DNA of 64,000 bases from NCBI GenBank assembly GCA_963792745.1, contig CAWBXH010000005.1:721868-785867 (forward strand), given 5' to 3'. The notes under the pieces are model-generated. The model was not told where the DNA came from. It made no database searches and saw nothing but the letters and a program-made list of their open reading frames with translations. Every line of letters begins with the position of its first letter. Within the stretch, counting starts at the first letter, position 1. The DNA comes from an uncultured Actinomycetota bacterium. Its GTDB lineage: Bacteria; Actinomycetota; Actinomycetes; Mycobacteriales; Mycobacteriaceae. Both the position numbers and the translations under genes were made by a program. Below are positions 1 through 64,000 of this stretch, piece after piece.

Positions 1-47
1 CGTCGTCCCGATGGTGGTGCCGACACAGCCGACGGGTTAGCGGCTGG

Positions 48-2434
48 CTACTGCCGCGACATCGAGATGTTGAGTTTGTCCTCCGCGGTCACCAGGTGAT
101 CGTGGCCGTCCTGGCCGATGTCGATGACCACCCGGTCGATCGTGCCGGTGAACTGGTTCCCGCGCGGGCCGTAATCCTGTGAGCTCGGCGAGCCTGTGTC
201 TGAGCCAACGTCGCAGGCCTCGTCGCACGAAAAGGCCATCGGTTCGGTCTGCTCGACTCGGCCGGTCCCGACGGCTTTTCCGTCGTAGAAGAGCGTCACG
301 TCGCCGCCCTTGCCTAATCCGCCTCCGTCGTAGGCGAACTCCATGCGCACCTCGTGCTCACCTGCGGGGATTGGCTCCTCGGCCGTGACGTAGTAGTACT
401 CGATGCCGAAGAAGTTGTAACAGTACTTCAGCTTGCCCTCGTGCACATAAAGGCACCAGCCACCGACGCCGCCGCCCTGGCTGACGATGACGCCGGCAGC
501 GCCCGCATCGGGGACGAGACTTTCGCGGTGACCGAATGCGACTTGTTCTTGATGTTGACCACACAGTTTTCCAGCAGTCGCATTCCCGAGAACAGCGTCT
601 GGGTGTCTCCGGTGATCAGCTTCGGCCGTCCGGCGATATCGGCGTCGAAGCGTTCGACCGACCGGTCATCAAGGGGTACAACGTTGTACTTCACCGCCTC
701 GATCAGCCAGAGGCGTTGCAGCTCAGCGAGTTTCTCCGGATTCTCGGCCGCCAGGTCGTGGGCCTGCGTCCAGTCGTCGGGCGCATACAGTTCCCACACG
801 TCGTCGTCGAGCGACGGGCTGTCGAAAACCATGGCGTGCGGTGCTTGGTCACCGCTGTCCAGCCATTGTGATAGATGCCGCGATTGCCGAACATTTCGAA
901 GTACTGGACGTCGTGGTTCTCCGGTGCTTCGGCGGTACGCAGCGTCGGCATCATGCTGTGACCCTCTAGCGGCGCCTGCTGGATGCTGTTCACCACCGTC
1001 GGCGCGGGTAGCCCGGCAGCCTCGAGAATGGTTGGAGCAACATCGATCACATGGTGGAACTGGTTGCGGGTCTTGCCCTTATCCGCAATGCCGTTCGGCC
1101 AGTGCACGATCGTGCCGTTGCGGGTGCCACCCCAGTGCGACGCGACCTGCTTGGTCCACTGGTACGGGGCGCACAGCGCGTGCGCCCAGCCGACCGCGTA
1201 GTGGTTGTAGGCGTCGGGGGTGCCGAAGTCGTCGATCTTGGACAGCAGGAATTCCGTCGTCTCGATGCCCGGCAACCGTTGAGCGTGAACATCTCGTTGA
1301 AGCAGCCGTTCGGTGTGCCCTCCGCGGATGCGCCGTTGTCGCCGATGATGTAGTAGATCAGCGTATTCTCAAGTGCCCCAAGGTCATCGATTGCGTCGAC
1401 CAACCTGCCGACATGGAAGTCGGTCTGCTCGAGGAAGCCGGCGTAGATCTCCATCTGACGGGCCAGCACCGGCTTCATCTCGGCGGGCATGTCGTTCCAT
1501 GCCGGGAATCTCGGCGTGGCGTGCCGTCAACTCGGCGTCCTTCGGGACGACTCCGAGTGACTTCTGCTTCGGCAATATTTGCTCGCGCAACACATCCCAG
1601 CCGTCGTCGAACTTGCCCTGGTACCTGTCGGACCACTCCTTTGGCACGTGGTGCGGGGCATGGGTGGCGCCCGGCGCGTAGTACATGAAGAACGGCTTGT
1701 CGGGGGCGAGCGCCTTCTGTTGACGCACCCAGGTGATGGCCCGATCGGCCAGATCCGCGTTGAGCGTGTAACCCTCCTCGGGCGTCTTCTCCGGCTCGAC
1801 CGGCGTCGTGCCCTCGAAAAGCCCGGGGTAGTACTGGTTGGCCTCGCCGCCGATGAACCCGTAGAAGTGCTCGAATCCCGAACCGGTGGGCCACTGGTGG
1901 AACGGCCCGACCGGGGAGACCTCCCACACCGGCACCTCGTGGCACTTGCCGAACTGAGCCGTCGAATAGCCGTTCAGCCGAAGGGTTTCCGCGATCGGCG
2001 CCTTGTCCTTCGGACGCACGCTGGAGTAGCCGGGTGCCGACGTCGCGATCTCGGTGATGCCGCCCATTCCGACGGAATGGTGGTTGCGGCCGGTCAGCAG
2101 CGCCTGCCGCGTGGGCGAACAGAGCGCCGTGGTGTGGAAGCGGTTCAGCTTGACGCCGCCTGCGGCCAGCCGCTCGGCGGTGGGCGTGTTGCAGGGGCCG
2201 CCGAAGGCTCGATGACGCGCCGAAGCCGACGTCATCGATCAGCACGATGAGCACGTTCGGCGCCCCTGCGGGCGGCTTCACCGTCGTGATCGGCGGGTAC
2301 TTGGTGTTCGGATCCTTGGCGTCGTATGTCGTCAGGCCGACGTACTGGGGATCGGGAATGGGCAGGATGTCCCGCCGGACCTCACCCCCCGCCGCGTCCG
2401 ACTGGCCGTTGTTCTGAGCTGACGAGCTGGGCAT
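48..2434 (-). pseudogene. Cys-type arylsulfatase, broken by about five single-base frameshifts
   Basis: Six consecutive minus-strand ORF pieces join into one sulfatase: PNVLIVLIDDVGFG metal-binding start, CSPTRQALLTGR formylglycine motif (CxPxR), GKCH, YYAPGATHAPHH, IIGDNG. Frame breaks near 2209, 1505, 1275, 830 and 517. Confidence 0.9.
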
Positions 2435-2540
2435 GAGGGATCCTCTCGGCTTTCTCGGGCCACATTTCTCGGGTCCGAGACCGCCAGCCTATGGAGATGC
2501 GTCGAGAGCCCGTGTGTTTTTGCCGCGGACGATAAAAACT

Positions 2541-2566
2541 CGAAACGGAATTCCAGCAGCGGAAGT
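2541..2566. repeat. Left half of a palindromic unit split by the IS
   Basis: CGAAACGGAATTCCAGCAG (2541-2559) is an 18/19 inverted match to 3864-3882. It is followed by 7 nt of loop (CGGAAGT). Confidence 0.85.
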
Positions 2567-3849
2567 CACGAGGCGGATTCATACGGTCAGTGCAACATCC
2601 GATGATCTAGGAGGTTGCCGTGACGTCTGGGGTTCGGTTTTCGAGAGCGGTGAAGCGGGAGTTCTTCGATCTTGTCTGCCTGGGTGTGGCCACGACAGAG
2701 GCGTCGGTGAATCTGGGCGTGTCGCGTCGCACCGGCTGGCATTGGTGGCGCGACGCTGACGGGATGAAGCTACGCAAAGGCAAGAACGGTCTGGGTGGGT
2801 TGGCCGGCCCAGGGGATCTCACTGGGCCCGGCGGCCCGGGCCATCGGGTCAGCTTCGAAGAGCGCGTGGAGATCATGCGCGGCCGCGACGTGGGGCTGAG
2901 CTTCGCCGAGATCGGCAGACGCCTCGGGCGCGACCGCTCGGTCGTCTGGCGGGAATACCGCCGCAACCGCCTTCCTGACGGGGATTATCACGCCCTGATG
3001 GCCAATGCTCGTGCAACGCGAGAAGCCCGCCGGCCCAAAGCCTTCCGGGTCAACAATCACCGGTTGTGTTCGGCGATCGAAACCTGGATGGATGACGGGT
3101 GGAGCCCCAGATTGATCTCGCAGATGTTGGCCCATGACCATCCCGATGACAAGCTGATGCAAGTGAGCCACGAAACCATCTACCAGAGTCTGTATGTGCA
3201 GACCCGTGGCCAGCTGCGCGCCGATCTGCACAAGTGCCTGTCAACCAAACGTGCGACGCGCAGACCGCGCGGGCATCGCGGCCGCACCGGGGTCTACACC
3301 CCCGGCGAGATCTTCACCATCCGCGACCGCCCGGCTGAAGCCGAAGATCGGGCCGTACCCGGCCATTGGGAAGGCGACCTGATCCTGGGCGCGGGTCACC
3401 GCAGCGCGATCGGCACCCTGGTCGAGCGGGCCACCCGGTTCACCATCTTGTTGCACCTGCCCGTCGATCACACCGCCGAATCGGTGGCCACCGCGATGAT
3501 CGAGGCCATGGGTGAGCTGCCCGAGCACCTACGCCGCTCGATCACCTGGGACCGCGGCAGCGAAATGGCCGATTGGCGCAGCATCCAACTGCAGCTGCAA
3601 GCCCCGGTCTTCTTCTGCAATCCAAGTTCCCCGTGGCAGCGCGGCACCAACGAAAACACCAACCGGCTGCTGCGGTTCTGGTTCGAAAAAGGCAGCGACC
3701 TCAGCGGCTACACCAAAGCCGACCTCAAACGCGTCGCCGACAAACTCAACACGCGACCACGACCCACACTCGACCTCGACACACCCGCCCAACGCCTCGC
3801 CACCCTGATTAGCCAAGCCGCCTAAAAGTTGCACTGGCCCCTTGACATT
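2567..3849 (+). mobile_element. IS30-family insertion sequence (left end 2564-2567, right end 3847-3849)
   Basis: Intact IS30-type transposase and subterminal 12-bp inverted repeats GGTCAGTGCAAC (2585-2596) / GTTGCACTGGCC (3828-3839), 11/12 match. The right end reads TGTCAAGG inward. Removing 2567-3849 restores a 59-bp palindrome matching 47189-47247. Confidence 0.88.
2620..3825 (+). CDS. IS30-family DDE transposase
   Basis: 401 aa. N-terminal HTH-like segments (LSFAEIGRRLGRDRSVVWRE), VSHETIY, HWEGDLI, ITWDRGSEM, WQRGTNENTNRLLR, LNTRPR. SD AGGAGG at 2609-2614. Confidence 0.95.
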   Translation: MTSGVRFSRAVKREFFDLVCLGVATTEASVNLGVSRRTGWHWWRDADGMKLRKGKNGLGGLAGPGDLTGPGGPGHRVSFEERVEIMRGRDVGLSFAEIGRRLGRDRSVVWREYRRNRLPDGDYHALMANARATREARRPKAFRVNNHRLCSAIETWMDDGWSPRLISQMLAHDHPDDKLMQVSHETIYQSLYVQTRGQLRADLHKCLSTKRATRRPRGHRGRTGVYTPGEIFTIRDRPAEAEDRAVPGHWEGDLILGAGHRSAIGTLVERATRFTILLHLPVDHTAESVATAMIEAMGELPEHLRRSITWDRGSEMADWRSIQLQLQAPVFFCNPSSPWQRGTNENTNRLLRFWFEKGSDLSGYTKADLKRVADKLNTRPRPTLDLDTPAQRLATLISQAA

Positions 3850-3882
3850 GCCCGAGTAAGGGCCTGCTGGAACTCCGTTTCG
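3850..3882. repeat. Right half of the palindromic unit split by the IS
   Basis: GCCCGAGTAAGGGC (loop remainder) plus CTGCTGGAACTCCGTTTCG (arm). Confidence 0.85.
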
Positions 3883-3889
3883 CGCGAAC

Positions 3890-5039
3890 TTACGAAGGGC
3901 GCACTCGGGTGAAGCGGTGCAGCAGCCAAGCCAGCGGCACCGTCACGATGAACGTGGCCACGAAGAGCATGGGCATCGAGCCCGTGTAGATCTGAAAGTG
4001 CAGGATCTCGACCATCACGAGTCTCCATCGTCAGCAGATGGATCAGGAAGATCTCGTAGGAGATCTCGCCGAGGAACACCATCGGACGGCTGGCAAGCAG
4101 CCGCGCGTACAGGCCGCGGTCACCCAGCGCCAGCGGCGCGACCGCCAGCGTCGCGATCACGGCGTAGAAGACCGCCTTCCATATCGCAGGCGCCAAGGCT
4201 AGGGGGACGTCGTCGGTTCCCCCGCAATCGGTGTCGAGGCGATGAAGTAGCTCGCCACCGCGACGGGTAGCAGGCAATGCGTAGACAGCGGACGCCCATC
4301 GGCCGCAAGGACAGCGAGAAGCATGCCGCCGACGAACCAGGCCAGGTAGTGGGTAGCCACAGGCGCGCCCCGTCGGGCAACAAGTCGGCGGTGTGGACGA
4401 AAATCAGCCACGCAGGCGTGGCCGTGGTCAGGAGCACAAGGCCGCCAGCAACAGCCCGGGTCGCCAGCGGCGGCGACACAGCACCACCAGCAACAGGTAG
4501 GCCAGCAACGGTAGCACCACATAGAACGCGACTTCCACTGCCAGGCTCCACATCTGGGTCAGCGCTTGATGCAGATACGAGTACAGGTAGTGATCGGTGT
4601 AGATCTGCGTCAGCGTGAGATTGCGAAACAGTCCCATCCAGGTGTGCCCGGGATTGGGGCCCGCGGTGCGGAAGTGGTAGACGAGATAGGCGACCAGCAC
4701 GGTGACGACGTAGGCGGGCATGATGCGGCGCACCCGGTGCCAGGCGTAGCGGCGCACCGACGGCGCAGGCCCACCCGCCGCCACCGCCTTGACCCACGGG
4801 CCGAACAGCAGAAACCCTGACAGCACAAAGAAAATCGAGACGCCGACCTCCATCCGCGAATACACCAGACCGACGTAGCCATGGGTGTACTTGCCGGTGG
4901 TGTACGCCGCATGGGTGGCCATCACCAGAAGCGCGGCGACGGCTCGGATTCCGGTGAGCGACGCCACCCGCTCGGGGGTCGCGACCGACTCGAGGCCACC
5001 CTGCGCGGGTGGGACCTTGGTCCCCTTCGACACCGTCAT
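3890..5039 (-). pseudogene. Acyltransferase family 3 (OafA-like) membrane protein, Rv1254-like, multiply frameshifted
   Basis: RVASLTGIRAVAALLV, GVSIFFVLSGFLL, QMWSLAVEVAFY and GEISYEIFLIH occur in different frames. Stop TAA at 3890-3892 after WLLHRFTRVRPS. Overlaps the deaD stop. Confidence 0.85.
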
Positions 5040-6715
5040 TTCGGTTTGTGGCGTGGCTTTCCCGGACCGCGGTCGGGTTCGAGGTTGATCAGCTGACCCT
5101 GAATCCGGGTGTGCGCCAGCGCCTTCAGTGTCTGCTTCGACAAATTCTTCGGCAGCTCGACGAGCGAGTATTCGGGTCGGATCGTGATGTGCCCGAAGTC
5201 GCTGCGGTGCAACCCGCCCTCGTTGGCGATCGCGCCCACGATGGCGCCCGGCATGACCTTGTGTCGCTTGCCAACGGCAATGCGGTACGTCGCAAGGTCC
5301 GCACGCCGCTCGCGAGGCTTGCGCGGGCCACCTTCGCGCGGCGGGCGGTCGTCGCGCGCGCGGCGTTTCTCCGGCGCGGGCTCCGTCATGAGGAACTCCT
5401 CGCCGTCGCGGGACTGCAGCGCCAATGCCGCCGCGATGTCTGCCATCGGCACGTCGTTGTCGCGTTCGTAACCCTCGATCAGCCTGCGGAACAAGTCGAT
5501 TCCCGGTGCCGCCAGCGCGGAGGTGATCGAATCGCGGAACTTCTCGACGCGCTGAGCGTTGACGTCGTCGACCGACGGCAGCTGGCCCTCGACAAGCTTC
5601 TGCCGGGTCACCCGCTCGATGGAGTTGAGCAGATGGCGCTCACGCGGGGTGACGAACAGCAGCGCCGTGCCGGATCGGCCTGCGCGGCCCGTGCGTCCGA
5701 TGCGATGCACGTAGGACTCGGGATCGTGCGGGATGTCGTAGTTCAGCACGTGCGAGATGCGGTCGACGTCGAGCCCGCGGGCCGCCACGTCGGTGGCGAT
5801 CAGGATGTCGAGCTTTCCGTCCTTGAGCGATGCGATCGTGCGCTCACGCACCGCCTGCGGGATGTCGCCGTTGATGGCGGCCGCGGAAAACCCTCGGGCG
5901 CGCAGCTTTTCGGCGACCTCCTCGGTGGCCTGCTTGGTGCGGACGAAGACGATCATCGCCTCGAACGGCTCGACCTCCAGCAGCCGGGTGAGCGCATCCA
6001 TCTTGCGCGGTCCGGCCACCTGGATGTAGCGCTGCGTGATGTTCTCGGCCGTCTGCGTTTTCGCCTTGACCGTCACCTCGACGGGGTCGTGCAGGTACTT
6101 GCTGGTGATCTTGCGGATCGCCGGCGGCATCGTCGCGGAGAACAACGCGACCTGCTTGTACTCGGGGGTGTCGGCCAGGATCCGCTCGACGTCTTCGGCG
6201 AAGCCCATCTGCAGCATCTCGTCGGCCTCGTCGAGCACGAGGTAGTCGAGGTGGCTGACGTCGAGGGTGCCCTTCTCGAGATGGTCGATCACGCGGCCCG
6301 GCGTGCCGACGACGACCTGGGCGCCACGCTTGAGCCCGGCCAGCTGCGGTCCGTACGAGGAGCCGCCGTAGATCGGCAGCACGTTCACGGGCAGATGTGC
6401 GCCGTATCGGCTGAACGCCTCGGCGACCTGCAACGCCAGCTCGCGGGTGGGCGCCAACACCAACGCCTGCGTGGTCCGGCTGGAGGTGTCGATCTTCGAC
6501 AGGATCGGGATGGCGAACGCGGCGGTCTTACCGGTGCCGGTCTGCGCCAGCCCGACGACGTCGGAACCGGCCAGCATCGCCGGAATCGTCGCCGCCTGGA
6601 TGGCCGACGGGGTCTCGTATCCGACGTCGGAAACCGCCTGCAGCACCGAAGGGTGCATCTGCAGGTCAGCGAAAGTCAGGTCGACGCTGGTGGCGTCCGG
6701 TTCAGGCGGCGTCAT
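5036..6715 (-). CDS. deaD: DEAD-box RNA helicase DeaD/CsdA
   Basis: AQTGTGKT, PTRELA, TPGR, DEAD, SAT, ARGLD and HRIGRTGRAG motifs, plus a C-terminal DbpA-like RNA-binding domain. Confidence 0.95.
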   Translation of the reverse strand: MTPPEPDATSVDLTFADLQMHPSVLQAVSDVGYETPSAIQAATIPAMLAGSDVVGLAQTGTGKTAAFAIPILSKIDTSSRTTQALVLAPTRELALQVAEAFSRYGAHLPVNVLPIYGGSSYGPQLAGLKRGAQVVVGTPGRVIDHLEKGTLDVSHLDYLVLDEADEMLQMGFAEDVERILADTPEYKQVALFSATMPPAIRKITSKYLHDPVEVTVKAKTQTAENITQRYIQVAGPRKMDALTRLLEVEPFEAMIVFVRTKQATEEVAEKLRARGFSAAAINGDIPQAVRERTIASLKDGKLDILIATDVAARGLDVDRISHVLNYDIPHDPESYVHRIGRTGRAGRSGTALLFVTPRERHLLNSIERVTRQKLVEGQLPSVDDVNAQRVEKFRDSITSALAAPGIDLFRRLIEGYERDNDVPMADIAAALALQSRDGEEFLMTEPAPEKRRARDDRPPREGGPRKPRERRADLATYRIAVGKRHKVMPGAIVGAIANEGGLHRSDFGHITIRPEYSLVELPKNLSKQTLKALAHTRIQGQLINLEPDRGPGKPRHKPK

Positions 6716-6782
6716 CGGGTTGCCAGTCTAGATGCCCGCGGCGTCTCGACCCGCCGCGCCGCCTGCGGGTTCGGCGCAGGCG

Positions 6783-7355
6783 ATGGCGGTACGGTGCGCA
6801 TTTGTGAAATGGGTCTGGGTGGCATCGGTCGGGGCGGTGGTGTTGGCCGGTTGCGGTGCCGGCGATTCGACCGTTTCCAAGACGCCGGAGGCCAGCACGA
6901 CCACCGCGGCGCCCGCGACCGCGCTGCCCGGTCCGCCGCCTGCAACCAGCGCCGCGCCCAGCGCGCCTGCGCCCGATCCGTGCGCGGTGAACCTGGCGGC
7001 GCCCACGATCGCTAAGGCGGTTTCCACGTTGCCGCGTGACCCGCGCAGCGACCAGCCCTGGAGCCCGGAGCCGCTGGCCGGAAATTACAACGAGTGCGCC
7101 CAGTTGTCGGCGGTCATCGTCAAAGCGAACACCAACGCCACCAACCCCAACACCCGCGCCGTGCTGTTTCACCTCGGCAAGTACATTCCGACCGGCGTGC
7201 CCGACACCTACGGGTACAACGGCATCGACAAGACGCTTTCCACCGGCGACACCGTCGCGCTGGTCTACTCCGGTGGCGTTCCCGGGCTTACCAGCGTGGT
7301 GAAATTCCGCTGGAACGGCAATGGCGTTGAGCTGATCGGCAACACGCCCGGCTGA
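6783..7355 (+). CDS. lprE: LppP/LprE-family lipoprotein (start uncertain, 6732-6804)
   Basis: Lipobox VVLAGC, Pro/Ala/Thr linker, NYNECAQLSAV...RAVLFHLGKYI domain. Syntenic with Rv1252c. Confidence 0.8.
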   Translation: MAVRCAFVKWVWVASVGAVVLAGCGAGDSTVSKTPEASTTTAAPATALPGPPPATSAAPSAPAPDPCAVNLAAPTIAKAVSTLPRDPRSDQPWSPEPLAGNYNECAQLSAVIVKANTNATNPNTRAVLFHLGKYIPTGVPDTYGYNGIDKTLSTGDTVALVYSGGVPGLTSVVKFRWNGNGVELIGNTPG

Positions 7356-7372
7356 CTCGCCGCCTCACCTTT

Positions 7373-7437
7373 CGCCCAAACGGACAAACGGGCGACGACA
7401 CGCCGCGAAATTACGCCCAAACGTCCGTTTGGGCGTA
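7373..7437. repeat. ~63-bp intergenic palindromic unit
   Basis: 13-bp inverted repeat CGCCCAAACGGAC (7373-7385) / GTCCGTTTGGGCG (7423-7435). Nested perfect 12-bp stem TACGCCCAAACG-TC-CGTTTGGGCGTA (7412-7437). The spacer contains GACACGCCGC. Confidence 0.8.
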
Positions 7438-7483
7438 GCTGAGTGGAGGCTCGGTGTCGGGTGGCTCGCCTACAGTTGCGGGC

Positions 7484-10400
7484 GTGTTCGTCGCCGACGA
7501 TCGAGTGATCTACAGCGCCTCCGACCTCGCGGCCGCCGCCCGCTGCGAGTACGCGCTGCTGCGCTCGTTCGATGCCCGGCTCGGCTGGGGGCCGCCGGTC
7601 GCGGTCGAGGACGAATTGCTCGCCCGCACGGTCGAACTCGGCGGCGAACACGAGCAGCGCCACCTCGATGAGCTGCGGGCGATGACGCACGAGACGGTCG
7701 CCGTCATCGGCAGGCCCGACTACACCGTCGCGGGTCTGACCGCGGCCGCCGAGGCGACCCTGTGGGCGGTCGAACGCCGGGCGCCGGTGATCTATCAGGC
7801 CGCCATGTTCGACGGCCGGTTCGTCGGTTTCGCCGACTTCCTGGTGTTCGACGGCGAGCGCTACCGCTTGCGCGACACCAAGCTGGCCCGGTCGGTCAAG
7901 GTCGAGGCGCTGTTGCAGCTCGCGGCGTACGCGGAGACCCTGGCCGCCGCCGGCGTGCCGGTGTCGGACGAAGTGGAGCTGGTGCTCGGCGACACCGCCA
8001 CCGTCGGCTACCGCGTCGACGAGTTGGTCCCTGTGTACCGGCCGCGGCGCGCGGCGCTGCAGCGCCTGCTCGACGGGCATCTGGCCGGTGGTACCGCGGT
8101 GAGCTGGGACGACGAGAATGTCCGCGCTTGCTTCCGGTGCCCGGAGTGCGCCCTTGCGGTGCGCGCGCGTGACGACCTGCTGCTCGTCGCGGGCATGCGG
8201 GCCAGCCAGCGCGCCCGGTTCATCGACGCAGGCGTGACGACGATGACGGAGCTGTCGCGCCACGACGGGCCGGTTGCCGAGCTGCCCGCGAGAACCGTCG
8301 CCGCGCTGACTGCGCAGGCCCGGCTGCAGACCATGCCCAGGATCGACGGCAAGCCGCCGTTCGAGGTCACCGATACGCAGCCGCTGAACCTGTTGCCCGA
8401 CCCCAACAAGGGTGATCTGTTCTTCGACTTCGAGGGCGACCCGCTGTGGACGGCAGACGGCCGCGACTGGGGCCTGGAGTATCTCTGGGGTGTGCTCGAG
8501 GTCGGCGGTGCCTTCCGGCCGCTGTGGGCCCACGACCGGGAAAGCGAGCGCCAGGCACTCGTCGACTTCCTGGCGATGGTCCGCAAGCGCCGCAAGCGCT
8601 ACCCGAACATGCACATCTACCACTACGCGGCGTACGAGAAGACGGCGCTGCTGCGGCTGGCGGGACGCTACGGCGTCGGCGAGGACGAGGTCGACGACCT
8701 GCTGCGCAGCGGCACCCTCGTCGACCTTTTTCCGTTGGTGCGCAAGTGTATTCGGGTCGGCGCCGAGAACTACAGCCTCAAGACGCTCGAGCCGCTCTAC
8801 ATGGGCGCCGAGCTGCGGACCGGCGATGTGACGACCGCCGCCGACTCGATCAACCAATACGCACGCTATTGCGACCTGCGCGCCGACGGTCGCGGCGACG
8901 AGGCCGACATCGCGTTGAAGGAGATCGAGGAGTACAACCGCTACGACTGCCGGTCGACACACCGGCTGCGCGACTGGCTCATCAAGATCGCGATCGAGTC
9001 GGGCGTTCCGCCCTTGGGGCCGCAGCCGGTCGCAGAGGGCGTCGCGGTCGAGGACACCGACGAGCTCGCCCGCACCTTGATGGCGTTCGCGGGTGACGGG
9101 GTCGACAGCCGCACCCCGGAGCAGACGGCCGTCGCGCTGATGGCCGCGGCCCGCGGATACCACCGGCGCGAGGACAAGCCGTTCTGGTGGGCACACTTCG
9201 ACCGGCTCAACAATCCGGTCGACGAGTGGGGCGACACCAGCGACGTGTTCGTGGCCGAGAAGGCCGAGGTCGTCAAGGACTGGCATCTGCCGTCGTCGCG
9301 CGCCAGGAAGAACCAGCGCTGGGTCAAGCTGACCGGCGCACTGGAGGCCGGCGGGCTCAAGGGTGAAGTGTTCGCGCTGTACAACCCGCCGTCACCGGCC
9401 GGCCTCGCCGACAACCCCGACCGACGTGCCGCAGGCAACGCCGAAATCACCGTCGTCGACGACCCGAGCCTGCCCACCGAGGTCACCATCTGCGAGCGGG
9501 AGCCGGCCGACGGGCCGTTCACGCAGCTGCCGTTCGCGCTGACGCCCCGCTCGATCGTCCCGACGAAAAAGCTGCGCGAGTCCATCGATGCGGCGGCGGC
9601 AGAAGTCGGCGTTCGCCTACCCGCACTGCCCGGCACCGCGATCGTGGACCTCCTGTTGCGCCGAACACCACGTACCCGCAGCGGCACACCGTTGCCGCAC
9701 ACCGGCGACACCCCCGCGGACATCACTGCCGCGCTGCTGGACCTCGACGCCTCGTATGTCGCCGTGCACGGCCCACCCGGCACCGGCAAGACCTATACGG
9801 CGGCACGGATCATCGCGGCGCTCGTCAACGCCCACCAGTGGCGGGTCGGCGTCGTCGCGCAGTCACACGCGGTGGTGGAGAACCTGTTCCGCGACCTGAT
9901 CAAGGCCGGCGTCGACCCCGCGCGTATCGCCAAGAAGGACTCCCCCGCCGACGCCACCTGGCAGGTGATCGACAAGGACGACTACGCCGCCTTCATCGCG
10001 ACCAACCGCGGATGTGTAATCGGCGGTACCGCATGGGATTTCGCCAACGACAACCGCGTGGCTGCGGCCAGTCTCGAGCTGCTCGTCATCGAGGAGGCCG
10101 GCCAGTTCTGTCTAGCCAACACAATCGCGGTGGCCCGAGCGGCCAAGAACCTGATGCTGCTCGGCGACCCTCAGCAGCTGCCGCAGGTCAGCCAGGGGCA
10201 TCACCCCGAGCCGGTCGACGCGTCGGCACTCGGCTGGTTGGTCCAGGGCCACCGCACCCTGCCCGAAGAGCTGGGCTACTTTCTGGACCGCTCGTACCGG
10301 ATGCATCCCGCGGTGTGCGGACCGGTGTCGCGGTTGTCCTACGAGGGCCGGCTGCGCTCCGAGGAACCCCTCACCGCTTCGCGTCGGCTCGACGGCAATC

Positions 10401-10894
10401 CGCCGGGCGTGCGGGTGCTGGCCGTGCCCCACGACGGCAACTCCACCAGCAGCCCCGAGGAAGCCGCCGCGATCGTCGCCGAGATCGGCCGGCTGATCGG
10501 GACGGACTGGACCGACGAGGACGGCACCCGCCGCTTGCGCCAGGACGACGTACTGGTGGTCGCGCCGTACAACGCGCAGGTGCTTCTGCTGCGCGAACAC
10601 CTCGTGGCGGCGGGCCTCGACGGCGTCGACGTCGGCACGGTCGACAAATTCCAGGGCAGGCAGGCGCCGGTGGTGTTCATCTCGATGACGGCCTCGTCGA
10701 TCGACGACGTACCGCGCGGAATCGCGTTCCTGCTCAATCGGAATCGGCTCAACGTCGCGGTCAGCCGGGCCAAGTACGCCAGCGTCATCGTGCGCTCCGA
10801 ATCGCTCACCGAGTATCTGCCGTCGACCCCGGACCGGCTGATCGAGCTGGGCGCGTTTCTGTCACTCGCACCGTGTGATACACCCACGGGGTGA
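7484..10894 (+). CDS. TM0106/Rv1251c-type RecB-like nuclease + RNase H-like domain + SF1 (Upf1/DNA2-like) helicase
   Basis: YSASDL start, GFADFL...DTK PD-(D/E)xK-like motif, FFDFEG...YNRYDC RNase H-like segment, GPPGTGKT, LLGDPQQL, SYRMHP, GTVDKFQG, NRLNVAVSRA. Confidence 0.88.
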   Translation: MFVADDRVIYSASDLAAAARCEYALLRSFDARLGWGPPVAVEDELLARTVELGGEHEQRHLDELRAMTHETVAVIGRPDYTVAGLTAAAEATLWAVERRAPVIYQAAMFDGRFVGFADFLVFDGERYRLRDTKLARSVKVEALLQLAAYAETLAAAGVPVSDEVELVLGDTATVGYRVDELVPVYRPRRAALQRLLDGHLAGGTAVSWDDENVRACFRCPECALAVRARDDLLLVAGMRASQRARFIDAGVTTMTELSRHDGPVAELPARTVAALTAQARLQTMPRIDGKPPFEVTDTQPLNLLPDPNKGDLFFDFEGDPLWTADGRDWGLEYLWGVLEVGGAFRPLWAHDRESERQALVDFLAMVRKRRKRYPNMHIYHYAAYEKTALLRLAGRYGVGEDEVDDLLRSGTLVDLFPLVRKCIRVGAENYSLKTLEPLYMGAELRTGDVTTAADSINQYARYCDLRADGRGDEADIALKEIEEYNRYDCRSTHRLRDWLIKIAIESGVPPLGPQPVAEGVAVEDTDELARTLMAFAGDGVDSRTPEQTAVALMAAARGYHRREDKPFWWAHFDRLNNPVDEWGDTSDVFVAEKAEVVKDWHLPSSRARKNQRWVKLTGALEAGGLKGEVFALYNPPSPAGLADNPDRRAAGNAEITVVDDPSLPTEVTICEREPADGPFTQLPFALTPRSIVPTKKLRESIDAAAAEVGVRLPALPGTAIVDLLLRRTPRTRSGTPLPHTGDTPADITAALLDLDASYVAVHGPPGTGKTYTAARIIAALVNAHQWRVGVVAQSHAVVENLFRDLIKAGVDPARIAKKDSPADATWQVIDKDDYAAFIATNRGCVIGGTAWDFANDNRVAAASLELLVIEEAGQFCLANTIAVARAAKNLMLLGDPQQLPQVSQGHHPEPVDASALGWLVQGHRTLPEELGYFLDRSYRMHPAVCGPVSRLSYEGRLRSEEPLTASRRLDGNPPGVRVLAVPHDGNSTSSPEEAAAIVAEIGRLIGTDWTDEDGTRRLRQDDVLVVAPYNAQVLLLREHLVAAGLDGVDVGTVDKFQGRQAPVVFISMTASSIDDVPRGIAFLLNRNRLNVAVSRAKYASVIVRSESLTEYLPSTPDRLIELGAFLSLAPCDTPTG

Positions 10895-12249
10895 CCGAAA
10901 CGCTGACCGACCGGCTGGCCGCGATCGTCGGCGCCGCCCAGGTCAGCTCCGACCCCGACATTCTGGACGGCCGCAGCGTCGACCACACCGGCCGCTACCG
11001 CGGGCACGCCAGCGCGCTGGTGCGGCCCGGCACCGCGCAGGAGGTCGCCGACGTGCTGTGCGCCTGCCGCGACGCGGGCGCGCATGTCACCGTCCAGGGC
11101 GGCCGCACCTCGCTGGTGGCCGGAACGGTCCCCGAACACGACGACGTGCTGCTGTCCACCGAGCGGCTCAACGACGTCGGTGAGGTCGACGTCGTCGAGC
11201 GGCGGATACGCGTCGGCGCGGGTGCGACGCTGGCCGATGTACAGCGGGCAGCGATCAAGGCCGGGCTGGTGTTCGGCGTCGACATCGGCGCGCGGGACTC
11301 CGCCACCGTCGGCGGCATGGCGTCGACCAACGCAGGCGGCCTGCGCACGGTGCGCTACGGCAACATGGGCGAACAGGTCATCGGCCTCGATGTCGTGCTG
11401 CCCGACGGCTCAATAGTGCACCGGCACAGTCAAGTTCGTCAGGACAACACCGGATACGACCTGGCGGCGTTGTTCGTCGGCGCCGAAGGCACCCTCGGCG
11501 TGATCACGGGGCTCGACCTACGCTTGCACCCCACCCCGACGCACCGGGTGACCGCGGTCTGTGGCTTCGGCGACCTCGACGACCTGGTCGAGGCGGGCCG
11601 CGTGTTCCGCGACATGGACGGGATCGCCGCGCTGGAGTTGATCGACGCGCGGGCCAGTGCGCTGACCGCCGAACACCTCGGCGTGGGGGCTCCGGTCGAC
11701 GGCGCCTGGCAGCTGCTCATCGAACTCGCCAGCGATACCGACCAGACCGAGCAGCTGGCCGATGCGCTCGAACACGCGAAGCTGACCGGCGAACCGGCGG
11801 TCGGTATCGACGTCAACGCTCAGCAGCGACTGTGGCAGGTCCGCGAATCGGTTGCCGAGATCCTCGGCGCATACGGGCCGCCGCTGAAATTCGATGTGTC
11901 GCTTCCGTTGTCGGCGATCGCGACGTTCGCCCGCGAATCCGGCGAGCTGATCGCCGCACACGCCACGGATGCCATCCCCGTGCTGTTCGGCCACATCGGC
12001 GAGGGCAACCTGCACCTGAATGTGCTGCGGTGCGCGCTTGACGGAGACCGGGAGGCCGCACTGTATTCGGCGATGATGACGCTGATCGCCCAGTCCGGAG
12101 GCAACGTCAGCTCGGAGCACGGGGTCGGCAGCCGCAAACGCGACTACGTCGGCATGTCCCGCACGAACACCGACATTGCGGCGATGCGCACCGTCAAGAC
12201 CGCATTCGATCCGGCGGGCTACCTCAATGCGGCGGTGCTGTTCGGCTAG
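10891..12249 (+). CDS. FAD-binding oxidoreductase (GlcD / D-2-hydroxyacid dehydrogenase-like)
   Basis: [51 protein letters not shown] overlap with the upstream gene. Confidence 0.88.
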
Positions 12250-14489
12250 TCGCCAGGCCTGGAGTGCCGCCCGCGGCTGGACGCGTCGTCGGGCTCGGCG
12301 CGCGAATGCCTGCCGTTGGGCGGGAACGGGTAGCGCTCCGGCTCGTCGTCGGTCAACCCATGGCGCGAGTGACGCTCGAAGGCGGCTTCATCCGGGCTCT
12401 CGTGATGGGCGTGGCTGCCGAAGTCCAGCGGGAAGTCGGGGCTGAGGATGTCGGGCCTGCGCGTTTCGCTGGGCGGTTCCGGCTCGCGATGCGGCTCAAC
12501 GCTGCTCAGCGGCTGGAATCGTTCCTCATCGTCGGTGTGAAAGCCGTTGTGGGCGAAACCGATCGGCTCGACGGACGGTTTCGGTGGCGGCACGTCGGCA
12601 AGGAAGTCGAACAGGCTGCGGCCGGTGTCGTGCCTATAGGTGGGTTCCTCCGCCGGCTCGACGGGCAGCGCGGACAACGGCTCGGCGGCGGGCATCGGCT
12701 CGGGCGGGTGATCGTCGAACAAACTGTGCCATGACTCGACGGGCTCGTCATGCCAGGCCTCCGCGGGAGGGGTGAGGAGGTGCTCTTGCCGCACCGCGAT
12801 CGGCTCGGTGTCGTCGTCGTCCTCCTCTGCGGCGTGGACGTCGGCGACCGGAGGAGCCACCAGCGCGACCGGGACGGCAGGCGCGGCCGGGACGGGCGGG
12901 CTGGATTCCGGATCGTGGTGCGGCACGGTGAACTCGATGTAATCGTCGTCGTCGACGTATGCGTCGTCCCAATAGTCTTCGGCATCACCGACTTCCGCGT
13001 CGGGCAGACGCCGGGCACGGGCCGGGCTGGCGAACCCGAGCAGGAACAGCGCCGCCACGACGCCGAACAGGGCGATGAACGCGGGCAGCAGCAGCGACTG
13101 AGACATCGCCGATGCGAACGGTGCGTGCAGGAACCCCGGAAGCTGCGTGACAGAGCCTTCGCCGCCGCTCGGCCCGTCGGCCTCCAGCGGCATCTCTGCG
13201 GTGATCCGCGTCGTCATGAACGCCGCCATGCTGGCGCTGCCGAGCACCGATCCGACCTGACGGGTGGCGTTGTAGACACCCGAACCGGCGCCCGCCAAAT
13301 GCGACGGCAGGTTGCGCGTCGCGGTGGCCGCCAGCGGTGACCAGATGAACGCCATGCCTACACCGGTCGCAGTCAGCGGCAACACAATTCGCCAGATCGG
13401 CGTGGTCGGCGTCATCTCAACGGAGAGCCACGTCAGCGCGACCGCGAGCATCGAGAAGCCGAAGCCGACGATCGGACGCGGATGCGATCGGTCGACGATC
13501 TTGCCGACCCAGGGGGCCAGCACCCCGGTGGCGATCGCCATCGGCGCGGTGAGCAACGCCGAGCGCGTCGGCGACAGCCCGCAGACCGCCTGCGCGTAGA
13601 ACATCACCGGCACGATCATCGCCGTCACGACGAAGCCGATGGTCGCGACGCCGAGGGTGGACAGGCTGAAGTCGCGATCGCGGAAGATGCCCAGCGGGAT
13701 GAGCGGCTCGTTGCGGTTGGCCTGCTGCCAGAAGACGAACGCGGCCATGAAGCCGGCACCGCCCGCCAGCGTGCCCCAGATCCACGGCGCCCAGTCGTGT
13801 GACTGCCCTTCCTGCAGGCCGAAGACGATCATGAACATGCCGATGCCGGACAGCAGCACACCGAGCAGGTCGAAGCCGTGCTTCTCGGTGGGCAGGATCG
13901 GGACCAACCAGAAGGCCAGCCCAAACCCGACGATTCCGATCGGGACGTTGACGAAGAAGATCCACTGCCAGCCGAGCCCGTCGACGAGCACGCCGCCTGC
14001 CAGCGGTCCGACCAGCGTGGCCACCCCAGCGGTGGCGCCCCACACACTCATCGCCACGCCGCGCCGCTCGGCGGGGAAGATGCGGGTGATGGTCGACAGG
14101 GTCTGCGGGGTGAGCAGGGCCGCGCCGACGCCCTGCACCACGCGGGCAGCGATCAGCATCCCGATGGTGCCTGACAGTCCGCACCACAGCGATGCGCCGG
14201 TGAACACCACGAGGCCGATCAGGTAGAGGTTCTTGGGCCCGTAGCGGTCGCCCAGCCGCCCGGCCAGCAGCAGGGGCACCGCGAACGCCAGGAGATACGC
14301 GCTGGTCACCCAGATCACCGCGTCGTAGCCGGCGTTCAGCTTCGTCATGATCGACGGGTTGGCCACCGCCACGATCGTCGCGTCGACCAGGATCATGAAG
14401 AAGCCGACCATCATGGCCCAGAGCGCATGCCACGGGTTCGCGGTCGGCGCGGCCCCACCCGCTGGCCGACCTCGCAGCGCCGTGGTCAT
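12246..14489 (-). CDS. DHA2 (14-TMS) MFS efflux pump, Rv1250-like, with a long acidic C-terminal tail
   Basis: [36 protein letters not shown] at 14489 preceded by GGTGGGG. About 240 aa of low-complexity tail. Confidence 0.9.
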
Positions 14490-14753
14490 ATCCCCACCTC
14501 GTTTCGGCTCCCCTCGATGGTGTCGAGTTCTGAGCCTCGACGCCACCGAAGTTGGCCTGTTCGCAGGGACTCTACAAAGCTTCGCAGCCAGGCAATCCGC
14601 ACCCACGCGGCCGACAGCAAATTGTCCGGCCTCGGCCCTGCTGGGCCGACACGGCGCTGAGCTGCTTCAACGCCGCCAGATCGACAATTCGCTCGTTGGA
14701 CGCAGCTATGCGACCGTGAGCCACGAAGCTTGATGTCCCAATTTTCGATCTCT

Positions 14754-14774
14754 ATTACCCCTTTGACGGGTAAT
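14754..14774. promoter_or_regulatory. AT-rich inverted repeat, candidate operator or hairpin upstream of the DHA2 MFS gene
   Basis: ATTACCC-N7-GGGTAAT perfect 7-bp inverted repeat in the intergenic gap. Confidence 0.3.
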
Positions 14775-14811
14775 TTGCCCCGACGGTACGGATCAACCGC
14801 GGCAGTAACAA

Positions 14812-16065
14812 CTAGGCGGGTTCGGCGACCGCGTCCTCGACGACGGATTCGTCGGCGTCGTCAGCGGCCACGAAGCCCGCCCCGAGGAAGGCCAGCAGCG
14901 CGATCAGAACGCCCGCGGTCATCACGACCGCCAGCGCGATCTCGTCGTTCCCGAGCACGCCCACCACAGGGGCCACCGCCGCCCCGAGGCCGAACTGCGC
15001 GGCACCCAGCAGCGCGGCCGCTGTGCCCGCGGCGTCGGGGTGCCGGGACAGCGCCACCGCAGGCGCATTGGGGATGACCAAGCCCATCGCCGCCAGGATC
15101 GCCCACACCGGCACGACGAAGCCGGCCAGCCCGCCGACGTGCGCCACCGACAGCGCGACGAACACACCGCCGGCCAGCAGCGCAGCGGACAGTGCCCACA
15201 GCACGATCGTCTGCGGCGCGAACCGCTTCAGCAGCACGACGTTGAACTGCGTCGCTCCGATGAGCGCGACCGCACCGGCGCCGAACACCAGCGCGAAGGC
15301 CTGCTGGTCGAGCCCGAACCGGCCCTGCAGGACGAACGACGCGCCCGCGATGTAGGCGAACAGGCCCGACATCCCCAACGCCGCAACCAGCACCAGGATG
15401 ACGAACCGCGCATCGCGCAGCAGTTCCACATAGGTCGCCGCGATGCCGCGTACCCGCAAGGGTCTGCGGTGCGACAGCGGCAGCGTCTCGGGCAGCGCCA
15501 GCGCCGCCAACAGCAGCAGTGCGCCCGCCAGCACGACCAGGACGGCGAACACCCAATGCCATGACGCGTGCAGCAGCACGGCCGCGCCCAGCGACGGCGC
15601 CACGACCGGCGCCACCCCCAACACCAGCATCAGCCGAGACAGCACCGTGGCCGCCGCCGACTCTGCGAACAGGTCGCCCACCACGGCGATCGCGACCACC
15701 ATGGCCGCGGCCGCGCCGACGCCCTGCAGGACGCGGGCCAGGCCCAGCGTCACCAGATTCGGCGCCAGTATGCAGACCACCGACGCCACCATGTGCAGCA
15801 CGATGCCCGCCATCAGCGGCCGCCTGCGGCCCAGTGAGTCAGACAGCGGGCCGACGATCAGCTGGCCCAGCGCCAACCCGGCCAGCGTCCCGGTCAGGGT
15901 CAGCTGAACGACCGACGAGGAGACCGACAGGTCGTCGGCGATCTTGGGCAGCGCGGGCAGATACATGTCGATGGTCAGCGGACCCAGCGCGACCATGAGA
16001 CCCAGCAGCACGATCATCCGCGCGCGGCTGGGGGTCTTCACGTCCACAGCCTGGGATATTGCCAT
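14812..16065 (-). CDS. Bcr/CflA-family (DHA1) multidrug MFS transporter
   Basis: LGPLTIDMYLPALP, GPLSDSLGRR, APVVAPSLG, WHWVF, GLFAYIAG. Confidence 0.9.
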   Translation of the reverse strand: MAISQAVDVKTPSRARMIVLLGLMVALGPLTIDMYLPALPKIADDLSVSSSVVQLTLTGTLAGLALGQLIVGPLSDSLGRRRPLMAGIVLHMVASVVCILAPNLVTLGLARVLQGVGAAAAMVVAIAVVGDLFAESAAATVLSRLMLVLGVAPVVAPSLGAAVLLHASWHWVFAVLVVLAGALLLLAALALPETLPLSHRRPLRVRGIAATYVELLRDARFVILVLVAALGMSGLFAYIAGASFVLQGRFGLDQQAFALVFGAGAVALIGATQFNVVLLKRFAPQTIVLWALSAALLAGGVFVALSVAHVGGLAGFVVPVWAILAAMGLVIPNAPAVALSRHPDAAGTAAALLGAAQFGLGAAVAPVVGVLGNDEIALAVVMTAGVLIALLAFLGAGFVAADDADESVVEDAVAEPA

Positions 16066-16073
16066 GCAAATGG

Positions 16074-16085
16074 TTAGCACGCTAA
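16074..16085. promoter_or_regulatory. Palindromic operator candidate (MarR/TetR-like) just upstream of the Bcr/CflA start
   Basis: TTAGC-AC-GCTAA in an AT-rich context, 9-20 bp before the ATG at 16065. Confidence 0.35.
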
Positions 16086-16205
16086 ATCAATAATTTCTTC
16101 CCAGAGCGCCGCAGTGACCGCTGTCACGGCCGGGCACAAGCGTCCGCGGTCGCGCGTTGGACAAGCGTTAGCCTGAAGGCAACATCACCGCACCAGGAGG
16201 CCGCA

Positions 16206-16958
16206 ATGAGCGCTCGGTCCAAGGCCAAGAGCCAGCTCCCGGCTGCCAGAAACGGCGTTGACGAGAATCCCGGCGCCGCCGCGCGCGTGCTGTCGGAGAT
16301 CATCGAGCGCGGCGCTCGGGTACAGGGCCCTGCCGTCAGGGCATACGTCGATCGGGTGCGAGACGGCCGTCCCGACGCGCCGCCCGCCGAGATCGTCACC
16401 AAGCTGGAGAAGCAGTATCTGGCCGCGGTGATGGCCAGCGGTGCGGCCGTCGGCTCGGCGGCCGCGATCCCCGGGATCGGCACGCTCGCGGCGCTGTCGG
16501 CGGTGGCCGGTGAAACCGTGGTGTTCCTCGAGGCGACAGCGTTGTTCGTGCTCGCCGTCGCCGAGGTGCACGGGATACCGGCCGACCACCGCGAACGCAG
16601 GCGCGCTCTCGTGCTGGCCGTGCTGGTCGGCGAGGACAGCAGGCATGCGGTGGCCGAGCTGCTCGGTCCCGGCCGGACCAAGGGCGCGTGGCTGAGCGAC
16701 GGCGCGGCGACGCTGCCGCTGCCTGCGGTGTCGCAACTGAACACGCGCCTGCTGCGCTACTTCGTCAAGCGATATGCGCTCAAGCGCGGGGCGATCATGT
16801 TCGGCAAGTTGCTCCCCGTCGGCATCGGCGCCGTCGTGGGCGGTGTCGGTAACCGGTTGATGGGCAAGCGCATCATCGAAAACGCCCGCGCGGCGTTCGG
16901 GTCCCCGCCGCCGCGGTGGCCGTCGAAACTGCACGTGTTGCCGTCGCCGCAGGGCTGA
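16206..16958 (+). CDS. Conserved hypothetical protein, Rv1249c-like
   Basis: 250 aa with SD AGGAGG. Hydrophobic central helices (SGAAVGSAAAIPGIGT). Syntenic upstream of kgd. Confidence 0.75.
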   Translation: MSARSKAKSQLPAARNGVDENPGAAARVLSEIIERGARVQGPAVRAYVDRVRDGRPDAPPAEIVTKLEKQYLAAVMASGAAVGSAAAIPGIGTLAALSAVAGETVVFLEATALFVLAVAEVHGIPADHRERRRALVLAVLVGEDSRHAVAELLGPGRTKGAWLSDGAATLPLPAVSQLNTRLLRYFVKRYALKRGAIMFGKLLPVGIGAVVGGVGNRLMGKRIIENARAAFGSPPPRWPSKLHVLPSPQG

Positions 16959-16964
16959 GAGCCC

Positions 16965-17100
16965 CTCAGCGATTAGCGCCCTTGTGGCGTCCGGGCGATC
17001 GCGAAAGCGCTAGCCTTTAGGCGGCGTATATGCGGGTAACCGCAGGCTGAAAGGAATACATACGGGCGAGCGTCCGTGCGGACACTTGCCGAACAGAAGG
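16965..17100 (+). ncRNA. Candidate structured leader or small RNA upstream of kgd
   Basis: Several stems: GCGAT/ATCGC with CGCCC/GGGCG (16969-17002), CGC-GAAA-GCG (17000-17009), TGCGG-GTAA-CCGCA (17031-17044), GTCCG-TG-CGGAC (17072-17083). Two GNRA tetraloops. Confidence 0.35.
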
Positions 17101-17120
17101 AATCGAGGCGAGTAGCTGCC

Positions 17121-20100
17121 GTGAGCAGTTCAACTTCACCATTCGGACAGAACGAGTGGTTGGTCGAGGAGATGTACCGCAAATTTCGCGAAGATCCCTC
17201 CTCGGTCGATCCGAGTTGGCATGAATTTCTAGTCGACTACTCGCCCGAATCGACCGCAGAGACATCTGGCAACTCAGGCAATTCATCGAGCAGCGCCGGC
17301 GACGGACGGGCATCGGCACCCACCGCACCCCCCGAGCCGCGGCCTGCCCCCGCACCGAAGCCCGTCGAGGGTAATGGCGCCCCAGCCGCGAAGACCGAGT
17401 CCGCACCCGCGAAGACCGAGCCGACCCCAGCCAAGCCCGAGCCGAGCCCAGCCAAGTCCGAGGCGGCCCCCGCCAAACCCAAAGCGGCAGAGGCGAAACC
17501 GGCCGAGAAGACCGCTCCCGCCGCCGACGGCGACGAGGCGCAGGTGCTGCGCGGTGCGGCCGCGGCCGTCGTGAAGAACATGTCGGCGTCATTGGACGTG
17601 CCGACGGCGACCAGCGTGCGCGCCATCCCGGCCAAGCTGATGATCGACAACCGCATCGTCATCAACAACCACCTCAAGCGCACCCGCGGCGGCAAGATCT
17701 CGTTCACCCACCTGCTCGGCTACGCGATCGTGCAGGCGGTCAAGAAGTTCCCGAACATGAACCGGCACTACGCCGAGGTGGACGGAAAGCCCAACGCCAT
17801 CACCCCGGCCCACACCAACCTGGGCCTTGCCATCGACCTGCAGGGCAAAGAGGGTGCGCGTCAGCTGGTGGTGGCGGGCATCAAGGGCGCCGAGTCGATG
17901 CGGTTCGGCCAGTTCATCGCCGCCTACGAGGACATCGTGCGGCGCGCGCGCGACGGCAAGCTGACCGCCGAGGACTTCTCCGGCGTGACGATCTCGCTGA
18001 CCAACCCCGGCACCATCGGCACCGTGCACTCGGTGCCGCGGCTGATGCGCGGCCAGGGCGCGATCATCGGCGTCGGTGCGATGGAGTACCCCGCGGAGTT
18101 CCAAGGGGCCAGCGCGGAACGCATCGCCGACCTGGGCATCGGCAAGCTGGTCACGCTCACCTCCACCTACGACCACCGCATCATCCAAGGCGCCGAGTCC
18201 GGTGACTTCCTGCGCACCGTGCACGAGATGCTGCTCTCCGACGACTTGTTCGACGAGATCTTCCGCGAGCTGGGCATCCCCTACGAGCCGGTGCGGTGGC
18301 GCACCGACAACCCGGACTCGATCGAGGACAAGAACGCCCGCGTCATCGAGCTGATCGCGGCCTACCGCAACCGCGGGCACCTGATGGCCGACATCGACCC
18401 GCTGCGGCTGGACAAGAGCCGGTTCCGCAGCCACCCCGACCTCGACGTGAACACCCACGGCCTGACGTTGTGGGACCTGGACCGGGTGTTCATGGTCAAC
18501 GGCTTCGCGGGCGCCGAACACAAGAAGCTGCGCGACGTGCTCGGCCTGCTGCGCGATTCGTACTGCCGCCACGTCGGCGTCGAGTACACCCACATCCTGG
18601 AGCCCGAGCAGCAGAAGTGGCTCGAGGAGCGCGTCGAGGTCAAGCACGAGAAGCCCACCGTCGCGCAGCAGAAGTACATCTTGAGCAAGCTGAATGCGGC
18701 TGAGGCGTTCGAGACCTTCCTGCAGACCAAATACGTTGGGCAGAAGCGGTTCTCGCTCGAGGGTGCGGAAAACCTCATTCCGATGATGGACGCGGCGATC
18801 GACCAGGCCGCCGAGCATGGGCTCGACGAGGTGGTCATCGGCATGCCACACCGCGGCAGGCTCAACGTGCTGGCCAACATCGTCGGCAAGCCGTACTCGC
18901 AGATCTTCAGCGAGTTCGAGGGCAACCTGAACCCGTCGCAGGCGCACGGCTCCGGTGACGTGAAGTACCACTTGGGCGCCAACGGCACCTATCTACAGAT
19001 GTTCGGCGACAACGACATTGCGGTTTCGCTGGTCGCCAACCCTTCGCACCTGGAGGCGGTCGACCCGGTTCTCGAGGGCATCGTCCGGGCCAAGCAGGAC
19101 CTGCTGGACATCGAGCGGGGAGCCGACGGGTCGGAAGAATTTCCCGTGGTGCCGATGATGCTGCACGGCGACGCGGCGTTCGCCGGTCAGGGCGTGGTAG
19201 CCGAGACGCTGAACCTGGCGCTGCTGCGGGGGTACCGCACCGGCGGCACGATCCACATCATCGTCAACAACCAGATCGGTTTCACCACTTCGCCTTCCGA
19301 CGCCAAGTCATCGGAGTACTGCACCGACGTCGCGAAGATGATCGGCGCGCCGATCTTCCACGTCAACGGCGACGACCCCGAGGCCGCGGTGTGGGTGGCG
19401 CGGCTGGCGATGGACTTCCGGCAGAAGTTCAAGAAGGACGTCGTCATCGACATGCTGTGCTACCGCAGGCGCGGTCACAACGAAGGCGACGACCCGTCGA
19501 TGACGCAGCCCGCGATGTACGACGCCATCGACACCAAGCGCGGCGTCCGCAAGACCTACACCGAATCGTTGATCGGCCGCGGCGACATCTCGATGAAGGA
19601 AGCCGAGGACGCCCTTCGCGACTACCAGGGCCAGCTGGAGCAGGTCTTCAACGAGGTCCGCGAGCTCGAGAAGCACGAGATCGAGCCGAGCGAGTCGGTG
19701 GAGTCCGACCAGATGCTGCCCGCCGGCATGGACACCGCCGTCGACAAGTCGATGCTTGCCCGCATCGGCGACGCCCACCTCGCCGTGCCCGACGGCTTCA
19801 CCGTGCACTCGAGGGTCAAACCGGTGCTGGAGAAGCGCCGGGAGATGGCCTACGAAGGCAAGGTCGACTGGGCGTTCGCGGAACTGCTCGCACTGGGTTC
19901 GCTGATCGCCGAGGGCAAGCTGATCCGGCTGTCCGGCCAGGACACCAGGCGAGGCACCTTCACGCAGCGGCACTCGGTGGTCATCGACCGCAAGACCGGC
20001 GCGGAGTTCACCCCGCTGCAGCTGCTGGCCACCAACTCCGACGGTCAACCGACCGGTGGCAAGTTGATGGTGTACGACTCGGCGCTGTCCGAATACGCCG

Positions 20101-20921
20101 CGGTGGGCTTCGAATACGGCTACTCGGTCGGCAACCCCGAGGCAGTTGTGTTGTGGGAGGCGCAATTCGGCGACTTCGTCAACGGGGCGCAGTCGATCAT
20201 CGACGAGTTCATCTCCTCGGGGGAGGCCAAGTGGGGTCAGCTGTCGGACGTCGTGCTGCTGCTGCCGCACGGCCACGAGGGCCAGGGCCCCGACCACACC
20301 TCGGGCCGCATCGAGCGGTTCCTGCTGCTGTGGGCCGAGGGCTCGATGACCATCGCGATGCCGTCGACGCCGGCGAACTACTTCCATCTGCTGCGGCGCC
20401 ACGCTCTGGACGGCATCCATCGTCCGCTGATCGTGTTCACGCCGAAGTCGATGCTGCGCAACAAGGCTGCCGTCAGCGACATCCGCGACTTCACCGAGCA
20501 GAAGTTCCGCTCGGTGATGGAGGAGCCGACCTACACCGACGGTGACGGTGACCGCGGCAAGGTCAGGCGGATACTGCTGACCAGCGGCAAGATCTACTAC
20601 GAGCTGGTGGCGCGCAAGGCCAAGGACAACCGCGAGGACGTGGCGATCGTGCGGATCGAGCAGCTCGCACCGCTGCCGCGGCGGCGGCTGAACGAGACGC
20701 TGGACGGCTATCCCAACGCCGAGCAGTTCTTCTGGGTGCAGGAGGAGCCTGCCAACCAGGGCGCCTGGCCGACGTTCGGGCTGACGATGCCCGAGCTGCT
20801 GCCCGACAAGTTGACCGGACTGAAGCGGATCTCCCGGCGCGCCATGTCGGCGCCGTCGTCGGGCAGCTCGAAGGTGCACGCGGTCGAGCAGCAGGAGATC
20901 ATCGACGAGGCGTTCGGCTAG
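17121..20921 (+). CDS. kgd: Multifunctional 2-oxoglutarate decarboxylase/dehydrogenase (E2-E1 fusion)
   Basis: [13 protein letters not shown]-terminus, E2-like domain ([16 protein letters not shown]), [22 protein letters not shown]-binding motif, [19 protein letters not shown]. Confidence 0.97.
17388..17513 (+). repeat. Degenerate 21-bp (7-aa) tandem repeat in the Kgd linker
   Basis: [41 protein letters not shown]. Confidence 0.6.
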
Positions 20922-20931
20922 CCAAATTCCG

Positions 20932-20991
20932 GCGAGCGTGCGTGTCTGCGGCCGACACGCCGCAAGTTGACGGCATTTTGCGCACGCTCGC
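20932..20991. repeat. 60-bp intergenic palindromic unit
   Basis: GCGAGCGTGCG (20932-20942) / CGCACGCTCGC (20981-20991) perfect 11-bp inverted repeat. The spacer shares GACACGCCGC with the unit at 7373. Confidence 0.8.
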
Positions 20992-21072
20992 GGCGGACGG
21001 GAGGCCGCTGTACGCGCTACCGGCGGTACCGGCTAGCCTCGTCCGGGTCGGTCGACATCGAGGGGTGCGGAC

Positions 21073-21897
21073 ATGAAGGGCTTCGACGGAAAGGTCGCCG
21101 TGGTCACGGGCGCCGGGTCCGGGATCGGCCAGGCGCTGGCGATCGAGCTCGGGCGTTCCGGCGCCAAGCTGGCGATCAGTGACGTCGACACCGAGGGGCT
21201 CGCGGTGACGGAGGAGCGGCTGGCCGCCATCGGTGCGCCGGTCAAATCCGACCGGCTCGACGTCACCGAGCGGGAGGCGTTCGCGCTGTATGCCGACGCT
21301 GTCAATGCCCACTTCGGCACCGTCAACCAGATCTACAACAACGCCGGCATCGCCTTCACGGGCGACATCGAGATCAGCCAGTTCAAGGATCTCGAGCGGG
21401 TGATGGACGTCGACTACTGGGGCGTGGTCAATGGCACGAAACTCTTTCTGCCGCACCTGATCGCATCGGGCGACGGCCACGTCGTCAACATCTCGAGCAT
21501 CTTCGGGCTGCTCTCGGTACCCGGTCAGGGCGCCTACAACGCGGCCAAGTTCGCGGTGCGCGGGTTCACCGAAGCGCTGCGCCAGGAGATGATCATCGCG
21601 GGGCATCCCGTGAAAGTGACGTGTGTGCACCCCGGCGGCATCAAGACCGCGATCGCCCGCAACGCCGGAGCGGCGGAAGGCCTGGACAAAGAGGAGCTGG
21701 CCAAGACGTTCGACAAGAGGCTGGCCAGCACGTCACCGCAGAAGGCGGCGCGGATCATCCTCGACGGCGTGCGCAAGAACAAGGCCCGCGTGCTGGTCGG
21801 CAACGACGCCAAGGCCCTCGACGTCCTCGTCCGGGCGACTGGATCGGGCTATCAGCGGCTGGTTGCCGCGGTGACATCGCGCGCGCTACCGAACTAG
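21073..21897 (+). CDS. Short-chain dehydrogenase/reductase, Rv1245c-like
   Basis: TGAGSGIG, NNAG, NISS, YNAAK catalytic motif. Confidence 0.92.
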   Translation: MKGFDGKVAVVTGAGSGIGQALAIELGRSGAKLAISDVDTEGLAVTEERLAAIGAPVKSDRLDVTEREAFALYADAVNAHFGTVNQIYNNAGIAFTGDIEISQFKDLERVMDVDYWGVVNGTKLFLPHLIASGDGHVVNISSIFGLLSVPGQGAYNAAKFAVRGFTEALRQEMIIAGHPVKVTCVHPGGIKTAIARNAGAAEGLDKEELAKTFDKRLASTSPQKAARIILDGVRKNKARVLVGNDAKALDVLVRATGSGYQRLVAAVTSRALPN

Positions 21898-21909
21898 CAG
21901 TAGCCGGCC

Positions 21910-22761
21910 CTAGCGGCTGGTCGCGCCCAGCGGGTGGTCTGCCAGAAACTCGTCGGCGACCTGGCCAGGGTCGGCGCCGTCAGCCACCCGACGCCGCATC
22001 TGCACCAGCCCCGCGGTGTCGAGCACTCCGGCCACCTCGTTGAGTGCAAGCAGTTGCATCTCGGACAGCTCGTTTCGGCGATACAGCGGCACCACGTTCT
22101 CGGCCCGGATCAACGCCGTGCGGTCGGCCAGCACGACCACGTCGCCGGGGATGTTCGGATCGGCCGTCGACGTCCACGCCGCGTTCACCTGCCCGGTTCG
22201 CAGCGCCCCGAAAAGCGTTGTGGCGTCGGCATATCCGCGGACGTCATTCTTGCACGTGCCGAGCGTCGCCGGTCGGGGCACACCGACGACCTGGCCGGGC
22301 TCGAGCCGGGCGCAGTTACGCACCGCCGCCGACGCATCCCGTCCGCCCCAGGCGTCGACGGTGGCCTCGGTGACCGCGAGCGCAGGCTTGTCCTCCGCCG
22401 ATTCGGTGTAGTCGCCCGCGGCCACACCTTCGGGTAGGGCCGACACCATGTCGCGGTACACCTGCGCGGGCGCGCGCGCCTTCGCGCCCGGCGCAAAGGT
22501 TTCCAGTAGTCGGCCGGTGAAGCCGGGCACCACCGCAACCTCCCCCGAGTCCAGCCCGGCCAGCGGGTCAGGCACCACCACGACACGGGCTGCCGTGCCG
22601 TAGGCCCGCAACGCCGACGCATACAGCTGGGCCAACACCTGTGATTGCGGATCGTCACGCGCCGCGACGGCCAGCGTCTGGCTGCCGCCGGTGCCACCGC
22701 ACCCGGCGAGCAACAGCGCGACAAGAGAACTCAGCGCGATCGCGAGCCGACGCGCGCCCAT
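21910..22761 (-). CDS. lpqZ: Glycine-betaine-type ABC substrate-binding lipoprotein
   Basis: Lipobox LLAGC after MGARRL. SQVLAQLYASAL and IRAENVVPLYR. Syntenic with Rv1244. Confidence 0.75.
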   Translation of the reverse strand: MGARRLAIALSSLVALLLAGCGGTGGSQTLAVAARDDPQSQVLAQLYASALRAYGTAARVVVVPDPLAGLDSGEVAVVPGFTGRLLETFAPGAKARAPAQVYRDMVSALPEGVAAGDYTESAEDKPALAVTEATVDAWGGRDASAAVRNCARLEPGQVVGVPRPATLGTCKNDVRGYADATTLFGALRTGQVNAAWTSTADPNIPGDVVVLADRTALIRAENVVPLYRRNELSEMQLLALNEVAGVLDTAGLVQMRRRVADGADPGQVADEFLADHPLGATSR

Positions 22762-22769
22762 CGGCGTGG

Positions 22770-23940
22770 TCAGACGTCCGCGGCCGCCGCGACCGCTTCG
22801 GCCACCGCGGGCTCGACGCGCGGGTCCAGCGGGCTCGGAACGATGTATTCCGTCGAGAGATCGACGCCCACCACCCCGAAGATCGCCTCCGCGGCGGCCA
22901 CCTTCATCTTCTCGGTGATGCGGCGGGCGCCCGAGTCCAACGCGCCGCGGAACACACCGGGAAACGCCAGCACGTTGTTGATCTGGTTCAGGAAGTCGCT
23001 GCGGCCGGTCGCGACGACGGCGGCGTGCTTGGCGGCGACCTCCGGATGGATCTCCGGGTCGGGGTTGGACAGTGCGAACACGATGCCTTCGGGCGCCATC
23101 GTCGCGATGAGCTCCTCGGGCACGACGCCGCCCGAAAGCCCGAGGAACATGTCGGCACCCTTGAGCGCCTCGACCATTCCGCCCGAGAGACCGTCGGGGT
23201 TGGTGCGCTGCGCCAGGTCCAGCTTCACCGGCGTGAGGTCCTCGCGATGCGGATGCAGGATTCCACGGGAGTCCAGCACCGTCATGTCCGAGACACCGGC
23301 AGCCAGAAGAATGTTTGCGCATGCCATGCCCGCCGCGCCGACGCCGGAGATCACCACGCGCAGCGACGCGATGTCACGGCCGAGCACTTTGGTGGCGCCC
23401 AGCGTCGCGGCGAGCACGACGATCGCGGTGCCGTGTTGGTCGTCGTGCATCACCGGGCAGTCGAGCGCCTCGATGAGGCGCCGTTCGATCTCGAAGCAGC
23501 GCGGTGCGGAGATGTCCTCGAGGTTCACCGCCCCGAACGTCGGCCGAAGCCGCACCAGGGTCTCGACGATCTCGTCGGGATCCTTGGTGTCCAGCACGAT
23601 CGGAATCGAGTCCAGGCCGGCGTATGCCTTGAACAGCCCGCATTTGCCCTCCATCACCGGCAGCGACGCGGCCGGTCCGATGTCGCCGAGGCCGAGCACC
23701 GCGCTGCCGTCGCTGACCACGGCCACCAGACGGCTTGCCCAGGTGTAGCGGGCGGCCAGGGTGCGGTCGGCGGCGATCGCGCGACTGACCTGCGCGACGC
23801 CCGGGGTGTAGGCGATCGACAATGCGCGCTGGGTGTGCAGCGGTGCCTTTAGCTCAACGGACAGCTTGCCGGCTACGTGAGCTTCGAAAATCTCCTCGTC
23901 GGTGACGACGATCTGCGGAGTTTCTAGGCTTCTCAGACAC
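22770..23940 (-). CDS. NAD(P)-dependent malic enzyme; probable +1 frameshift just after the natural start
   Basis: IAYTPGVA, VVSDGSAVLGLGDIG, PVMEGK, NLEDI, HDDQHGTA, ALSNP. The frame is open to EIFEAHVAGKLSV, but the GTG at 23940 is one base out of frame. Confidence 0.85.
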
Positions 23941-23977
23941 GGCCCTCAGGTTAGCGACGAACTGGTAGGTAACCTAA

Positions 23978-25324
23978 TCAGCCTTGTCTCGAATGAGACT
24001 CGGTTCGGTGACCCTGCTGGGCCGTCACCCGAGGTACCCGTACCGCGGCCATCGCCACAAGGCCCGCAGCCAGCACCACACACAGCCCACCCATTCCGGC
24101 CCGGTCGGTGCCGAACAGATCGATGAACGTAAAGAACATCCACGGCGCCAGGAAGGACGCTGCGCGCCCGGTGGTGGTGTAGAGGCCGAAGGCCGTCCCT
24201 TCCTTTCCCTCCGCCGACATTCGCAGCATCAGCGCCCGCGCGGACGCCAGAGTGGGCCCGACGAACAGGCACAGAAGCAGCCCGCAGATCCAGAACGCCC
24301 GCGCGCCGGAGAGAGTCAGCAAGACCAGTCCGGTGGCGATCATGGCGCTGAGCGAGCCGACGATGACGGGTTTGGAGCCGACACGATCGTCGAGCCGGCC
24401 GCCCGCCACCGCACCGATAGCGGCGACGCTGCTGGCACATATGCCGAACACCAGCACGTCCGCCTGCGAGACGCCGTACACGTTCACGCCGAGCACGGCA
24501 CCGAACGCGAAGATGCCGGTCAGCCCATCCCTGAACACTGCGCTGGCCAATAGGTAGTAGACGACGTTGTGGTCGCGTCGCCACTCTGTCTTCACCTCGT
24601 CCCAGAGCGCGCGATAGGCGCCGAGAACCCCGGTGATCGGTCGACGGTCGACGGGGGCGGGCGTGCGCATCGACATCAGTAGCGGTAGCGCGAACAGAGC
24701 GAACCAAGCCGCGGCGAGCAACATCGCCGCTCGCACGTGCTGGCCGTCGGCCGCCGGGAGGCCCAGTAGGCCGCGGGTGTCGCCGTCGCCCTTGATGAAG
24801 CCGAAATAGAGGACCAGCAGCAACAGCACACTGCCGAGGTATCCCGAGGCCGAGCCGAGCCCGGAGATCCGGCCCGAGGTCTTCCCCGTCGAAAGGTCCC
24901 CCAACACGGCGTTGTAGGGCACCGTCGCCAGATCACTGCACGCCGCGCAGCATGCCAGTAGGACCAAGCCCGGCCCCAGATAGTGGTAGTCGGCCCGGAT
25001 CAGGCTCATCGCCGATGTCACCGCGACGACCGCGGCGGTGAGCACGGCGAGTGCTGTTCGGCGACGGTGGGTGGCGTCGACCCAGATCCCGGTGGCCGGC
25101 GCCAGCAGCGCGACGCACAGCCCCGCGATCGCCAGCACCCGGCCGAGCCAGCTCGCCGGTGTCGTGGGGCCGGGCAAACCCGAACCGACCTGCTCGGTCA
25201 GGTAGACGGAGAAGACGAAGGTGATGACGACGGCATTTACGCCCGTTGCGCCGCAATCCCACAGAGCCCACGCCAACACCGCAGACCTCGAGGTGGTGCG
25301 AGAATCCGCCCCGCGGTTGGTCAT
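23978..25324 (-). CDS. MFS transporter (UMF1/Atg22-like)
   Basis: AWALWDCG, about 12 hydrophobic segments, SGRISGLG, AVFRDG, AFGLYTTTGR. Confidence 0.82.
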   Translation of the reverse strand: MTNRGADSRTTSRSAVLAWALWDCGATGVNAVVITFVFSVYLTEQVGSGLPGPTTPASWLGRVLAIAGLCVALLAPATGIWVDATHRRRTALAVLTAAVVAVTSAMSLIRADYHYLGPGLVLLACCAACSDLATVPYNAVLGDLSTGKTSGRISGLGSASGYLGSVLLLLVLYFGFIKGDGDTRGLLGLPAADGQHVRAAMLLAAAWFALFALPLLMSMRTPAPVDRRPITGVLGAYRALWDEVKTEWRRDHNVVYYLLASAVFRDGLTGIFAFGAVLGVNVYGVSQADVLVFGICASSVAAIGAVAGGRLDDRVGSKPVIVGSLSAMIATGLVLLTLSGARAFWICGLLLCLFVGPTLASARALMLRMSAEGKEGTAFGLYTTTGRAASFLAPWMFFTFIDLFGTDRAGMGGLCVVLAAGLVAMAAVRVPRVTAQQGHRTESHSRQG

Positions 25325-25349
25325 TGATCGACTCAGCAGAAACCGGACA

Positions 25350-28300
25350 TCATGAGGGCCCGGACGCATCGACGGATTCCACGTCACCGGGCTGTGCGTC
25401 GAGCTCGGGCAGCTGGGCGACGAGATACTCGGCGAGTCCCCCGATGGTCGGATAGTCGAATACCGCGGTCGCGTTGATCGTGAACGCGCCGCCGAACTGA
25501 CTGTGCAACCGGTTGCGCAGTTCGATCGCCATCAGTGAATCCGTACCCAGGTCCAGGAACCGACTGGTTGCGGGGGGCGGTTGCGCGAGGCGCAGGAAGT
25601 TCTGCACTTCCCGCTGAAGGAATTCGGTCACGAAACCGGCGCGCTGCGGCACCGGTATCTCCTGCAGCTGCCGAAGCAACTCGCTGTCACCGGTTGCCTC
25701 CTCGACTGCACTCGGCAACACCTGGTCGAGAATCGGTGGGCGAGAGGCGCCCAACAACTTCGCGGCACGCTGCCAGTTGGCTTTGATGACGATTGCCTGC
25801 CCGGTGCCGTTCGCGACGACCTCGGCGAGTGCGCTCAGTGCGGCCGAGGGCTCCAGCGGCACCAGGCCCTGCGCACCGAGATTGGCGCGCGCGGCCTCCG
25901 AAGAAGCCATGCCACCGTCGGCCCAGGGACCGAAGTTGATGCCCGTGGCCGGCAGGCCCTGCGCCCTTCTTTGCGCGACCAGCCCGTCGAGCAGCGCATT
26001 GGCAGTCGCGTAGTTGGATTGACCGGGTGAACCGAACAAACTGGACACCGAGGAGGACACGATGAAGAAGTCCAGATCGTCGTCCTTCGTCAATCGGTCC
26101 AGGTAGCAGGCACCGAATGCCTTGGGCGCCAACGTCGTTCGGAATCGCTCCAAGCTCTGCTGCGACAGCAGTGCATCGTCGAGCACGCCGGCCAGATGCA
26201 CGACGCCGGCGAGCGGCGGCAGCTCCGCGCGGATTCGGTCCAGTAGTTTGGCAACTTCGGACTCGTCGCCGACATCGGCGGCGAAGGTGTGGATGCGGCA
26301 CCGGGAGCGCTCGGTGATCTCCTCGATTACCCGTTGCGCGTCCTCATCGGGCGCGCGCCGGCTGGTCAACACGATGTCACCGGCACCGAGTTGGGCCAGA
26401 TACGACGCCGTGTGCAGACCGATCGCACCGAGCCCACCGGTGATCAGATAGCTCCGATCGGCTTGTGGCTGCAGCGGTTTCGATATCTGCAGCACGATCT
26501 TCCCGATGTGTCGTGCCTGCTGCATGCGGCGGAACGCGGCCCTCGCCTCCGTCAGCGGGTAGATCTCGGCGGGCAGTGGTGTCCACTCGCCAGTGCCCAA
26601 CCCGTCGGACACCTCGTTCAACAAACGCTTGATGTGATCGGGGTTCTGCAGCGTGGTCACATCCAGCGCCACGATCTCGTAGGCGATGTCTGGACGGGCC
26701 GCCGCCATCTGCTCCGGTGTCCAGATGTCGCGCTTGGCGATCTCGGCGAAACGGCCGTTCTGGGCGGTGGCCCGCACGGTCGCCTCGAGAAATCCCTCGT
26801 TGGTCAGGCTGTTGAGCACCACGTCGACGCCCTCGCCGTCGGTGTCGGCAAGGATTTGCTCGGCGAAATCCGTAGTGCGCGAGTCATAAACAAATTTCAC
26901 CCCCATTTTCCGCAGCGTCGCGCGTTTGTAGGTGCTGGCGGTCGCGAAGACGACGGCGCCGTGCTGCTGTGCCATCTGGATCGCGGCAAGCCCGACGCCA
27001 CCGCTGGCGGCATGAATGAGCACTCGGTCGCCGGGCTGCAGCTGCGCCCAGTCGAACGCGAGTCGGGCAGTGAGCGCCGCAGCGGGAATGGTGGCCGCGG
27101 CAACCGCGCCCACTCCGTCGGGCACCGGCGCCAGTAACTGCGACGGCACGTTGAACCGGCTGGAGAATGCGCCTTGCATGAAGCCGTAGACGTGCTGGCC
27201 GACCTCGAGTCCCGTTACGCCGTCACCCAATTGGGTGACGATGCCGGCGAAGTCCCCGCCGATGGGGCCCGGATCACCCGGGTAGAGACCGAGCACATTG
27301 AGCACATCGCGAAAGTTCAGGCCCGCGGCTTCCACCCGGACCTGGACGTACCCCTCGTCCGGTGGCGGCACGTCCGACTCCATCAGACGCAGGTTGTCGA
27401 TCGCGCCGCGTTCGGTGGGCGCCAGGACGTAGTCGCGCGAGCGCGGTACCGCGAGGTGACCGCTGCGCGCCCAATGCAGCAAGCGCGACACAAGCAACTT
27501 TCCTTGCCGCAATGCGAGTTCCGGCTCCTCGATCGGTGCGGCGAGCAGGTCCGTCAGTAGCTGCACCGCCTCCTGCGATCCGTCGGAATCGACCAGTTTG
27601 CAGCGTAGGGCCGGTTCCTCGTTGACCGTGGTGCGCCCGAACCCCCAGAGCGCTGCCTGCACTGGATCGACCGGCTCGCCGGACTCGGTTGCCACGGCGT
27701 GCTCGGTGATGATCCACAGTCCGCCGGGCAGTTTCACCTCACCGCCCTGCACGGCGTGCACGGCACCGAGCAGGTTGGCGATCTCGTCCTCGAGCCGCGC
27801 GGCGGCAGCGGCGCTCGACTCCTGTGGGCCCGGCGCTGCGGCGCGCCAGACGACGCCGGCAAACGGCACACCGCGCTCGTGAGCTTGTGCCAACACCTGC
27901 CCCAAGGGCTCGGGATCGGTAGTCGGGTCGAACGGGATGCAGCCGGCAACATTGGCCGCGAGTTCGTCGAACCCGGCAATAAGCCAGGTGCCGTTCGCAT
28001 CTCCGGCGTCGTCACTCACCGCCGGCGGTGGCACCTCTTGCCAACCAAGGGTGTACAGCAGCCTGGTGGTGTCGCCACCGAGCCCGCGCAACAACGCCTC
28101 CCGCGGCGCGCGTTTGACCGTGAACTCGCGAATCCCGCCCAGCTGGCGGCCATCCCGGTCGACGAAATCGAGGTCGAAGACCTGCGTTTCGCTGTCGAGG
28201 CCACTGGTGTGCCACTTCGCGTGGCAGTAGAACCGTCGAGGCATCTTCTCCCGCAGCATCACCTGCCCGTACCGCAACGGCAAGAACAGATCGTTCACGC

Positions 28301-31300
28301 CCTGTTCGGCCGCGAGAAGTGCCGGGAATGCGGGGAAGGCTACTCCGGTACACAGGTCCATCAGCACCGGATGCATCGGCTCGGATCCAAGGTGCTCGGC
28401 CAGCTCTTCGCCGACGGTGATGTCGCCGATCGCCTCACCCTCGCCAAGCCACAGCGACTTCAGGGAACCCGACCAGTTGGGACCCCATGCCAGCTCCATG
28501 TCGGCGAAGGTCTCGAACAGCTCCTGTGGACGCATGCGGTTCAACCGCTCGATCATCGTGTCGACGGCTTCTGCAGTCTGGCTTGACGTCTCGTCATCGA
28601 CACCGGTGACAACGGTGCCATCGGCGTTCAGCGACCATTCGGCATCGCGAACACCGTAGGGGCGGCTGTGCACCCGAAAGGTCGATTCGCCGCTCTCCTC
28701 GAGTGGAGACAACGTCAGCTGTACCTCGCGAGAACTCCTCTCGGGCAGGATGATCGGCTCGTAGAAGAAGACGTCTTTCACCCGCGCAGGTGGACCGACT
28801 GCGGCCAACGCCATCGCTGCATACGTCGCCCCTGGGACCACAACGGTGCCGTAGATGACGTGGTCGGACAGCCACGGCTGCGATTTGACGGACAACCTGC
28901 TGGTGTAGACGCAGTCACCCGACGCGAGATCTTTTGCACTACCCAGGATCCCGGACACCGCATGACCGTCGACGGCGATACCGGACGTCTTGGGCCAGAA
29001 ACGACGCCGTTGAAACGGATAGGTGGGCAATTCGAGTCTGCGACGGGGCTGTCGATGCAGCGCAGCGAAATCGGGCCGGTGGCCGCCGACGTAGGCCGAG
29101 GCGAGCGCGTCGGCGATCTGGCGCCGGTCGCCGACGCCCTTCCGCAGCGAGACGATCGCCCGCGGCGCGGCCAAGTGCTCCGGCCAGACCTGCACCGCAG
29201 CCCCGGTCAGCACCGGTTGCGGACCGATCTCCATCAACACCGAGCATCCCAGCGCCGCGACGGTACGCACACTTTCGGCGAATTGAACCGGCTGGCGGGA
29301 ATGCCGCCGCCAGTATTGAGCATCGAGCGGGGTTTGGGCCGTGAGCACGGCGCCGCTGCGGTTGCAGACCAGCGGCAACGTCGGGACAGCGAACTCCAAG
29401 TGCGCTGCGTACGACTCGAATTCAGTGAGCACCGGATCCAGCAATTCCGAGTGGAAGGCGTGGCTGGTATCCAGCCAGGTGCAGCGGATCCCCTCGTCAC
29501 CGAATCCGGCGACTATCTTCTCCAGCTCCTCACCCGGACCCGAGAGCACGGTATTGGGTCCGTTGTAGGCCGCGACCGACACTCGCGGGAATGCGCTGGC
29601 GCGGTCCTCGACGTGTTTGGCGTCGGTGAACACCGCGACCATTCGCCCGCCTTCGGGCAGGCTGCCGAACAGCCTGCCGCGCTCGGCCATCAGCCGGGCG
29701 CCGTCCTCGATGCTGAACACTCCGGCCACACATGCCGCTGCGTACTGGCCCACGCTGTGCCCCAGCACGACGTCTGGCTCGATGCCCCACGACTGCCACA
29801 GCCGGGCCAGCCCCATCTCGACGGCGAAAAGCGCCGGCTGAGCAAACGACGTGTGCCGCAGCGTTTTTCCGGCCTCGCCACCAGTTTCGCGATCGGTGGC
29901 GAACAGCACCTCCAGAAGCGGACGCGGCAGGATGTCACTGATCGCGTCCACGCAACGTGTCACGGTTTCGGCGAAAACCGGCTGGGTGTCGAACAACTCA
30001 CGGGCCATCCCCGGGTACTGGCTGCCCTGCCCGGTGAACAACCACGCCGTCGTCGGGCGGTGCGTGTGCTCGCCGCGCACGACACCGGGTCGCAGACGGT
30101 TCTCGGCCAACTCGGCCAAGCCGTCGCGCGCATCCTCGACCGAATCCACGACCAGCGCGGCGCGATGTTCGAAATGCGAACGGCCTGTGCCGGCGGTGAG
30201 GCACACGTCGGCGAGATCGACATCGGGGTGTGCGTTCAACCAGGACTCATAACGGCGAGCCAACGCCACCAGTGCTTCCGGTGTCCGCGCGGACAGCGCC
30301 AGCACATTGACGGGCTGCTCGGGAGTGACCGGTTCCGGGGTTACCGCGACATCGTTTTCCGGGCCTGCTGGTTCCTCGTCGGCGGTCGCCGGTTGTGCCG
30401 GTGCCTCTTCGATCAGCACGTGCGCGTTGGTGCCGGTGAAGCCGAAGGAACTGACGCCTGCGCGCCGCGGCCTGCCGTTGGCGTGCCACGGAATCGCCTT
30501 GTCCACGACCCGCACCGGCAGCGAGTCCCACGGGATGTGCGGCGACGGGTTGTCGAAGTGCAGGCTCTGCGGCAACAGTTCGTGCTGCAGCGACAAGACG
30601 ACTTTGATCAGACCTGCTGCCCCTGATGCCGACTCGAGGTGACCGATGTTGGACTTCACCGATCCCATCAGTAACGGTCGGTCCGCGTCACGCGAGGCAC
30701 CGTAGGCGGCCGCGGCAGCCTGCACCTCGATCGGATCGCCCAGCGGGGTGCCCGTCCCGTGCGCCTCGAGGTAGTCGACATCCCCGCCTGCCAGACCGGC
30801 GCGGGCCAGCGCCGCCCCGATAAGCCGTTGCTGTGCACCACCATTGGGCACGGTCAAACCACTGGATGCGCCGTCCTGGTTGACAGCGCTGCTGGGAATC
30901 ACCGCGCAGACCCGATCGCCATCGCGCACCGCGTCGCTCAGCCTCTTGAGCACGAGGATTCCGCAGCCTTCGCTGCGCACGTAGCCGTCGGCCGAAGCGT
31001 CGAACGTCTTGCATCGCCCGACCGGCGAAAGCATCCTGGCGCGGGAGGCGGCGATGACCGTGACGGGGCTCAGCAAGACGTTCACACCGCCGGCCAACGC
31101 CATGTCGCAGTCACCGGAGTGCAAAGCCTGGCAGGCCTGATGGACGGCCACCAACGCCGAGCTGCATGCGGTGTCGACCGCCACCGCCGGTCCTTCGAGT
31201 CCCAGCGCGAAGGCAACCCGACCGGAAACGGCGTTGAGCGCGTTGCCGGTGATGAAGTAGGGCTCGATCTTGTCGATCGACTCCGACGACAGCAGATGCG

Positions 31301-34300
31301 AATACTCGTTTGCACCGACACCCACGAAGATGCCGGTTCGGCTGCCGCGCAGCGCCCCTGGCGAAAGCCCCGCGCGTTCCAAGCCCTCCCATGCCGTTTC
31401 GAGCATCAGCCGTTGCTGTGGCTCGATCCAGACAGCCTCGCGCGGGGAGATGCCGAAGAATTCGGGATCGAATTCATCGATTCCGTCGAGGAATCCGCCG
31501 AAGCGCGTGTAGGTCTTTCCCGGAGTCTCTGGATCCGGGTCGTAGAACTCGTCGATGTCGAATCGGTCATCCGGGACTTCCCGGATCGCATCGACACCGC
31601 CGGCCAGCACCTCCCAGAAAGCTTCCGGGTCGGGTGCGCCCGGGAAACGGCACGACACCGCGACGATCGCGATCGGTTCGTCCGTGCGCGTCGTCGCCGC
31701 TGACGCCGGCTCAGGCGCCGATTTGTCGGATGCCTGCTCGCTGAGCCCGAGCACCTCGCCGAGCAGATAGTCCGCCGCATCGGACAGCCGGGGGTGATCC
31801 ATCACCAGGGTGACCGGAATCTCGCGGCCCACTCCTTGTTCGATGCGGCGCCGCAGTTCGACTGCCATCAACGAATCCATGCCGAGGTCGAAGAAGCCCG
31901 CGTCCTCGCGGATCTCCGCGGCATCGACACGCGTCACCTCTGCCACCGCGTCGCGCAGATAATCCGTCAGAAGCTTCTTGCGCTGCTGCACTGGAGCATT
32001 GGTGAGCCGCTCGACGAACGGGGTCTTCCCGGACGCCGTTGGCGCCTGCGTTATTTCAGGCACCTCACGCTCCAGCTCAGCCAGGAATGCTCGCCTCCCC
32101 GCCTGCTGGTACAGCGGCAGGAAACGGGCCCAGTCGATTCGGGCCACTATTCCTTGAGCGGGCCTCTGCGCCGAGGAAGCCGCCACCACATCGGCCAGAC
32201 CCGCTAGTGCATCGCCAGGCGATAATGCCCGGACGCCTCGTTTGTCCAGTCGCGCACGAGACTCTGCGTCAGCCATGCCCGCCGACCAAGGACCGAAATT
32301 GACGCTGATTCCAGAGATGCCCTGCTCGCGCTGGCGCCAGGCCAGGCCGTCGAGGAAGGCGTTGGCGGCGGCGTAGGCGGTCTGACCGAAGCCGCCCCAC
32401 ACCGATGCGACCGAGGAGGTGCTGAGGAAGAAATCCAACTTCAGGTCAGCGGCTGCTTCGCTCAAATGCCAAGCACCCCAGACCTTCCCGGCGAAGACCC
32501 GATCTACTTCGGCATCGTCCAGGGTGCTCAGTGGAGTGGTACCGATCTCGCCCGCGGCGTGGACGATTCCGGCCAGCGGCGGTAGCTCGGCCTGCACGGT
32601 GGCCAATAGGCGTGCGACGTCATGCGCATCGGCGACATCGGTAGCGACGACCCGTATTTCGCAGCCGTGCTGTTCGCGAAGCGCGTCGATACGCCGTTGT
32701 GCATCATCGCTGGGCGGGCGTCGGCCGGTCAGCACTAGATGTCGGGCGCCGTGCGCAGTCAGGTATCCGGCAATTTCCAGCCCGATAGACCCCAACCCGC
32801 CGGTCACCAAATACGTTGCGTCGTTGCGCAATTCCAGTGGTGTAGCGCTCGCCGGTCCATCCCGTCGAACCAGCCTGGGAACATAGAGCGCTTGATCACG
32901 TAACGCGATTTGGTCTTCACCACGCTGCTGCGCTACCACCTGGTTGAGGAACCGCGACCATTCGTCGGCAGAGCCTTCACCCAGATCCGCCAGTCCGCCC
33001 CACACGTGCGGAAGCTCCAGCGAGGCGGCACGACCGAATCCCCAGAGGCAACTCTGATCCGGCGATACGGTGTCCGTTTCGGTGACTCGCTGCGCGCCAC
33101 GGGTCACCACCCAGATGGGTCTGCGCAGTTCCGCGATGATCGCGGCGCGAAAGAGCCGCCGCGTTCCACGAAGGATTTGGTGTTGCATTCGCAACAGTGA
33201 CCGCATCGATGGTGCACCGTCAGAGTCGAGCGCCGCGACATGCACGATGCGTAGCGTCGGATCGTCTACTGCCGCAGCGCGTAACGCGTCTGCGAGCCGT
33301 TGTTCGTCCGCGTCGGATGCCGGCAACGCGAGGATCCGATGCTGCTGCCCTCGCGCGGTCAGCGCGTCGACCAACGGCTGAACCGCCGGAGAATCATCAC
33401 CTATGAGCAGCCACGTAGATTCCTCGCCGGCTTGCGCAGCCGAGACTGTGGTGGGGGATTTCTCCCAGCGAATCTCGTAGCGGTCATCGGCGATGGATTG
33501 GGAGCTACGTTGCTGGTTGTGTTGTGCCGCAAGCTTGGTCAGCACATTCAGGGTGTCACGGTCGCCGCTCGCACCGTCGAGTAGGGCCGCAAGCTCTTCG
33601 ATCCGCCCGTCCTCGAGAAGACGGACGGCTTCGGTACGCGGTCCGCCAAGCTGCTGTTGGTCGTTCGGGACCTGCCGATTGTCGCTATACCAGTACTGGC
33701 GATGCTCGAACGGATAGGTGGGTAGGTCGAGCTTTCGCGCATGCGCCTGCCGGAATGCGCCGAAATCGGGCAGGTGCCCCAATGCGTACGCGTCGGCAAC
33801 GGCCTCGGTGATCTGTCGGTGGTCGGCGGCGTTTCGGCGCAGGGACGCGATCGCCCGCGGTGCGGTGGCCGGGTCAGGCCATGCCCGCAAGGCTGCGGCG
33901 GTGAGCACCGGTTGTGGGCCGATCTCGAGCAACACTTTGCAACTCAGATCGGCAAGGGTGCGGACGCTCTTGGCGAATTCCACCGGCTGGCGCGCGTGAC
34001 GGCGCCAATAGGCGCCATCGAGTTTCACGCTCCTGCCGAGCGCGCTGCCGGTGCGGTTGTCAATGAGTATCCGTTGTGGCGTATCGAAATCGAATCGCTG
34101 CGCATACGACTCGAATTCGTCGAGGATCGGGTCCAGCAGCGCCGAGTGGAATGCGTGGCTGGTGTCCAGCCAATCACACCGGACACCGTCGGCAGTCAAC
34201 GTGGCCACCGCCTGGTCCAGATCGTGCGCAGGTCCCGACAGCACGGTGTTGGCACCGTTGTAGGCGGCGACCGAGAGACTGGGGAAATCGTCGGTGAGGC

Positions 34301-36437
34301 TCTCGACACGCTCGGCAGCGGCGAACACCGCGACCATTCGACCGCCCGCAGGCAAACTGCCGAAGAGGCGACCGCGTTCGGCCATCAGCAGCGCGCCGTC
34401 CTCGAGACTGAACACGCCCGCGACGCAGGCCGCCGAATATTGGCCGACGCTGTGACCCAGTACCACGTCGGGTTCGAACCCCCAGGACTGCCAGAGGCGA
34501 GACAAGCCCATCTCCACCGCGAACAAGGCGGGCTGCGCGTTGGAGGTCCGCCGCAGCGTCTCTTCGCTGTCCGGGCTGTCCGTATCGAAAATTACGTCTA
34601 GCAAGGGCTTTTCAAGGCTGTCGGCGACCACCGCCGCGCAACGATTCAACGTCTCGGCGAACACCGGTTCGGTGTCGTACAACTCCCGGGCCATGCCGGG
34701 GTACTGGCTGCCTTGACCGGTGAACAGCCACGCCGTCTTCGGTGGGTCATGGGATTCTCCGCGAACCAGACCGGGCGCCGGGCGGTCGTCCCCGACCACG
34801 CCGAGTAGCTCGACTGCGGATTCTCTCGAATTGACCACCAACGCGGCCCGGTGCTCCAGGTGTGCTCGCCCCACCCCGGCGGTGAAGCACACGTCGGCCA
34901 AGGTGGCCTCTGGGTGCGCACTCAACCAGCTGCGGTATTGATCGGCGACCTGCACCAACGCGGCGGGCGTCTGGGCCGAGAGAGGGAGAATGCTGAACCT
35001 CGGAGCCGCCCCGGCGGCGACATCCAACCGCCGAGCCGCCCCGGCGGCGACATCCAACCGCCGAGCCGCTCCGGGCTGCTCGACCGGACTCCCAGCCGTG
35101 GCGGGCCGCGCCGCTGCCTCGGGCGCTTCCTCGAGGATGACGTGTGCGTTGGTCCCGGCGAACCCGAATGAGCTGATACCCGCGATGCGCGGCCGACCGT
35201 TGCGCTCCCATGCGGTCGCCTCTTTGACAACCTCCACCGCGAGCCGGTCCCAGGGAATGTGCGGCGACGGATTTTGAAAGTGCAGGTGTTTCGGCAAAGT
35301 CTCGTGCTCGAGCGACAGGATGACCTTGATGACACCCGCGATACCGGCGGCGGCTTCCAGGTGGCCGATGTTCGTCTTGACCGAGCCCATCAACAGCGGC
35401 CGGCCGGGTTCGCGTCCGATGCCGAACGCCGCACCTGCGGCCTGGGCCTCGATCGGGTCGCCCAGCGACGTCCCGGTGCCGTGTGCTTCCAGGTATCCGA
35501 TGTCGCTGGGTTCGAGGTCGGCGCGCTTCAGCGCATCGGCGATAACCCTTTGCTGGGCAACGCCGTTCGGCACCGTCAATCCACCGGATGCGCCGTCCTG
35601 GTTGATCGCACTGCCCCGGATCACGGCCCGAATACGGTCACCGTCGCGAATCGCGTCCTCGAGGCGCTTGATGACTATGATGCCGCAGCCCTCGCCACGC
35701 ACATAGCCGTCCGCGGCCGCGTCGAACGTCTTGCACCGGCCGTCGGGCGCGAGCATGTGCGCACTGGAAAACGTGATCATGGTCGCCGGTGTGAGCAGGA
35801 CGTTCGCGCCGCCGGCCAGCGCGAGGTCGCATTCTCCCAAGCGCAGCGCTTGGCACGCCTGATGAATTGCCACGAGCGACGAGCTGCACGCCGTGTCGAC
35901 GGCGATCGCGGGACCCTGCAGCCCCAACCGATAGCTGATCCGTCCCGCTGCCGCGGCATTCGACGTCCCGATGGCCATATAGGCCTCGATCTCGGGATAA
36001 GTCAGCTCATCGGATGCCATTCCCAGGTAGTCGTGGGTGGCCAAACCCACGAACACACCGGTGTTGGTGTTAGCCAATGCCGTTGGCGCAGTGCCCGAAT
36101 GCTCCACCGCGCGCCACGCCGTCTCCAGCAAGAGCCGATGCTGCGGGTCCATCAACCTGACCTCGCGCGTCGACATACCGAAGAACGGCGCGTCGAACCC
36201 CGTCACGTCATCGACGAAACCCGCACGACGGGTCACAACCTTGCCGGGCACACCGGGTTCAGGGTCGAAGAATTCGTCGACATCCCAACGGTCCTTGGGC
36301 ACCTCCGATATCGCGTCGCGGCCTTCGCGCAGCACGTCCCAAAATTCATCGGTACCCGGGGCACCCGGAAAACGCGCCGCGTAGCCGACGATTGCAAAAC
36401 CCGAAGCCGGTTTGATCGGACCTTCGGCAGAACCCAT
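25350..36437 (-). CDS. pks: Bimodular type I polyketide synthase KS-AT-KR-ACP-KS-AT-DH-ER-KR-ACP (trehalose-polyphleate/phleic-acid type)
   Basis: Two KS (DTACSSS, DTACSSA), two AT (GHSVG, HAFH = malonyl), KR1 AYAAAN, ACP1 LGMDSL, DH HVIYGTVVVP, ER LIHAASGGVG, KR2 LDD...NYATAN, ACP2 LGTDSL. No TE. 3695 aa. Confidence 0.92.
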   Translation of the reverse strand: MGSAEGPIKPASGFAIVGYAARFPGAPGTDEFWDVLREGRDAISEVPKDRWDVDEFFDPEPGVPGKVVTRRAGFVDDVTGFDAPFFGMSTREVRLMDPQHRLLLETAWRAVEHSGTAPTALANTNTGVFVGLATHDYLGMASDELTYPEIEAYMAIGTSNAAAAGRISYRLGLQGPAIAVDTACSSSLVAIHQACQALRLGECDLALAGGANVLLTPATMITFSSAHMLAPDGRCKTFDAAADGYVRGEGCGIIVIKRLEDAIRDGDRIRAVIRGSAINQDGASGGLTVPNGVAQQRVIADALKRADLEPSDIGYLEAHGTGTSLGDPIEAQAAGAAFGIGREPGRPLLMGSVKTNIGHLEAAAGIAGVIKVILSLEHETLPKHLHFQNPSPHIPWDRLAVEVVKEATAWERNGRPRIAGISSFGFAGTNAHVILEEAPEAAARPATAGSPVEQPGAARRLDVAAGAARRLDVAAGAAPRFSILPLSAQTPAALVQVADQYRSWLSAHPEATLADVCFTAGVGRAHLEHRAALVVNSRESAVELLGVVGDDRPAPGLVRGESHDPPKTAWLFTGQGSQYPGMARELYDTEPVFAETLNRCAAVVADSLEKPLLDVIFDTDSPDSEETLRRTSNAQPALFAVEMGLSRLWQSWGFEPDVVLGHSVGQYSAACVAGVFSLEDGALLMAERGRLFGSLPAGGRMVAVFAAAERVESLTDDFPSLSVAAYNGANTVLSGPAHDLDQAVATLTADGVRCDWLDTSHAFHSALLDPILDEFESYAQRFDFDTPQRILIDNRTGSALGRSVKLDGAYWRRHARQPVEFAKSVRTLADLSCKVLLEIGPQPVLTAAALRAWPDPATAPRAIASLRRNAADHRQITEAVADAYALGHLPDFGAFRQAHARKLDLPTYPFEHRQYWYSDNRQVPNDQQQLGGPRTEAVRLLEDGRIEELAALLDGASGDRDTLNVLTKLAAQHNQQRSSQSIADDRYEIRWEKSPTTVSAAQAGEESTWLLIGDDSPAVQPLVDALTARGQQHRILALPASDADEQRLADALRAAAVDDPTLRIVHVAALDSDGAPSMRSLLRMQHQILRGTRRLFRAAIIAELRRPIWVVTRGAQRVTETDTVSPDQSCLWGFGRAASLELPHVWGGLADLGEGSADEWSRFLNQVVAQQRGEDQIALRDQALYVPRLVRRDGPASATPLELRNDATYLVTGGLGSIGLEIAGYLTAHGARHLVLTGRRPPSDDAQRRIDALREQHGCEIRVVATDVADAHDVARLLATVQAELPPLAGIVHAAGEIGTTPLSTLDDAEVDRVFAGKVWGAWHLSEAAADLKLDFFLSTSSVASVWGGFGQTAYAAANAFLDGLAWRQREQGISGISVNFGPWSAGMADAESRARLDKRGVRALSPGDALAGLADVVAASSAQRPAQGIVARIDWARFLPLYQQAGRRAFLAELEREVPEITQAPTASGKTPFVERLTNAPVQQRKKLLTDYLRDAVAEVTRVDAAEIREDAGFFDLGMDSLMAVELRRRIEQGVGREIPVTLVMDHPRLSDAADYLLGEVLGLSEQASDKSAPEPASAATTRTDEPIAIVAVSCRFPGAPDPEAFWEVLAGGVDAIREVPDDRFDIDEFYDPDPETPGKTYTRFGGFLDGIDEFDPEFFGISPREAVWIEPQQRLMLETAWEGLERAGLSPGALRGSRTGIFVGVGANEYSHLLSSESIDKIEPYFITGNALNAVSGRVAFALGLEGPAVAVDTACSSALVAVHQACQALHSGDCDMALAGGVNVLLSPVTVIAASRARMLSPVGRCKTFDASADGYVRSEGCGILVLKRLSDAVRDGDRVCAVIPSSAVNQDGASSGLTVPNGGAQQRLIGAALARAGLAGGDVDYLEAHGTGTPLGDPIEVQAAAAAYGASRDADRPLLMGSVKSNIGHLESASGAAGLIKVVLSLQHELLPQSLHFDNPSPHIPWDSLPVRVVDKAIPWHANGRPRRAGVSSFGFTGTNAHVLIEEAPAQPATADEEPAGPENDVAVTPEPVTPEQPVNVLALSARTPEALVALARRYESWLNAHPDVDLADVCLTAGTGRSHFEHRAALVVDSVEDARDGLAELAENRLRPGVVRGEHTHRPTTAWLFTGQGSQYPGMARELFDTQPVFAETVTRCVDAISDILPRPLLEVLFATDRETGGEAGKTLRHTSFAQPALFAVEMGLARLWQSWGIEPDVVLGHSVGQYAAACVAGVFSIEDGARLMAERGRLFGSLPEGGRMVAVFTDAKHVEDRASAFPRVSVAAYNGPNTVLSGPGEELEKIVAGFGDEGIRCTWLDTSHAFHSELLDPVLTEFESYAAHLEFAVPTLPLVCNRSGAVLTAQTPLDAQYWRRHSRQPVQFAESVRTVAALGCSVLMEIGPQPVLTGAAVQVWPEHLAAPRAIVSLRKGVGDRRQIADALASAYVGGHRPDFAALHRQPRRRLELPTYPFQRRRFWPKTSGIAVDGHAVSGILGSAKDLASGDCVYTSRLSVKSQPWLSDHVIYGTVVVPGATYAAMALAAVGPPARVKDVFFYEPIILPERSSREVQLTLSPLEESGESTFRVHSRPYGVRDAEWSLNADGTVVTGVDDETSSQTAEAVDTMIERLNRMRPQELFETFADMELAWGPNWSGSLKSLWLGEGEAIGDITVGEELAEHLGSEPMHPVLMDLCTGVAFPAFPALLAAEQGVNDLFLPLRYGQVMLREKMPRRFYCHAKWHTSGLDSETQVFDLDFVDRDGRQLGGIREFTVKRAPREALLRGLGGDTTRLLYTLGWQEVPPPAVSDDAGDANGTWLIAGFDELAANVAGCIPFDPTTDPEPLGQVLAQAHERGVPFAGVVWRAAAPGPQESSAAAAARLEDEIANLLGAVHAVQGGEVKLPGGLWIITEHAVATESGEPVDPVQAALWGFGRTTVNEEPALRCKLVDSDGSQEAVQLLTDLLAAPIEEPELALRQGKLLVSRLLHWARSGHLAVPRSRDYVLAPTERGAIDNLRLMESDVPPPDEGYVQVRVEAAGLNFRDVLNVLGLYPGDPGPIGGDFAGIVTQLGDGVTGLEVGQHVYGFMQGAFSSRFNVPSQLLAPVPDGVGAVAAATIPAAALTARLAFDWAQLQPGDRVLIHAASGGVGLAAIQMAQQHGAVVFATASTYKRATLRKMGVKFVYDSRTTDFAEQILADTDGEGVDVVLNSLTNEGFLEATVRATAQNGRFAEIAKRDIWTPEQMAAARPDIAYEIVALDVTTLQNPDHIKRLLNEVSDGLGTGEWTPLPAEIYPLTEARAAFRRMQQARHIGKIVLQISKPLQPQADRSYLITGGLGAIGLHTASYLAQLGAGDIVLTSRRAPDEDAQRVIEEITERSRCRIHTFAADVGDESEVAKLLDRIRAELPPLAGVVHLAGVLDDALLSQQSLERFRTTLAPKAFGACYLDRLTKDDDLDFFIVSSSVSSLFGSPGQSNYATANALLDGLVAQRRAQGLPATGINFGPWADGGMASSEAARANLGAQGLVPLEPSAALSALAEVVANGTGQAIVIKANWQRAAKLLGASRPPILDQVLPSAVEEATGDSELLRQLQEIPVPQRAGFVTEFLQREVQNFLRLAQPPPATSRFLDLGTDSLMAIELRNRLHSQFGGAFTINATAVFDYPTIGGLAEYLVAQLPELDAQPGDVESVDASGPS
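35003..35069. repeat. Perfect 30-bp tandem repeat (2.2 copies) inside pks
   Basis: GAGCCGCCCCGGCGGCGACATCCAACCGCC x2 plus GAGCCGC. Encodes GAARRLDVAA-GAARRLDVAA-GAA in the KS1-AT1 linker. Confidence 0.95.
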
Positions 36438-36510
36438 GCGGTTGTCCTCCCAGCCCCCCGGGTGGAACCCGACGGCCAGTATTGTCGGGTCGTTCCATCA
36501 TCACAACCGC
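36438..36510 (-). promoter_or_regulatory. Long hairpin in the pks 5' leader enclosing the SD
   Basis: GCGGTTGT (36438-36445) / ACAACCGC (36503-36510), 8 bp perfect. Inner TGGAAC-CCGAC (36463-36473) / GTCGG-GTC-GTTCCA (36484-36497). SD GGGAGG lies on the 3' arm. Confidence 0.45.
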
Positions 36511-36635
36511 CTTCCGAACTCGCGAGTCGTGCAAGCACATCCGCGGCTACTGGGAGAAGGTGACCGCGGCGAGGGCTATGTTGGTCTCACCAGGAGTGTT
36601 GTCGGACCGCAGCCGACCAAGCCTTGGAGGAGCTA

Positions 36636-38057
36636 TTGCGCATCGGGAAAATAACTGTTGGCGCACTGGATGAATGGACGCTGACCCCGGGCGCGGTTAC
36701 CTCGTGGCACCCGACAGTCTCGGCTGCCGAAAAAGCCCGACACGCACCGGTCAGTTCTGTGCCGATCAGCTACATGCAGGGCCAGCACCTTCGAAACTAC
36801 TGTGAACGAAATGCCGCGGGGCTGAACTTTTCCCGGCAGATCATCGCCAGCTGTGACGTGGCCGGTCAGTGTGATATCACCGCAATGGATCACGCCGTCA
36901 ACGCATACCTGCGTCGACACGACACATTCCGCAGTTGGTTCGAACAGGCCGATGACGGAGAGTTCATCCGGCATGCCATCAACGATCCGGCCGACATCGA
37001 ATTCGTGCCGGTCGATCACGGGCACATGACAATCGACGAGATACACGCTCATGTCGTGGCCATCCCGAATCCGTTGGAGTGGGGGTGCTTCACATTCGGA
37101 ATCATCCAGAACGAGAGCCACTTCACTTTCTTTGCCGCCATGGATCATGTCCACGGGGACGCGACGCTGATCGGCACAACAATGTTGGAAGCCAATGGAA
37201 TGTACTCGGCGTTGAGCGGAGGCGGTGATGCCCTCACGCTTCCCGATGCCGGTAGCTTCGACGATTTCTGTGTCCGCGAGCGCGAGAACACGTCAGAGTT
37301 AACTGTGGACTCGCCCGGGGTCCGGGCGTGGATCGACTTCGCCGAGGACAACAGTGGTTGTTTTCCCGAATTCCCGCTGCCGCTGGGCAACCCCCTGAAG
37401 TCGACCAGCAGTGACATGACCTCTGAAGTCCTGATGGACCCGGCACAGACGCAACGCTTCGAATCGGCCTGCACGGCGGCCGGCGCGCGTTTCGTCGGCG
37501 GCGTGTTCGCCTGCCTCGCCCAGGTGGAGCACGAGTTAACGGGTGCGCTCACGTATTACGGGCTTACGCCGAGGGATTCACGCACCGGCACAGATAATTT
37601 CATGACGCAGGGTTGGTTCACCGGCTTGATCCCGATCACCGTCCCGATAGGCGCGGCCGCATTCGGCGATGCCGCGGGGGCAGCACAGGCTTCCTTCGAC
37701 TCGGGCCTCAACATGGCAAAGGTGCCGTATTACCGCGTGTTGGAATTGGCACCGTGGTTGAAATGGCCGCAGCCGAACTTTCCGGTGTCGAACTTCTTGC
37801 ACGGCGGCGCCGCTCCCCTCAACGCCATTCTTGCGGCAGCCGACATGGGCCTTGCGAACAATATCGGTATCTACCCTGACGGCCGGTTTTCGTACCAGCT
37901 GACCATCTATATCTTTCGGTATGGCGAGGGCACGGTGATGGCGATCATGCATCCCGACAATCCGGTCGCCAAGAAATCAGTTGCGCGCTACATGTTTGCG
38001 ATGAAGTCCGTGTCCGTACAGGTCGCTGACAGCGGACACTGGGGACGCGTCGCATAG
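36636..38057 (+). CDS. papA3: Polyketide-associated acyltransferase (condensation-domain, PapA3-type)
   Basis: MRIGKITVG-type start (TTG with SD GGAGGAG), MDHVHGDA (HxxxD) motif, QGWFTGLIPITV. Confidence 0.88.
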   Translation: MRIGKITVGALDEWTLTPGAVTSWHPTVSAAEKARHAPVSSVPISYMQGQHLRNYCERNAAGLNFSRQIIASCDVAGQCDITAMDHAVNAYLRRHDTFRSWFEQADDGEFIRHAINDPADIEFVPVDHGHMTIDEIHAHVVAIPNPLEWGCFTFGIIQNESHFTFFAAMDHVHGDATLIGTTMLEANGMYSALSGGGDALTLPDAGSFDDFCVRERENTSELTVDSPGVRAWIDFAEDNSGCFPEFPLPLGNPLKSTSSDMTSEVLMDPAQTQRFESACTAAGARFVGGVFACLAQVEHELTGALTYYGLTPRDSRTGTDNFMTQGWFTGLIPITVPIGAAAFGDAAGAAQASFDSGLNMAKVPYYRVLELAPWLKWPQPNFPVSNFLHGGAAPLNAILAAADMGLANNIGIYPDGRFSYQLTIYIFRYGEGTVMAIMHPDNPVAKKSVARYMFAMKSVSVQVADSGHWGRVA

Positions 38058-38090
38058 CGTGGAGCGATTCCGGGCGAGGGTGAGGGCGAT

Positions 38091-41072
38091 ATGCGACGGC
38101 TAGCCGATCTCGTGGTGCGGTGGCCCTGGGCGGTGATAGGGGTTTGGATCGCGATCGCGGTTGCACTTCCGCTGACGTTCCCGAGCCTGAACGAGATGGC
38201 CCAGAGGCATCCGCCCGCCATCCTGCCCATCGACGCCCCGTCCAGCGTCGCCGCCCGGCAGATGACCGAAGCGTTTCACGAATCGGGTTCAGACAACCTT
38301 CTTGTCGTTGCTTTTATCAACGAAACCGGGCTCAAGCCCGCCGACGAAGACGCCTACCGCAAGGTGGTGGACGCGCTGCGCGACGACGTGACAGACGTCG
38401 TGATGATTCAGGACTTTTTCACCACACCGCAGTTGCGCCCGTTCCTGACCAGCAAGGACAAGACGACTTGGGTGCTGCCGGTCGGCCTCGCGGGCGAGTT
38501 GGGCACGCCGCGCGCCTACGAGGCCTACAACCGAGTCGGCGACATCGTCAAACACAACGCCGCCGCCGACGGGCCACTTACCGTGCACGTCACCGGACCC
38601 GCGGCCACCGTCGCCGACCTCACCGTCGCGGGCGAACAGGACCGCATGCCCATCGAGATTGCGATCGCCGTCCTGGTGCTCCTCGTGCTGCTTGTGGTGT
38701 ACCGCAACCCGGTCACCATGCTCCTGCCATTGGCAGCGATCGGGACGTCCTTGATCGTCGCTCAGGCTGCGGTGGCCGGGGTGTCCGAACTCTTCGGACT
38801 GGGTGTTTCAAATCAGTCGGTCATCCTTCTGAGCGCGATCATCGCGGGCGCCGGAACGGATTACGCGGTCTTTCTCATCAGCCGCTATCACGACTATCTG
38901 CGACAAGGGGCAGATCTCGACGACGCGGTGCGGCGGGCGTTGATCTCGATCGGCAAGGTGATCACTGCATCCGCCGCCACGGTGGGAATCACCTTTCTCG
39001 GGATCAGCTTCGCCCGGATGGGGGTGTTCTCCACGGCCGGTGTGGCGTGCGCGATCGGGGTCGGGGTGGCATACCTGGCCGCGATGACGTTGCTGCCTGC
39101 CATTCTTGTGCTGGCCGGGCCTCGTGGCTGGGTCAAGCCGCGGCGTGAACTCACCACTCGGTTCTGGCGCCGTTCGGGGATACGCATCGTGAGGCGGCCG
39201 AAGGCGCATCTCGTTGGCAGCCTGCTCGTCCTGGCCCTTCTCGCCAGCTGCGCGACCTTGGTGCACTACAACTACGACGATCGCAAGGCCCTCGGACCCT
39301 CGGCCCCGAGTTCGGTCGGGTACGCCGCGATGGAACGCCATTTCCCCGTCAGTCAGGCGGTCCCCGAATACATCCTTGTTCAGTCACCGCGCGACTTGCG
39401 CACACCGCAGGCCCTCGCAGACCTGGAGCAGATGGCGCAGAGGGTGAGCCAATTGCCCAACATCGGTCTCGTCAGCGGCCTCACCCGACCCACCGGAGTT
39501 GTGCCGCAGGAGTTCAGAGCCACCTATCAAGCGGGCATTGTCGGTGATCGGATGGCCGCCGGGTCGGCTGTGATCGGCGACAGCACCAAGGATCTCAACC
39601 GACTGACGAACGGGGCAGGCACGCTGGCCGCCAGCCTGGGTAATGTGCGCGCCCAGATCAATCGGATCGCTCCCAGCATGCAGCGGCTGATCGACGCCTT
39701 ATCGTCGATGCGAAGCCAACTGGGCGGCGACAAGTTGGTCAAAGACGTTCAAGCCGCTGCCCAGCTCGTGCAGAGCATCAATGCGCTCGGCAATGAAATG
39801 GGCGTGAATTTCTCCGCGGTCAGGGACATGTTCGGCTGGGTGGGTCCCGTGCTGGCGGCGCTGGACGGCAACGCAATCTGCGATGCCAATCCATCGTGCA
39901 GCGCCACCCGCATCCAGTTTCAGAAACTGGTCGATGCTCGTAATGACGGCCGACTCGACCAGATCAATACTCTGGCCGGGCAACTGCAGGGGTTCGGAGA
40001 CAAACAGACACTCAACGCAACGGTGAAACAACTCAACGACACGCTCTCCAACTTCAGCTCGGCGGTGCGCTCCATGGGTCTCGATCGACCTGGCGGCCTG
40101 CAGGCGGGCCTGACCCAGGTCAGGCAGGGCGCCAACCGCTTGGCCGACGGGAGCAAGCAGGTGGCGGGCGGAGTGGATCAACTCGTCGGTCAGGTCAAGA
40201 TGATGGGTGCCGGACTCGATGAGGCGGCCGCGTTTCTGTTGGCGATGCGAAACGACGCGGCAGATCCGTCGATGGCGGGGTTCAATCTCCCGGCCCAAAT
40301 TCTGCAACTCGACGAGTTCAAGGCGGCCGCAAAGATATTCATCTCGCCAGATGGCCACACGGCCAGGTACCTGGTGCAAACCACACTCAATCCGTTCAGC
40401 GCCGATGCGATGGATCAGGTGAACGAGATCAGTGACACCGCCCACAGCGCCCAACCGAACACCCAGCTGGCGGACGCCAAGATATCGATGGGCGGATTCC
40501 CAGCCGCGCTACGGGATACGCGCGACTACTACGAGCACGACATCCGTTTCATCATCGTCGTGACCCTCGTCGTGGTCCTGCTGATCCTGATGGCGCTCTT
40601 GCGGGCGATCGTCGCGCCGCTCTATCTGATCGGCTCCGTGATCATCTCGTACTTTGCGGCACTCGGCATCAGCGTCCTGACATTTCAATACCTACTCGGC
40701 CAGCAATTGCATTGGAGCGTGCCCCCACTGGCCTTCGTGGTATTGGTCGCGGTGGGCGCCGACTACAACCTGCTCTTTGTCTCGCGAATGCGTGACGAGT
40801 CTCCGCACGGCATGCGTTACGGCGTCATTCGCACCCTGACGTCGACCGGCGGGGTGATCACCGCGGCTGGTTTGATCTTTGCCGCTTCGATGTGCGGTCT
40901 GCTGTTCTCCAGCATCACCACCGTGGTGCAGGGCGGATTCGTGATCGGTGTGGGTGTCCTGCTGGACACTTTCCTGGTGCGGACCCTCACGGTGCCCGCC
41001 ATGGCGACCTTGGTGGGACGGGCGAACTGGTGGCCCTCACGACTGAGCATGCAACCAGCCAAACGGGCCTAG
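38091..41072 (+). CDS. mmpL10: MmpL10-type RND lipid exporter
   Basis: [48 protein letters not shown]. Located in a pap/pks/fadD cluster. Confidence 0.88.
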
Positions 41073-41185
41073 CAGCGACCGAGTCAGCGCACACACGTGA
41101 TGTATGTGAAACTACGAACGAACCGAGCGGCCGTCCTTTCAACGACCTCGAGCCGACGGATTCGACGAGCTAATACGGATGGAAT

Positions 41186-42937
41186 GTGACCCCTACGCCC
41201 CAGTCATCAATTCTCTCGATGCTGCACGGACGTGCCAGCCTGCGCCCCGGCGATGTGGCATTCACCTTCACCGATTACGCCCACGACCCGGCAGGTGTTT
41301 CCGAGAGTCTCACCTGGTCGCAGGTATCCCGCCGAACATTAAATGTGGCAAGCGAACTCAGCCGCCATGCGTCGGTCGGAGACAGGGCAATGATCCTGGC
41401 TCCGCAGAGCCTTGACTACGTTGCAGCATTCCTGGGATCCATGCAGGCCGGGCTGATCGCGGTTCCGCTCCCGTTGCCGCACCGCGGCTCGAGTCACGAT
41501 CGTGTGAGTGCCGTCTTCGACGACACGTCGCCCTCGGTTGTCCTCACGACGTCTGCGGTCGCGGACGACATCGCCGAGTATCTCCATCGAGCATGCTTGA
41601 ACGCTATTCCGAAGATCATCGAAATCGATTCGATGAACCTGGACGTCGACGGCGAACCCAGCTTTTCGACAGCTGATTTTCCCAGCACGGCGTATTTGCA
41701 GTACAGCTCGGGTTCGACGCGGCTGCCTACCGGAGTCATGATCTCGCACCGCAACCTTCAGGTGAATTTCGAGCAGCTGATGCGCAGCTTTTTCGCGGAA
41801 ACCCAAATCAAATCCACTGCAGATACCACGCTAGTGTCGTGGTTGCCCTTCTACCACGACATGGGTTTGGTGCTGGGCGTCTGCGCACCCATCCTGAGCG
41901 GCTGGGCCGCCGAGCTGACAAGCCCGATTGCGTTCCTGGAAAGGCCGGCGAGATGGATACGAGCTCTGGCCGAGAATACTCATGCTTTTTCGGGGGCGCC
42001 TAACTTCGCCTTTGATCTGGCCGCCCGCAAAACCACCGACAGTGACCTCGCCGGGCTCGACCTCGGCGGGGTGCTGGGCATCATCAACGGCGCCGAACGT
42101 GTCGAGCCGGCCACTTTGGCACGCTTCGCAGATCGGTTTGCTCACTTCAATTTTCGGGACCACATGCTGCGTCCCTCATACGGCCTGGCGGAGGCAACCG
42201 TCTTCGTGACATCCGGCATCTGGAGTGATTCGTCGGAGGCTGCCCATTTCGATATCGACGAATTGTCTGCGGGCCGCGCTCAGCGGTGTGCGGCCGGAGC
42301 CGGCTCGGCGCTGGTGAGATACAAACTGCCGCAGTCACCCGTGGTGCAAATCGTCGACGTCGACACAAACCGGCAATGCGCGCAGGACGTGGTTGGCGAG
42401 ATCTGGGTCCATGGTGACAATGTCGCGGCCGGCTACTGGAGCAGGCCACCGGAGGAGCAGCGGTGCTTTGGCGCAACGCTCGTCGACGCTTCGCCGGGCA
42501 CGGCTGACGGGCCCTGGCTGAGAACCGGCGATTTGGGCTTCATCTCCGACGGTGAGCTGTTCATTGTCGGCCGCATCAAGGACCTGCTCATCATTCGTGG
42601 TCGTAATCATTATCCCGAGGACATCGAGGCGACGGTGCAAGGGATCACAGGTGGTCGGGTCGCGGCGATCTCGGTTCCGGTGAACAGTACCGAGAAGCTG
42701 GTCACCGTCATCGAGGTCAAGAAGCGAGGAAGTTCCACGGTAGAGGCGATGCACCACTGGCTCAGCGGGATCAAGAGCGACATCACCTCCGCGATATCCA
42801 ATGCGCACGGCCTGAATGTCGGCGACCTCGTTCTGGTGCCGCCCGGATCGATTCCCACCACGACGAGCGGCAAGATTCAGCGCGCCGCCTGCGTCGAGCA
42901 GTATCGGCAAGACCAATTCGTTCGGTTGGACGCGTAA
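41186..42937 (+). CDS. fadD23: Fatty acyl-AMP ligase (FadD23-type)
   Basis: [55 protein letters not shown]. Confidence 0.85.
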
Positions 42938-43058
42938 GACCTGGCGGTCGTCACGACTGAGCTTGCGCGGCAGCAGCCGCGGCCACAGGCGTCGGCCGGG
43001 TAGGCGGAGTAGGGTCTGGTTCAGCCCAGACGCGTGGTCGGAGCAGACGGGAGTGGAA

Positions 43059-44199
43059 ATGCGGAGACTGCTCGCAGTGGTCACTGCACTGGTAACCGTC
43101 GGCGCCACAGCGTGTTTCGGGTCCGGAATCGCGGCCGCCGATGACACGCAGGCCGGCTGGACGCCGGACCACGGGGCACCGGGCAATGGGCCACCACCAC
43201 TGGGGACGCCGGGGCGGGGCTACGCCCTAGGGGGCGCGCACGTTCTGGGCATTCCCTACGACGAGTACATCAAGCGCACGGGCGCCGAGTGGTTCCCGGG
43301 ACTGGATCGACAGATCGTCGACTATCCCGCTGGTCAGGTTCAGGGGCACACCCTGGAACGGTTGTTTCCGGGCATCGGCCGGCTGGGTGACGGCTTTCCG
43401 GGCCTGGGCATCGACGGCCCCAGCATCGGCGAGTCGGTCGACGAGGGTGAGGGCAACCTGGAAACGGCGATCCGCAACGGTGGTCCCGGCACCGCGATCG
43501 GCTTGTCCGAGGGTGCGATGGTGCTCGACGCCGTGCAGGCGAAGCTCGCGAACGATCCGACCGCGCCGCCGCCGGCCACATTGAGCTTCGCGACCTATGG
43601 CGACCCGCTTAGCGAAGCACGCCTTCGGTGAGAGTTTCCTGACCCAGATGTTCCCGGTCGGTAGCGTCGTACCCTCACTCGACTTCCGCATGCCACCTCC
43701 GGTGGAGAGCCAGTACGACACCTACCAATTCGTCTCCGCATACGACAGCATCGCCGACTGGCCGGACAGGCCGGACAACTGGATGGCCCTCGCCAATGCG
43801 GTCGTGGGTCTGGCGACCGGTCACACCGCGGTGGCGTTCACCAACCCGAGTAACGTGCCGCCGCAGAACATCAGAACGACCGTCAACTCCAAGGGTGCGA
43901 AGACGACGACGTATCTGATCCCCGAGCAGCACCTTCCCCTGGTGGTGCCCTTCAAGTACCTCGGAGTAGATGAAGGCACGCTCAATCAGCTTGACGGCGT
44001 GCTCAAGCCGATGGTGGACGCGGGATATTCACGAAACGACGATCCGCTGACCGCTCCGATCTCGGTGGATCCGGTACATGGCTACGACCCGGCTGCCGTC
44101 ACCGCACCGGCCACGCAGGCCGCCTTCGGCGGCGGCGCCGATCCGGTGTCGCAGCTGCTGGCCGGGTTCCAGTACGTGCTGAACCACCCAGGCGGCTAG
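43059..44199 (+). pseudogene. PE-PPE-domain serine hydrolase/transacylase (pE of the TPP locus), +1 frameshift near 43610
   Basis: Signal peptide and GLSEGA (GxSxG) in the first frame. [13 protein letters not shown] and GHT in the second frame. Junction reads GDPL-(extra base)-AKHAFGES. Confidence 0.85.
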
Positions 44200-44862
44200 A
44201 GTCCGGCAAGCCCCGCGACGAGGAGCACGCAGCCGACTACGACCAACAAGATGGTGACCGCGCGGCGGCGCCGCGTCCGCAACCAGTCCTGCAGCGCCGA
44301 CAGCGTTGCGCGGGTGCGGTCCGGAGCCACCAGATAGCAGATCAGCGGGATCTCCACGAACCCGAACGCCACCACGTTGAACAGCAGTAAGGCGCCGACC
44401 TGGACCGAGGCCGCGGCGCCAGAGGCGACGATGAGCGCAAGCACGGCGAGATAGTCGACCGACGGCAGCGCGATGCCGAGGCCCGCGACGCCCGACGTCC
44501 ACAGTGAGCGGCCGTTGACCAGTTGCCGGGTGCGCGCCGCGAGCGGTTCGAATCTTTGAGAGTCCGATGCCCGCAGATCCGTCGCCCCGCTTACCCACCG
44601 TGGCCACCACCGCGGCGTTGACCAGCAGCACCGCGCCCACGACGATCTGCACTCTGGGCAGGGTGAAATGGGCTGACCCCAATGCCGGCCGCAGGATGAA
44701 CAGCACGATCACGCCCACGGTGATGCCCATCGCGAATCCGCCGGTGAGAAAGGCGAGTAGTTGCAGCAGCGGCCGGGGCCGGTTGATCATCAGAACCGTC
44801 ATGCCTATCCGGAAGGGCTCCAGGCTGACGGCAACGGCCATCGCCAGCAGCGTGATCCACAT
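44196..44862 (-). pseudogene. Gap/Sap-family small membrane glycolipid-addressing protein, frameshift near 44545-44600
   Basis: MWITLLAMAVAVSLEPFRIG N-terminus and LPSVDYLAVLALI...VEIPLICYLVAP C-terminus are in different frames. Confidence 0.8.
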
Positions 44863-44950
44863 GGCTACTCAGTTCTGCTGGGCCGCCCAGTGGCTAGCCG
44901 GGTGGACTGCGCTTGTCGGTACCGCTCGACGCAGAACGGCTTCGACCGCC

Positions 44951-45940
44951 TCAGATCAGACCCAGTTCGGTGACGGCCTTACGCTCGTCGACCAGCTCCG
45001 CGGTGGTCTTGTCGATCCGGGACCGGGAGAAGTCGTCGATCTCCAGCCCACCCACGATCGTCCAGTTGCCGTCCTTCGTGGTCACCGGGAACGACGAGAT
45101 GATGCCCTCGGGCACGCCGTAACTGCCATCGGACAACACCGCCATCGACACCCAGTCGTCCTTCGGGCTGCCCAGCAGCCAGTCGCGGGCGGCGTCGGTG
45201 GTCGCCGACGCGGCCGACGCGGCCGAGGAGGCGCCACGCGCATCGATGATCGCCGCACCGCGTTTGGCGACGGTCGGGATGAAGTCGTTCTCGATCCAGT
45301 CCTGGTCGTTGACGGCCTCGGCGGCGTTCTTCCCGCCGACCTCCGCGTGGAAGATGTCGGGGTACTGGGTGGCCGAGTGGTTGCCCCAGATCGTCATCTT
45401 CTTGATGTCGGTGACCTTGGCGCCGGTCTTGTGCGCCAGCTGTGAGATCGCCCGGTTGTGGTCGAGACGGGTGAGCGCGGAGAACCGTTCGCGAGGGATG
45501 TCGGGCGCGTTGCTCATTGCGATGAGCGCGTTGGTGTTGGCGGGGTTGCCGGTGACGCCGATGCGGACGTCGTCGGCTGCCACCGAATTGAGCGCCTTGC
45601 CCTGGGCAGTGAAGATCGCACCATTCGCCTCGAGCAGGTCGCTGCGCTCCATGCCCGGCCCGCGGGGACGCGCACCGACAAGCAGGGCGAGGTTCACGCC
45701 GTCGAAGATCTTGTTCGCGTCGGCACCGGTCTGGACACCGGCCAGCAAGGGGAACGCGCAGTCGTCGAGTTCCATCACGACCCCCTCGAGCGCCTTGAGC
45801 GCCGGCTCGATCTCGAGCAGCCGAAGCTCGATCGGCCGGTCGGGCCCGAGCAATGAGCCGCTCGCCAAGCGGAACAGCAGGCTGTAGCCGATCTGGCCGG
45901 CGGCGCCGGTGACCGCGACCTTCAGGGGAGATGTGCTCAC
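44951..45940 (-). CDS. mdh: Malate dehydrogenase (type 2)
   Basis: [35 protein letters not shown]. 329 aa from the GTG at 45940. Confidence 0.96.
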
Positions 45941-46082
45941 GTCTTCAGGCTCCTTGGGAAGAGAGGTTTCCGGGGTTGAAACTAGCGCACTGCGCCAGCG
46001 GCGAAACCGGCGGTCCAGAACGTCCCGCGCGTAGCATTGGCCGAGGCTGGATTGGGCCCTCGCTGGGACGGGAGGTTGACGC

Positions 46083-47183
46083 ATGCCATCGTTTCGCGCT
46101 CTGCCTTCATCGCTTCGATCCGCGCGAACCAAGCACACCCACCCCGATGCGCGGTCCATCCATGTCCCGGTGGCCCGCGCAATGGTGGATTGCGGCGTCT
46201 ATGCCGACGGCAAACGGCTGCCCGGCAAGTACACCCACGCCGCCGCCCTGAACAAGGTGCGCGAACTCGAACAAGAGGGCAGGGAAGCCTTCGTGTGGAT
46301 CGGCCTGCACGAGCCCGACGACCACCAGATGCAGGCCGTCGCCGACGTGTTCTGCCTTCACGAGCTGGCCGTCGAGGACGCGGTGCACGCCCATCAACGA
46401 CCAAAGCTGGAACGCTACGACAAGACGCTGTTCCTCGTTCTCAAGACGGTGAACTACGTCGAACACGAATCGATGATCAACGCCAGGGAGATCGTCGAGA
46501 CCGGCGAGATCATGATCTTCGTCGGAGCCGATTTCGTGGTGACCGTTCGTCACGGCGAACACAGCGGGCTGGCGGCAGTGCGCAAGCGTCTCGACGCCTC
46601 ACCCGCAACCCTCAAACTCGGGCCATATGCCGTGATGCACGCTATCGCCGACCATGTCGTCGACAGCTACCTCGACGTCACCGATCTGATCGAGACCGAC
46701 ATCGACGCGATGGAAGAGGACATCTTCTCGCCGTTGAAGCAGACCAACATCGAATGCATCTACCTCCTCAAACGAGAAGTCGTCGAACTACGCCGCGCCG
46801 TCGCCCCGCTGACGCTGGCACTGCAGCGGATCGGCACCGACCACAACGACCTGATCTCGATCGAGGTGCGGCGCTACATGCGCGACGTACTCGACCACAA
46901 CATTCAGGCCTCGGACCGGATCACCAGCTACGACGAGTTGCTCAGCTCACTGGTGCAGGCCGCGCTCGGCAAGGTGGCGATGCAGCAGAACGTCGACATG
47001 CGCAAGATCTCGGCGTGGGTGGCGATCGCCGCGGTGCCGACCGCGATTGCAGGCATCTACGGGATGAACTTCGACCACATGCCGGAGCTGAAATGGACCT
47101 GGGGCTATCCGGCGGTGCTGACGTTGATGTTCTGCGTCTGCTTCCTGCTGTACCGCACATTCCGTCGCAACAACTGGCTCTAG
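46083..47183 (+). CDS. corA: Mg2+/Co2+ transporter CorA
   Basis: [25 protein letters not shown] signature, two C-terminal TM helices. Confidence 0.95.
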
Positions 47184-47188
47184 TTCGC

Positions 47189-47247
47189 CGAAACGGAATT
47201 CCGGCAGGTCTCTTCTCGGGCACTTTCTCTGCTGGAATGCCGTTTCG
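47189..47247. repeat. Intact 59-bp palindromic unit (19-bp arms, 21-nt loop)
   Basis: CGAAACGGAATTCCGGCAG-N21-CTGCTGGAATGCCGTTTCG between the convergent corA and SUFU-like genes. Confidence 0.88.
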
Positions 47248-47253
47248 CCGAAA

Positions 47254-47862
47254 CTAGCGACGCGGACCTCGGCTCGGGGCTGACGCGGGTCGGCCGGGGT
47301 CGAGCACGTCCACACCGTCGGTTCGCCACGCCTCACGCATCGCCTCGGCACCCTTGAGCCGCACCCAGGCCGCCTCGGTCGGCGTGATCGGGACCGCGGC
47401 GAGCACGGCCACCGGCTCATGTGGTTCGGGCAGCGAAACATCGTCGATCTCACTGCTGCCCAACAGGAATGCGGTGAATGCGGCACCGCTCCACAACGGG
47501 GAGCCGAGATCGACGAGTGCATCGGGCGCCAGAACCAGTCCTTCTACGGCGGGTGCGGCGGCCAGCACCGCCAGATTGCGGGCGAGCCCGGCCGGTGAGG
47601 ATCCGCGCAGCGCGACCGTCACCTCCGCGCGCGGCCCGCGCACCGGATCGGCGGCGAATTCGCTCGGGTCGGTCATCGGATGGCGCGAACAGCCAACGGA
47701 CACATAGTGAACGACGCCGTCATCATCGGGCCCGAACCGCAGGACGTCGATGGGTTCGGTGCCGAGAAACGTCACGCTTGCGGCGTCGGGCTCAGCGCTG
47801 ATCCCAGCCAGGGCGAAGTGCGCACGCAGGTGAGCGCGGACCTCGTCGACGACGTCGGTCAC
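47254..47862 (-). CDS. Suppressor-of-fused (SUFU)-domain protein
   Basis: FLGTEPIDVLRF, HYVSVGCSRHPM, PRAE, VPITPTEAAWVRLKG. Overlaps the sugC stop by 4 bp. Confidence 0.7.
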   Translation of the reverse strand: MTDVVDEVRAHLRAHFALAGISAEPDAASVTFLGTEPIDVLRFGPDDDGVVHYVSVGCSRHPMTDPSEFAADPVRGPRAEVTVALRGSSPAGLARNLAVLAAAPAVEGLVLAPDALVDLGSPLWSGAAFTAFLLGSSEIDDVSLPEPHEPVAVLAAVPITPTEAAWVRLKGAEAMREAWRTDGVDVLDPGRPASAPSRGPRR

Positions 47863-49052
47863 TCCGCAGGAGGTGTTGGCTGCTCTTCGGGCGGGATGGT
47901 GAGGTTGGCGCCGGTGTCCGCGTCGAAGATCACCAGCTTGGTGGTGTCGAACGCCAGCTCCACCGTCTGGCCCGGGGTCACCTTCGACTCGGTGGAAACC
48001 CTTGCCACGAACTCGTTTTCGCCCACCCCCGAATCGGCGGCGAGCTCGGCCAGCTGAGCGGCCTGAGCACCCGCGCCCTCGGTGGTGAAATGCACGTACT
48101 TGTCGGCGCCGAGTGATTCGACGAAGTCGACCTTCACCTCGAACGTCAACGCCCGGATGCGCGCGTAAGTGTCGATCAGCGACGCGTCCTCGAGATGCTC
48201 GGGCCGGATTCCGACGATCACGTTGTTCGGCCGGTTGTGCTGCGCGAGCACATCATGCACTTCTTGGGTCAGCGTGATTTCACCGAACGGCAGCTTGAGC
48301 CCGACATCGGTCATCGTCGCCGGGAAGAAGTTCATCGCGGGTGATCCGATGAAGCCCGCGACGAACAGGTTCGCCGGCCTGGCATACAGCTCCTCCGGCG
48401 TGCCGATCTGCTGGGCCTCCCCCGCGCGCAGCACAACGACGCGATCGCCCAGCGTCATCGCCTCGGTCTGGTCGTGCGTGACGTACACCGTGGTGGTGCC
48501 CAACCGGTTCTGCAAGCGGGCGATCTCCGACCGCATCTGCACGCGCAGTTTGGCGTCCAGGTTGGACAGCGGCTCATCCATCAGGAAGGCCTTGGGGTCG
48601 CGCACGATCGCCCGGCCCATCGCTACGCGCTGACGCTGACCGCCCGACAGCTGACCGGGCTTGCGGTCCAGAAGTTCGGTCAGATCAAGGATTTTCGCGG
48701 TCTCGTCGACCTTCGAGGCGATCTCGGCCTTCTTCATCTTCGCCAAAGTCAACGGGAAGGCGATGTTCTGCCGGACCGTCATGTGCGGGTAAAGGGCGTA
48801 GGACTGGAACACCATCGCGATATCGCGGTCCTTGGGCGCCTTCTCGTTCACCCGCTGGCCGCCGATGCGAAGTTCGCCCGACGAGATCTCCTCCAGCCCG
48901 GCAATCATGTTGAGCGTCGTGGACTTTCCGCAGCCAGACGGACCGACCAGGATGATGAACTCGCCGTCGGCGATGTTGATCGAGAGATCCTTCACGGCCG
49001 TGGCGCCGTCTGGGTAACTCTTCGTCACCCGGTCCAACACAATCTCGGCCAT
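47859..49052 (-). CDS. sugC: Trehalose ABC transporter ATPase
   Basis: GPSGCGKST, LSGGQRQR, FLMDEPLSNLD, YVTHDQ. Confidence 0.93.
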   Translation of the reverse strand: MAEIVLDRVTKSYPDGATAVKDLSINIADGEFIILVGPSGCGKSTTLNMIAGLEEISSGELRIGGQRVNEKAPKDRDIAMVFQSYALYPHMTVRQNIAFPLTLAKMKKAEIASKVDETAKILDLTELLDRKPGQLSGGQRQRVAMGRAIVRDPKAFLMDEPLSNLDAKLRVQMRSEIARLQNRLGTTTVYVTHDQTEAMTLGDRVVVLRAGEAQQIGTPEELYARPANLFVAGFIGSPAMNFFPATMTDVGLKLPFGEITLTQEVHDVLAQHNRPNNVIVGIRPEHLEDASLIDTYARIRALTFEVKVDFVESLGADKYVHFTTEGAGAQAAQLAELAADSGVGENEFVARVSTESKVTPGQTVELAFDTTKLVIFDADTGANLTIPPEEQPTPPAE

Positions 49053-49056
49053 CGAA

Positions 49057-49893
49057 CTACCCCTTCACCGCACCAGACGTCAATCCAGCGACGATCCGTC
49101 GTTGGAAGATTAAAACAAAGATAATGATCGGAATCGTGATCACCATGGCGCCCGCCGCAATCGATCCGGTCGGCTCCTCGAATTGCGAACTGCCGGTGAA
49201 GTTCGCAATCGCCACCGGCGCGGTGATAGCGCGCTGGGTGGCCGTCAACGACAACGCCAGCAGCAGGTCGTTCCAGGCGAAGATGAACACCAGGATCGCC
49301 GCGGTGACGATTCCCGGCGCCGCCAGCGGGGCGATCACCTTGCGGAAGGCCTGGGCCGGTGAGGCGCCGTCCATCTTGGCCGCCTTCTCCAAATCCCAAG
49401 GGATCTCGCGGAAGAACGCCGACAGCGTGTAGATGGCCAGCGGCAGCGCGAACGTGATGTACGGGATGATCAGGCCCGGCCAGGTGTCGAACAGGCCGAT
49501 GCGGCGCCACAGGTTGAAAATCGGTGTCACCAGCGAGATCTGCGGAAACATCGCGATCAGCAATGCGATACCGACCAGCACTCGCTTACCCGGAAAGTTC
49601 AGCCGGGCGACGGCGTAGGCCGCCATGCCACCGATGACCACCGCAATCACCGTGGTGATCAGGCCGATGCCGATCGAGTTGATCAGCGCCGAGGTGAACG
49701 CGTCGCCGGAGAAGATGCCCTTGTAGTTGTCGAACGTGATCCCCGACGGAATCAGCTTGCCGTCCTTCACCGTTGACGTCGGCTTGAGTGAAAGCGAAAG
49801 AATCCACAACACCGGAAACAGTGCGTAGATGACGACCAGGATGTTGACGACGGTCCATCCCGTCGCCCTGCCGGCACCGACCCGTTCGGCCAT
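49057..49893 (-). CDS. sugB: Trehalose ABC transporter permease
   Basis: [13 protein letters not shown]-like loop, six TM segments. Confidence 0.9.
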
Positions 49894-49894
49894 A

Positions 49895-52347
<2,453 letters not shown>

Positions 52348-52356
52348 TCAGACGCG

Positions 52357-52887
52357 TCAGATGGTCAAGCGCGCCAGCAGATCCCGGCCCTTCTCGGCGC
52401 CCTGCGGGTCGCACAACACGTCGTAGCGGCCGGCGACAAGCTGCATCGTGGAGCTGAAATCCCTTGTGCCGCGTGCCATCGCGTACGGGATAGCGGAGGT
52501 GATCAGGCCGAAGAAGACGCCCGCGATCAGGCCGGTGATCAACGCACCCCATGGGCTCGGGCTGAAGAAGCCCAGGATCAGGCCGATGAACAGACCCAGC
52601 CAGGCGCCGGTGAGCACCCCGCCGCCGAGGACCTTGGGCCAGGTCAGCCGTCCGGTCACGCGCTCGACCTGCATGAGGTCAACGCCGACGATGGTCACCT
52701 GCTGGACCGGAAACTCTTGGTCGGACAGGTAGTCCACCGCCCGCTGCGCCTCGGCGTAGGTCGGATACGAGCCGATCGGCCATCCCTTCGGCGGGGTCGG
52801 TAGGCCTGCCGGCCGACCGCGTGCCGGAGATGTCGGCGCACCGGGTGTCCCGGCGGGATTCTGTCCAGGCTGGAACGGGCTGGTCAT
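52357..52887 (-). CDS. Rv1234-like general-stress membrane protein
   Basis: GWPIGSYPTYAEAQRAVDYLSD, VERVTGRL, two TM segments, RDFSST. Confidence 0.82.
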   Translation of the reverse strand: MTSPFQPGQNPAGTPGAPTSPARGRPAGLPTPPKGWPIGSYPTYAEAQRAVDYLSDQEFPVQQVTIVGVDLMQVERVTGRLTWPKVLGGGVLTGAWLGLFIGLILGFFSPSPWGALITGLIAGVFFGLITSAIPYAMARGTRDFSSTMQLVAGRYDVLCDPQGAEKGRDLLARLTI

Positions 52888-53007
52888 CGATCCTCAATCT
52901 CCTCTATTCGCGCCGCGAATTCTCTCGGCCTCTCACGCTAAACGAGCAGGCGTGGGCGTTGGTGCCCCACGCCCACCTCGGGGACGGGGACCAGCACATA
53001 CGCTAGG

Positions 53008-53784
53008 TTGAACAGCATGACAAATCCGGGTGGGGACTCCTCCGAAACGCCAGCATCCGACTCGAGCGCAGGGTCGTCGGAGCCGTCATCCGGCGGCTAC
53101 GAGGCGCCGCCGATCGAGCAGTCGGAGCCACAGGATGCGCCGACGATGCAGGCCCCGTTGCAGGTTCCTGAGCAGCCCGCGCCGACGGAGCAGTTCACTC
53201 CTCCGGGATACACCCCGCCGTCACCCGGGTACGACGTCCCGCCGAGCACCGGGTACGACGTACCACCGAGCTATCAACCGCCCGCCGACTATCAGCAACC
53301 GGGCTACGCGCCGCCCGGCTACGCGCCCCCGCCGACATATCCGTCGCCGCCGAGCTACCCGCCGCCCGGTGCCCAACAGCAGGCCTACCCGCCGCCTTAC
53401 CCGGATCCGTCGGCCTACGGCGGGCAGCCGTCCTATGGCGCCCCGTCCTATCCCCCGCCGCCGCCACCGCAGTACGGCGGTGCGCCGGGATACCCGCCGC
53501 CGTCGTCGTATCCGGCAACGGGGTATCCCGGTGGGTACGGCGGCGGCTACGGGCAGCCGCAGCCTGAAACCAACCAGATGGCGATCTGGTCGTTGGTGAG
53601 CTCGCTGGTCGGTTTTCTCTGCTGGCTGGGCGGGCCGGTGGGCATCGCGCTCGGTTTTGTCGCCCTGAACCAGATCAAGGAGAAGGGCCAGGGCGGCCAC
53701 GGGCTGGCGGTGGCCGGCATCGCGGTCGGTGCCGCGTCGCTGATCATCGGCCTCATCTGGTTCATCTTCGCCCTCAACGCCTGA
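53008..53784 (+). CDS. Pro/Tyr/Gly-rich DUF4190-type membrane protein (Rv1233c-like)
   Basis: Long PYG low-complexity region, then TNQMAIWSLV...ALNQIK...GHGLAVAGI two-TM module. Confidence 0.8.
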   Translation: MNSMTNPGGDSSETPASDSSAGSSEPSSGGYEAPPIEQSEPQDAPTMQAPLQVPEQPAPTEQFTPPGYTPPSPGYDVPPSTGYDVPPSYQPPADYQQPGYAPPGYAPPPTYPSPPSYPPPGAQQQAYPPPYPDPSAYGGQPSYGAPSYPPPPPPQYGGAPGYPPPSSYPATGYPGGYGGGYGQPQPETNQMAIWSLVSSLVGFLCWLGGPVGIALGFVALNQIKEKGQGGHGLAVAGIAVGAASLIIGLIWFIFALNA

Positions 53785-53785
53785 C

Positions 53786-54241
53786 GTGACCACGCCGCCC
53801 GAACAGCCGTTTCGCGGCGCCGAGTACCCACCCTTGGAGCAGTCGGCGCAGCAGCGGGATCCGTATGCGCCGGTTGACTACCCGACGAACTATCCGCCGT
53901 TGCCGCCGCCCGTCTACCCCTTCGGTGGCGGATACCCGGCCGGATATCCGGGCTACCAGCCGTACGACCCATACCGTCCGGCCAAGCCGCTCGGCACCAA
54001 CGGCAAGGCGATCGCGGCGCTCGTCACCGCGCTGGCCGGGCTGATGTTCTGCGGACTGCCGTCCATAGCGGGCCTGATCCTCGGCATCATCGCGATGCGG
54101 GAGTGCAGGCGCACCGGCCAGGACGGCTTCGGGATCGCGCTGGCCGGCACCATCATCGGCGGCGTGCTGACCGCCCTGCTCGTGCTGTATCTGGTTTTGG
54201 TTGTGGGCGTGGCCGCCAGCGGATTCCAGTGGGCGCCATAG
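53786..54241 (+). CDS. Second DUF4190-type membrane protein
   Basis: TNGKAIAALV...AMREC...QDGFGIALAG two-TM module after a Pro/Tyr-rich N-terminus. Confidence 0.8.
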   Translation: MTTPPEQPFRGAEYPPLEQSAQQRDPYAPVDYPTNYPPLPPPVYPFGGGYPAGYPGYQPYDPYRPAKPLGTNGKAIAALVTALAGLMFCGLPSIAGLILGIIAMRECRRTGQDGFGIALAGTIIGGVLTALLVLYLVLVVGVAASGFQWAP

Positions 54242-54251
54242 ATTTTCGCAG

Positions 54252-55208
54252 CTAGCTCGGCGGCTGGAACGGCCCGGCCTCACGTGTCATCCCCGCCGCG
54301 CGGCCCTTACCGGCGATCACCAACGCCATCTTGCGGCTGGCCTCGTCGATCATCTCGTCGCCGAGCATCACCGCGCCGCGGGCCCCGCCTTCGCGTGAGG
54401 TGTGCCATTCGTAGGCCTCGAGGATCAGCTCCGCGTGGTCGTAGGCCTCCTGACGCGGGCTGAATATCTCGTTGCCCGCGGCGATCTGGTCCGGGTGCAG
54501 CACCCATTTGCCGTCGTAGCCCAGCGCCGCCGACCGCCCCGCCACCCGCCGGAACGCGTCGACGTCGCGGACCTTCAGGTACGGCCCGTCGATCGCGGCG
54601 ACGCCGTGGGTGCGGGCGGCGACCAGGATCGTCATCAGCGCGTGGTGGTAGGCGTCGCCGACGTCGTAGCCCTCGGGCTGCTCCCCCACCACCAGCGTGC
54701 GCATGTTCAGGCTCGCCATCATGTCGGCGGGCCCGAGCACCAGCGCCTGCACCCGCGGGCCGGCCGCGATGGCGTCCACGTTCGTCAGGCCCTGCGCGTT
54801 CTCGATCTGCGCCTCGATGCCGATGCGGCCGACGGGCAGCCCGTGCGTGGTCTCCAGTTGCGACAGCAGCAGATCGAGCGCGTGGATGTGAGAGACGTCG
54901 GCCACCTTCGGCAGCACGATCAGATCGAGTGACGCGCCTGCGGCCGACACCACCTCGATCACGTCGGCATGCGTCCACGACGTGGTCCAGTCATTGACGC
55001 GAACGCCCCGCAGCTGATTCGACCAACCCGGCTCCGCAAGCGCGGCCGCCACCTGTGTGCGCGCTTCGGCCTTGGCATCGGGTGCGACGGCGTCCTCGAG
55101 GTCGAGAAACACTTCGTCGGCGGGCAGCGTCTTGGACTTCTCGATCATCTTCGCGTTGCTTCCCGGAACCGAAAGACACGTTCGGCGGGGTCGATACGCG
55201 TTATTCAT
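54252..55208 (-). CDS. HpcH/HpaI aldolase / citrate-lyase beta (CitE/malyl-CoA lyase-like) family protein
   Basis: RRTCLSVPGS, FLDLEDAV, VRVN, LPKV, AQIE, GPAD, IDGPY, GYDGKWVLHP. Confidence 0.85.
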   Translation of the reverse strand: MNNAYRPRRTCLSVPGSNAKMIEKSKTLPADEVFLDLEDAVAPDAKAEARTQVAAALAEPGWSNQLRGVRVNDWTTSWTHADVIEVVSAAGASLDLIVLPKVADVSHIHALDLLLSQLETTHGLPVGRIGIEAQIENAQGLTNVDAIAAGPRVQALVLGPADMMASLNMRTLVVGEQPEGYDVGDAYHHALMTILVAARTHGVAAIDGPYLKVRDVDAFRRVAGRSAALGYDGKWVLHPDQIAAGNEIFSPRQEAYDHAELILEAYEWHTSREGGARGAVMLGDEMIDEASRKMALVIAGKGRAAGMTREAGPFQPPS

Positions 55209-55232
55209 GGATACACTCCTACCCTTTTCACC

Positions 55233-56558
55233 ATGGCGGCGGTGAACAGGGTCTACGCGGCCCGCCTCGCGGGGATGGTGGTGCTCGGCCCCGACGGCGA
55301 GTCCATCGGCCGTGTCCGGGACGTGGTGATCAGCATCAGCATCGTCCGCCAACAGCCACGGGTGCTCGGCCTCGTCGTCGAACTGCTGACCCGTCGACGC
55401 ATCTTCGTGCCGATCGGGCGGGTCACCGCGATCGAACCCGGCGCCGTCACATTGACCACCGGCAATGTATCGCTCCGGAGGTTCTCGCAGCGCCCCGGTG
55501 AGGTACTGGTGTTGGGTCAGGTGATCGAGACCCGGGTGCGTGTCGACGACCCCGAGCTGCCCGAGCTCGCCGAGGTCGACGTGGTCGTGGTCGACCTGGG
55601 TATCGAGCAGACACGGGTAAGGGATTGGGTGGTGACCAGGGTCGCGGTGCGGCCGCTGGCGCGCAGGCTCGGCCGTCGCAGAAACGTCGACATCGTCGAC
55701 TGGCAACACGTGCAGGGCCTGACGCCATCGGGCCTTGCGATGCCTGGTCAGGGGGTAGCCCAGCTGCTCGAACAGTTTCAGGGCCAACGACCGATCGAAG
55801 TGGCCGAAGCGATACGCGAGCTTCCTTTGAAGCGTCGCTTCGAGGTCGTCGGCGCACTCGACGACGAGCGCCTCGCCGACGTCCTGCAGGAGCTGCCGGA
55901 AGACGAGCAGGCCGACGTGTTGCGCCAGCTCGAGACCGAGCGCGCCGCCGACGTGCTCGAGGCGATGGATCCCGACGACGCCGCCGACCTGCTCGGCACG
56001 ATGACACCTGCCGACGCCGAGTTGCTGCTGCGTCGGATGGACCCCGAGGACTCGGAGCCGGTGCGGCGGCTGCTGAGCCACTCCCCAGACACCGCGGGCG
56101 GCTTGATGACCTCCGATCCGGTGGCGATCGCCCCCGACACCACCGTCGCCGAGGCGCTGGCCCGGGTTCGTGACCCGGATCTGACGCCCGCGCTGGCGTC
56201 GCTGGTCTTCGTAGTGCGTGCGCCGACGGCCACCCCGACCGGTCGCTACCTGGGCTGTGTGCATCTGCAGCGGTTGCTGCGTGAGCCGCCGGCGGCATTG
56301 GTCAGCGGCATACTGGACAGGGATCTGCCCAGCCTGAGCCCCGAGGACTCGTTGGCTGCGGTCACCCGCTACTTCGCTGCCTACAATCTGGTCTGCGGTC
56401 CGGTGGTCGACGAGGAAAACCATCTACTGGGCGCGGTGTCCGTCGACGACGTGCTCGACCATCTGCTGCCCGACGACTGGCGGCAGCGCGAACTATCCGA
56501 ACTGTCCGGCGCTGTGCCTGATGTCGCCGGCCGAGCGGCTCCCGAAGGGGGGACATGA
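55233..56558 (+). CDS. PRC-barrel + MgtE N-terminal + CBS-domain protein (Rv1232c-like), no membrane domain
   Basis: IGRVRDVV PRC-like segment, helical MDPDDAADLL repeats, DTAGGLMT...CBS pair, LLGAVSVDDVL. Confidence 0.85.
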   Translation: MAAVNRVYAARLAGMVVLGPDGESIGRVRDVVISISIVRQQPRVLGLVVELLTRRRIFVPIGRVTAIEPGAVTLTTGNVSLRRFSQRPGEVLVLGQVIETRVRVDDPELPELAEVDVVVVDLGIEQTRVRDWVVTRVAVRPLARRLGRRRNVDIVDWQHVQGLTPSGLAMPGQGVAQLLEQFQGQRPIEVAEAIRELPLKRRFEVVGALDDERLADVLQELPEDEQADVLRQLETERAADVLEAMDPDDAADLLGTMTPADAELLLRRMDPEDSEPVRRLLSHSPDTAGGLMTSDPVAIAPDTTVAEALARVRDPDLTPALASLVFVVRAPTATPTGRYLGCVHLQRLLREPPAALVSGILDRDLPSLSPEDSLAAVTRYFAAYNLVCGPVVDEENHLLGAVSVDDVLDHLLPDDWRQRELSELSGAVPDVAGRAAPEGGT

Positions 56559-57106
56559 GCGACTTGTCGGCACGGCAACGGCTGGACACTCCTCGCACGT
56601 CGCGCCGCCGGTTCGCTTTCAACCTCGACCCCGAGGCCGTCGGGCAGTTCAGTGAGTCGATCGCACGATTCCTGGGCACCGGGCGATACCTGGCCTGGCA
56701 GACCATCCTCGTCATCGTCTGGATCCTGCTGAACCTGTTCGCCGTCACACTGCGCTGGGACCCCTACCCGTTCATCCTGCTCAACCTGGCGTTCTCCACG
56801 CAGGCGGCGTACGCCGCGCCCTTGATCCTGCTCGCCCAGAACCGCCAGGAGAACCGCGACCGGGTGTCGTTGGAGGAGGACCGTCGGCGCGCCGAACAGA
56901 CCAAGGCCGACACCGAGTACCTGGCGCGCGAACTGGCCGCGCTGCGGCTGGCCGTCGGCGAGGTTGCCACCCGTGACTACCTGCGTCGCGAACTCGACGA
57001 GCTACGCGACCTGCTCGTCGATTTGCAGCCTTCAGAACCCGCCGACAGCAGGGACGGGGCGAGCAAACCGCATGCGGGCGAGCGCCGCAGCAAAAAGCTC
57101 GGTTAG
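56555..57106 (+). CDS. DUF1003 membrane protein (Rv1231c-like)
   Basis: WDPYPFILLNLAFSTQAAYAAPLILLAQNRQ. ATGA overlap with the upstream gene. Confidence 0.88.
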   Translation: MSDLSARQRLDTPRTSRRRFAFNLDPEAVGQFSESIARFLGTGRYLAWQTILVIVWILLNLFAVTLRWDPYPFILLNLAFSTQAAYAAPLILLAQNRQENRDRVSLEEDRRRAEQTKADTEYLARELAALRLAVGEVATRDYLRRELDELRDLLVDLQPSEPADSRDGASKPHAGERRSKKLG

Positions 57107-57193
57107 ACCAGGTCAGGCATTGCTGTAACACGCGTCTTGACGAGTGGGTATGGTGACTTGGTCCACACGCCACCGAAGACTTAGGACGGTTGA

Positions 57194-58522
57194 GTGCACA
57201 TTGGGGGAGGAGCCGCACTCGAGGCAGTGCGACGACACGCGACGCGCGTAGTACGTACGCCCGCGTTCGGCATTGTCGCGATCACCCCCCTCGTCCTCGC
57301 CGGAGCCGTCGGCGCCACAGCGCCGTCGCCGACACCCATCCGGGATCCCGCGGTGACACCATTGGCCGCCGTCGCTCCCTCGCCCGCCGACCCTTCCGGC
57401 GCCTCGGTGGTCGCGGTCACCAAGGCACCGTCGGCGTTCCACATCGCTTCGACCGCCAACATCTCCGGGCCGCCGCCCGCTGTGGTGGTCAGTTCGCCTG
57501 GCACACTTCGCATTCCGATGATGGCGTTGAACGCCTACCAGAACGCCGAACGCATGATGGCGTCCGCGTTCCCGGGCTGCGGTATCAGCTGGAACCTGCT
57601 CGCCGGCATTGGACGTATCGAGTCCATGCACGCCAACGGCGGAGCCACCGACGCCGCCGGCTCCGCGGTGCGACCCATCTACGGGCCCGCCCTCGACGGC
57701 ACACTGCCGGGCAACGAAGTCATCGAGCTGAGCCGGGCCCCGGGCCGTGTCACCTACGCCCGCGCGATGGGTCCGATGCAGTTCCTGCCGGGCACATGGT
57801 CGCGGTACGCCTCCGACGGCAACGGCGACGGCAAGGCCGACGTGCAGAACGTGTACGACGCGTCACTGGCCACGGCGCGCTACTTGTGCAGCGGCGGGCT
57901 CAACCTGCGTGACCAGTCGCAGGTGATCACCGCGATCCTGCGCTACAACAACTCGATGGCCTACGCCCAGAACGTGCTGGGCTGGGCGGCCGCCTATGCG
58001 ACCGGCGTGGTTCCGGTCGACCTGCCGCCGATCACCGGGCCGATACCGCCGATCGCCGATATGCACCTGGACAACTACCAGGGCCTCGGGCCTGGCCTGC
58101 CGATGAACGCCCTCGGACTGCCCGCCGACGACCCGCTGGCCGTGATGCCCCTGGTCGACGCGACCCGCACGGACGTCGCGAGCCAGATGTTCGGTCCGCT
58201 GCCGGGGCCTGCGGACTCATCGGCGCAGGCGATGATGCAGCCAGGTCCGGCCGCGAGCATGCCGGCGTGGATGCCGCAGCCTCTGCAGCAGAACTGCGCG
58301 GTGTTCTGCCTCGGCACGAACCCGCCCGCGGCGGTTCAGCCGCAGCTGCCGCCCGAGGCGTTTCCGCCGGGTGTGGTCGGGCCGCCGGCGGCACCCGCCG
58401 AAATCCCTGGGCCGCCGATGGCCGAACTGGCGCCGCCGCCGAGCGATGTGCCGCAGGGACCGGCGCCCGGGCCGGTCGAACCGCAGGGCATCGTCGGACC
58501 CGCGCCAGGCCCGCCTGCCTGA
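57194..58522 (+). CDS. Lytic transglycosylase / SLT-domain protein (Rv1230c-like)
   Basis: LLAGIGRIES catalytic Glu, AMGPMQFLPGTW, DGNGDG, RYNNS. Pro-rich tail. Confidence 0.85.
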   Translation: MHIGGGAALEAVRRHATRVVRTPAFGIVAITPLVLAGAVGATAPSPTPIRDPAVTPLAAVAPSPADPSGASVVAVTKAPSAFHIASTANISGPPPAVVVSSPGTLRIPMMALNAYQNAERMMASAFPGCGISWNLLAGIGRIESMHANGGATDAAGSAVRPIYGPALDGTLPGNEVIELSRAPGRVTYARAMGPMQFLPGTWSRYASDGNGDGKADVQNVYDASLATARYLCSGGLNLRDQSQVITAILRYNNSMAYAQNVLGWAAAYATGVVPVDLPPITGPIPPIADMHLDNYQGLGPGLPMNALGLPADDPLAVMPLVDATRTDVASQMFGPLPGPADSSAQAMMQPGPAASMPAWMPQPLQQNCAVFCLGTNPPAAVQPQLPPEAFPPGVVGPPAAPAEIPGPPMAELAPPPSDVPQGPAPGPVEPQGIVGPAPGPPA

Positions 58523-58589
58523 CCGGATACCGCGCCGCGCGGCCCCGCACGCGAATCGGCCACGCCCGCTCCGCCTAGACTCGGCGGTG

Positions 58590-59732
58590 ATGTCAGAAAC
58601 TCGCACTGAGCTGGAGGCCGCGGTCCACGCCGGCCTGGCCAAGGTCATCGACCCCGAATTGCGCAGGCCGATCACCGAGCTCGGCATGGTCAAGAGCGTC
58701 ACCGTCGACGCCGACCACGGCGTGCACGTCGAGGTGTACCTGACCACCTCCGCCTGCCCGAAGAAGACCGAGATCTCCGAGCGGGTCGCCGCCGCGGTCG
58801 CCGACGTGCCCGGCACCGGCGCGGTGAAGGTCAGTCTCGACGTGATGAGCGACGAGCAGCGCACCGAACTGCGCAAGCAGCTGCGCGGCGATGCCCGCGA
58901 ACCCGTCATTCCGTTCGCCCAACCCGGCTCGCTGACCCGTGTGTATGCGGTGGCGTCCGGCAAAGGCGGCGTCGGCAAGTCCAGCGTGACGGTCAACCTC
59001 GCCGCCGCCATGGCGACCCGCGGGCTGTCGGTGGGTGTGCTCGACGCCGACATCTACGGCCATTCGATCCCGCGGATGATGGGCACCACCGAACGGCCGA
59101 CCCAGGTCGAGGCGATGATCTTGCCGCCGATCGCCCACGACGTGCGCGTCATCTCGATCGCCCAGTTCACCCAGGGCAATACGCCGGTGGTGTGGCGCGG
59201 GCCGATGCTGCACCGGGCACTTCAACAGTTCCTCGCCGACGTCTACTGGGGCGACCTCGACGTGCTGCTGCTCGACCTGCCGCCGGGCACCGGCGACGTC
59301 GCAATCTCTGTGGCGCAACTGATTCCGGGTGCAGAGATCTTGGTCGTGACGACGCCGCAGTTGGCCGCCGCCGAGGTGGCCGAGCGCGCAGGCGCGATCG
59401 CACTGCAGACCCGCCAGCGCATCGTCGGCGTCGTCGAGAACATGTCGGGACTGGTCTTGCCCGACGGCACCACGATGCAGATCTTCGGCGAGGGCGGCGG
59501 CCGACAGGTCGCCGAGCGGCTGACGACGGCGGTCGGCGCGGACGTGCCACTGCTCGGTCAGGTGCCGCTGGATCCCGCGCTGGTGGCTGCAGGCGACTCC
59601 GGTGTGCCGTTGGTGCTCAGCGCGCCAGACTCGGCCGCGGGCAAGGTATTACGCGATGTTGCGGACGCGCTGTCGGCCCGCAAGCGTGGGCTGGCGGGAA
59701 TGTCGTTGGGTCTGGATCCGGCGGGCCGCTGA
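58590..59732 (+). CDS. mrp: Mrp/NBP35 Fe-S cluster carrier ATPase
   Basis: VIDPELRRPITELGMV, SGKGGVGKS, DADIYG, WRGPM, DLPPGTGD. Confidence 0.93.
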   Translation: MSETRTELEAAVHAGLAKVIDPELRRPITELGMVKSVTVDADHGVHVEVYLTTSACPKKTEISERVAAAVADVPGTGAVKVSLDVMSDEQRTELRKQLRGDAREPVIPFAQPGSLTRVYAVASGKGGVGKSSVTVNLAAAMATRGLSVGVLDADIYGHSIPRMMGTTERPTQVEAMILPPIAHDVRVISIAQFTQGNTPVVWRGPMLHRALQQFLADVYWGDLDVLLLDLPPGTGDVAISVAQLIPGAEILVVTTPQLAAAEVAERAGAIALQTRQRIVGVVENMSGLVLPDGTTMQIFGEGGGRQVAERLTTAVGADVPLLGQVPLDPALVAAGDSGVPLVLSAPDSAAGKVLRDVADALSARKRGLAGMSLGLDPAGR

Positions 59733-59756
59733 GGCCACCGAACGAAGGAGCGTGCG

Positions 59757-60614
59757 GTGGATTCCGACCAAGTCGTCCGCATCACGCTGACCATCGTCAC
59801 GCCCATCCTGACCGCCGGGATCGGCATCGTCGCCCTGGTGATCGGGGACTGGCGCGAACGCAGAACCCGACACGGCCGCCGCAAGCTGGCCGTCGAGGAC
59901 GCCGGCAGGCAGGTCACGTTCGCCGAGGACTGGTTCACTGCCAGCAAGCTGATCGCCGACTCACCCGACGCGCAGGAGCGGGCCGCCGAACGGGCACAGG
60001 CCTGGCTCGACGAAGCCGCCGACCTCCTCGCCGAATCCAAGCCACCACCGGCCTCCGAAGAGACGAGATCGGTCACCCTCCGGCGGCTGCTGCTTGCCTA
60101 CCCGATGCACCGCCGGGCCGCGAGGGTCCTGCGGGGCTTCTACTACTTCTTCCTCGGTGTGGTGGTTCTGCAGGTCAGCGGGGCGCTCGGGTCGGCGTTC
60201 GGCAGGTCGGACACGCTCGGTATCCCCAACTACTTCTCGGGCGGGCGGATCTACACCGACCTCATCGGCATCGTCCTGTACACGCTCATCGCGATGGGCT
60301 TTCGCTTCTGGTCGCTGCGTGCCGAGGAATCTCAGGCCACGGCTGCGCCCGGCGGCCGGATGACGCTTCGGCGCGCGTTGTTGTTGTACCGATTCAAGGG
60401 GCCGAGGGCCCTGTTCGCCCGTTTCGTCTTCCACTGCTGGGTGCTGCTGATGGTGCTGATCGTCATCGCGACGGTGCTGAGCAGCGTCGACGACCCGAGG
60501 TCGTTGCCGTCCAACCTCGTTGGGTTCGTCGCATGGGTCGGCTGGGCGATCGGGCTCCGCTATTGGGCCGCATCACTCAACGACCGCGCGGTTGCCGGGC
60601 GCGTCGCGGCCTAA
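59757..60614 (+). CDS. Uncharacterised 5-TM membrane protein with an internal duplication
   Basis: 285 aa, SD AAGGAG. N-terminal TM, helical soluble segment, then two TLRRxLLxY...2TM...G(F/L)R(F/Y)W modules. Confidence 0.75.
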
Positions 60615-61014
60615 GTGGCGTCGCTGTCGAACGGCGTCACAGCCGGGCGCGCCGGCGACGCTGTGGGTGTCGGGGGTGTCGGCTCGGCGGGCGGAGGCTG
60701 GGCCGGCGCGCTCTGGGGCTCGTCGAACTTGCCGGTGAAGATCGAGTCGTCGCCGTCGAGAAGGTGTTTGGTCAACGCCGCGCGGGGCGTCATCCCCCGC
60801 AGCTTGTTCAACTGACTCAGCGGCTCGCGCAGGTCCTCGAATTCCGGCCCGATGTCCTCGCGCAGTTGGTTGGTGGCCCCGCTGATGTACTCCCGCGCCT
60901 GGCGCAGCGCGTTGGACGTCCAGCGGATGGCACCGGGCAGCCGCTCCGGTCCGAGGATCACCAGCCCGGCGACCACCAGCACCAGCATCTCGCCCCAGCC
61001 GACGTTGGCGAACA

Positions 61015-61015
<1 letters not shown>
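60611..61015 (-). CDS. tatB: Sec-independent translocase subunit TatB
   Basis: [13 protein letters not shown]...ILGPERLP. Confidence 0.95.
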
Positions 61016-62553
<1,538 letters not shown>

Positions 62554-62595
62554 CGCCATCGGCGGGCGCGCGTCGCTGCGTGATTTGCATCCAGA

Positions 62596-62994
62596 CTACC
62601 GGCGCTTGCGCCGCCCACGGATCGTGTCGTCAGCAAACTGGGCCTGGTCGTGGTCGTCGGGTTGAGCCTGCGGGGTGTCCTGCGGAATCTGGGAAAGCAG
62701 GCCGAGAAGTGACGTGGGAATGGCAATCGGGCAGGAATCGCGCAACGCGGCGCGGGCCTGCTTCTGGGCATCCACTTCGGCGCCGCACTGCGGGCACAGT
62801 GAAAGGTGATGGGCGGCGCGCAAGTGCGCGGTCATCCGCAGTTCCCCATCGACGAAGGCGGCGACCGCCTCGGTCGACAGGTGCTCGGTGGAGCCGAACT
62901 GCCGCGGCCCTACCGGTGCATCACTCTGCGAAGCGAACTGGGTGGGCAGCCAGGAGAACGCGCGGCGAAACACATGCCCCGGGTCGACCATCAC
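62596..62994 (-). CDS. rseA: Anti-sigma-E factor
   Basis: HLSTEAVAAFVDGEL and the HLSLCPQC (HxxxCxxC) ZAS motif. Confidence 0.93.
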   Translation of the reverse strand: MMVDPGHVFRRAFSWLPTQFASQSDAPVGPRQFGSTEHLSTEAVAAFVDGELRMTAHLRAAHHLSLCPQCGAEVDAQKQARAALRDSCPIAIPTSLLGLLSQIPQDTPQAQPDDHDQAQFADDTIRGRRKRR

Positions 62995-63080
62995 CCCGCT
63001 CCTCTCGGCCTACCACCATCGCGATAGACGGTACCTACTTGAATGTAGCGCGGGACACACCGCCCGACACCCGTGAACGG

Positions 63081-63857
63081 TCAGGCGGACCTGGCCGTGT
63101 CGGCCGAATGACGGGCCAGGTAATCCCGCAACGCCTGCCGACCGCGGTGGATACGGCTGCGCACGGTGCCCAGTTTCACACCGAGAGTGGCGCCGATTTC
63201 CTCGTAGGACAAACCCTCGATGTCACAGAGCACCACCGCGGCGCGGAACTCCGGCGGCAGAGAGTCGAGCGCGGCCTGCAGGTCAGGACCCAGCCGCGAG
63301 TCGTGGTAGATCTGCTCCGGGTTCGGCTCGTCGGCGGGCACTCGGTCGTAGTCCTCGGGCAGCGCCTCCATCCGGATGCGGCCGCGCCTGCGGACCATGT
63401 CCAGGAACAGGTTCGTGGTGATCCGGTGCAACCAGCCCTCGAACGTGCCCGGCTGATAGTTCTGTACGGACCGGAAAACGCGGATGAATGTCTCCTGGGT
63501 CAGGTCTTCCGCGTCGTGCTGGTTGCCGGACAGCCGGTAGGCCAGGCGGTAAACCCGGTCGGCATGCTGGCGCACCAACTCATCCCACGACGGCATGGTG
63601 GCCTGGTCACCGGTGGCGTCGAACACCGCGGTGCCCTGTGGCTCATCGGACGTCTCTATCCATTCCCCTTCGGTGAACCGCTCGAGATGGGGCATCGAAA
63701 CGGGCGCCAGATGAGGGGCGGTAGTCGTTGTGGTCGTCGGATCCTCCAGATCAGAGTGCCTATCGCACAGTTCGTCGCGTGTCGGTATCACGACATCCGC
63801 GGCAACACGACGGTCGACGTGGTTATTCCCAGAGCGCCAGCGTCCGCCGTGTTCCAT
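63081..63857 (-). CDS. sigE: ECF sigma factor SigE (longest isoform, 258 aa)
   Basis: [51 protein letters not shown]. Confidence 0.96.
63804..63829 (-). promoter_or_regulatory. Internal SigH/SigE-type promoter within the sigE 5' coding region
   Basis: Minus strand GGAAT-N18-GTT. From memory, this is the position of the SigH-dependent internal promoter in M. tuberculosis sigE. Confidence 0.6.
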
Positions 63858-63901
63858 GCGGATACCGTCCCCGACCGTGGTGTGGCTGGCATATGAGCTA
63901 A

Positions 63902-63918
63902 CTGAACTTTCCCTGAGA
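63902..63918 (-). promoter_or_regulatory. Putative MprA box upstream of sigE
   Basis: Minus strand TCTCAG-N5-GTTCAG, a hexamer tandem similar to the MprA consensus. Confidence 0.5.
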
Positions 63919-64000
63919 AAGCGGATTACCCCACCGTCAACCAGGGCAAACCAGCCGATTTCCACGCGATTTGGCCGCTCCGGCGCGGGCGTGTCGAGGT

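Follow-up and report, generated by a model that had tools for sequence, protein, structure and literature searches.

An insertion sequence inside a palindromic unit

The window, that is the whole stretch of 64,000 nucleotides that was analyzed, carries near its beginning a transposase gene enclosed by two sets of inverted sequences, and further on an uninterrupted palindrome related to the outer set. The features of the two sites are as follows (strand is given where one applies).

2541–2559: left arm of the split palindromic unit, CGAAACGGAATTCCAGCAG; assigned to target DNA, outside the insertion sequence (IS)
2560–2571: left half-loop, cggaagtcaCGA; 2569–2571 is the left CGA target duplication
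2572–3852, plus strand: IS30-family insertion sequence, 1281 bp; starts GGCGGATTCATACGG, ends CTTGACATTGCC
2572–2596, plus strand: left terminal inverted repeat, GGCGGATTCATACGGTCAGTGCAAC; kept in all lineages
2620–3825, plus strand: transposase gene, 401 aa; N-terminal helix-turn-helix (HTH) region, HTH_38, DDE (rve) core
3828–3852, plus strand: right terminal inverted repeat, GTTGCACTGGCCCCTTGACATTGCC
3853–3863: right half-loop, CGAgtaagggc; 3853–3855 is the right CGA target duplication
3864–3882: right arm of the split unit, CTGCTGGAACTCCGTTTCG; assigned to target DNA
47189–47247: intact sibling unit, with arms at 47189–47207 and 47229–47247 and a 21-nt loop, 5 nt past the TAG at 47181–47183

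The open reading frame at 2620–3825 matched the Pfam domains HTH_38 and rve, and its product scored 261.7 bits against the NCBIfam profile NF033563 (IS30 family; cut-off 80). The IS borders at 2572 and 3852 were set by aligning 20+ copies from 15 genomes, together with the duplications, and the two ends match at 17 of 25 positions (2572–2596 against the reverse complement of 3828–3852, counted by hand). The element thereby shows the features of the IS30 family, namely a profile match with HTH and DDE, a single reading frame of ~1.0–1.3 kb, ends of ~20–30 bp and a short (2–3-bp) duplication. The two remaining copies in the source genome are frameshifted or decayed (tblastn), and the copy at 2572–3852 alone has an intact transposase frame.

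The arms at 2541–2559 and 3864–3882, recognized in a preliminary description of this DNA, are indeed inverted repeats, pairing at 18 of 19 positions. Deletion of 2567–3849, as proposed there, does leave two arms around a 21-nt loop, CGGAAGTGCCCGAGTAAGGGC, which is 15/21 identical (by hand) to the reverse complement of the 47189–47247 loop; the borders so drawn were, however, wrong by 5 and 3 bases. With the aligned borders and the duplications, the rebuilt unit is 58 bp long, with 19-bp arms and the 20-nt loop cggaagtcaCGAgtaagggc in place of the 21-nt one, and the junction previously given as AAGT|GCCCGAG is corrected to ...CACGA|GTAAG with the duplication CGA. The CGA/CGA target duplication was seen at copies c1 and c2 of the source genome. 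From these sequence comparisons, the element at 2572–3852 is very probably an IS30-family IS lying inside a pre-existing palindromic unit of ~58 bp, at its exact dyad centre. For annotation there is a risk here, as the 19-bp arms are easily mistaken for the terminal repeats of the IS itself; measured from arm to arm, the span exceeds the true IS by 61 bp.

Palindromic units in the source genome

To judge by its sequence, the palindromic unit is a member of a dispersed REP-like family with 19–22-bp arms and a ~20-nt spacer. About 68 palindromic units, falling into four families, were counted in the source genome (A, 15; B, ~28; C, 12; D, ~13). Family A comprises 12 free units and three split by the IS, with zero stray arm pairs, and the folding energies of its units are −18 to −25 kcal/mol (z −4.6 to −8); the pairing of its arms is therefore not due to chance. 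The hairpin at 47189–47247 folds at −18.3 kcal/mol (z −4.9). Searched against Rfam, this unit belonged to no family and returned only meaningless miRNA matches (E above 3).

The units follow stop codons at a distance of 4–20 bp, frequently where two genes converge. Proximity to a stop codon had been claimed for both units of the window; it holds for the intact one, with a 5-nt gap to its TAG, and probably for the split one, where a TAA on the minus strand (3890–3892) lies 7 nt away. The latter is less certain because the frame of that gene is broken further upstream. The two units had also been described as sharing an orientation relative to the upstream gene, but we found no consistent polarity, since many units sit between convergent genes; loops occur in both orientations.

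As regards the REP/RAYT systems, the units are repeated short extragenic palindromes, whereas a cognate Y1 transposase gene (RAYT, PF01797) was not found in the source genome, which is 94.6% complete; the control genomes did match. Our literature search found no description of these 53–68-bp palindrome families. For mycobacterial genomics, they amount to several abundant families at gene 3' ends without a RAYT, and candidate functions of the units are a terminator, an mRNA stabilizer or a protein site.

Insertions across the genus and beyond

The IS core was detected in 20 of 121 genomes, which were sampled one per species and include many MAGs, where indel errors are possible. Flanks were extracted for the 21 full-length copies from 15 genomes. 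Eighteen of these lie between inverted arms scoring at least 12, compared with a 99th percentile of 9.5 for shuffled flanks, and rebuild a unit at its dyad centre, the check that the preliminary description had proposed for every IS copy. In all clear cases (16/16) the two half-loops are equal in length within 2 nt. The three copies without clean arms are those of G088 (weak arms), G004a (diverged arms) and G076, which has a 13-bp direct repeat instead. A 2–4-bp duplication directly abuts the inner IS ends in 19 of the 21 copies, 18 of them being 3–4 bp; the duplications recorded were CGA (six), TCG (three), GCC (two), GTCG, GGC, GCCC, GAGC, CTC and CCG, plus three of 1–2 bp.

Insertion into such units has happened repeatedly and independently. 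Across about 15 genomes of the genus, IS lineages occupy at least eight arm families, different lineages using different ones, and every copy of the source genome (3/3), of G004 (3/3) and of G008 (4/4) is inserted at the same position of a palindromic unit. The fourth copy of G008 is decayed and was found in a unit-to-unit span (C5), unlike other spans of ~1–1.8 kb (in G054, G083 and G053, and the long pairs of family B in the source genome), which were considered as insertions and rejected as ordinary genes bracketed by two units. Two further family-A insertions were found in metagenomes; their half-loops are reverse complements of each other, which suggests opposite orientations of the IS, and the IS does occur in either orientation relative to the loop. 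Distant relatives with at least 54% amino-acid identity (from Arthrobacter, Pseudarthrobacter and other Actinomycetota) are likewise nested in outer inverted repeats, those from Streptomyces inside G+C-rich terminator-like hairpins. Judged from the flanks, insertion at a palindrome centre is a property of the clade, whose Mycobacteriaceae lineages, like its more distant actinobacterial relatives, occur at hardly any other kind of site.

Target selectivity and recognition

All three source-genome copies lie in family A, which holds 15 of about 68 units, and families B, C and D are unoccupied. For the source genome by itself this preference is weakly significant, (15/68)^3 being about 0.01 at best. 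Family B is abundant in G044, G081, G119 and G015 and is the commonest family in several IS-bearing genomes, yet B-type arms were absent from every IS copy whose flanks were read.

These observations bear on whether the transposase reads sequence or shape. Recognition could be purely structural, the transposase accepting, regardless of sequence, whatever hairpin or cruciform is extruded with a suitable geometry, and the family-per-lineage pattern reflecting the units available. This would agree with the use of at least eight unrelated arm sequences by closely related transposases, for which we found no target consensus common to all lineages beyond a G+C-rich centre or duplication; it would likewise accommodate both the occurrence of the IS in either orientation and the distant relatives in Streptomyces hairpins. 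It does not readily explain why three families of similar size in the source genome are left empty, nor the avoidance of family B where that family is commonest. The centre is, moreover, consistently TTCGA|CGAGT within the closest lineages, and only there, and the putative recognition helix of the N-terminal HTH differs between lineages, which would permit the reading of sequence. Recognition by structure only is therefore possible, but in our judgment unlikely.

An equally tentative proposal is that transposase lineages and host unit families have diversified together, with the N-terminal HTH retuned to each arm or centre, and that the arm families form one RAYT-free superfamily. The arm families share their tips (SCCGARAY) and differ in their stems, and family A has the loop motif CGAGTA in common with families of G044 and G004. 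Whether the N-terminal HTH co-varies with arm family was considered, and the pattern was found to be suggestive, not clean, as G044 and G107 have similar arms and different helices; the comparison is uncorrected for phylogeny. If the proposal is true, the clade would represent a naturally occurring series of DDE transposases, each re-programmed to a nearly site-specific ~58-bp target, and the unit superfamily would evolve through compensatory stem changes and be maintained without any RAYT.

The arms belong to the target

All three source-genome copies are flanked by the same arms, with similarity continuous from the arm into the IS, and for this reason the arms first looked like part of the IS. 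Arms that travel with every copy had been named in the preliminary description as an observation that would speak against targeting. On that reading, the 19-bp arms would be the true outer repeats of a 1342-bp element, the 50–61-bp units would be MITE-like derivatives formed by internal deletion, and there would be no targeting. The loops of free units do resemble arm-adjacent sequence in the IS copies, and copies c2 and c3 share an arm variant and an unusual right half-loop, aatagattc, which is absent from all free units and might indicate that the IS carried some of the unit along. We attribute this half-loop to gene conversion, with c2 as an apparent mosaic whose last 200 nt are 97–99% c3-like and whose middle is identical to c1. 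The three insertion events in the source genome are for this reason not fully independent.

Five independent tests contradict this first impression; they agree that the arms are target DNA and so support the proposal that the IS targets a dispersed palindrome of ~59 bp, in its loop, at the 3' ends of genes. First, at each of the three orthologous sites (3/3) the sister genome G015 carries a unit that is intact and uninterrupted, and it lacks a close IS copy; the preliminary description had proposed to look for the empty site in relatives. Second, G004 carries three IS copies with 0 differences over 1284 bp, whose flanking arms and half-loops differ at 7–31 of 36 positions. Third, related lineages with 70–80% DNA identity align only across 2572–3850/3852, where homology drops sharply, and their arms are of quite different sequence; IS-free units of the matching arm families were present in the genomes checked (G000, G004 and G008). 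Fourth, the 2–4-bp duplications lie next to the inner ends rather than beside the arms, and the half-loops are equal within 2 nt in the 16/16 clear cases. Fifth, the repeat exists independently of the IS, as seen at the empty G015 sites, in the 12 free units of the source genome and in the abundant units of IS-free genomes, family-A units being present in many members of the genus without the IS. The arms are also unlike the terminal repeats of the IS. We accordingly rejected the unit as a MITE of this IS on the comparison of arms with IS ends, the position of the duplication and the differing arms on identical copies, and we regard arms belonging to the element as highly improbable.

Near-random insertion with survival only in harmless intergenic palindromes, which would fit the extragenic position of the units (insertions should be nearly neutral) and the fact that only fixed copies are observed, one genome per species, is just as improbable, as selection enriching intergenic sites could not place 16/16 insertions no more than 2 nt from the dyad centre in a loop of ~20 nt, restrict all copies to about 15 units (<1 kb in total) of a 6.6-Mb genome, or exclude the commoner and equally extragenic units of family B.

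Proposed mechanism and consequences

With the arms taken as target DNA, both the transposition chemistry and the unit features read by the transposase are inferred as follows. By analogy with IS30, the element may be copied out as a circle in which its ends abut, and this circle would be integrated by a transposase complex with two-fold symmetry. The complex would read a target that is itself symmetric and attack the two strands at points about 3 bp apart, on either side of the dyad. What it reads might be the two arms, serving as half-sites, or an extruded hairpin or cruciform, in either case presumably along with a G+C-rich centre that is specific to the lineage (TTCGAG, for example). Since insertion separates the two arms, the hairpin is abolished. 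The units being extragenic, coding sequence is spared, so that each serves as a 'safe harbour', and the palindromic units appear to be preferred, harmless landing pads for the IS30-family element. With at least eight arm families and 20+ independent, precisely centred insertions, the copies form a rich natural data set on the choice of symmetric targets by a DDE transposase. As its target is long and harmless, the element might be developed into tools for site-preferring insertion in laboratory mycobacteria, for example M. smegmatis mc2 155.

Comparison with known systems

Like IS30 of E. coli and IS1655 of Neisseria meningitidis, the element has an HTH and DDE transposase, terminal repeats of ~25 bp and short duplications. 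Palindromic target consensus sequences of 24 bp and 19 bp were reportedly described by Olasz in 1998 and Kiss in 2007, respectively. The target here differs from those of IS30 and IS1655, which are a contiguous consensus of 19–24 bp, in being a dispersed repeat of ~58 bp whose arms stand 15–22 bp apart. Insertion at the centre of a palindromic or nearly palindromic target is again common to all three, in IS30 and IS1655 via a circle or IR–IR junction; the hot spots into which IS30 integrates by its IR–IR junction are nearly palindromic, and the stagger is 2 bp (PMC9333248), compared with a duplication of mostly 3 bp here. Occupancy of the repeat is essentially 100% in our element, whereas IS1655 was associated with Neisseria REPs in only 2/13 and 2/6 cases (PMC1525189, table 1).

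IS1630 of Mycoplasma fermentans and ISMhom-1, both of the IS30 family, select inverted repeats that vary in sequence and frequently lie at the 3' ends of genes, according to the account of Calcutt 1999 given in PMC7648426. IS1630 duplicates the whole inverted repeat and a hairpin is kept on each side, whereas here the palindrome is halved and 3 bp are duplicated. Targeting of the IS1630 type was considered for the source-genome IS and rejected, there being one arm per side and only 3 bp duplicated. The G076 copy alone is IS1630-like, by its 13-bp direct repeat flanks.

ISs known to target REPs include IS1397 and ISKpn1 (IS3 family), IS621, ISPpu9, ISPpu10 and ISPa11 (IS110 family) and ISRm22 (IS4 family) (PMC1525189; PMC12288879). 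In the 2006 survey of Tobes and Pareja, REP targeting was reported for the IS3, IS110, IS4, IS256 and IS5 families, IS30 not being among them (PMC1525189). Our literature search on IS30 and mycobacterial palindromes, in line with the preliminary description, found no account of the pairing, which is weak evidence given limited coverage of subscription journals and ISfinder. Like the REP-targeting ISs, the element shows the 'type 1 association' of Tobes and Pareja: all copies occupy one and the same site within an extragenic palindromic repeat, which provides a landing pad where insertion does no harm (PMC1525189; PMC12288879). It differs from them in its IS30-family transposase, in its actinobacterial host and in the lack of a RAYT partner of the repeats in the source genome, and members of the IS110 family work by another chemistry, which is RNA-guided or site-specific. 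The element appears to be a variation on known transposon behaviour, in a pairing that is itself apparently undescribed, and through it the ISs that use extragenic palindromes as landing pads come to include the IS30 family, in Actinobacteria.

Borders of the insertion sequence

The window (C5:721868-785867) carries c1, one of three copies (c1, c2, and c3) of an IS30-family element in the genome (G000; 6.58 Mb, 66% G+C). It lies within a palindromic unit, an extragenic palindrome of ~58 bp with two inverted arms and a loop of ~20 nt. In window positions, the features are:

2541-2559 / 3864-3882: inverted arms of the split unit, 19 bp, 18/19 match
2569-2571 and 3853-3855: target duplication CGA
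2572-3852: IS element with corrected borders, 1281 bp
2572-2596 and 3828-3852: IS terminal repeats, 17/25 match, both starting GGC
2620-3825: IS30-family transposase ORF between the arms (Pfam HTH_38 + rve; NCBIfam NF033563)
47189-47247: intact sibling unit, arms as in the split unit, 21-nt loop, uninterrupted

The ORF scored 261.7 bits against NF033563 (cut-off 80). With the corrected borders, the unit rebuilt around c1 reads arm-cggaagtcaCGAgtaagggc-arm, with a loop of 20 nt. The preliminary description had rebuilt a loop of 21 nt with 15/21 identity to that of the sibling; the arithmetic is correct, the identity being flattering since the IS ends in GCC, which by chance resembles the unit, and the junction given there, AAGT|GCCCGAG, is 5 and 3 bases off. 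A promoter formed by joining of the IS ends on circularization had been proposed for 2564-3849; the corrected ends (2572/3852) would change the junction sequence.

Both genes beside the IS look broken (1384-2434 and 3890-5039, both on the minus strand). The sulfatase has a frame switch near 2235; in the acyltransferase, the frame is interrupted by a stop at 4428-4430 and switches near 4010. They are either real pseudogenes or products of indel errors in a long-read assembly.

Palindromic units

At least four unit families, distinguished by arm sequence, were found in the genome: A (15 units), the one split by c1-c3, and B, C, and D, which are palindromic units of 53-68 bp.

Unit families B, C, and D
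B: e.g. C5:714719-714771; GCGATTTCGGCGTG...CACGCCGAAATCGC; ~28 copies, inner GCGCTGAGCGC hairpin
C: e.g. C5:129005-129062; CGCGAGCAGACGCAAACTCGCA; 12 copies
D: e.g. C5:186084-186144; CGCGAGCGTGCGTG; ~13 copies

Units of family A fold into stable hairpins (free energy -18 to -25 kcal/mol, z-scores -4.6 to -8) without a T-run. Their distance to the stop codon of a neighbouring high-GC3 ORF is 4-20 bp, and they often lie between convergent genes. Genes in a row can also each be followed by a unit (unit-gene-unit), and at four loci (L135, G054:C14:154900-156950; L136; L137; L139) several consecutive genes are each trailed by units of one family, as expected of elements associated with gene 3' ends. 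G000 and the related genome G015 have three units in common at orthologous sites, so these are long-established, stable units and not recently mobile ones. No Rfam family matches the unit, no Y1/RAYT gene was found in G000, and we found no description of families B, C, and D in the literature. The arm families in which the various IS lineages are inserted have common tips (SCCGARAY...) and different stems; likewise, the loop motif CGAGTA is common to family A and the families of G044 and G004, again with different stems.

Arms as target DNA

All three copies in G000 are surrounded by the same arms, with similarity continuous from arm into IS, and the loops of the 12 free units in this genome (50-61 bp) resemble the arm-adjoining sequence of the IS copies. 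Two readings were therefore open at this point: targeting of the units, or arms that are the ends of the IS itself, the units being miniature derivatives. The preliminary description had named arms travelling with every copy as an observation that would refute targeting; such arms are indeed seen on 3/3 copies in G000, and the tests in other genomes identify them as target DNA.

Each species is represented by a single genome in the comparison, and some of these genomes are MAGs that probably contain indel errors; GGCGGATTCAT...CTTGAC(A/T)TTG(CC/AG) served as borders for flank comparison. Alignment of IS copies from sister genomes (70-80% DNA identity) is confined to 2572-3850/3852, beyond which they are flanked by quite different inverted arms (CGAGATCGACGTTAGCGC in G004, GCGAGCGTAACGCCACGGCGA in G008). 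In each of these two genomes, units of its own arm family also occur without the IS, and neither family was found in G000. In G004, three IS copies show 0 differences over 1284 bp while the 36 bp on each side (arm and half-loop, the loop part on one side of the IS) differ at 7-31 positions, so the arms are not copied along with the element. Family-A units (CGAAACGG[A/C/T]ATTCCAGCAG), mostly 57 bp, occur in many genomes of the genus, the IS core in only 20/121. G015, in which no close IS copy was found, has an intact, uninterrupted unit at the orthologues of c1, c2, and c3, the empty sites that the preliminary description had proposed to look for. Its c1-site unit, CGAGATGGCACTTCCGCAG-ccgaaattgcgagtgacggc-CTGCCGGAATGCCATTTCG, lies beside the same downstream gene as in G000, and at the c2 site one single alignment spans the junction. 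Arms as true IS ends are contradicted by the lineage, identical-copy, empty-site, duplication, and IS-free-unit tests. Taken together, these sequence comparisons support the arms as target DNA and, with corrected borders, the proposal that the IS targets palindromic units at the loop.

In G000 the sulfatase start codon is preceded by the left arm at a distance of ~106 bp. The G015 locus (L004, contig C8) has an extra gene of ~700 bp between sulfatase start and unit (locus ~2230-2960, minus strand), absent in G000. At the c2-site orthologue in G016 (L106, C19, about 80316-80481), a related IS is reduced to its last ~95 bp (end ...CTTGACATCGCC), followed by a different hairpin, CTCCCCCGCAAGCGGGAGG; the family-A arms are gone. 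This remnant stems either from an old insertion that has since lost part of its sequence or from an independent event.

Centring, duplications, and orientation

Inverted repeats flanking the IS scored at least 12 in 18 of the 21 full-length copies (99th percentile of shuffled flanks, 9.5). The two half-loops are equal to within 2 nt in 16/16 copies with clear arms, placing insertion at the dyad axis. A short direct repeat abuts the IS: c1 and c2 have CGA, c3 a decayed repeat, and other copies TCG, GTCG, GCC, GGC, GCCC, GAGC, CTC, or CCG. The G076 copy L119 (C2:1220292-1221564) has a 13-bp direct repeat (GTCAACTATGTCG) and CCG as flanks and no inverted arms, which recalls the long duplications of the IS1630 type.

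Two more family-A insertions came from a metagenome scan, one on a contig that stops short of the right junction. When reverse-complemented, the left half-loop of one insertion matches the right half-loop of the other, suggesting that the IS is oppositely oriented relative to the loop in the two; the orientation of a MAG copy (L021) is opposite too.

Divergence of the copies in G000

The transposase frame is intact only in c1, c2 being frameshifted and c3 decayed. c2 (C13:964972-966254) is a mosaic, identical to c1 over nt ~400-1000 and 97-99% c3-like over the last ~200 nt, a tract that seems to extend into the host unit's right half. c2 and c3 have in common an unusual half-loop on the right (aatagattc) and an arm variant; the G015 loops differ from this type at both sites. 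The mosaic points to a gene conversion event between IS copies that crossed the element border, and a conversion tract past the IS end would explain the common half-loop and arm variant.

Target selectivity and breadth

All three copies in G000 lie in family A, though about 53 other units belong to B, C, and D. The probability of this is (15/68)^3, about 0.01; should c2 and c3 not be independent, the evidence is weaker. G044, G081, G119, and G015 are rich in family B, and B-type arms were on none of the IS copies with flanks read. Among such copies, each lineage uses one arm family within a genome (G004, 3/3; G008, 4/4; G106, 2/2; G073, 2/2). TTCGA|CGAGT is common to the closest lineages, and no target consensus across lineages was found beyond the G+C-rich duplication. 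In the N-terminal HTH, the putative recognition helix varies among lineages and does not cleanly track arm family. Lineages with different arm families offer a good natural system for studies of target choice.

Outer inverted repeats also surround relatives with at least 54% amino-acid identity, from Arthrobacter, Pseudarthrobacter, and other Actinomycetota. Among the named relatives are Mycolicibacterium chlorophenolicum and M. brisbanense, in keeping with the label 'mycobacterial' used initially. Several Streptomyces elements (~45% identity) lie in G+C-rich terminator-like hairpins, and many more distant relatives have no outer repeat.

Comparison with known systems

The sequences directly show the family of the element, its ends, the duplications, the centring, the independence of the units, recurrent insertion, and the bias in unit family. 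By analogy with IS30 (PMC9333248), the element would move by copy-out-paste-in through a circle or IR-IR junction, and a symmetric transposase complex would integrate by attacking two strands a few bases apart. Insertion in a unit would spare coding sequence but split the hairpin. Our results support a palindrome-/REP-targeting insertion sequence, here from the IS30 family in Mycobacteriaceae; within our incomplete literature coverage, we found no papers on this pairing or on these palindromes. REP targeting is documented for members of the IS3, IS110, IS4, IS256, and IS5 families, the IS30 family not being listed; 'type 1' denotes elements with all copies at one repeat position, and IS1655 (IS30 family) shows weak REP association only (PMC1525189). 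The hot spots of IS30 are 'nearly palindromic' with a stagger of 2 bp (PMC9333248), whereas this element mostly has one of 3 bp, with a symmetric target of ~58 bp. IS1630, also of the IS30 family, is cited as targeting inverted repeats and duplicating them whole (Calcutt 1999, cited in PMC7648426); in contrast, only 3 bp are duplicated here.
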